Program-made: the position numbers and the translations under genes
Part shown: piece after piece, positions 1-36,463 of the stretch
How positions within the stretch are numbered: the stretch's first letter is position 1
Layout of the letters: every line of letters begins with the position of its first letter
The notes under the pieces: generated by a model
What the model was told of the DNA's origin: nothing
Database searches by the model: none
What the model saw: only the letters and a program-made list of their open reading frames with translations
Source of the DNA: a virus
Taxonomy: Duplodnaviria; Caudoviricetes
Virus record (IMG/VR): IMGVR_UViG_3300012347_000602
Span: 1 to 36,463 of that record
Length of the DNA: 36,463 nt
Strand: one strand, 5' to 3'

Positions 1-16
1 ATCATGACGCGCAGCA

Positions 17-170
17 GCAAAGGGACAAGGGATCTGAGAAAGCCGAAGAATGGCGGAACAGCCCGAAAAAGCCCGTAAATCAAGGATCTACGGCGGAGTC
101 CATGGCAGAGGCGGTAGTTGAGAAAAAACGCCACGAAAAGGCCAAATGGACATGCATTTGAGAAAAAACG
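17..170 (+). repeat. Left-end putative transposase binding sites (core ATTTGAGA) with an IHF-like site
   Basis: TTGAGAAAAAACG at 118-130 and 158-170; 144-167 matches the reverse complement of 36317-36340 at 20/24; 20-39 matches the right terminal site at 16/20; AATCAAggatCTA at 78-90 resembles WATCAANNNNTTR. Confidence 0.75.
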
Positions 171-203
171 GCGTGCCGGAAGTGGCGTTGCAACGGCGGT
201 GCA

Positions 204-998
204 TCAGTTGCGCAAGCCGGGCGAATGGATGATCAGTTCTCCGAAACGTCGGTCGGGCGAAAGCGCCTGATTTCCGGATCCGTTCCTGGTCGTGATGTGG
301 TCGACGTCGTGGCCTTTCCAGAGGGAGCGGTTCAGGGGCGAGTCATCCAGGGTGACGATCCAGCGGCTCTTCAGCGTGATCACGCGGTCCCGGAAGCCGG
401 TGAGCTGATCGTCGGTCCAGCCGTCGTAGTTGCGGATGTTCGAGACGCCGTAGGGTGGATCCAGAAAGAAAAAATTGTCCCGGTGGTCGTAGTTCTTGAG
501 GAGGCGCTGGTAGTCCAGCTGCTCGATGACGACGGCGTTGAATCGCTCCTGGAAGCTCCTGACGCGCTCGATCAGCGTCTCGGTGCCCATGAACGCCCGG
601 CCTGCCGGATCACGCACCACAGCCAAGCTCGTCCCGGATCCGGCGAAGGAGGTTTTGTTGAGGTGGAGAAAAAGGGCGGCTCGCTGGATGTCGGTCAGGC
701 AACCCTTGGTTTGGAGAAGTTGCCGGGTGTGGTCGATCTGGGCTCGGGACGCCGGTGGCAGTTCGCGGAGCTTGCGGGCCAGCTCGTCGGGATGGTTCGC
801 GGCGACGCGATAGAGGTTGATGACGTCGCCGTTGATGTCATTCACGACTTCCAGCCGGGATGGAGGCTTTGCCAGAAGAAGGGCACAGCCTCCGGCAAAT
901 GCTTCGATGTAGCCTGCGCCGTCAGGGATGTGTGGCAGGAGGCGCTTGAGGTGGCGGGACTTGCCGCCAGGCCAGGATAGGAGTGGTAAGGTTCGCAT
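204..998 (-). CDS. DNA adenine methyltransferase, Dam/D12 class
   Basis: WPGGKSR, YIEAFAGG, EVVNDIN and LDPPY motifs; ATG at 998 preferred over the upstream in-frame start at 1076. Confidence 0.92.
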   Translation of the reverse strand: MRTLPLLSWPGGKSRHLKRLLPHIPDGAGYIEAFAGGCALLLAKPPSRLEVVNDINGDVINLYRVAANHPDELARKLRELPPASRAQIDHTRQLLQTKGCLTDIQRAALFLHLNKTSFAGSGTSLAVVRDPAGRAFMGTETLIERVRSFQERFNAVVIEQLDYQRLLKNYDHRDNFFFLDPPYGVSNIRNYDGWTDDQLTGFRDRVITLKSRWIVTLDDSPLNRSLWKGHDVDHITTRNGSGNQALSPDRRFGELIIHSPGLRN

Positions 999-1032
999 AG
1001 CGCCGCCCGAAATCCTGATCGGGCGGCCAGAG

Positions 1033-1230
1033 TCAATCCTGCTCAGGCATTTTTTCCGGATCATCTTCAACTTCACCCTTGGGCTTCTTCCGTCGGAAAT
1101 TCAGCGGCTTGAGAGGGTCCTGGGGGATGCCCTTTTTCTTGAGGTATTCCGAGGCCATCTTGTTGACGGATGGGGTTCTTGGCAGCTTGTCGGGTTTGCC
1201 GGATTTTCGGTTTCGCGCGGATGATCCCAT
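1033..1230 (-). CDS. small basic hypothetical protein
   Basis: 65-aa ORF filling the gap in the - strand operon; no motif recognised. Confidence 0.4.
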   Translation of the reverse strand: MGSSARNRKSGKPDKLPRTPSVNKMASEYLKKKGIPQDPLKPLNFRRKKPKGEVEDDPEKMPEQD

Positions 1231-1276
1231 CCGCAGCGAGCTGCCTATCGAAGATCAAAAGTCAATCCGAAAGGGG

Positions 1277-2005
1277 TCAGAACGGATCTTCGAAACCTGG
1301 CCGCGCCGCCATTTCGTGTGGCGAACGGCGGGCCTTGGCGGCATCCGAGGTCTGGGAGCGGTTGCGGTCGCAGGTGTTGCCCCGGCCCTCGCGCTCGGCG
1401 ATGCGGTTCACAAGCGTGAAGCGAATCTGTGCGAGCTGGCTTGCGTTGCAGCGCTCGGCGAGGCTGGTCTTGAGATCTGCGCTGAGGGTGAGATCCGGGC
1501 GGCGGGTTTTGTCGCGGACGATGGAAACGAGATAGTCGAAAGAGAGCGGGCCTTCAGGATGGTCGAGAAGGGCGGCGTGGCGCTCCAGGCGGCGCTCGAG
1601 CTGGCGAGGTGGAGTGGAAGCGGCGATCTGCTCGACGGTCGCGTGGGCCAGGGCGATGTGAGCGGCGAGGGTTTCGGCGATTGACCAGGCAATCTGGCGC
1701 TCGGTGTTCTTGCCGCCCTTGAGAATCCAGTGCAGCGCCTCGTCCTCTTTGGCCGCTGCGATTTTGAAATGAGCCATCAGGTCGCAGAAATGGTGATGAT
1801 CGCAGGAGGTCAGGCCTGGGCGGCCGACTGCCGCCATCACCTCTTCCGTACGCCACTCGTCGAAAGTGATTCCGGGATCCTGGACGGAGTAAGCTTCGCG
1901 AGCGGCCATGATGAGCGGCTGGATCTCTTCGGGGGAAATATCGCCACGGACTTTGCCAGGCTTTGCAACGGCCTTGCGGGCGGATTTCTTGGGGGTGGTT
2001 TTCAT
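1277..2005 (-). CDS. Mu gp16/GemA-like protein
   Basis: FDEWR...VGRPGLTSCDHHHFCDLMAHF resembles the GemA/DUF1018 N-terminus; position near the end of the early operon fits. Confidence 0.55.
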   Translation of the reverse strand: MKTTPKKSARKAVAKPGKVRGDISPEEIQPLIMAAREAYSVQDPGITFDEWRTEEVMAAVGRPGLTSCDHHHFCDLMAHFKIAAAKEDEALHWILKGGKNTERQIAWSIAETLAAHIALAHATVEQIAASTPPRQLERRLERHAALLDHPEGPLSFDYLVSIVRDKTRRPDLTLSADLKTSLAERCNASQLAQIRFTLVNRIAEREGRGNTCDRNRSQTSDAAKARRSPHEMAARPGFEDPF

Positions 2006-2223
2006 GGGAGTTGCTTGAGGGATTCGAGGATGGATTGCAGTCCGGTGATGGCTTCTGAGCGGTCGCCTGGGGGGATGGATTTAGCGGAGTTGAGACGAGC
2101 CTGGTGGTGCCACCCGGCATACCAGGCTTGGCGGTCGGCACTGGAGATCCGCGCGTCAGTGATGACGCAGGGGTGACCCTCCGTCATGGCATCTCGGCCG
2201 CGATCAAACCAGTTCACTTTCAT
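2002..2223 (-). CDS. small Rmf/CrpP-fold-like protein
   Basis: 73 aa with GRDAMTEGHPC...RQAWYAGW pattern; 4-nt overlaps with both neighbours. Confidence 0.5.
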   Translation of the reverse strand: MKVNWFDRGRDAMTEGHPCVITDARISSADRQAWYAGWHHQARLNSAKSIPPGDRSEAITGLQSILESLKQLP

Positions 2224-2357
2224 GGTTTCGGGGTAATTGCGGCGATGATGTTGAGGATGCCGAAGAGAGCGACGACGAGCGGCATCGCCCTCGCCTCCAT
2301 GTCCCACATGAGAGCGGCGATGATCAGCAGGGTCCAACCGAATGCGAACGTGCTCAT
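2220..2357 (-). CDS. small membrane protein (two hydrophobic segments)
   Basis: MSTFAFGWTLLIIAALMW...LVVALFGILNIIAAI; translationally coupled overlaps. Confidence 0.55.
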   Translation of the reverse strand: MSTFAFGWTLLIIAALMWDMEARAMPLVVALFGILNIIAAITPKP

Positions 2358-2557
2358 GGCTTGGCTTTCCTGACTGGAGAAATCATGATTTTCAGCGAGG
2401 TGACGTCTTCCTGAAACGCGTCGTGTGCGCGGAGCAGCTCGCCACACACAAACAGCGCGTCAGCCATTCCACGGCAGCCGTCCGCTGTGCCCTTGAAGAC
2501 GCGAGCACCCTGCGGACGGCCGAGCGTCACTGTGAATTTGTGGCTGACTTTCGACAT
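2354..2557 (-). CDS. hypothetical protein
   Basis: 67-aa ORF tiling the operon. Confidence 0.55.
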   Translation of the reverse strand: MSKVSHKFTVTLGRPQGARVFKGTADGCRGMADALFVCGELLRAHDAFQEDVTSLKIMISPVRKAKP

Positions 2558-2561
2558 GATA

Positions 2562-2876
2562 TCAGAGGGTTTTGTCCCGGTGGTTCTGCTTTTTCAGCCG
2601 CGCCTCGATGCTGCCGGAATCGTCTGCCAGGCACTCGACTGCGGGGCGCGGGATGAGCTTGTGGCGGTTGCTGTGCTTGGCCAGGAACCGCAGTTTTTCC
2701 AGGCCGGATTCGCCGGTCATTTTGGAGATCACCCGGCCGCCGTAGAGCAGCTCGTGGTGGGTGATTTCCTTGGGCTGCTTCTGGGCGACTTCCAACTTGG
2801 TTTGACGCCTGTGGCAGGTGATGACGGCCCATGTGGGACCATCGGGGGGGAACAGATTTTCGGTGTCTTCGGACAT
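2562..2876 (-). CDS. hypothetical protein
   Basis: 104-aa ORF tiling the operon. Confidence 0.6.
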   Translation of the reverse strand: MSEDTENLFPPDGPTWAVITCHRRQTKLEVAQKQPKEITHHELLYGGRVISKMTGESGLEKLRFLAKHSNRHKLIPRPAVECLADDSGSIEARLKKQNHRDKTL

Positions 2877-2892
2877 GGGGATGTGGGGTTGG

Positions 2893-3306
2893 TTATTCGA
2901 CGAGACGGAGGGTGGGGTGAGAGGGAGTGGCGGTGCTCTGATGGGTCCGATTGTGGGACTCCGAAAACGCGCGGCCGCAGTGAGGGCAGGACTGCCTGGG
3001 AGCGACGTAGGATTTCTCGCAGATGCAGAGAATCGTGCCGCGTGCGGGCTTGGGGAGAGCGAGGGGTTTGGGCTCCTTCAGCGGCTTCTCGGGTTTGCGC
3101 TCCCGGTAGTTTTGATTGAGCTTGAGCTCGACGGTCGAGCGGCGGTCGGTGTCAGGTTCGTAGAACCACTTGTCGCTGTCATCGGCTTCGAGGTTGAGGG
3201 TCACTTTCGTGAGCTTGGAGAGGATGGCGATGGCCTGAGTTGCTGCGGTGATGCTGTCGCAGGCGAACTTCTGATAACCGATCTCGATGATGTGTTTTTT
3301 GGCCAT
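2893..3306 (-). CDS. hypothetical protein with C-terminal Zn ribbon
   Basis: CICEK...CPHCG; ATG at 3306 just after the upstream stop. Confidence 0.65.
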   Translation of the reverse strand: MAKKHIIEIGYQKFACDSITAATQAIAILSKLTKVTLNLEADDSDKWFYEPDTDRRSTVELKLNQNYRERKPEKPLKEPKPLALPKPARGTILCICEKSYVAPRQSCPHCGRAFSESHNRTHQSTATPSHPTLRLVE

Positions 3307-3310
3307 GGCT

Positions 3311-3595
3311 TCAGGATTTCTTGGGCTTGGGTTCGAAGGTCCAGACTGTGAAAACCTGCTTCCGTTTCGGATCGTCGAAAAACTTGCCGACCAGGGCGCT
3401 GCCCTCGGTTGAACTTTTGACCAGGCGGACGGTTTGGGCGGCGTCGTCACCGAACCATTTCTGGACGATGCGTTGAGCAGCCTGCCGCTCGCCGGAGGTG
3501 CAGGATCCGGTGTAAAGTTGCTTGAATCCGCTGGCGGCGCTACTGCGGATCTGTGCCTTGGCGGTGACGGCGTTGTAGGAGGTGAGGATGATCAT
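3311..3595 (-). CDS. hypothetical protein
   Basis: 94-aa ORF tiling the operon. Confidence 0.6.
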   Translation of the reverse strand: MIILTSYNAVTAKAQIRSSAASGFKQLYTGSCTSGERQAAQRIVQKWFGDDAAQTVRLVKSSTEGSALVGKFFDDPKRKQVFTVWTFEPKPKKS

Positions 3596-3683
3596 GGGGA
3601 TGATTAGGTGAGGAGGTTGAGGGACCGGGTCATGAGCGGTATTCGGCAGGCCGCGCCGGTCCCTCGTTTGGGGCCGAAAGGGG

Positions 3684-4202
3684 TCAGTTACTCATGCGCT
3701 CGGGGTCTTCGCGCTTGGGTTCGATGAAGAAGGTTTCGTCCTGGTCGATGCGCAGGCCGAGGCTGGCGAGATCCGCGTCGTCGAGCTTCTTGAGGGCGTC
3801 CTTGTCCGGCTCGGATTTGGTGCGGATCAGCTCGGTGCGCTCGGTGGTGCGGAGGGCTTGCAGGACATCGTCCCACTTCCATTTCCGGTTGAGTAAAACG
3901 AGCTTGGGATTGCCGGTGCGGAAGCCGAAAAGTCCGAGCGCTGAGGCAGCGGATTTCAGCTTGCCGAAGAGGGTCTCCCGGTGGGTGGTGGCGAACTTCT
4001 CACAGAGGACAAGTTTGGCGGAAATCTGCTGGCTGATTTTCTCGATCTCAGGGTTGTGCTCTTCCATGATTTCGGCGAGCAGGCGGTCCCGCAGAGTGAT
4101 GAGTTGTTCGCGGTCGAGCTGGTGCTTGCAGATCTCATCGACGGTGACTTCGAATTGAGCGCGGGAGTCGATGGTGACGGTGGATTTGAGGCGTGCGGAC
4201 AT
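3684..4202 (-). CDS. gam: Mu Gam-like host-nuclease inhibitor (DNA end-binding)
   Basis: 172 aa; coiled N-terminus, FGFRTGNPKL, LIRTKSEPDKDALKK, LGLRIDQDETFFIEP. Confidence 0.88.
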   Translation of the reverse strand: MSARLKSTVTIDSRAQFEVTVDEICKHQLDREQLITLRDRLLAEIMEEHNPEIEKISQQISAKLVLCEKFATTHRETLFGKLKSAASALGLFGFRTGNPKLVLLNRKWKWDDVLQALRTTERTELIRTKSEPDKDALKKLDDADLASLGLRIDQDETFFIEPKREDPERMSN

Positions 4203-4229
4203 GGTGTTGGTGGTGGTTTGGTGAGAGAG

Positions 4230-4535
4230 TTAGACGACGAGGTGGGCGAGTTGGTCCAGGACGCGGAGCTTGAGCTGCATGGCGGTGGCGGCGTAGCGGG
4301 CGTGTGTCCGGTCCTTGTGGGCGACTCCCCGCTCGCGGTAGTAGCTGGCGGTGACGTCGTGGATGTCGTGGAGATCCTCGGCGAAAATCACGGCGTCCAG
4401 GGCGGCCCGGATGACAGGATCCGGACCGGCTGCGAGGATGGACGTTGCGGCGCTGCGGATCCGGCTTTCCTCTTTGCGGAGATATGGCTCGCGGGCGGCC
4501 GAAACGAGACGGGGGACATCATGGGAAACAGCCAT
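4230..4535 (-). CDS. hypothetical protein
   Basis: 101-aa helical ORF in the operon. Confidence 0.55.
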   Translation of the reverse strand: MAVSHDVPRLVSAAREPYLRKEESRIRSAATSILAAGPDPVIRAALDAVIFAEDLHDIHDVTASYYRERGVAHKDRTHARYAATAMQLKLRVLDQLAHLVV

Positions 4536-4540
4536 GGGGA

Positions 4541-4771
4541 TCAGTATTGTTTGGGGGCTGGTGGGAGGGTCTTGGCGATGTCGTGGCCCTCGACGGTGAG
4601 GGACCAGACGGTGAGCATTTGGAGTGGGCGGCTCTCGACGATTCCCTGGCGTGCTTCGGCTCTTAAGATTTCGGTCACCTGGGCGGTTGGAATGTCAGTG
4701 TGATCCGTGATCGCGGAGGCGGTGGACGGGCTGGTGAGGAGGTCTCGGAGGATTTTGTCGCGGGAGGTCAT
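4541..4771 (-). CDS. small winged-helix protein
   Basis: STASAITDHTDIPTAQVTEILRAEARQGIV...WSLTVEG pattern. Confidence 0.6.
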   Translation of the reverse strand: MTSRDKILRDLLTSPSTASAITDHTDIPTAQVTEILRAEARQGIVESRPLQMLTVWSLTVEGHDIAKTLPPAPKQY

Positions 4772-5073
4772 CGGGATGTGGCGGCGCCGTAGAAGATTGA
4801 GCGGCAGACTCGACGGGCGAGGGAGTAATAGGCGGGATCGGTTTTGAGCAGCTTGAGGTGCTGGTCGCGGGCGTGCATGATGGCGTAATGGTCCCGGCGA
4901 AAGATTTCTCCAACGGCTTGCAACGACCAATCCGAGTAGGCTCCGCGGATGGCGGCAATGGCTAGCAGCCGGGCGCGGTAAACCGGCACCGTGCGGCGAC
5001 GGCCGGTGATGGCGGGTGCTGGGACGCCGGTGATGATAGCTACCTCGCTGATGATTTCTTCAGGACTCATCAT
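4768..5073 (-). CDS. stand-alone DnaA C-terminal (domain IV)-like HTH protein
   Basis: ITGRRRT..VYRAR..AI...SLQAVGEIFRRDHYAIMHA matches the DnaA SL..IG..F.RDH.TV.HA signature. Confidence 0.82.
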   Translation of the reverse strand: MMSPEEIISEVAIITGVPAPAITGRRRTVPVYRARLLAIAAIRGAYSDWSLQAVGEIFRRDHYAIMHARDQHLKLLKTDPAYYSLARRVCRSIFYGAATSR

Positions 5074-5410
5074 GGCGGGGTTGGGAGTTGGCGGGTTGAT
5101 AGGCGCGGCGGGCGCGTTCCAGGGCGGCGCGGATTTCCGTGGGACCGGCATCCTTGTTTTGCAGCTGCTCGCGGTTGAGAAGGATGACGGCGCGGCGGGC
5201 GATCTCGCGCTCTTGATCGGTGCCGATCTGGCCGGTGTAGTAGGCCTCTGAGCAGACGAGCCAGGAGTCCTGACCGGGACCGACGATGAAGAGCTGCACC
5301 CAGCCGACGTGCATCTCCCAGATGTGAGACGAGGCGGCGACTGCGGCTTGGTGGTTCGGATGGTCTGCGAGGCAGGCCGGGGAGCGGAGGGATTTGTGGA
5401 TGATGGACAT
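5060..5410 (-). CDS. hypothetical protein
   Basis: 116-aa ORF directly downstream of the ATPase. Confidence 0.55.
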   Translation of the reverse strand: MSIIHKSLRSPACLADHPNHQAAVAASSHIWEMHVGWVQLFIVGPGQDSWLVCSEAYYTGQIGTDQEREIARRAVILLNREQLQNKDAGPTEIRAALERARRAYQPANSQPRHDES

Positions 5411-5434
5411 GGGGTAGTGGGGTGATTGGGGGGA

Positions 5435-6517
5435 TTACTTGCGGCGCTTGCCGAGGGACTGGTGATGTTCGAAGGCGGTGACGAAATGACTCCAGGTGTA
5501 TTTCTCCTTGTGCTTGGCGGCGGCGGCGGCACCGGCACGCAGATGCAGGGTGAGCTTGCGCAGGCCGGAGCTGGAGAGGATGTCCTTGATGATCTCAGCG
5601 GCTTCCGGCTCGCTGGCGGTTAGTGGAGGCAGGCCGAATGATTTCACGAACGCCCGCGCGTCCTCGGCGGTGGGCTTGTCCGGCAGGTTGATCTGCAGCG
5701 TGCCACGGTCCAAGAGCTGGCCGAGTGCTTCCTTCTGGTCGGTCATGTATTTCGCCAGGGCCTTGGTGCCGACCAGAACGAGGCCGCAACCGGACTTGTC
5801 ATAGATGGTGCGGAGGAACTCGCATTGCAGGACGGCCGTCAGATCGTTGCCGGGGCGGCGGAGAAAAAGCTGATGGAGTTCATCGACGATGACGAGGCGC
5901 TGGCCAGCGGCGAGAAGGGTGTAGAGCTTCTCGCGGGTGCGGAGCTGGGTTTGCTTGGACTTGTAGCCGATGCCGCACGCGCCTGCCAGGGCGGTGATGA
6001 ATTGCACGAGCGTCATGCCCGGTTCACAGCGGAAGTAGATCGTCTTCCCGTGGTTGTTGAGGCGCTTGTATTCCTCCAGGACCGAGGTCTTGCCGATGCC
6101 CATGACACCCCAGAGAATGGCCACGGTGCGGAGCGCGCGGGCGTGATCGCAGATGGCGAACATCTCCTTGCCGAGCGAAGTCATAATGAATTCGGGATTA
6201 TCCACGGACTCGTGGATGCTGGCCCTGGCTTTGGTCAGGGAGGCGCAGAGGTTCGTTAGCTCCGCGCCGTATTCGCCCCGGAAGACGCGGCTCAGCGTGG
6301 TGGTGCTGGAACCCACGGCCTTGGCGAGCTGGTTGAGCGTCCAGCCCCGGTCCTTGCCGAGGAAGTAACACCAGCGGAGCACCTCTTGCTGCTGATCTGG
6401 AAGCTTGGAGATGACCTTCTCGAACTCGGCGGGTGAGATGTTATAGTTGGTGGTGGTGGTGGCGGGGCGCAGGTTGCGGTCGTCGTCTGGATCGGGGGTG
6501 GTGATGGCGGTGGTCAT
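5435..6517 (-). CDS. MuB-like transposition AAA+ ATPase with N-terminal HTH
   Basis: HTH TLNQLAKAVGSSTTTLSRVFRG; Walker A GVMGIGKT; Walker B LVIVDE; adjacent to the transposase. Confidence 0.92.
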   Translation of the reverse strand: MTTAITTPDPDDDRNLRPATTTTNYNISPAEFEKVISKLPDQQQEVLRWCYFLGKDRGWTLNQLAKAVGSSTTTLSRVFRGEYGAELTNLCASLTKARASIHESVDNPEFIMTSLGKEMFAICDHARALRTVAILWGVMGIGKTSVLEEYKRLNNHGKTIYFRCEPGMTLVQFITALAGACGIGYKSKQTQLRTREKLYTLLAAGQRLVIVDELHQLFLRRPGNDLTAVLQCEFLRTIYDKSGCGLVLVGTKALAKYMTDQKEALGQLLDRGTLQINLPDKPTAEDARAFVKSFGLPPLTASEPEAAEIIKDILSSSGLRKLTLHLRAGAAAAAKHKEKYTWSHFVTAFEHHQSLGKRRK

Positions 6518-6528
6518 GGGGTGGGGTG

Positions 6529-6590
6529 GAAATTTGAGATTTGAGGATTTGAGATCTGAGGATTTGAGATTTGAGATTTGAGAGGAAGAG
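6529..6590 (+). repeat. ATTTGAG heptamer array (type B)
   Basis: aatttgagatttgaggatttgagatctgaggatttgagatttgagatttgagaggaagag between muA and muB. Confidence 0.9.
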
Positions 6591-6633
6591 GGATGAATGA
6601 ATGAAGGCCGAGTCTGGAGACTCGCGGTCCCCG

Positions 6634-8766
6634 CTAGATGGAGTCGGGGAAATGGTTGTCTTCGGGAAGGCAGGCGAATGGGTCTTGCCAGGTTTCTTCG
6701 GCGACGGGGATGAGGTCGTAGTCGATGACCTGGCCGTGGTCGCTGAGGCGGTTTGCAGCGGCGGTGCGGGCGGCTTTCTGACCGGCTGCAACGCGGGCGT
6801 CGTGGATCTCGTCCGGGGTGATAGGCTCGCCGTCACGGACCTTGCGATTGTGCTCGCGGAGGTCTTGAGCGTCTCGAACCTTGTCGGTATGAAGGATGCG
6901 GGAAGGCTCCTGAATGTCGGCGATGCGGGAGCGCTTCTCTCCGGCGGCTCTTATCAACGCCTCGCTGCGGATGTCGGGCCGTTGCTCGAATGGCGCGTCC
7001 GAGCCAAATGCGCCTGGTTCGATGGAGCAAACTTTGCGGTAGAACGGGACTTCTCCCAGAAACCTGCCCCTCGCATCGACGACGATGGCGAACTGGTCGT
7101 TGAACGGCAGGGCGAACATCTTGACCTTTTCTCCATGCGGGATCTCCCGACCGGCGTGCGGGCCGGAGATGAACCGTGATTGATAGATGAGCGGATCCGG
7201 AGCGATGTCCTGATCCGAGAATTCCAGAAACCCCCGGCGGGCGGTGACTTCGCGGGCGAGGTCGTCGGTGAGAATATCGCAGAGCACTACTGGCGGAATC
7301 TTTGGCCAATCGCCGCGCCGGTTCCACACCTCGCCGGGACTGAGGTTGCGGCGGCGCGTCCACTCGGCCGGTTGCTCCTGTGCGCCGGAATGAATGATCT
7401 GTTGGGTTTTAACCGGCAATTTCCTGACGCGGTTTTCAGGCAACCAGAGGTCACTGCCCGGCAAGGTGGTGTATTCGGTGACGACGTGCTTGAGTTCATC
7501 CCAGCCTTCCAGATGGTGGTCCGTGCGCCCGTTCAAGCCGTGCTCGTAATAGTCCGTTAGGAAGGGGATGAAGTGGGCGTGGAAATCGATGGTCGGTGCG
7601 ATGAGGTTGTCCAGGTGGTGGGGTGCCACCTTGAGCACATCCGCGAAGATCTTCTCGAAATGGGCGACTGCGCGGTCCGTGGTGACCGGGCCTTTGAGGC
7701 CGGAAGAGGGCGAGCCTGTCTGTAGGGCGAGATGGCCGAGGTGGTTGTGGATCAGCGCATGGATGGATTCCAGCGCGGCCTTGGCCCGGAAGTTCCCGCC
7801 CTCGGTGCCTGGCCAGTAACCATTGAGGGCTGCCTGCTTGCCTTCGATTGGCTGATAGTCCACCCGGATCAATCCGCCCGTTGCATCATAGAGGATGCGG
7901 GCGATGTCCTCGGAAACCTTGGCCGTCTGATGCTCGCTCATGAGCATGGTGCCTTGCGGGGAATAACCGAAGCGATGGAACATACCGGCGAGAAACATGC
8001 GCATGTCCGCCCCCGAGAGGGTTTTCCAGGTGCCATCCTCGCGCTTGCGGCGGGGCATCGCGCCCCAGTGGAAGCGGCAGCCAGAGAAGAGGTCCAGCGC
8101 TCCCAGCTCGATCACGCGGACGATCCTGCGGTCCCGGCCTCGGCCATGGGTGACCATGTTGTCATGCCACACGTCGTCGAGCTGGATCACCGCGCCGGGA
8201 TGGAGACCCACGCGGGTGGTCTTGACCGTCGGCAGATAGAGGTTGGTCTTGCTGGAGGTGCCGACGCGGATCGAGCGGAGGCGGGCCAGCTCGATGTTAT
8301 CGGCCACGATGCGGCCCAGGTTCTTGTTCGACCATCCGGCTGGAATCTTCGGGTGGCCAGGCCACGTCTCATAGCCGGGGATCGGTTCCTTGCGGGCTTT
8401 CCACCGCAGGCGCAGGGCGCTGAAGGCGGCGGCGTTGTTGCGCTGGTATTCCTCCACGGTCTTGCACAGCTCTGCGATGAAGTGAGGCTGGCGGGCCATC
8501 GCCTTGGTGCATCTCAAGACCGGGACCTTGCGCTTGTCCACCAACAGCATCGGATCGCCGCCGTTGTTATTAAGGGTGTCATACTTCCTACGAAGAGTGC
8601 CGTAGGGGATGCCGAGCTGAGCAGCCTGATCTTCAAACCATTTGGTGATGCCCTTGCCGGGAACGTGGCGGAAGACATCCATCAAGGCGCGCACTTCCTT
8701 GCGCACGTCTCCGGGCAAACGCTCCCACTCGGGGGATGAATAGTCGATAGGAAGAAAGCAGGACAT
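6634..8766 (-). CDS. MuA-like DDE transposase
   Basis: 710 aa; N-terminal HTH, QLDDVWHD, ALDLFSG, GNFRAKAALESIH; upstream of the MuB-like gene. Confidence 0.88.
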   Translation of the reverse strand: MSCFLPIDYSSPEWERLPGDVRKEVRALMDVFRHVPGKGITKWFEDQAAQLGIPYGTLRRKYDTLNNNGGDPMLLVDKRKVPVLRCTKAMARQPHFIAELCKTVEEYQRNNAAAFSALRLRWKARKEPIPGYETWPGHPKIPAGWSNKNLGRIVADNIELARLRSIRVGTSSKTNLYLPTVKTTRVGLHPGAVIQLDDVWHDNMVTHGRGRDRRIVRVIELGALDLFSGCRFHWGAMPRRKREDGTWKTLSGADMRMFLAGMFHRFGYSPQGTMLMSEHQTAKVSEDIARILYDATGGLIRVDYQPIEGKQAALNGYWPGTEGGNFRAKAALESIHALIHNHLGHLALQTGSPSSGLKGPVTTDRAVAHFEKIFADVLKVAPHHLDNLIAPTIDFHAHFIPFLTDYYEHGLNGRTDHHLEGWDELKHVVTEYTTLPGSDLWLPENRVRKLPVKTQQIIHSGAQEQPAEWTRRRNLSPGEVWNRRGDWPKIPPVVLCDILTDDLAREVTARRGFLEFSDQDIAPDPLIYQSRFISGPHAGREIPHGEKVKMFALPFNDQFAIVVDARGRFLGEVPFYRKVCSIEPGAFGSDAPFEQRPDIRSEALIRAAGEKRSRIADIQEPSRILHTDKVRDAQDLREHNRKVRDGEPITPDEIHDARVAAGQKAARTAAANRLSDHGQVIDYDLIPVAEETWQDPFACLPEDNHFPDSI

Positions 8767-8831
8767 GGTTTTTGAAGTGATGGAAAATCAGAGGGCTTGA
8801 TCCGGTGTGGCGGCGGTGGTGAAATCCCCGG

Positions 8832-9239
8832 ATGGATACTCCCCGATCTCCAGCACTCGAATTCCTCGACTGGTTCCGAGAGCAGACGCGATCCATCCGG
8901 AGGCGAAGGCCAGGTCCGCATTTTCCGGCATGGCTCGCATCGCTAGAGCCGGATGTGCATGAGCGGGCGGCGGACGAACTCCTGTGGTGGCTGAGCTTCC
9001 AGGAATGGCGGCAGATGCCTCCGGACGCGGAGGAGATGGTGTATGTGCGCTTGAGCTTCGCGTGGTCGATCCTGCTTGAGCTGCTGGAAGAGGGGGTGCC
9101 AGCACCGGTGACACTGACGGAGCGGGTGACGGCGATTCATGCGATGGTGTTCGCCGTGTGGGAGCACCGATGTCTGGAGTTTTTGGATTCATACGGAAAA
9201 ACAGGTGCTAGGGATGAGATGGGGAATTCGATGAACTGA
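8832..9239 (+). CDS. hypothetical protein antisense to the early operon
   Basis: 135 aa with globular, Trp-rich composition; fits the gap between two - strand genes; the competing - strand ORF is low complexity. Confidence 0.5.
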   Translation: MDTPRSPALEFLDWFREQTRSIRRRRPGPHFPAWLASLEPDVHERAADELLWWLSFQEWRQMPPDAEEMVYVRLSFAWSILLELLEEGVPAPVTLTERVTAIHAMVFAVWEHRCLEFLDSYGKTGARDEMGNSMN

Positions 9240-9245
9240 CGGGTG

Positions 9246-10148
9246 TTATTTGAGCCTCGCGTTCACGCGGTCGCGGACGGTGGCGGCGAATTCCTTCAGC
9301 TCTAGCAGGCCGGGCTTGTCCAGATCCTCAAGGGAGCCCTGGCGCAGTAGTTTCTCGAACGCTTCACGCCAGAGGTGGAATGCCTCGCGGGCGTCTTCCA
9401 GGGCGAGTTGTTCGGGCGACATGGTGAACGGCACCGGATTGATGAGTGCGGGCTTCTCCGGCTTGGGGGCGGTTTTGAGGACGCTGGCGAGCGTGGGCAT
9501 GGGCAGACCGGCCTTCTGTGCCTGGTGGCGCAGGGTCTTCACCTTGGCCCGGATCTCGGCGGGCTTGGCGGTGAGGGGGAGGCCGAGCGAGCGGTAGGCG
9601 GTGGCGTAGCGGATGGCCGTGGGACGCTTGAGATCCGGCAGCGCATCGGCGAGCCAGGCGGAAAATCCGCGGATCGCGAGGATTTCGGGGGAGGTGGATT
9701 GTGCTTTGTCCACCGTGGACAAAGCAGACTTCGCTTCGCCGCCGAGGGATGCCCGCTCGCTGTTTGACAGCGTGAAAATCTCCTGTGCCCTGGCGAGTTG
9801 CTGCCCGGCGTCGAGGTAATGTTCCAGTGTGGTCTCGTGGCAGGCCTGCTCGTGCTTGTGGATGATTTCCCGGCTGCGGGAGATGGACTCGGCGAGGCCC
9901 GCCAGCTCGGCGGCGTCCACCTGGGAGGCGGTGACGATCTCGACATCGGAAGAGATGGGGGATCGGGGATTGGAGATTAGAGATTGGGAAGAGGAAGAGG
10001 CGGCTTTGAGCCAGGCGCTGATGGTGAGCGGGGAGAGTTTGAATCTTCTGGCGGCTTCGTTTTGCCCGCCTTTGCCATGGTCGGCATTGTAGGTGTTGAC
10101 GAAACTGACGACTTCGAACTTCTGGGCGGCGGTGTAGGGTTGGGACAT
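9246..10148 (-). CDS. HTH DNA-binding protein with a DUF3102-like central region
   Basis: YTAAQKFEVVSFV...GGQNEAARRFKLSPLTISAWLK; AGQQLARA...FSAWL...PTAIRY. Confidence 0.72.
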   Translation of the reverse strand: MSQPYTAAQKFEVVSFVNTYNADHGKGGQNEAARRFKLSPLTISAWLKAASSSSQSLISNPRSPISSDVEIVTASQVDAAELAGLAESISRSREIIHKHEQACHETTLEHYLDAGQQLARAQEIFTLSNSERASLGGEAKSALSTVDKAQSTSPEILAIRGFSAWLADALPDLKRPTAIRYATAYRSLGLPLTAKPAEIRAKVKTLRHQAQKAGLPMPTLASVLKTAPKPEKPALINPVPFTMSPEQLALEDAREAFHLWREAFEKLLRQGSLEDLDKPGLLELKEFAATVRDRVNARLK

Positions 10149-10154
10149 GGGTGG

Positions 10155-10382
10155 TTAGGCGGTTTGGATGAGGGTGTGGAGCTCGGCGAGGGTGATGTCC
10201 GGGCCCGGCAGCGGGTCGGTGAACTCGACATCGAAGAGGTCCTCGATCTCGGAGACGAGTTCGATAGAATCCAGGGAGTCGAGGCCGAGGGAGCGCAGGG
10301 AGTCGAAGGTGCCGATCTGGTCGGCGTCGATCACGGCGTAGTCCGCGATGAGGGAGCGGAGGTTGGTGAGGGTGGTGTCCAT
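10155..10382 (-). CDS. acyl carrier protein (phosphopantetheine-attachment domain)
   Basis: 75 aa, acidic; LGLDSLDSIELVSEIEDLFDVEF with Ser36, aligning by eye to AcpP [23 protein letters not shown]. Confidence 0.9.
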   Translation of the reverse strand: MDTTLTNLRSLIADYAVIDADQIGTFDSLRSLGLDSLDSIELVSEIEDLFDVEFTDPLPGPDITLAELHTLIQTA

Positions 10383-10393
10383 GGGAAGAGGAA

Positions 10394-10447
10394 GGAACAT
10401 CGAACATCGAACGCCCAACATCGAACGTCGAAGAAAGATGAAGTTAG
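10394..10447 (+). repeat. AACATCG heptamer element (type A), copy 1 of a 54-bp direct repeat
   Basis: 52/54 identical to 10895-10948. Confidence 0.95.
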
Positions 10448-10602
10448 AGGAAGAGGTGGTAGAAGAAGGTGATGAGACCGGCGCTGAGGGCGGTGCTGAG
10501 GGCGTAGGGCAGGAGGTTGATCCACGCGATGCGGCGGCGGTTGCGGCTGTAGGGGCCGTGAATGGAGAGGCCTAACGAGGTGCGGCGGTGAGTGGGATTC
10601 AT
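10444..10602 (-). CDS. 52-aa single-pass membrane protein
   Basis: Hand-translated MNPTHRRTSLG...RRRIAWINLLPYALSTALSAGLITFFYHLFL; sits exactly between two repeat elements. Confidence 0.55.
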   Translation of the reverse strand: MNPTHRRTSLGLSIHGPYSRNRRRIAWINLLPYALSTALSAGLITFFYHLFL

Positions 10603-10605
10603 TTG

Positions 10606-10642
10606 GATCTGAAATTTGAGATTTGAGATTTGAGATTGAAGA
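10606..10642 (+). repeat. ATTTGAG heptamer element (type B)
   Basis: gatctgaaatttgagatttgagatttgagattgaaga, near copy of 27902-27938. Confidence 0.9.
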
Positions 10643-10643
10643 G

Positions 10644-10877
10644 TCAGCCCGCGACGCAGAAGCCGAGGGATTTGCGGCGGGCGCTGGGGGTTTGCGCGGC
10701 GCGGCGGTGGAAACTGGCGCTGCGGTGCTCGCGGATGAGATCCACGGCATCGTGCCAGGTGGTGCAGGCGGGGGTGCCGATGGCGTCGGCGGCTTTGTCG
10801 AGCATCGCCGCCTCAAGGGCGTCGAGATCGGCGGAGGTGAGGAAGTGGGTGAGGAGATATGGGATGCGGGCGCTCAT
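10644..10877 (-). CDS. hypothetical protein
   Basis: 77 aa from ATG 10877 (MSARIPYLL...). Confidence 0.55.
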   Translation of the reverse strand: MSARIPYLLTHFLTSADLDALEAAMLDKAADAIGTPACTTWHDAVDLIREHRSASFHRRAAQTPSARRKSLGFCVAG

Positions 10878-10894
10878 GGGGTGTGGTTGGTTTG

Positions 10895-10967
10895 GGAACA
10901 TCGAACATCGAACGTCCAACATCGAACGTCGAAGGAAGATGAAGTTAGGAAGATGAAGTTAGGAAGG
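10895..10967 (+). repeat. type A heptamer element, copy 2, with duplicated tail
   Basis: Same 54-bp unit followed by a second gaagatgaagttag. Confidence 0.95.
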
Positions 10968-11282
10968 ATCGGAGTGGAGATTGAGGTGGGAGAGGAAGGT
11001 GCGGGCGAGGTCGCGGGCGCGGGGATCCGCCTTGAGGCGCTCGATGGCGCGGGCGGCGTCCTCGCCGATGCGGCGGGGATCGAGGCCGAGGTGCTGGCCT
11101 AGCTCGACATCGGTGATGGCACCGGGTGCCGCCGCCAGGCCAGCAGCTTGGAGAGTGTAAAGACGGACGAGCTTGCGACGGAAGGCGGGCGAGGCGTTGG
11201 GATGGCGGGCGCGGATGCGATCCGCGACCTCGCTGGCAACGCGGTCGGTGATTTGGTCGTCTGTCAGATCGTCGTCGGGCAT
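10959..11282 (-). CDS. sigma region 4-like HTH protein
   Basis: ITDVELGQHLGLDPRRIGEDAARAIERLK. Confidence 0.6.
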   Translation of the reverse strand: MPDDDLTDDQITDRVASEVADRIRARHPNASPAFRRKLVRLYTLQAAGLAAAPGAITDVELGQHLGLDPRRIGEDAARAIERLKADPRARDLARTFLSHLNLHSDPS

Positions 11283-11287
11283 GGGTG

Positions 11288-11452
11288 TTAGCGGGCGGTG
11301 AGGCGGAGGAGGCGGGCGTCCCTGGCGCAGGAGGCGGAGACCTCGCGGTAGTAGGCGGCCAGGCGGGCGCTGGTGGCGGCGCGGGCGCGGACGGCGTTGA
11401 GCCGGGCGCAGTCGAGCAGGGAGCGGATGGCGAGCTGGCAGGGAGTGGTCAT
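11288..11452 (-). CDS. 54-aa Arg/Ala-rich hypothetical protein
   Basis: Hand-translated MTTPCQLAIRSLLDCARL...; ATGA overlap with the MarR-like gene. Confidence 0.45.
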   Translation of the reverse strand: MTTPCQLAIRSLLDCARLNAVRARAATSARLAAYYREVSASCARDARLLRLTAR

Positions 11453-11751
11453 GCGGGGGCGAGTTCTGGGTTAAGGAAGCGCTCGCACTGGACGCGGCCG
11501 GTGAGGGTGATGGAGATGAGGATCTGGCGGCGGTCGCTGACGCCGTATTCCCGGCGGACGTAGCCGAGTTTTTCCAGGTCATCCACGATGCCGGTGATGC
11601 TGGCGGTGGAGACTCCGAGATAACCCGCGATGGAGGTCATGGGGCACTGGTGGCGGTCCATGAGGCGCAGCATGGTGCGGATCTTGTTGGACGAGGTGAG
11701 GCCGAGCGACTTGGCGGCGGCGAGGGTGGATTCGAGTTCGGTGGTTTTCAT
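11449..11751 (-). CDS. MarR-family winged-helix regulator
   Basis: MTSIAGYLGVSTASITGIVDDLEKLGYVRR...DRRQILISITLTG. Confidence 0.88.
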   Translation of the reverse strand: MKTTELESTLAAAKSLGLTSSNKIRTMLRLMDRHQCPMTSIAGYLGVSTASITGIVDDLEKLGYVRREYGVSDRRQILISITLTGRVQCERFLNPELAPA

Positions 11752-11779
11752 GGGGTGTTGGTGTTCGGGGTGTTGGTGG

Positions 11780-11968
11780 TTAGGCGGCGCGGCGGGTGAG
11801 GGTGATGCCGGCGAGTTCGATCTTGAGATCCGGGCGATGGGCGCGGATGGCTTGGGCGCGGCGGAGGTCCACGGCGCGGACGTGCGCTTCCATGGCGGTG
11901 TGGGCGGTGACCGTGCTGGTCTCCAGGAGGTGGTCGTCCACGAGGAGCTGGATGGTGTAGGTGTTCAT
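11780..11968 (-). CDS. hypothetical protein
   Basis: 62-aa ORF with an AC-rich leader. Confidence 0.55.
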   Translation of the reverse strand: MNTYTIQLLVDDHLLETSTVTAHTAMEAHVRAVDLRRAQAIRAHRPDLKIELAGITLTRRAA

Positions 11969-11990
11969 GGGGTGTTGACGGGGTGAGTGG

Positions 11991-12179
11991 TTAGACTGTG
12001 CGGCGAGTGAGGTAGGACTTGATAGCTTTCCGGATCAGCTTGGAGCGGTCCGTGTCGTCCCGCTGAACGGCCTCGTCGATCAGGGCGACGACGTCATCCG
12101 GGATCCATGCAGCAATGAAGGTGGACCCTTCTTTTTGGACAGCTCCTCGCGGTTGGCGCTTGTGTGGTTGGTTTGGCAT
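11991..12179 (-). CDS. ribbon-helix-helix (CopG-like) regulator, first early gene
   Basis: FIAAWIPDDVVALIDEAVQRDDTDRSKLIRKAIKSYL. Confidence 0.8.
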   Translation of the reverse strand: MPNQPHKRQPRGAVQKEGSTFIAAWIPDDVVALIDEAVQRDDTDRSKLIRKAIKSYLTRRTV

Positions 12180-12265
12180 CGGCGGCGAAAGGTGTTTAAT
12201 TGAGTTAAAGCGAGTTTACAACAATAAATTTGGCAATTCTCTGGATGGGTGTTAAAAATCAGCCG
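12180..12265. promoter_or_regulatory. divergent promoter/operator region (putative lysis-lysogeny switch)
   Basis: AT-rich gap between two RHH genes; G(T/A)GTT(T/A)A direct repeats near 12192, 12202, 12212 and 12249. Confidence 0.65.
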
Positions 12266-12526
12266 ATGCCTGACCAACGAGCACCCGGAAAATCCCTAGT
12301 GGGCTGTTACGTCGACGACGCCTTCGCCGCCGAGATCGACCGTGCCAGAGAGGGGAAAAGCCGTTCCGACTTTCTGCGGGAGGTGATTTTCGACTACCTG
12401 GAAGATCAGGGATTTGCCCTTAAAAAAGAGTGGAAGTTCGCTCCCGACCGGGCCGGGAAGGGCGGGCGGCCAAAGAAGGTCGCGCTTAAAGCCGTTGAAG
12501 GCACGAAAAAGCCGAGGATTGCGTAG
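12266..12526 (+). CDS. ribbon-helix-helix regulator, putative repressor
   Basis: LVGCYVDDAFAAEIDRAREGKSRSDFLREVIFDYL; alternative ATG at 12245. Confidence 0.75.
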   Translation: MPDQRAPGKSLVGCYVDDAFAAEIDRAREGKSRSDFLREVIFDYLEDQGFALKKEWKFAPDRAGKGGRPKKVALKAVEGTKKPRIA

Positions 12527-12605
12527 CCAACATTATCCGTGGTCCATGGTAACCGCTATCTGTTAGCTGTCACTCCCAATCTAATCATTGACGGAAAATT
12601 CACAG

Positions 12606-12971
12606 ATGAAGAGCCTGGCCGCCATCGCTCTATCCGCCCTGTCACTCGACGCGGCCGAGCATCCTGAGTTATGGTATCAACAGAGCGTTGCAAAAGCCCT
12701 GCAAGGCAAGATGGAAGCGCCGGTCGAGAACGGGCGCGTGGATGTGCTGACGGACACTTATGTCATCGAAGTCGAGTTTGCGGCGAAGTGGAAGCAAGCG
12801 CTGGGGCAGTCGCTGTGGTATGCGCTTCAGACCGGGAAGACGCCTGGCATCGTGCTGATCGTCGAGGATGAGAAGCGCGACCGGGGACAGGTAATCCGCC
12901 TAGGAGCGGTGATCGAGGCGAACAAGCTGCCGATCCGGGTGTGGGTGTGGTTGGACGACTTCAAAAATTGA
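12606..12971 (+). CDS. PD-(D/E)XK-fold protein with a signal-peptide-like N-terminus
   Basis: MKSLAAIALSALSLDA; GRVDVLT..YVIEVEF..KWKQALGQSLWYA. Confidence 0.7.
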   Translation: MKSLAAIALSALSLDAAEHPELWYQQSVAKALQGKMEAPVENGRVDVLTDTYVIEVEFAAKWKQALGQSLWYALQTGKTPGIVLIVEDEKRDRGQVIRLGAVIEANKLPIRVWVWLDDFKN

Positions 12972-12999
12972 TAGGCGGATCCCGGGCTATCAGCGGCCA

Positions 13000-13767
13000 C
13001 TACCGTTTCATCATCCCCGGCGGCAGTCCCTTGCCCGTCCAGGTGGATCCGGTGTCCGCTGGACGCGACTCATTCCCTGCCCCGGTTTCTCTGGATGCCT
13101 TAATCCTCGCTACCGTGGCGTTACTCAGCACGCGGAACCGATCATTCAAATCCTGCTCGCTCGTGGCCAGCTGAGCCGCCCGTTCTGCATCGAGCCTCAA
13201 GGCGTCCACCGCGTCATTGCCAATGCTGCTTCGCTTGCTCTCCAACGCGTTGATGATCTCCGCCTTCAGCGCATCGACTTTCTCATTCTTCGTCCGCACA
13301 CTTCCCGCCTTAGATGTCTCAATGGTCATGCCATCCTTCAGTTCCCCACGCCGGGCAGCTGCTTCCAGCATGGTCTTATCCTCCATAAAGCTCAGTTTCA
13401 CCGGAGCCGTGGAGAACACATGCAGACGGTGCCTGCCAGCCACGGACACCCGCATTTCGCCGGACAGTCCACAGCGGCCCGTGCTTTGAATCATCTTTCC
13501 TGTCGCCACATCGATGACGTGGATTCCAGCAAGATAGCTGTCCGCCTTCACCAGCGGCGCGGCATTCCCATAGAGCTTGTAGGTCTTGTCCACGTCCCAC
13601 TTCAGGACATAGGGAGTCCGCGCCAAGTATGCGTCCGACTTTTCCTGATCCGCCCCCAAGCGACCGATCCAGTGACTTTCATTGGTCGATTGAGCAAGGA
13701 GGGGAACCGCGCTGAAAAGAGTGGAGCCACAAAGAGCAGCAGTGATCCATGAAAGTCGAAATCTCAT
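13000..13767 (-). CDS. secreted hypothetical protein (moron-like)
   Basis: Signal peptide MRFRLSWITAALCGSTLFSAVPLLA-Q; own orientation. Confidence 0.7.
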   Translation of the reverse strand: MRFRLSWITAALCGSTLFSAVPLLAQSTNESHWIGRLGADQEKSDAYLARTPYVLKWDVDKTYKLYGNAAPLVKADSYLAGIHVIDVATGKMIQSTGRCGLSGEMRVSVAGRHRLHVFSTAPVKLSFMEDKTMLEAAARRGELKDGMTIETSKAGSVRTKNEKVDALKAEIINALESKRSSIGNDAVDALRLDAERAAQLATSEQDLNDRFRVLSNATVARIKASRETGAGNESRPADTGSTWTGKGLPPGMMKR

Positions 13768-13877
13768 CCCCTTTTCTCTCAGAAATCCACTTCCTTTACA
13801 ATCCGCAAGGCGTTACGCCATCACGTAGGTCCTGCCGACCTTCCGGATTTTCCGGGGCGCTGTGGTAGGATGCGGGC

Positions 13878-14216
13878 ATGAACGCTCCGGAATCCCCCGC
13901 TCCGCGCCAGATGCAGCTCTTCGTCTGGGAGTCCGACGTGACGCAGGCGGGTGACGGCCGCGTGGTGATCACGGCGAGGAAACCGCTGTCCCACATGAGC
14001 CGGAAGCAGGCCGCGAAGGTGCTGGGGTGCTCGGAACAGGTGATCACGGATCTATTCCGCAACCGGCAGTTAGAGGGTTACAAGCCGGGCGGGTGGCGCG
14101 TGCGCAAGGATGGGAAGGCTTCCAACGCGAAGCTAAGGCTGTGCAGTGAGAGCGTCTTGCGCTACAAGGCGGCGAGGGAGCGCGATGCGCGGGAATGGCG
14201 GGGTTTGCGGGGGTGA
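13878..14216 (+). CDS. excisionase/MerR-like HTH protein, putative late regulator
   Basis: MSRKQAAKVLGCSEQVITDLFRNRQLEGYK; first gene of the late arm. Confidence 0.72.
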   Translation: MNAPESPAPRQMQLFVWESDVTQAGDGRVVITARKPLSHMSRKQAAKVLGCSEQVITDLFRNRQLEGYKPGGWRVRKDGKASNAKLRLCSESVLRYKAARERDAREWRGLRG

Positions 14217-14360
14217 GGAGTCCGGCGGGGACAGGATGTCCCTGCCACTTTTCCCGCCTGCCAGGCGGTAAGATGTAATCGCTGCAAGGGGTGTGGCGGA
14301 GGGTTTGCGGGAGGCGTGCATGGTGGTTGCGAATCCAACGCAGGCCACCTGCAACGCACC

Positions 14361-14804
14361 ATGAAAACGCTCGCCACACTCATCCGCCACGCCGTGACCT
14401 ATCTGGTCGGAATCCTTCTCGCATGGTTCACCGTGCATCTGACCGCGCCGCAGGAATTGAAATCCGCGACGGAAGCGGCGAACGCGCTGGTCGAGCCGCT
14501 GGTGATCGTGGTCGGGTTTGTGGGAGTGATCCTGGCGAGGCTGGCGATGCCGCTTCTCAACAACATTTTCCGGCGGGGTGCCGGAGAGGTGAATGACAGT
14601 GATGCGGGGGCTTCCGGGGGGAAGTTCCCGCTCGCGCTGCTCCTGTGCGCGGCGGCGGGACTCATGGGGGTCCTGCCGTCGTGCGCTACCAGGGGCGACG
14701 GCGAGTATCCGGTAACTGCCTCGCTTTCCTGGCGGGATCCGAACACCGGCGCGAAGGCCGGACTGGTTTACACGCCGAAGGCGAAGCTCAAGGGCGGTAA
14801 GTGA
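14361..14804 (+). CDS. holin-like membrane protein with an internal lipobox
   Basis: Two TM segments, then FPLALLLCAAAGLMGVLPSC; precedes the endolysin. Confidence 0.6.
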   Translation: MKTLATLIRHAVTYLVGILLAWFTVHLTAPQELKSATEAANALVEPLVIVVGFVGVILARLAMPLLNNIFRRGAGEVNDSDAGASGGKFPLALLLCAAAGLMGVLPSCATRGDGEYPVTASLSWRDPNTGAKAGLVYTPKAKLKGGK

Positions 14805-14847
14805 ACATCGAACATCGAACGTCCAACATCGAACGCCGAAGGAAGAG
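14804..14847 (+). repeat. type A heptamer element overlapping the TGA stop
   Basis: aacatcg aacatcg aacgtcc aacatcg aacgccg aaggaagag. Confidence 0.92.
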
Positions 14848-15015
14848 AAATTTCAAGGGAAGCCGGGGCGAAGGATAGATCCGCAAGTGGCACACCAAGG
14901 CCTCTCCCGCTTTCCGCAATCCCCTAACCATTATAACACCGAACGAAGAAACACGCTGCATGCCCTCCGGCCAATCCGGGCCGGAGGGCGATGAAGGCGA
15001 AACCTCAACCAGCCA

Positions 15016-15699
15016 ATGAGCAAACCTAAGATCATGATCGACGCCGGGCACGGCGGGCACGACTCCGGCGCGGTGGGTCCTAACGGGCTGCGCGAAAGCG
15101 ATGTGGCGCTGGCGGTGGCCATGCTGCTGGGGGCGCAACTGGTGGGCGACTGCGAGGTGAACTACACGCGGCGGGATGACACGTTCATCGAGCTGCACCG
15201 CCGGGCGATGATGGCCAACGACTGGCAGGCGGATGCACTCCTCTCGATCCATTGCAACTCGGGGCCTCCAGGGCAAGGGACAGGGTTCGAGGTTTTCACG
15301 TCCATCGGCCAGACGCCATCCGACCGGTTTGCGACGGATTTGTTCGACGCGTTCGGCGCGGAGTTTCCGACGAAGGCGCGGCGGGTGGACATGCGCGACG
15401 GAGATCCGGACAAGGAGGCCGGGTTCGTGGTGATCCGGCTCACGCACATGCGGGCCGCGTTGTTCGAGCTGGAGTTCATCCACACCACGGCCGGGGAGAA
15501 CTGGCTGCGGAGTCCGGCGAACCAGGCGGCCTGTGCGCGGGCGCTGGCGGCGGGGGTGCGGAAGCACTTTGGATTGGCGAACATCGAACGTCCAACATCG
15601 AACATCGAACATCGAACGGAAGAGAAGGAGATCCCGCTCAAGACGTTGATCGCTGGCAAGATCTCGGAACTCCAAACCCTGGTGAGCAAGCTGCCATGA
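15016..15699 (+). CDS. endolysin, N-acetylmuramoyl-L-alanine amidase (Amidase_3)
   Basis: IMIDAGHGGHDSGA, E..VAL, LSIHCN, ALFELEF. Confidence 0.93.
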   Translation: MSKPKIMIDAGHGGHDSGAVGPNGLRESDVALAVAMLLGAQLVGDCEVNYTRRDDTFIELHRRAMMANDWQADALLSIHCNSGPPGQGTGFEVFTSIGQTPSDRFATDLFDAFGAEFPTKARRVDMRDGDPDKEAGFVVIRLTHMRAALFELEFIHTTAGENWLRSPANQAACARALAAGVRKHFGLANIERPTSNIEHRTEEKEIPLKTLIAGKISELQTLVSKLP

Positions 15700-15947
15700 C
15701 ACCTGAGGAACTCGTCGAGTGGCTCAAGCGCCAGCCCAAGACCGGTCTGGCAGTGGAGGCCTTGGATGACGCGCAGCTCTGCGCGGTGTCCGGACATCTC
15801 GGCCAGGACTACGACGAGAACGGCATCACCGGCGAGCTGCTGGGATGGTGCCTGTGGGAAAGCGCCGCGCGGTTCGCCCGGGTGATCGCCGAGAGGAAGC
15901 CCGGTCCTGAATTCCAAAACCCGAACCGGGACAGCCAAGAATCATGA
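15696..15947 (+). CDS. hypothetical protein
   Basis: 83 aa (MTPEELVEWL...); ATGA overlaps on both sides. Confidence 0.6.
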   Translation: MTPEELVEWLKRQPKTGLAVEALDDAQLCAVSGHLGQDYDENGITGELLGWCLWESAARFARVIAERKPGPEFQNPNRDSQES

Positions 15948-16372
15948 TACAGATACTAGCAGAAGCGGCGGCGGGGGCGGACCCGATGATTTCCGGTGAC
16001 TGGGTGCTCAAGCTGGTGGCGGCTTTCTTCACGGGAGTGGCCTTGTTGGCCGGGCGCTACTGGGGGAGAAAAGAAGCGTCTGGCATGCGGCTGGAAGATC
16101 CCGTGCCCGAGGTGCCGACGCGCAAGGTGAGCACGCCGCCGAGCTGGGACGCGCACCGCGCCCTGGCGGACCGGGTGACGCGGCAGGAACAAATCTCCAA
16201 CGAGCTGAGGACCGATCTGCAGGAAGTGCGGAAGGAGGCCGCGGAAAGCTACAAGGAGCTGATGAGCGCGGGCAACGAACGCGAGCGCTCGATCTCCGAC
16301 AAGCTCGACGGCATCGCCAGGAGCATCCACTCGCGCATCGACGAACTCATGAAAACCAAGCCCGCCCGATGA
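15944..16372 (+). CDS. membrane-anchored coiled-coil protein (Mu gp25-like position)
   Basis: N-terminal TM segment followed by coiled coil. Confidence 0.65.
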   Translation: MIQILAEAAAGADPMISGDWVLKLVAAFFTGVALLAGRYWGRKEASGMRLEDPVPEVPTRKVSTPPSWDAHRALADRVTRQEQISNELRTDLQEVRKEAAESYKELMSAGNERERSISDKLDGIARSIHSRIDELMKTKPAR

Positions 16373-16602
16373 ACCTGCAACGCACCATCCTGAGAAACCT
16401 CGACCAACGCGCCGGCGGCATGTGCCCCACGGGCACGCTGTGGAGCGACGTGATGCTGGACGAGACGGGCACGAGCTACTCCGAATTCAAGCGGGCTCTC
16501 ACGCAGCTGGAGGAAAAAGGACAGGTCGTCGTGGTGAATGGCGAGGACCGGAACAAGGCGAAGATCACCGACGCGGGCCGCGCCCGCTTGCTGGAACAAT
16601 GA
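16369..16602 (+). CDS. winged-helix protein (Mu gp26-like)
   Basis: EFKRALTQLEEKGQV...AKITDAGRARL; synteny before the terminase genes. Confidence 0.65.
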   Translation: MNLQRTILRNLDQRAGGMCPTGTLWSDVMLDETGTSYSEFKRALTQLEEKGQVVVVNGEDRNKAKITDAGRARLLEQ

Positions 16603-16605
16603 ACC

Positions 16606-17223
16606 ATGGCCACCACAAAGAAATCTCCGGCAGAGCGGAAGGAGCGCGGCGACTCCAAGCTGCATGTGGACGAGCTTGGCGCGGAGCGCCACGCGGAGCT
16701 GATCCAGGGGCTGGCGGGAGGCTGGACTTACGACCAGGCGCTGGACTGGCTGGATGCCGAGTGCTCGGTGTCCATCTCGCTCTCTGCGCTTACGCCATTC
16801 TATCGGCGGCATGTGGTGCCGCTCTTGCAGGACCGGAAGCGCTTTGCCTTCCTTGGCTCGCAGGCGGTGGAGAAGTTCGCGAAGCAGCAGGGAGTCTTCG
16901 ACGCGGCGACGATCCTGGACTTCAAGGAAAAGGCTCAACGCATGATGCGCGATCCGGACACGGATCCGGAGGAAGCCCGCAAGTGGATGGAGACCTACAT
17001 CAAGACGATGGCGGGCGAGCGGGACGAGCGGAGCCTGAAGCAGAAGGACCGGGTGATCTCACAGAAGGACGAGATCATCGCGCAGAACGAGCGGCGGATC
17101 GCCGTCCTGGAGAAGAAGGCGGCGTTCTACGATGCGGTGAAGGCAAAGGCCAACGAGCCTGGGACGGGCGGCGTGACCGCGGAGCAAATGGAAGACATCG
17201 AGCGGAGGCTCAAGATGATGTGA
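16606..17223 (+). CDS. terminase small subunit (Mu gp27-like)
   Basis: TYDQALDWL...ISLSALTPFYRR HTH plus coiled coil; directly before terL. Confidence 0.7.
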   Translation: MATTKKSPAERKERGDSKLHVDELGAERHAELIQGLAGGWTYDQALDWLDAECSVSISLSALTPFYRRHVVPLLQDRKRFAFLGSQAVEKFAKQQGVFDAATILDFKEKAQRMMRDPDTDPEEARKWMETYIKTMAGERDERSLKQKDRVISQKDEIIAQNERRIAVLEKKAAFYDAVKAKANEPGTGGVTAEQMEDIERRLKMM

Positions 17224-18842
17224 TGGTAAAGCTGCTTCTACCACCGATTGAGATCAATCCACCGCCACGGGATTTCCGGATCCCGTTGCGTGACGTGTCG
17301 CCGAAGCGGCCCGCTCACGCGAAGAATTTCAAGGGCAAGGCGAAGCTGATTCCGGAGCATGATTTATTCATGCTCAAATATCAGAGCGACTGGATCAATG
17401 ACCGGTCCCTGATCCGCCTGATGGAGAAGAGCAGGCGGGTGGGCATCAGCTACGCGACGGCTTATGACGAGGTAAGGCAGCACAGCCTGAAGGGCTGCCG
17501 GATCGACACTTGGTTTTCCTCCCGTGATGACATGACGGCCCAGGAGTTCGTGCGCTACTGCGTGAAGTTCGGGGGCGTGCTCAACATCGCCGCGAGTGCG
17601 GCGTTCGATGAAAAGATCCTCTACGGCGAGGACGGCAAACAAAGTGCGACAGCCTCGGTGATGCGCTTTGCTAACGACACGCGGATCAACTCGATTTCCA
17701 GCAACCCTGACGTGTTCGCAGGCAAGGGCGGGAATGTGGGCCTGGATGAGTTCGCCCTGCGGAATGATCCACGGAAGCTCTACGACGTGGCCAAGCAGAC
17801 CATCGCCTGGGGCGGCCGGGAGTCGATTATTTCCACCCACCGGGGAGCCAACAACTTTTTCAACAAGCTCATCACCGACGAGCGGAGCGACGACAAGCGC
17901 AAGCACCGTGGGATCTCGATCCACCGGGTGACTCTGACCAGGGCGCTGGAAGATGGCTTCTTGTGGAAGCTGCAAACGAAGCTCCCGGAGGATGATCCCC
18001 GAATGGAGATGGACGAGGCGGAGTATTGGAATCACGAGATCAACGGGTTCTCGACCAAGGAGCGGGCGATGCAGGAGCTGGAGTGCCAGCCGGAAGATGA
18101 GGCGGACCGCTATCTGCCCTACGACCTCTTGCAGGGCTCGTTCTATCTGCCTGCGGATGATCTTGTGGCGCACACGGAAGACACCGTGGATTTCCGTGGG
18201 GCCAAGGGGCAGATCCGCTACCTGCTGCCGCGCGGCGTGCAACCATCCGGCATCCGCGATTACCTGGCAGCGAGGAAGCTGGCGGGTGGATCGCTCTATC
18301 ACGGCAAGGACGTGGCGCGGAAGAAGGACTTGAGCGTGGACGTCTTCGGCGAGCGCAAGGATGGAATGATTTTCGTGCGGGCGGTGGTGGAGTTTGACCG
18401 GGTGGCCTTCAGCCGCCAGGAAGGCATCCTCTATCCGATCATGCCTTTGATCGCCCGGAGCTGCGTGGACCAGACGGGCATCGGGATGCAGTTCGCGGAG
18501 CGGGCCGGAGAGAAGTTCGGCGCGTGGCGGGTGGAGGGCATCAACTTCACGGTGGGTTCCAAGGCAATGCTCGCCGGGCCGTTGCGCACGGCGTTCGAGG
18601 ACCGTGTCCTGCGCATCCCGGAGGATGACAAGTTTCTGACGGACCTGCGGATGATCCGCAAGGAGACGGTGGGAGATCACGACCGCTTCGTGGCGAGCGA
18701 GGATGAGGAGGGTGACTCCCACGCGGACCGGTTCTGGGGGCTGGCTTTGATGCTCCATGCCGGGAAGGCACCCGGCCGCACTTACTTCCCACCACGCCCC
18801 GGCGGACGCCGGACGCGCAACCATGAAAGGACGGCTCAATGA
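17223..18842 (+). CDS. terL: terminase large subunit (Mu gp28-like)
   Basis: YQSDW, EKSRRVGIS, GLDEFA, GKDVARKKDLS, DQTGIG, HADRFW. Confidence 0.93.
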   Translation: MVKLLLPPIEINPPPRDFRIPLRDVSPKRPAHAKNFKGKAKLIPEHDLFMLKYQSDWINDRSLIRLMEKSRRVGISYATAYDEVRQHSLKGCRIDTWFSSRDDMTAQEFVRYCVKFGGVLNIAASAAFDEKILYGEDGKQSATASVMRFANDTRINSISSNPDVFAGKGGNVGLDEFALRNDPRKLYDVAKQTIAWGGRESIISTHRGANNFFNKLITDERSDDKRKHRGISIHRVTLTRALEDGFLWKLQTKLPEDDPRMEMDEAEYWNHEINGFSTKERAMQELECQPEDEADRYLPYDLLQGSFYLPADDLVAHTEDTVDFRGAKGQIRYLLPRGVQPSGIRDYLAARKLAGGSLYHGKDVARKKDLSVDVFGERKDGMIFVRAVVEFDRVAFSRQEGILYPIMPLIARSCVDQTGIGMQFAERAGEKFGAWRVEGINFTVGSKAMLAGPLRTAFEDRVLRIPEDDKFLTDLRMIRKETVGDHDRFVASEDEEGDSHADRFWGLALMLHAGKAPGRTYFPPRPGGRRTRNHERTAQ

Positions 18843-18981
18843 CCCGGAATCAAAAATGGCCTCTAAAATCGATTTCTAGGGGGGTGGGCATCGATATGGC
18901 ACCATTACGCACCCAAAATCTTTGCAACGCCTCACGGCGATTTGCAACGGGGTTCTGGCGAAGTGGGGAAGGAGGGGCGGC

Positions 18982-21051
18982 GTGAATTCCGCTTCCACCG
19001 GCAAAAAGCCATCCAGGGCCGGATTTCTGTCCCGGATGGGCCAGATCATGAACCGGGCGGCGGGTCACATCTCGATGCGTCTCCACGTGGCGATGGCGAA
19101 CACCTGGCGGGACGGTTACAACCCGCTGCGGTCGCTGACGATCATGCGGGCCGTGCATTTGCTGGAAGACGGCGAGCGCGGAGCCTATGCGGACCTGCAG
19201 TGGACTTACCGGTTCATCGAAATGCAGGACGCCACACTCGGTGCCCTGGTCGAGCGGCGGACCTCCGCGATCCAGGAGCTGGACTGGGACATCAAGACTC
19301 GTTCCGAGATCCCGGCCGGGAAGGAAGCCGTGGCGAAGCGCCAGGCGGAGGCACTGACGGCCGCTTATCAGAAGATCGGCAATCTATCCGCCGCGTTCGA
19401 GGCGATGGCGATGGCGAGCTTCCGGGGATTCGCCCGGCTGGAGAAGGTGACGGATGAAAACGGCGACATCGTGGAGCTGGCACCAGTGGACCAGTGGTTC
19501 TGGGTGCGACGCGGGCTTTATGGTCCGTGGAAGCTGAACCGGAAATCCCAACTCGGCACGGTGGACGGCGAGGATGTGCCCGAACCGCGATTCCTGTCCC
19601 GCGAGGTATCCCGCCCTATCAACCGCGTGGCACTCATCGCCTTTGTTCGGAAGGCTCTCTCACAAAAAGACTGGGACGGCTTCATCGAGACCTACGGCAT
19701 CCCCGCCGTGTTCATCGTGATGCCGGAAGACGTGCCCGAAGAGAAATCCGACGAGTACCTCGAAATGGCCGACCAGGTGACCGGCGACGCACGGGGTGTG
19801 TTACCCGGCGGCAGCGAGGTCAAGACGGTGGACAACGGAGCGCGGGGGAACAACCCGTTCAAGGATCACATCGCGTATCAGGACGAGCAGGTCGTGCTGC
19901 GTGGCACCGGCGGCAAGCTGACGATGCTGGCGGAGAGCGGCAGCGGAACGCTGGGTGGCTCCGTGCACGCCGAGACCTTCCAGGCAATCGCCCGCGCCGA
20001 GGCTGCGGAGATTTCCGAGATCTTCCGCAAATGCATCGACGCGGAGATCATCGAGCGGGTGACACCAGGCGAGGATGCCTATGCCTACTTCGAACTCGCG
20101 GCGAATGAGGAGATGGACCCGGCGCAAGTCGTGAAGGACCTCGTTTCGCTGGAGGCTGTCGATCTTCAGGCGGATGAGAAGTGGATCGAGGAGAAGACCG
20201 GGTATCCGGTGAAGCGGAAGGCAACGTCGAACATCGAACATCCAACATCGAACATCGAAGGGAAGATTTTGAATCGCGAAGATGCGAAGGGAGAGAAGTG
20301 GGTGAGCTTCGCTCGGGAAACCGGGACGCTGGGGATTCCCCGGGAAATCATGCCGCAGATCAACCAGGGCAACCGGGCGGCGGTGGTGAATTTCTTCAAG
20401 GCGCGTGGCATCGGCTACAGCCGGATCCTGCGTGCGCCGTCCGACCTCAAGCCGAGCCAGGCGGAATACTGCCCGGCCAAGGTGGAGGCAGCCATCGAGC
20501 GGAATGACTCGAACCGGGCCTTACTGGTCTCCGCCGACAACTATGTGATCGACGGGCATCACCAATATCTCGCGAAGCTGCAAACCTATCCAAACCGGCC
20601 GATTGAAGTGTTCGTGCTCAAAGCACCGGCGATGCAGGTGATCGGGATGTTGCTGGCCATGCCGTCCACCACGACGGCGGACATGCCGATCCGTAACAGC
20701 CTGAGAGAGGATCTGGACGATGGCGGCGGCGATGATTTCGACGAGCTGTTTCAGACGACTCTGGCAGAAGCGCTGGGCGTGCGGTCGGAAGTGCTTGCGC
20801 CGATCTCCGATCTGATCGGCGGATTGCAGGGCGGCGGCATGGACGATGCAACGTGGCTGCAATTCGTCACGGACGCTGCCGAGGCGATACCCGAACTGTT
20901 CGATCCGGCCGATGCCGAGGCGCTGGCCACAGATCTGGAGGCCGCGATGGGAACGGCCGTGTTGATCGGGACGCGGGACCAGCTGAGGGAAGAGAATTTG
21001 AACCGCAAAGGCGCAAAGGACGCGAAGGAACGCAAAGAAGAAACCAACTGA
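18982..21051 (+). CDS. portal protein (Mu gp29/DUF935-like) with an inserted ParB/Srx-like domain
   Basis: DWDGFIETYGIP, GSGTLGGSVHAETF; insert with LKPSQ...LLVSADNYVIDGHH; GTG start after GGAGG chosen, ATG 19036 or 19048 also possible. Confidence 0.85.
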   Translation: MNSASTGKKPSRAGFLSRMGQIMNRAAGHISMRLHVAMANTWRDGYNPLRSLTIMRAVHLLEDGERGAYADLQWTYRFIEMQDATLGALVERRTSAIQELDWDIKTRSEIPAGKEAVAKRQAEALTAAYQKIGNLSAAFEAMAMASFRGFARLEKVTDENGDIVELAPVDQWFWVRRGLYGPWKLNRKSQLGTVDGEDVPEPRFLSREVSRPINRVALIAFVRKALSQKDWDGFIETYGIPAVFIVMPEDVPEEKSDEYLEMADQVTGDARGVLPGGSEVKTVDNGARGNNPFKDHIAYQDEQVVLRGTGGKLTMLAESGSGTLGGSVHAETFQAIARAEAAEISEIFRKCIDAEIIERVTPGEDAYAYFELAANEEMDPAQVVKDLVSLEAVDLQADEKWIEEKTGYPVKRKATSNIEHPTSNIEGKILNREDAKGEKWVSFARETGTLGIPREIMPQINQGNRAAVVNFFKARGIGYSRILRAPSDLKPSQAEYCPAKVEAAIERNDSNRALLVSADNYVIDGHHQYLAKLQTYPNRPIEVFVLKAPAMQVIGMLLAMPSTTTADMPIRNSLREDLDDGGGDDFDELFQTTLAEALGVRSEVLAPISDLIGGLQGGGMDDATWLQFVTDAAEAIPELFDPADAEALATDLEAAMGTAVLIGTRDQLREENLNRKGAKDAKERKEETN

Positions 21052-21054
21052 TTT

Positions 21055-22011
21055 ATGAGAGCGAAGATTTTGAACCGTTTTGGAGCCATTCCGCCAGACC
21101 ACTGGTATCACATCGAAGTGGCGGGCACTCATCCGGCCGGGCCGGGCCGCAAGCAGTTGATCGACGACAAGGCGTTCCAGGCCATCCTCAACCGGTTCAA
21201 CACCGAAAAGGAGGAAGCTGGCGAGAATTGGGGCGGGATGCTGGTAGATCTGGATCACCGGTCGCACGATCTCGAACAAACCACCGAGGCTCACGCCTGG
21301 CTTCAAGAACTCGACGTCCGCCAGGGGCAACTCTGGGGACGGCTGGACCTCACCGATCTGGGAGAACACGCGATCCGCAACAAGCGGGTGAAGTGGTTCT
21401 CCACCGAATACGATCCCCAGGATCTCGAAACCGTGGAGGCGGGCATCGTCCGCCCGCTGCGCCTGTCCGGCCTCGCCTTCACCAACCGCCCGAACAACCG
21501 GGGCGGCAAACCAATCTCCAACCGCGACGGCACTCTGCCGGGCGGCGAGCAAACCGAAACCAAACCAACCATGCAACCTATTGCACTCAAGCTGGGACTG
21601 CCCGCCGACGCCGACGAAGCAGCCATCCTCAAGAAACTCGCGGACATCATGTCCGAGCTGGAAACCCTCAAGGGCAAGGAAGCCGGTGTCGAAGCCGACG
21701 CCATCATGAACCGCTACGGCGACCGCATCCCCAAAGAGAAGCGGGACGACGTGCGGAAACGCCTGATCGCGAACCGCGAGGACACCGTGGCCATGCTCGA
21801 CCTGCTGCCCGAGCCCGCCAAGAAGACGGAAGAGCGGATCTTCAACCGCGAAACCGCCAAACAGCCTGACACCGTCTCCGATGGTGATGACGACAAGGCC
21901 GGTGACACCAAGAAGGCCGCCGCCATCCGCAACCGGGCAAACACCATCGCCCGCGAGCAGAATATCCCCTTCAACCGCGCCTTCGGCCTCGCACAAGCGG
22001 AGCTGAGCTAA
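21055..22011 (+). CDS. Mu I-like prohead protease/scaffold
   Basis: LVDLDH, AHAW, WFSTEY, GLAFTNRP followed by a helical scaffold region. Confidence 0.88.
   Translation: MRAKILNRFGAIPPDHWYHIEVAGTHPAGPGRKQLIDDKAFQAILNRFNTEKEEAGENWGGMLVDLDHRSHDLEQTTEAHAWLQELDVRQGQLWGRLDLTDLGEHAIRNKRVKWFSTEYDPQDLETVEAGIVRPLRLSGLAFTNRPNNRGGKPISNRDGTLPGGEQTETKPTMQPIALKLGLPADADEAAILKKLADIMSELETLKGKEAGVEADAIMNRYGDRIPKEKRDDVRKRLIANREDTVAMLDLLPEPAKKTEERIFNRETAKQPDTVSDGDDDKAGDTKKAAAIRNRANTIAREQNIPFNRAFGLAQAELS
21571..22011 (+). CDS. nested in-frame scaffold protein (Mu Z-like)
   Basis: Internal ATG preceded by aaaccgaaaccaaaccaacc, the same AC-rich leader style as the capsid and tail genes; MQPIALKLGLP. Confidence 0.6.
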   Translation: MQPIALKLGLPADADEAAILKKLADIMSELETLKGKEAGVEADAIMNRYGDRIPKEKRDDVRKRLIANREDTVAMLDLLPEPAKKTEERIFNRETAKQPDTVSDGDDDKAGDTKKAAAIRNRANTIAREQNIPFNRAFGLAQAELS

Positions 22012-22073
22012 CGGAACGCCGAACGTCCAACGCTGAACACTGAACATCGAAACCAAATAGAACACACATCATC

Positions 22074-22526
22074 ATGAGCCTAGCATCCATGTTGGCGATC
22101 TTCGCCACCCAAACGAACATCCAGGAAGGCCCCTTCAAGGTCCTCGCTGGCGAGAACCTCACCGGCATGGAAGGCCGGGTGGTCAAACTCACCCACGACA
22201 CCGGCGTGCCGGAAGTCATCCTTCCGAACGACGTGGCCGACGAGGCTGAATACCTCCTGCTCGAAGGCGGGGCGGACGGCGAGGAAGTGACCGTCGTCGC
22301 AATCGGCCGGGACTGCACCGTGCGACTGCGCTTGAACGGCACCTGCAACCCGGGCGCAAAGCTCACCCTCGCGCCGATCAACGGCGCGGACGACGGCAAG
22401 GTGTGCACCGTCCCCGTGACGGCGGACACCTACTGGGTGGCCTTCCGTGCGGAGGAGAAGGGCGTGGACGAACAACTCGTCAAATGCCGCCTGCTGCCGA
22501 ATCCCGGTGCCCTCGTCGTAGCCTGA
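22074..22526 (+). CDS. capsid decoration/cement-like protein
   Basis: 150 aa, beta-rich, between scaffold and capsid genes. Confidence 0.6.
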   Translation: MSLASMLAIFATQTNIQEGPFKVLAGENLTGMEGRVVKLTHDTGVPEVILPNDVADEAEYLLLEGGADGEEVTVVAIGRDCTVRLRLNGTCNPGAKLTLAPINGADDGKVCTVPVTADTYWVAFRAEEKGVDEQLVKCRLLPNPGALVVA

Positions 22527-22568
22527 TCCATCACCACGACTCCCAACCGAAACCAACAAACCAACATC

Positions 22569-23495
22569 ATGAGCAAACTTGCTTCCGTATCCGCCGACCC
22601 GATTCTGGTCGAGTATTCCCAAGGCGCGGCCCAGACCGCGACCTCCAGTGTGGCCGATTTCCTCGCGCCGACCGTGCCAGTGGCCTCGTCCGTGGGCCGC
22701 TACAAGCTATACACCGCGAAGAGCCGCTTCCGTATCCCGGACACCCGCCGCGCGGTGGGCGGCCGTGCGACGCAGATCGGTTTCTCCGCCGAGGACAAAA
22801 ACTACAACTGCGCTCCGCACGCGCTCGACTTCCCGGTGGACATCCTGGAACAAGCCGAGGCACCGGAACTGATGAACATCCTCCAGGAGGGTGCCGACAT
22901 CTGTTCCCAAGTGGGGGCGTTGGCTCACGAGAAATCCGTGGTCACCACCGCGCTGACCGCACTCGGTGCCGGGACCGCACTGTCCATCGGCGCGAACGAT
23001 GACATCGTCGCGCAGATCGACACGAACATCCTCTCCGTCATCAAGGCGGCGAAGATGGGCGGTTTCATGAACGTGGGTGTCGTCTTCGGTGCCGGTGCCT
23101 GGCGCGTCGCCAAGAACCACGCATCCGTGCGCGGCCGCCTGCTGGCCAACGGCAAGAAGGATCTGGCGAACGTGAACCTGGAAGACTTCGGCAGCATGCT
23201 CATCAGCAAGTGCGAATCCCGCGTCTCGCTGATGTGCTATGACGACGCGCCGGAAGGCCTCGACGAGGACATCGAGTTCGTGCTGGACGGAGACATCATC
23301 GTCTTCGCCCGGGTGGCACAGCCAACCCGCTTCGACCCCTCGTTCATGAAGACCTTCCGTCTCCGGAACCAGTGGATGAAGCCCGGCACATACACCCGTG
23401 ACGACGGTCGTGCCGAGGTTGCGAAGTTCGACTGGTCGGAAGACGTCCAGGTCACCAACGCGGCCGCCGGTGTGCGCCGGACAGTAGCCCTGTAA
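22569..23495 (+). CDS. major capsid protein
   Basis: 308 aa; DPIL..YSQG, ADFLAPTVPV; synteny. Confidence 0.85.
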   Translation: MSKLASVSADPILVEYSQGAAQTATSSVADFLAPTVPVASSVGRYKLYTAKSRFRIPDTRRAVGGRATQIGFSAEDKNYNCAPHALDFPVDILEQAEAPELMNILQEGADICSQVGALAHEKSVVTTALTALGAGTALSIGANDDIVAQIDTNILSVIKAAKMGGFMNVGVVFGAGAWRVAKNHASVRGRLLANGKKDLANVNLEDFGSMLISKCESRVSLMCYDDAPEGLDEDIEFVLDGDIIVFARVAQPTRFDPSFMKTFRLRNQWMKPGTYTRDDGRAEVAKFDWSEDVQVTNAAAGVRRTVAL

Positions 23496-23504
23496 GCCCC
23501 AGGG

Positions 23505-23594
23505 AACATCGAACATCGAACGCCCAACATTGAACGCTGAAGTGAAGAGTCTTCGTTCGATGTTCAATGTTGGAAGTTCGGCGTTCGATATTCC
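23505..23594. repeat. inverted pair of type A elements forming a long hairpin after the capsid gene
   Basis: aacatcgaacatcgaacgcccaacattgaacg ... cgttcgatgttcaatgttggaagttcggcgttcgatattcc. Confidence 0.85.
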
Positions 23595-23609
23595 TCCCCA
23601 CCTCCTATC

Positions 23610-24086
23610 ATGTCCACACTCCAACCATGGGTCGCGCTGAGCGCCGTCAACCTGCTGTCCTCGATGACTCATAAAGAGCGTGAGGATCTAGGCAAGGTGT
23701 CGGTGGGCGTGGATGTGACGGACCGGGTGATTCCGATCCTGGCTGACCTGGTCAACGAGATCCGCGGTTACATCGGCTCACACTCGCGGAACACGCTCAG
23801 TGCGGATCCGCTGCTGATCCCTTCCGAGTTCGTGGCCAAGGCCATGGCTATCGCCCGCTATCGGGTGATCGCCACCATTCCCGGCAGCTACAAAGCCGAG
23901 GGGCCGCGCAAGGATGAGTATGACAAAGCGGACGCGTTTTTCGTCTCCGTCGCCAAAGGAACCATCCGCCCGCGTCCCGCTCCGGACGCGGAGGCGAACC
24001 CGGTGCCGGAGGGCAAGGCGCATCCATCCCCGAAGATCAACGCCCGGAAGCGCCGCTTCGGCCGCGACCAGCAGGAGGGGATCTGA
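23610..24086 (+). CDS. head-tail adaptor (Mu gp36/DUF1320-like)
   Basis: EIRGYIG...IARYR...EYDKA..FF..VAKG. Confidence 0.75.
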   Translation: MSTLQPWVALSAVNLLSSMTHKEREDLGKVSVGVDVTDRVIPILADLVNEIRGYIGSHSRNTLSADPLLIPSEFVAKAMAIARYRVIATIPGSYKAEGPRKDEYDKADAFFVSVAKGTIRPRPAPDAEANPVPEGKAHPSPKINARKRRFGRDQQEGI

Positions 24087-24134
24087 ACGTCGAACGTCCA
24101 ACATCCAACATCGAACATCGAAGGAAGAGAAGTC

Positions 24135-24464
24135 ATGAACCCGGAGAACCAACCTGCGCCCGAACCCCATCTGACCGAACACGGTCGGAAGCGGGGGAAG
24201 GAGCGTGCGGGGCTGGCACCGGGGGCGCTGAAGCGGGCGGCTTGCAAGGCGCTTGCGGAGGGCTTGAAACCGCGTGACACGGGCGGAAGCCTGCGCCGCT
24301 ACCTGGACAAGATTTCAATCGAGCATCCGGGCAAGCATCCCCGGGTCCATGCCGACCACATCTTCATCTTCGCGGACAGAGATCTAATCACCGTGCTGCA
24401 CCTGCCGCATGAATACCGGAAGTCCGCCGCGTCCGCGCGGAAGAAAAAGGGAGGTGAGGCGTGA
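24135..24464 (+). CDS. small basic protein with a THxxxRxxER motif (BECR/RelE-like fold possible)
   Basis: LTEHGRKRGKERAG...HIFIFADRDLITVL. Confidence 0.6.
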   Translation: MNPENQPAPEPHLTEHGRKRGKERAGLAPGALKRAACKALAEGLKPRDTGGSLRRYLDKISIEHPGKHPRVHADHIFIFADRDLITVLHLPHEYRKSAASARKKKGGEA

Positions 24465-25936
24465 TTGATTTCACGACAGCCCGGCCACTCAAGGAAGCGG
24501 TGGACAGCCTCTCCCGGCGGACGCCGATGGGCACGGCGCTGAACTCGGCCGAGCTGGAACGCCTGCCGCTGGAAATCCGCGACGCTGCGTTCTTCTCCGC
24601 CCAGGTGCAAAACGAGCGGATCCTGGCAGAAGCTCAGAAGCGGATCACGCAGCGCGTCATGCTTGAGCGGTCGAAGCTGGCGGACGGGAAACCCGGCGTG
24701 ACGATGGATCGCTCTCGGTTCATCAAGGAAATGCGAGCCGAGTTGGAAAAGCTCGGCTATCGTCCGGATCCCAAAAAAGAGGGATCGCTTCAGGACCTAT
24801 CAAGCTCCGGTAGGCTCGGGCTAATCTGGGACATGAACCTCGCGCAAGCCGAGGGCGCAGCCGGGTGGAAAACCAGCATGTCCGAGACGGCGCTACGGGT
24901 GGAACCGGCGATGGAATTCATCCGCGTGGAAAACCGCATCGACCGCCGGATCTGGCCGACCGTGTGGGCCGCCAATGGTGGCAAGTTTTACCCTGGGCCG
25001 TCCGAGTATCCGGAAGGCCGGATGATCGCTCTCAAGACTTCCGACATCTGGCGGCGGATCAACCGCTTCGGCGTGCCGTGGCGTCCCTTCGACTGGGGCA
25101 GCGGCTACGGCACACGCGGCGTCGGCCGCCGTGAAGCGCTCAAGCTCGGGGTGATCAAGGAAGGTGACCCGCCGCAGAAGCCGGAGACCCTTCCGCTAAC
25201 AACGGGCTTGCAGGCCAGCGTCAAAGGTCTGCCGGAAGCCAGCCGCGAGCGTCTCCGCAGCGAGATGGGCGACTCAATCCGGTTTGACAAGGACGCTATT
25301 TTCTACCAACGTGACACCACTCCCGCCAATGAGCACCGAGACCAAACCATCCCCAACGAACTCCGTGCGCGTGCTCGATCCTACTTCGAGCGAGGCCAAG
25401 AAGCTCTCGGCGCAATTCGATCAAACAACGATGGAGCCGAAGCGTTTTTCGGAAGTCCGGAAGCGGATGAATTCCGGCAAGTCTTCCTCGCCCAGCTCGC
25501 AGCGGTAGGCACCGGCCGCAAGCAGCTCTTCCACGACAGTTTCCCGCCTGACGCGGCTAAGGCGCTGATGGAGATGGTGGCGGCGGTGATGCCGCAAGTG
25601 GAGACCGAGTTCGACGAAGGTCACCTCATTGCCTGGCGTCCCGACCTGCAGGAGCTGGCACCGAGCGAGCTGCTGAGACTTTCCAAAGAAGAGCCCATCG
25701 CGAAAAACGGGATACTCCTTGGCTACGGCCTTGAATCGCGCCAGACCTCCGCCGCCTTCGACCAGGTCTATCTGCAAGGCCCGGACGGGCGGAACTGGAG
25801 CGGATTCCACGCAGCGCCTCGCACGTCGCGGATCTACGCGGCCGCGAGGTTGAGAGACCTGGTGGATGCAATCGGCGATGGTTTCGAGGCGGTGATCCTG
25901 AACATGCGAGCGCTGACACAAGGAGGTGCGCCATGA
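24461..25936 (+). CDS. MuF/gp30-like head morphogenesis protein with a C-terminal extension
   Basis: AFFSA, RLGLIWDMN, PWRPFDWGSG; about 210 extra C-terminal residues. Confidence 0.75.
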   Translation: MIDFTTARPLKEAVDSLSRRTPMGTALNSAELERLPLEIRDAAFFSAQVQNERILAEAQKRITQRVMLERSKLADGKPGVTMDRSRFIKEMRAELEKLGYRPDPKKEGSLQDLSSSGRLGLIWDMNLAQAEGAAGWKTSMSETALRVEPAMEFIRVENRIDRRIWPTVWAANGGKFYPGPSEYPEGRMIALKTSDIWRRINRFGVPWRPFDWGSGYGTRGVGRREALKLGVIKEGDPPQKPETLPLTTGLQASVKGLPEASRERLRSEMGDSIRFDKDAIFYQRDTTPANEHRDQTIPNELRARARSYFERGQEALGAIRSNNDGAEAFFGSPEADEFRQVFLAQLAAVGTGRKQLFHDSFPPDAAKALMEMVAAVMPQVETEFDEGHLIAWRPDLQELAPSELLRLSKEEPIAKNGILLGYGLESRQTSAAFDQVYLQGPDGRNWSGFHAAPRTSRIYAAARLRDLVDAIGDGFEAVILNMRALTQGGAP

Positions 25937-26604
25937 TCAACATCCAAGTGACTGTGGCAGCCGAAGATGCACGGGCCTTCCTGGTGAACGTGACCGGCAC
26001 GCTGACGAAGCGACGTGAGCTGAACGACGCGCTGGCCATCCGCCTGAGGCGCGAGTTGAAGGAACACTTCGCCATCAAGAACCGGGAGCCGAACAAGATG
26101 AACGCGCCGAAGTCCAATTTCTGGAGACAGGTCGCGGATGCCACCGACGTCGCGGAGGTGACCGACACCGGCGCGACCGTGGCGGTCGCTGAGCAGCGAT
26201 TCAACATCCAGCTTTTCGGCGGGACGATCCTGCCGAGGACCAAGAAGTTTTTAACCATCCCGCTGATCGCTGAGGCGCGCGGGAAATTCGCCAGCGATTA
26301 CGAAAAGGATAACAAGCGCAGACTCTTCACCATTCCTGGCAAGCGTGCGTTGTTCGAACAGACGAGCGAAGGCACGGGGAAATCCGCGCCGAGCGGAGTG
26401 AAAGGACGCGTCCGGGGGAAGAACCGCAGCTTCAGCGTGAGCCTCGCGGCCAAGCCTAACATCCGTGCCGTTTACGCGCTTGCCCGCAAGGTGACCATCA
26501 AAGCCGATCCGACCGCTCTCCCCAGGGCGGCGGATCTACTCACCGCCCTGCAGGAGGAAGCTGATGATTTCATGAAAGACCTCAACGAAGGGAGGCTCGC
26601 ATGA
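25933..26604 (+). CDS. virion morphogenesis/tail completion protein (Mu G-like)
   Basis: FGGTILPRTKKFLTIP motif; synteny. Confidence 0.68.
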   Translation: MINIQVTVAAEDARAFLVNVTGTLTKRRELNDALAIRLRRELKEHFAIKNREPNKMNAPKSNFWRQVADATDVAEVTDTGATVAVAEQRFNIQLFGGTILPRTKKFLTIPLIAEARGKFASDYEKDNKRRLFTIPGKRALFEQTSEGTGKSAPSGVKGRVRGKNRSFSVSLAAKPNIRAVYALARKVTIKADPTALPRAADLLTALQEEADDFMKDLNEGRLA

Positions 26605-27059
26605 GCAATCTCTATTCACTGCGCCGCGAAATCCGCGATGTGCTGCTAGGCGGCGGATGGGAGACTAACGAGGTCCTCATCAAGCGCCGCGCCAACATCT
26701 GGAACGATATCGCCGTGGCGACCGGAGCGAGCAAGCACGGGCAGTGCCTGGTCATCGGCGTGGCCAAGGGCACCAAGCTCGGCCCGGCGCGACCTGGCAC
26801 GCGGCAGATCGTCATGGAGATCACCGTGCCCATCACCCTCATGGAGCTGCCGACCGCGGATCCGGAACAACCGGAGACGGGCGACGCCGACGAGGACGAC
26901 CGCTGGGAGGCGATGTGCCTGCTGCTGCAGGGCGAATCGTTAGGACGCAGCGCCCTGCACTACGAACTCGACTTCGACGGCTTCGAGGACGTGGAGGATG
27001 AGGACTACGTGATCCGCCAGACCACCTTCAAGACCCGTCTCATTCTCAAGCCTGCATGA
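26601..27059 (+). CDS. putative tail terminator
   Basis: 152 aa; position before the tail tube gene. Confidence 0.5.
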   Translation: MSNLYSLRREIRDVLLGGGWETNEVLIKRRANIWNDIAVATGASKHGQCLVIGVAKGTKLGPARPGTRQIVMEITVPITLMELPTADPEQPETGDADEDDRWEAMCLLLQGESLGRSALHYELDFDGFEDVEDEDYVIRQTTFKTRLILKPA

Positions 27060-27108
27060 ACATCGAACATCGAACATCGAACATTGAAGTGAAGAAAAAA
27101 CAATCACC

Positions 27109-27303
27109 ATGAACAACACCGACACCACACCACCACCCGCCACCGATCCCAAGAACCCGCTCGTCGCATGCACCGTGCTCGTCGCCAAGACGACTTACGG
27201 TGATGTGATCCTCGGCCAGGGAGCCAAGATCCGCATCCCGAAAAAGGACGCGGAAACGCTCGCAGGCCTCACTCCACCCGCCGTGCAAATCACCGGCATC
27301 TGA
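27109..27303 (+). CDS. small virion-region protein
   Basis: 64 aa with an AC-rich leader. Confidence 0.6.
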   Translation: MNNTDTTPPPATDPKNPLVACTVLVAKTTYGDVILGQGAKIRIPKKDAETLAGLTPPAVQITGI

Positions 27304-27330
27304 AACCACCACCACTAACGAAACAACATC

Positions 27331-27894
27331 ATGGCCTACGAATTTGGAACCCTCAAGGAGCGCCTCACGGGTGCGCTCATCCGCTTCATCCCCGACGGGG
27401 AAGTCATCTCCGCACTCACCATCGGCAAGGCGGTAAAGCCTGCTGACGCGGCATTCACGGACGACTACTCGCTCGGACGCATCAACAACTCCAAGTATGT
27501 CCCCAAGACCAAGGACCGCGTCCGGGAGTGGGCGCTGCCGACCGGCGGCTACAAGGAGCGCACCACCAAGTCCACCACCGAGGACGCCTACGAAATCACG
27601 GTGATCGATTACGCCACGGCGCTCTTCGACCAGCTGGCATTCGGCCTCGCGGCCGCACCGGTGGCGGACACCGAGCAGCAGGCCTTCGCCAGCGCGGACC
27701 GCTACAAGGATGGCTGGGCGCAGCTCACCATGATCGAGGAGGACGGCACGGTTTCCGGCGTCCTCACGGTGCACGTGCGGCTGGAGATCTCCGCCGCGCC
27801 GGAAATCAAAAACGAGGACGGCTCGCCAGTCTGGCGGATCGCCCACCTCGGCGATGGTGCCGCGCTCGACACCTACATGCCGTATCCGGCCTAA
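27331..27894 (+). CDS. major tail tube protein
   Basis: 187 aa, beta-rich; synteny; no sheath gene present. Confidence 0.65.
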   Translation: MAYEFGTLKERLTGALIRFIPDGEVISALTIGKAVKPADAAFTDDYSLGRINNSKYVPKTKDRVREWALPTGGYKERTTKSTTEDAYEITVIDYATALFDQLAFGLAAAPVADTEQQAFASADRYKDGWAQLTMIEEDGTVSGVLTVHVRLEISAAPEIKNEDGSPVWRIAHLGDGAALDTYMPYPA

Positions 27895-27901
27895 GGGTGG
27901 G

Positions 27902-27938
27902 GATTTGAGATCTGAAATTTGAGATTTGAGATTGAAGA
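27902..27938 (+). repeat. type B heptamer element
   Basis: gatttgagatctgaaatttgagatttgagattgaaga. Confidence 0.9.
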
Positions 27939-27941
27939 CTC

Positions 27942-28355
27942 ATGAGATCGTCGGACTGGAAAATCACGTGGGATCCGGCTGGCATCAGCCGGGTCCTGCT
28001 GGATTACGACGATCTGATGGACGGCGAGATCCGGATCTCCGGAGAGCAGCTCGCGGGGCAGGGCAAATCCGACTTCGCCCTGCGAGCGGTGGCACTCTCC
28101 CGCAAGAACGTGAAGCGGCGGCTGGAGTTCGGCCGCCGCCTTCCTCACGCGACGGGTGCCGCCAGCTGGATGGCGGCGGTGGACGAACTCAGCGCAATGC
28201 CCTGGGGACTCAAGGGCACGCTGCGCATCGAGCCGCGCGGAGGCACCGCGAAGGATTGCGCCGCATGTGTGCTCAGCTCACGCCACGGCCCGGTGGTGGC
28301 GGATGGAATCATCGAGTCCGTGCATGACTACGTGCTGAGGATCGCTCCGCTCTGA
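27942..28355 (+). CDS. tail-region protein
   Basis: 137 aa; weak similarity to 29370-29801. Confidence 0.6.
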   Translation: MRSSDWKITWDPAGISRVLLDYDDLMDGEIRISGEQLAGQGKSDFALRAVALSRKNVKRRLEFGRRLPHATGAASWMAAVDELSAMPWGLKGTLRIEPRGGTAKDCAACVLSSRHGPVVADGIIESVHDYVLRIAPL

Positions 28356-28472
28356 ACATCGAACACCGAACGTCCAACATCGAATACCGAACGCAGATGG
28401 CTTCGCGCTTCCTCGCTCTACTCTCCCTCTTCACTTCGACGTTCGATGTTGGACGTTCGATGTTGGACGTTC
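28355..28472. repeat. inverted pair of type A elements
   Basis: aacatcgaacaccgaacgtccaacatcgaa ... ttcgacgttcgatgttggacgttcgatgttggacgttc. Confidence 0.88.
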
Positions 28473-28485
28473 CTCTCTCTTTCTA

Positions 28486-29373
28486 ATGGCTGGCATCATC
28501 ATCACTCCAGGGACTACGAACCCGCCGGTCGTGCCGACGCAGATCCTGGCGGGCTATCCGTTTCCGAAAGTGCCGGTGAAAACCATCCGCAAGTGGCGGC
28601 AGTTTAATCCCGGCTGGGTGGGTGAGCTGGAGCCGCTGGCCGTGCCGCTGCCGATCGGATACTCCTACTTCGACTTCGTCACCGGCGACATCACGGTGGG
28701 TGTGGATGTGGACACCTTCGATGCAGGCAAGCCGAACTTCACGACGGCCGGAGTGCGCTACGTGCCAGACGCCCTCTACGCGAAGACCGCGCAGGACATC
28801 GGTGCCAAGACCTATTCCGCCATCGACAGCACACCACCATTTCCGGCGGGAAGTGACAGCATCGACATAGGCCTGGTGGAGGCTCAATACGGCGGCGACT
28901 ACGCGATGCCATCCAACGGCATCCGGGTCTTGCTGAACTTCGATCTCACGCTGGCGGGCACCGGCGGGGCGGAGATTTTTTACAGCCTGTCCACCCTGGA
29001 TGAATCCGACCCTGGCGCGACGAGCGGCACCATCGTCCTGCCGGTGCCCTATCCGGTGAACCCGGTCAGCAATGATTTTATCAACCAGGTCATCGACACG
29101 GTGCGCAACGTGACAGTCACCCTGTTTTACGACGGGGAGCCCGTCGACAAGATCTATCTGGCCATCCCGATCACCGGGGAGGTGAGCTTCACCATCGTGC
29201 CCGCGACGCCGGGTGCGGATCTGGACATCCCGGAGGTGGACAGCGGAATGACCTGGTCCGACACGCTCCACGGCCTGACAGCCTCCGCTCCGGCGGGAAC
29301 CGCTCCCACCATTCCCTATTCCGGCTACGTCCGCGAGTCCTGGACGAGCGAAGGAGAAATCACCCTGTCATGA
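28486..29373 (+). CDS. tail-region beta-rich protein
   Basis: 295 aa, acidic, T/P/V-rich. Confidence 0.65.
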   Translation: MAGIIITPGTTNPPVVPTQILAGYPFPKVPVKTIRKWRQFNPGWVGELEPLAVPLPIGYSYFDFVTGDITVGVDVDTFDAGKPNFTTAGVRYVPDALYAKTAQDIGAKTYSAIDSTPPFPAGSDSIDIGLVEAQYGGDYAMPSNGIRVLLNFDLTLAGTGGAEIFYSLSTLDESDPGATSGTIVLPVPYPVNPVSNDFINQVIDTVRNVTVTLFYDGEPVDKIYLAIPITGEVSFTIVPATPGADLDIPEVDSGMTWSDTLHGLTASAPAGTAPTIPYSGYVRESWTSEGEITLS

Positions 29374-29801
29374 GCATCCAGAGTCCATGCGCGATCATCC
29401 TGACGCCACCGGGCGGAGCGGCCATCACCCTGGTGGATGCCGGTGGATGGCTGGCGGCGCTGCCGGTGTTCGACGCGACGCAAGGTTTGTTCGAGTCGGA
29501 CGGCGTGCAGTTAGGAGCGGCGTTCTTCCGGCCGCTCGGGAACGTGGCGGTGACCATCACCTTCACCACCGAGGAAGACCACGCGGATCTGGCGGCCGCG
29601 CTCGATGCGTTCCTCGGGGCGGACGTGGTCGGGGGTGTCTCGGTGCTACAGGTTTCCGGGCTGCTGACGATTGGCGACTTCGCCGAGTGCGCGGACGCGG
29701 TGGTGCACGTGGTGACTCCGGACCTGCCAAGCGGCGCGGCCGCGACCACCACCCGGGTCTTCACCATCATCACCTCCATCCCCACACCGGCGGCAAGCTA
29801 A
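29370..29801 (+). CDS. tail-region protein
   Basis: 143 aa; ATGA-coupled to the previous gene. Confidence 0.6.
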   Translation: MSIQSPCAIILTPPGGAAITLVDAGGWLAALPVFDATQGLFESDGVQLGAAFFRPLGNVAVTITFTTEEDHADLAAALDAFLGADVVGGVSVLQVSGLLTIGDFAECADAVVHVVTPDLPSGAAATTTRVFTIITSIPTPAAS

Positions 29802-29810
29802 CACACGATC

Positions 29811-31733
29811 ATGGCAGACAAGAAATTCACCATCGGCATCGAGACCACGGCGGACACGAGCGGAGCGGCCAAAGCGGTCGATGCGATGGACGAGGTGGTG
29901 GACTCGGCAGAGGACGCGGGCAAGGCGATCGACGATGCGGGCAAAGGTCCCGGCATGAAAAAGCTGCCGACCGAAGCGAAGGCGGCGGCCGGATCCATCG
30001 ACGCGCTGGAAGACGAGGTCCGCAAACTCAACAGCGAGCTCAACAAACTCCCGGTCGGCAGCAAGGAGTTCGTCACCATGGCGGGGAAGGTCAAGGAGGC
30101 GAAAGCCTCGCTCGCCCTGGCAGAAGGCGAGGCGCGGAAGCTCGGTGGCACCATGGGACGGAAGGGCAACGCGGGCAACGCGGTGTTGGAGTTTTCCCGC
30201 GCATTCGAAGATGCTCAATACGGCATTCGCGGAGTGCTCAACAACATTCCCGGCCTCATCGCCATGCTCGGCGGCGGTGCGGGTCTCGCGGGTATCCTGA
30301 GCATCGCGGCCGTGGCTGGCACCCAGCTCTGGGAAAGGCTGTCAGACGAGAAGAAGGCGGATGACTCCGTCAAAACCATCGCCAAGCCGCTGGATCTGCT
30401 GAAGCTGCTGAAGACCACGCTGCAGGACATCGCCAAGGCGGAGCGGGAACGCGCCAGCGAGGACACCGTGGAAGCCTTCGAGCGGCAGAAGAACGCCATC
30501 CAGCTCGAATCGCTCGCCGTCCAGGGCAACAACGCGCTGTTGAAGGAGAATCTCGGCTACCGGGAGAAGCTTGCAGCGCTCGAATCCAAGGAGGCTCTTC
30601 GCACAATCGATCAAAAAGAGAGGGAAGGCAAGCTCACGCCGGATGAAGCTAACAAGCAGCGCGTGGGAGTGGCGGGAAAAGCGGTTGAAACCGAGCTCAA
30701 ACTCCGCCGCGAGTCTGCGGCACTCGAGGTGCAAGCCCTGGCAGACAAGGAAGCAGCCGAGGCAAAGGTGACGGCAGCGGCGCGGACAAGCTTCGAACGA
30801 GCGCGCGTCGAACTGGAAAACAGAAAGAAGGAAACCGAGGAACTGCAGCGGCAGATCCAGCTGCGGGCATCACTCGACAAAGCCAGGGCGAACCTGACAC
30901 CGGCGCAGGAAAAAGCTTTTGCTTCCGGGCAGTCAGGATTGGACGCCGCGACCCGGCTGGAAGGAACTGGAAACAACGCCGCTGCCGCGACCGTCCGCGA
31001 GGCTGCTCTGCGTGATCTGGAAAAGGCGCGCGACCTTTGGAATGAGATCCAGAAAATCAACGAGCGCATCGCCAAGGAAGCACCCCGTGCGATCCAGGCC
31101 TACGAAACAACGGACAAGGATGGCAACAAAACCACCATCGATCCTAACCGGAAGCTGTCACAGTTGGTCGACGGATCGCCCGATGGGAAGACTGAAAGCA
31201 CGGCGACTCTACTTGCCCGGGTCAAGACCCTTGAAGAGGCGGCCAAGAACGCTGAACAACAACAGGCCGCCACAGGCACCGCCAGAAGCAACCGCGAGAA
31301 CCTCGCCGCCGCTCAGAATGCGAATGCTTCCGACCTGGCATCGAGAAACAACCCAGCGCTTCAGAGTGCTGAAGCCATCGCAGCTGAAGCAACGCTGAAG
31401 CTGTCCACCGAGATTCAGGCAAAGATCCCTGCAGCAGCTCAATCAGAAGCGACGGGCATTCAGGAAAAGCTTCGTCAGATCCTGGCGGACGGACAGCAGA
31501 AGGGCGAGGGCGGCGAGACTGAAATCCTGCTCAAGCAACTTGCCGATCTCACCGGGAAAAACTCCACCACCAGCCGTGAGTTTTATCAGCTGATCTCTCA
31601 GACATCCGAGACGAACGCCGCACTGCTTACCGAAGCGATCCGGCTGATGAAGGGCATTAAATCGACGCAGGACGAGCACAGCCGGGAAATCAAAGGACTT
31701 CAAACCAACGCCGGGGGACAACGTGGATTTTAA
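29811..31733 (+). CDS. tape measure protein
   Basis: 640 aa, Ala/Glu/Lys helical; AFEDAQYGIRGVLNNIP followed by a hydrophobic stretch. Confidence 0.82.
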   Translation: MADKKFTIGIETTADTSGAAKAVDAMDEVVDSAEDAGKAIDDAGKGPGMKKLPTEAKAAAGSIDALEDEVRKLNSELNKLPVGSKEFVTMAGKVKEAKASLALAEGEARKLGGTMGRKGNAGNAVLEFSRAFEDAQYGIRGVLNNIPGLIAMLGGGAGLAGILSIAAVAGTQLWERLSDEKKADDSVKTIAKPLDLLKLLKTTLQDIAKAERERASEDTVEAFERQKNAIQLESLAVQGNNALLKENLGYREKLAALESKEALRTIDQKEREGKLTPDEANKQRVGVAGKAVETELKLRRESAALEVQALADKEAAEAKVTAAARTSFERARVELENRKKETEELQRQIQLRASLDKARANLTPAQEKAFASGQSGLDAATRLEGTGNNAAAATVREAALRDLEKARDLWNEIQKINERIAKEAPRAIQAYETTDKDGNKTTIDPNRKLSQLVDGSPDGKTESTATLLARVKTLEEAAKNAEQQQAATGTARSNRENLAAAQNANASDLASRNNPALQSAEAIAAEATLKLSTEIQAKIPAAAQSEATGIQEKLRQILADGQQKGEGGETEILLKQLADLTGKNSTTSREFYQLISQTSETNAALLTEAIRLMKGIKSTQDEHSREIKGLQTNAGGQRGF

Positions 31734-31736
31734 CCC

Positions 31737-33551
31737 ATGAGCGACACCTGGACAATGAAAGGCCAAGCGGGCAAGACCATCGACGCCACCGAGCGGACGC
31801 TGGAACAACTGCGTGCAGGCGGCTTGCAGATCGATTTCCGGGGGCTTGCAACGGAGACCGCGACGTGGAATATCTGGCTGAAATCCACCGCCGAAATCGG
31901 CACCTACGTCCCGGATGAAGGGCAGCGGATTTCCATCTATCTGAACGGTGACCGCTACTTCACCGGCCACGTCACCGGCCGCGAGCCGGTCTTCAGCGCC
32001 GGGGAGTGGGGATACGCGATCACCGTCTCCGGGCCGTGGTATTGGCTGGAGAAGACGCCGCTGAGTTCCGAGATCGCGGATGAGACCACCGTGGTCCAGG
32101 AGCGGGCCATCTACATCTTCGCCACCGGCTCGCCCACCTCGCACCTGACCAGCCTGGCCGCGCGGGCCATCGAGCTGGGCATGCCCATCGACCTCGGCAG
32201 CATCGCCACGTGCCATCCGGTACCGCGGCTGAGCTTGCGCGAGATGAGCCTGGCGGAGGCGATTTCCGAGATCATGCGGCTGGTGGTGGACGGCATGGTT
32301 TACTTCGACCACAGCGGCCCGGACGGGACCTATCCGCAGCTCTGCATGCAGCGGCGCACCCCGGCGACCACGGTGGAAATCACCCCCGCGCTGCTGTGCG
32401 TGCCCACGATCAAGCTCAAGCCCCGCTACGATCTCCAGATCTCCGAACTCAAGCTCATCTACGCCACCCGCGAGACCTACGGAAACACCCGCGCCACCGC
32501 GTATAAATCCACCACCTCGGGAGCGTCCACCGGCGAGCGTCCGGACCGCCAGCTGATCACCGTTTCTGGGCCGGAGCCGGGCCTCGGACTGCCGCAGGAT
32601 CTCACCGACTTCGTGGTGGTGAAAAGCGCCGTCATCGACGGGAATCTGGGAGCCGCGCTCTCGCTCTACCACGACCTGCTTAAGGCGGGTGACGCGGACC
32701 TGTCCGACGTGCAGGTCTACGCCACGCCGGAGGAAGACACGGCATCCGGATCCACCGTGGAATGGCCGGCCGACCCCATGGTCATCATCACCGACAGCGA
32801 GGGCAACGACCTGGATCTGGGCGAGTGGACGCACTATCTAACCAAGGGCGAGGAAAAGGACTGGTGGAAAAAAGACGGCATCGAGTGCGTGCAGGCGCGA
32901 GTGACCGCCACGGTCGCCAGCTTCGAAATCGCAGGGCTCACCGACGCCGCTCCGCCGATGCCGAAATGGGCACGCGTGGTGGGTGCGCGGCCGTCCGTGC
33001 ACTTCGTCATCGACGCCTCCGAGCTCAAGTTCCGCTACGTCTGGCAGGCGAGCATTTCCACCGTCGTGCCGCTGGTGAAAACCCACTGGGCTGTGGACAC
33101 CACACTGATCCGCCAAGAGGACTGGGGATGGTTCTTCCCGCCCGCCGGATTTGCAGACTATCTGCTCGAAACGCAGAACTGGGTACCCTGGGAGGGACAG
33201 GTGCCAATCGCCACCGACGAGACCCCGGCTAACAACCTCGTCGGCGCGGTCCTCAACGTGGCCGGATGGGTACCGGAAACCGCCGCCATGCGGGCCATGA
33301 TCTCCGCCTACTCGGTAGTCCCCGCGACCGGCCAAGTGACCTTCACCCTCGGCCCTCCGGCGAGGCATTCCTACCGTGACCTGGTCAACCGGTTCCGGCA
33401 GTCCGGAGCGGACAATATCTACTGGCTCAACGCCGGTGGCGACGGCGGCGGAAGCGCCCCCGGCGGACCTCCCTACGGCTCCATTCTCACCGAATCCGGA
33501 GACTACGAAATCAACGAAGACGGCACAATGCCCACCACCGAAAACGCATGA
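31737..33551 (+). CDS. tail tip/hub protein
   Basis: YFTGHVTGRE...ITVSGPWYWLE hub-like pattern; follows the tape measure gene. Confidence 0.7.
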   Translation: MSDTWTMKGQAGKTIDATERTLEQLRAGGLQIDFRGLATETATWNIWLKSTAEIGTYVPDEGQRISIYLNGDRYFTGHVTGREPVFSAGEWGYAITVSGPWYWLEKTPLSSEIADETTVVQERAIYIFATGSPTSHLTSLAARAIELGMPIDLGSIATCHPVPRLSLREMSLAEAISEIMRLVVDGMVYFDHSGPDGTYPQLCMQRRTPATTVEITPALLCVPTIKLKPRYDLQISELKLIYATRETYGNTRATAYKSTTSGASTGERPDRQLITVSGPEPGLGLPQDLTDFVVVKSAVIDGNLGAALSLYHDLLKAGDADLSDVQVYATPEEDTASGSTVEWPADPMVIITDSEGNDLDLGEWTHYLTKGEEKDWWKKDGIECVQARVTATVASFEIAGLTDAAPPMPKWARVVGARPSVHFVIDASELKFRYVWQASISTVVPLVKTHWAVDTTLIRQEDWGWFFPPAGFADYLLETQNWVPWEGQVPIATDETPANNLVGAVLNVAGWVPETAAMRAMISAYSVVPATGQVTFTLGPPARHSYRDLVNRFRQSGADNIYWLNAGGDGGGSAPGGPPYGSILTESGDYEINEDGTMPTTENA

Positions 33552-36262
33552 AAACGCACCACAAAACCAGCATCATCCTGGGGCTCTCACTCGCCCTAAC
33601 CGCCACGCTTTCCGCACAACAGAAAGTCAGCGAACGGACCTCACTCGCCGCCGCCGCGCTCGCCCCGGCCACCGACATCCTACCCATCGTGGACATCTCC
33701 GCCGGACTCTCCGGATCCAAGAAAATCACCATCGATGACCTGTTCACAGGATGGGGGATGACCGCCTCCGGCAAGACGCTCGTCACCCAGGCCAGCGCCG
33801 CCGCCCAACGCTCCGTGCTCGGCCTCGGCACGGCCGCCACGGCCGCCAGCTCATCCTTCGAGCCAGCACTCGGAAACCCCGGCACGAACGGCCATGTGCT
33901 CAGCTCGACCACCGCTGGAGTGCGCTCATGGATCGCCCCGGGAGCGGGCGGCGGCGACCTGGCGTCCCAAGCAGAGGCTGAAGCGGGCACCGAAAACACC
34001 AAGACCATGACCCCGCTGCGGACCGCGCAAGCCATCACCGCGCTGGGCGTGGATAACGGCTCGGATCAAACGATATCCGGCCAGAAAACCTGGACCGACG
34101 AGGCGACTTACGAGGCGGGCGTGATCGCCAATTCCGTCGCTGCGGACAACGTCACGGCAGGATCATTCCAGGTCACCGGGAACACCACCCTTACCGGGAA
34201 TCTCGACATCTACGGAGCGACCACCTTCAACCTCGCGTCCTCCGCCACCGGCGACCTTTACTACCGCGCCTCCGGCGGCGAGATCGCCAGGCTCGGAATC
34301 GGCGGACCGGACCAATACCTCGGAGTCGCTTCCGGCCTCCCGTCCTGGGTGACACCTCCCGCCACCGGCGATCTGGCGTCCCAAGCAGAGGCGGAGGCGG
34401 GCACCGAAAACACCAAGACCATGACCCCGCTGCGGACCGCGCAAGCCATCGCGGAGTTGGCGGTGGGAGAAGTCACCCTGGCCGGTGCCGAGACGTTGAC
34501 AAACAAGACCCTCAGCGACCCTAAAATAACGCTATCCGGTGGCGCAGGGGATCAGCCCGGGGACATGTATTACAATGACGGGACCGGGACGCTCATGCGT
34601 CTGCGACTTGGGGACGATGGGGATACCCTGATCGCTGACGCGTTCACCGGGAAGCCCGTTTGGGGAGTTTCCGGAAGGTATCTGCAACCCGCAAACAATC
34701 TGGCCGATTTGGTGGATTTCGCAGCAGCAAGAAGCAACCTCGGGCTCGGGCTCGCAGCTACAGCGAACACGGGTGGGCTCGATGGCGAGCTGCCCTTCTG
34801 GGACAGCACACTCGCGCCAGCCGCGCACTGGGTGGGCAGCGACGGCACCGGAGAGGTCATCCTGGGCGATTTCGAGGACTTGCCCGCCGCCATGGGCTTG
34901 GGGACGGCCGCGGAATTAAACACCGGAGATATTTTAGCCCGCGTGAACAACCTCAATGACCTCGCGAACGTGGGGACGGCGAGGACGAACTTGGGACTCG
35001 GAACGGCAGCAACGCAACCGAGCTCAGCGTTCGAGCCAGCCCTCGGCAACCCCGGAACCAATGGATACGTCCTGTCATCTACGACTGCGGGCGTTAGGTC
35101 GTGGGTTCCTGCGGGTGCCGGAACGGGCGACTTGCTTTCCACTAATAACTTGAGCGACTTGGCCAACGCTGGAACGGCGAGGTCGAATCTAGGACTCCAA
35201 GCACTCTCCACCGTCGTCCCCGGTACCAACGTTGCGACCGCCCTAGCAATCCCCGCAGACGCAACCGGAGGCATGTTCCGGCAGGGGCAGGAGCTATCCG
35301 CGACGACGGTGACGGCGAGCGGGGTGGTGAGCATCACTGATGCCACAGCGAGCACAACCCCATCAACAGGTGCTTTAGTTATCGGTGGTGGAGTTGGCAT
35401 AGGTGGGCAAATTACTGGAGCCGGGGCATTCTACACAACTAATACTGCTGGTGGTGGTAGATTCGGAACATCTTCAGTCTACATCTCGCCATTAGGATCA
35501 AGTGAGATGACGATAAACGGAAATTTTCGGCCATCTACTACCAACACCCGATCACTAGGACTAACGGGATCACGATGGTCAACCGTGTTTGGAGTTAATG
35601 GAGATTTTTCAGGCACCCTCGCCGTCGGAAGCGGACACACCACTTCAGGCGTGAACTCGTTTGCGGCCGGGGGAAACAACACCGCTTCAGGCCTCCGGTC
35701 ATTTGTGACGGGCTCCAGCAACACCGCTTCAGGGTCCAACTCGTTTGTGACGGGTGCTGTCAACACTGCGAATTCCTACTGCGGAGTCGCCATCGGCACT
35801 CAGTCATCGACGCGTGGCGTAGGCTACGCATTCGTGCAAGCTGCCAGCGCACTCGCAACGGTTGGGGATGCGCAAGTCGGGCGTTACGTGTTCAGAGTGG
35901 AGACATCCACCGCCTCTCCCACCAAACTTACTACGGACACAACAGGCTCCTCCCAACAGGTCACGCTTCCTAATAATTCCACCTACTCATTCACGGGCCA
36001 AGTCTCGGCCCGCTCCTCCGGTGGCGATTCGGCGGCATGGCGCTTTACAGGCACCATCGAGCGCGGGGCCAACGCGGCCGCCACCGCCCTGATCGGCACT
36101 CCAACCATCACGGACACCAACGCCGAGGCCGGAGCGGCAGCGTGGACAATCTCCATCACCGCAGACACCACAAACGGAGCCATCTCCATCACCGCTACCG
36201 GAGCGGCAGCCACCAACATCCGCTGGGTAGCCCAAGTGGAAACCGCTGAAGTGGTCTATTGA
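33548..36262 (+). CDS. tail fibre/receptor-binding-like protein with internal repeats and an N-terminal signal-peptide-like segment
   Basis: NNLxDL...ARxNLGL three times, duplicated modules, YadA-head-like NTASG.NSF repeats; last late gene. Confidence 0.8.
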   Translation: MKTHHKTSIILGLSLALTATLSAQQKVSERTSLAAAALAPATDILPIVDISAGLSGSKKITIDDLFTGWGMTASGKTLVTQASAAAQRSVLGLGTAATAASSSFEPALGNPGTNGHVLSSTTAGVRSWIAPGAGGGDLASQAEAEAGTENTKTMTPLRTAQAITALGVDNGSDQTISGQKTWTDEATYEAGVIANSVAADNVTAGSFQVTGNTTLTGNLDIYGATTFNLASSATGDLYYRASGGEIARLGIGGPDQYLGVASGLPSWVTPPATGDLASQAEAEAGTENTKTMTPLRTAQAIAELAVGEVTLAGAETLTNKTLSDPKITLSGGAGDQPGDMYYNDGTGTLMRLRLGDDGDTLIADAFTGKPVWGVSGRYLQPANNLADLVDFAAARSNLGLGLAATANTGGLDGELPFWDSTLAPAAHWVGSDGTGEVILGDFEDLPAAMGLGTAAELNTGDILARVNNLNDLANVGTARTNLGLGTAATQPSSAFEPALGNPGTNGYVLSSTTAGVRSWVPAGAGTGDLLSTNNLSDLANAGTARSNLGLQALSTVVPGTNVATALAIPADATGGMFRQGQELSATTVTASGVVSITDATASTTPSTGALVIGGGVGIGGQITGAGAFYTTNTAGGGRFGTSSVYISPLGSSEMTINGNFRPSTTNTRSLGLTGSRWSTVFGVNGDFSGTLAVGSGHTTSGVNSFAAGGNNTASGLRSFVTGSSNTASGSNSFVTGAVNTANSYCGVAIGTQSSTRGVGYAFVQAASALATVGDAQVGRYVFRVETSTASPTKLTTDTTGSSQQVTLPNNSTYSFTGQVSARSSGGDSAAWRFTGTIERGANAAATALIGTPTITDTNAEAGAAAWTISITADTTNGAISITATGAAATNIRWVAQVETAEVVY

Positions 36263-36316
36263 TCCAGGCCAAAGCAGCAGCCCTGCAAGCCTCTTGCAAC
36301 ACCCCGGAAACCTCAC

Positions 36317-36364
36317 TTTTTCTCAAATAGGCGTCCATTTCTCTCAAATCGGTTGTCGCTTACA
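36317..36364 (-). repeat. right-end transposase sites and TG...CA terminus
   Basis: Reverse complement TGTAAGCGACAACCGATTTGAGAGAAATGGACGCCTATTTGAGAAAAA: two tandem ATTTGAGA sites 21 bp apart behind TGTA. Confidence 0.85.
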
Positions 36365-36463
36365 TGCGCGGTAGCGACCGGAGCATCATTGACAGGAATC
36401 ACGGTGATCGAAACGAGAGCGGGCACCGAGTCCGCGTCCCCGTCGTTCGCCTTGAAGGTGAAG
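36365..36463 (-). pseudogene. host Ig-like repeat (Big_9/tandem-95-type) surface protein gene interrupted by the prophage (fragment)
   Basis: The - strand reads FTFKANDGDADSVPALVSITVIPVNDAPVATA directly into the phage TGTA terminus. Confidence 0.8.

Follow-up and report, generated by a model that had tools for sequence, protein, structure and literature searches.

Transposable phages of the Mu type have a variable early (semi-essential) region, in which small, patchy and exchangeable ORFs lie near the transposition genes. No acyl carrier protein (ACP) gene of this region was described in the literature searched. ACP also serves as a cofactor of Tn3 transposase activity, although no paper on this link was found in the same literature. 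For Tn7, the available part of PMC12372198 reports that TnsD uses the E. coli ACP and uL29 as host factors, and that apo- and holo-ACP work alike. This bears out the Tn7 precedent named in an earlier reading of the same DNA made from the letters alone (the sequence-only reading). Orphan ACPs are also known from phages, including ORF32 of the Erythrobacter phage vB_EliS-R6L (PMC5463345) and the acpP of a roseobacter prophage (PMC8224337); in the accessible text of these papers their function is either unclear or assumed to be metabolic. Such genes are routinely labelled auxiliary metabolic genes, with the function stated as unclear.

The ACP gene described here was found in the window, the whole stretch of 36,463 nucleotides that was analysed. 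It shares with the Tn7 system a link between ACP and transposition, and the window copy has the helix II acids D38 and E41. However, the ACP of Tn7 is host-encoded, binds TnsD and needs uL29; whereas in the window phage the link is one of gene position only, and TnsD is absent. Like the orphan phage ACPs (PHROG 5934 and 4154, vB_EliS-R6L ORF32 and the roseobacter acpP), it stands alone without a PPTase. Unlike them it lies close to MuA, its matches to the PHROGs 5934 and 4154 ('acyl carrier protein') are weak (E 7e-7 and 7e-6), and the other viral ACPs fetched fall outside its family. Among 41 ACP-motif loci from two motif scans of viral contigs, only the record of L071 had a homologue of the window MuA nearby; the 40 others had none. 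As in the Mu semi-essential region, the gene is small, patchy and exchangeable, and gam is present in the window. The AcpP of type II fatty acid synthesis (FAS) has the same fold, size, acidity, D-S-L motif and acidic helix II. The phage ACP differs by G-L/I-D-S in place of G-A-D-S, by a one-residue deletion before this motif, by not keeping E41, M44 and the helix III acids, and by the absence of fab genes nearby. In the literature searched, from which subscription journals were mostly absent, no ACP family tied to transposable phages came up. Orphan phage ACPs are known; the apparent novelty is a distinct family that has so far been observed only right before the transposase genes of phages.

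The phage record and the early region

The window is a linear virus record of 36.5 kb without host flanks (CheckV estimate 29%), and the label 'prophage' in the sequence-only reading is not borne out for this copy. Pfam and PHROGs searches revealed MuA, MuB, Gam, Portal_Mu and a Mu-like protease in Mu gene order, which places the phage among the Mu-like phages. A Dam-type methylase is also encoded, and an Rfam scan gave no matches. The features of the locus are listed in Table 1. The ACP gene is the second minus-strand gene before muA, in the early operon as had been claimed; the 300-aa neighbour and the antisense ORF lie between the two. The surroundings consist of small variable early ORFs (MarR, RHH, DnaA-C-like and HTH).

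Table 1. Position of the ACP gene and associated features in the window.
Feature	Position	Strand	Evidence
ACP gene, 75 aa, member of the Mu-like-phage ACP family	10155..10382	-	Pfam, PHROGs, profile, AlphaFold2, Foldseek, tree
Ser36 codon, predicted phosphopantetheine attachment site, invariant in 24/24 family members	10275..10277	-	Translation, family alignment
Swappable cassette: ACP gene and 52-aa ORF (10444-10602)	10159..10656		DNA identity breakpoints
Heptamer array in the intergenic region immediately before the ACP start	10394..10447		Repeat search, comparison
Downstream neighbour of the ACP gene, 300 aa; N-terminal HTH, weak DUF3102-like lead	9246..10148	-	Profile searches, comparison
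Antisense ORF, 135 aa, between the 300-aa neighbour and muA	8832..9239	+	Identity of 99% to the L003 copy; G677 prophage with a weak homologue
MuA-like transposase, 710 aa	6634..8766	-	phrog_310, alignment
MuB-like AAA+ transposition protein, 360 aa; TniB/AAA type	5435..6517	-	PF13401, PF05621, phrog_296
Example heptamer arrays	6532-6583, 10395-10432, 10601-10637, 10896-10933, 14803-14834, 20223-20259, 24085-24122, 27058-27088, 28354-28392

The protein of the 300-aa neighbour is kept in both ACP-bearing and ACP-less relatives, and its gene is conserved directly before muA in the close clade; no homologue was found in the prophage of genome G677. The copies in the window and in its closest relative L003 have gained an N-terminal HTH resembling the HTH of IS transposases, and the linker joining this HTH includes a translated heptamer array. 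The catalytic triad of the window MuA is presumably D198-E278-E333, by analogy with Mu A; E278 is invariant in 41 sequences. The transposase triad is usually D-D-E, and the window MuA family would read D-E-E.

The gene product has a carrier-protein fold

The ACP gene is an intact ORF without stops, and its translation is acidic (16 D/E versus 2 K/R) with the motif LGLDSLD, which includes Ser36. The protein scored 36.1 bits with the PP-binding profile PF00550 (cut-off 20.8, E 7.9e-9). Its AlphaFold2 model (pLDDT 89) has helices at residues 3-16, 36-50 and 65-74; helix II (36-50) starts at Ser36, in agreement with a helical-bundle carrier protein. The best Foldseek matches of the model were all ACPs, with TM up to 0.90 (2x2b, B. 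subtilis ACP) and 0.84-0.90 against the E. coli and B. subtilis ACPs. The product is a member of the carrier-protein superfamily by both score and fold, and the ACP with an intact DSL motif, first read from the letters, is confirmed by the HMM search proposed at that time as well as by the model. Helix III is absent from the model of the window ACP, where three prolines are located. Ser36 is likely phosphopantetheinylated by a host enzyme, to which the invariance of this serine in the family and the PPTase genes of host genomes point indirectly. The GC3 of the gene (0.93) is at the top of the range of the window genes tested, and its codon use is phage-like. An alternative start at 10421 (TTG, 88 aa) was dropped, as it crosses the heptamer array and the homologues start at ATG.

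The phage ACPs form a family apart from host AcpP

A four-row profile retrieved 106 proteins, and the best 26 of these were taken. In the trees 22 of these share a single branch, and P0004, P0025 and P0026 were placed outside; P0021, a variant of P0020 with another start, was removed. Two further members came from genomes (G677) and viral contigs (L204), which gives a family of 24 as a lower bound. The phylogenetic tree versus host AcpP that had been called for places the family on a separate branch, with support of 96/87 in a careful 40-row tree (16 members) and SH-aLRT 99 in a quick 100-row tree. In the careful tree it lies near unclassified stand-alone ACPs, a placement that is weakly supported, and the branches are long. 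The mean identity within the family is about 51% (minimum 29%, 23 rows). L5, L8, G33, D35, S36, E47, F50, L68 and I72 are invariant in all 24 members, and D38 is kept in 23 of the 24; the DS motif is part of the profile used to gather them, and kin without the serine may be under-sampled. Conservation of nine positions at this mean identity indicates selection on the fold and the serine, and the gene is not a one-off capture.

The comparison with host AcpP showed clear differences. The ACP scored 31.1 bits against TIGR00517 (the AcpP equivalog), below the cut-off of 70.45. Family members share on average about 28% identity (range 24-33%) with 18 Verrucomicrobial AcpP, which are 74% identical among themselves. 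E41 and M44 are invariant in 18/18 host AcpP; whereas in the family E41 is replaced by Q in 11/24 and M44 mostly by L or I, with M never among the top residues. The PDEEAE stretch of helix III is kept by host AcpP and variable in the family, and the conserved family residues T4, L5, N7 and H/Y69 also differ from host AcpP. Part of the acidic recognition helix is retained (D35, D38 and E47). No near-orthologue was found on the chromosomes of 401 genomes of the host order (best 33 bits). Taken from the separate branch, the score below cut-off and the lost invariant residues, the phage ACP is not the housekeeping AcpP.

A class-level search of 351 genomes gave no match at E<=1e-15, GenBank phages gave no match, and five matches in a metagenome search were all unrelated ACPs or chance. 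Single- and two-sequence searches of viral, genome and metagenome data revealed no family context. A scan of genome contigs with a 22-row alignment gave at least 20 weak matches of partial length (31-55% identity). At E<=1e-9, none of 7996 longer candidates proved to be a fused form, which is weak evidence.

The ACP gene lies just before MuA but is optional

Readable context is available for four of the 24 family members (the window, L071, the G677 prophage and L204; the other 20 come without it). Each of these four belongs to a Mu-like element and is located one gene before MuA. Compared with the window, the ACP and MuA identities are 51% and 63% in L071, 40% and 29% in the G677 prophage, and 45% and 29% in L204. 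A fifth element, the G289 prophage, has an outlying ACP (P0004, 32%) directly before its MuA; both trees place this protein outside the family, as a second independent capture would be, although a single clade is compatible with the AU test (p 0.243). The spacing from ACP to MuA is 0.3-1.6 kb, with at most one co-oriented gene between, in all five ACP-bearing elements, which are non-independent cases. The survey of Mu-like prophages suggested by the sequence-only reading thus revealed a gene kept just before MuA, among roughly 7-11 early ORFs per element by a rough count. In L079 and L204 the 300-aa neighbour is found far upstream, yet the ACP gene still lies no more than one gene from MuA. 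The 5' half of a related ACP gene also occurs beside a phage-type heptamer array in contigs of two runs of one study. A contig of run X5 has 16 differences in 111 bases from the window ACP gene. In run X2, a contig of 151 bases agrees with 10128-10278 except for one difference.

The closest relative L003 (MuA 90%, MuB 96%) has no ACP gene. Forty-eight MuA loci (47 distinct) were scanned with a 42-ACP profile and the family profile. Seven loci with less than 2 kb upstream and one duplicate were left out, which leaves 40; the window and G677 were chosen via their ACP. Among the 38 MuA-ascertained loci, some of the distant ones perhaps not phages and with one further G558 MuA copy left out, ACP was present in two. 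In the close clade (MuA above 900 bits) it was present in 3/13. On the MuA tree the carriers need four changes, compared with 3.9 for shuffled labels, and are unclustered. At the DNA level L003 and the window are alike up to 10159, which is ten bases short of the next start codon, and again from 10656 on; 10159 is also the base at which a contig of run X1 departs from the window. These two breaks at 10159 indicate that the ACP gene behaves as a swappable cassette, and it counts as an optional accessory gene in the early region of Mu-like phages.

Heptamer arrays of four to seven copies, with two main unit types, are found between genes throughout the phage. The array upstream of the ACP start has a 96% identical copy at 10895-10948, and other ACP-bearing phages have different arrays at the same place. 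Related phages likewise show other heptamers at the same gene junctions, and the array at 10395-10433 is common to many unrelated contigs. The arrays may act as linkers for module exchange. Gam (3684-4202) is 98% identical between the window and L002, whereas MuA is only 59% identical, which suggests a recent module exchange.

Host and partner genes

The host of the window phage is probably a member of the Akkermansiaceae, as a prophage in an Akkermansiaceae genome has 90% identity in MuA and 60-99% in most shared genes. The ACP-bearing Mu-like phages probably have Verrucomicrobial hosts in general. PPTases of PF01648 gave two matches per genome in three host genomes and none in two phage records. 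No PPTase, ketosynthase, acyltransferase or ligase was found among the 49 window ORFs in the Pfam scan, and PF01648 was not found in the virus record of the window; the earlier statement that the phage has no recognisable acyl-handling enzyme is thus upheld. Three other ACP-bearing elements also revealed no acyl partner enzyme, with 109 of 153 picked ORFs scanned and most of them without a family. The Acyl_transf_3 gene beyond argJ at the G677 locus is on the host side. An ACP belonging to a PKS, NRPS or acyl-transfer cluster is therefore not indicated by any linked enzyme, in elements where many ORFs have no family. No window gene tracks the presence of ACP over three carriers and eight non-carriers, several of which are partial. 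TnsD/TniQ was also not found among the 49 window ORFs, so a cofactor of the TnsD type is not indicated.

MukB and SpoT had been named as possible decoy targets of the ACP. MukB was found in 0/5 genomes of the host group, of unstated completeness, and a RelA_SpoT domain in 1/5, which makes both targets doubtful there. Moreover, the available part of Atkinson et al. (PMC3153485) reports that Verrucomicrobia have no long RSH proteins. MukB and long SpoT appear to be absent from these hosts.

Possible functions of the phage ACP

The best explanation, with a probability of roughly 0.45, is that the protein is a host-primed ACP mimic competing for host ACP-binding proteins. The ACP would be expressed early and primed on Ser36 by a host PPTase, and the holo-ACP would then compete with host AcpP for these proteins during early lytic growth. 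The likeliest target class would be enzymes of lipid synthesis that recognise holo- or acyl-ACP, as the serine is retained in the family along with D35, D38 and E47, while E41, M44 and PDEEAE are lost. Consistent with a mimic are the conserved family on its own branch, the distance from host AcpP, the PPTases encoded by the hosts only, the lack of partner or tracking genes in the phages, and the place in a swappable cassette next to other small, variable ORFs of the early region. According to the accessible part of a review (PMC3896788), the E. coli glycerol-3-phosphate acyltransferase is inhibited by ACP in excess, with a stronger effect of the apo than of the holo form; by analogy such interference would be possible, which is not proof for this phage. 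However, the place within one gene of MuA in 5/5 elements is not needed for a host-directed function. The invariant serine fits a true carrier equally well, and the divergence from AcpP may just reflect descent from a non-FAS carrier. Of the earlier decoy idea, the general form remains the best reading; the named targets do not hold up well in this host group.

It is unlikely that the phage supplies this ACP as a non-essential stimulator of its transpososome. The acidic helix II would then bind a basic patch of MuA or MuB, and the protein would replace the cellular ACP on which ACP-less relatives draw. The constant place before MuA in all five elements, though MuAs are only 29% identical, and the occurrence of all four family members with context in Mu-like elements argue for this explanation. 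D38 (23/24) and the window E41 match D39 and E42, which are needed for the TnsD-uL29 complex (PMC12372198, available part), and optional presence would be expected if host AcpP can substitute. However, E41 is Q in 11/24 and the window lacks TnsD/TniQ; the gene is absent from the 90%-identical relative and from 36/38 MuA-ascertained loci, and the four changes on the MuA tree match the shuffled value. ACPs that are 40-51% identical pair with MuAs that are 29% alike, which gives no sign of co-evolution. Exchange between homologous flanks would also keep the slot fixed, and the five elements are non-independent cases. Furthermore, the accessible text of PMC12372198 indicates that the TnsD effect needs no phosphopantetheine, which leaves the invariant serine unexplained, and that of PMC3896788 counts host ACP among the most abundant proteins. 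The prediction of a complex of MuA (1-560), MuB and ACP scored 0.00 and speaks neither for nor against. The cofactor suggested by the sequence-only reading thus survives as a conserved ACP outside metabolic clusters that recurs before MuA, but not as a needed or co-evolved cofactor. A wider version is likewise doubtful, in which Verrucomicrobial Mu-like phages took ACP, possibly twice, as a transpososome cofactor and the phosphopantetheinylated or acylated protein couples transposition to the lipid state of the host.

The ACP might instead function as an auxiliary carrier. Host enzymes would prime and acylate it, and it would pass acyl groups on to membrane or lipid A synthesis or to lipoylation, or shift the lipid make-up in lysogeny or infection. 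The intact fold, the invariant Ser36 and the host PPTases agree with this, and the available parts of PMC8224337 and PMC5463345 class the acpP genes of phages as auxiliary metabolic genes. A carrier of this kind is nevertheless improbable: the family is far from AcpP at host-invariant positions, helix III is unformed in the window model, no partner enzyme was found in the phages, and the gene lies among early regulatory or host-interaction ORFs rather than as a moron with its own pathway. We consider it quite improbable that the ACP counters a host defence as a decoy for an ACP-sensing or ACP-targeting effector, whether anti-phage or toxin-antitoxin. It is small, acidic, fast-diverging and patchy, in a variable early cassette, with T4, L5, N7 and H/Y69 unlike host AcpP; but an ACP-directed defence system was not found in the literature searched, no defence gene is linked, and the case is an analogy only. 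A neutral, decaying capture of a host gene is largely refuted and very improbable. It would fit the lack of the gene in most relatives and the long branches, but 24 intact members keep nine invariant positions with phage-like codon use and no near donor was found in the 401 order-level genomes.

The family is a clean test case for the mimic and the cofactor: nearly identical phages occur with and without the gene (the window and L003), the serine is invariant, the sequence has diverged from AcpP, and the position beside MuA is fixed. If the mimic is true, the gene would be a phage tool directed at the hub of ACP interactions; if the cofactor is true, the moonlighting of ACP in Tn7 would become a selected, element-encoded function.

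Other observations in related phages

Stand-alone ORFs similar to DnaA domain IV (Bac_DnaA_C) recur in early regions (L151:2375-2833, L191:13194-13562 and L002:8427-8813). The G289 prophage has a DnaB helicase after muB, and QueF- and QueC-like genes (L079:19135-19647 and L193:203-928) at the end where the window has the Dam-type methylase; 7-deazaguanine DNA modification is possible in this prophage. Among its head-tail genes, L192:11255-11587 encodes a small protein resembling the Acb2/Tad1 hairpin (26.3 bits, just under the cut-off of 27). Genome G558 has two MuA matches of equal score (C1:875424-877520 and 5469059-5471155), which suggest recent replicative transposition.
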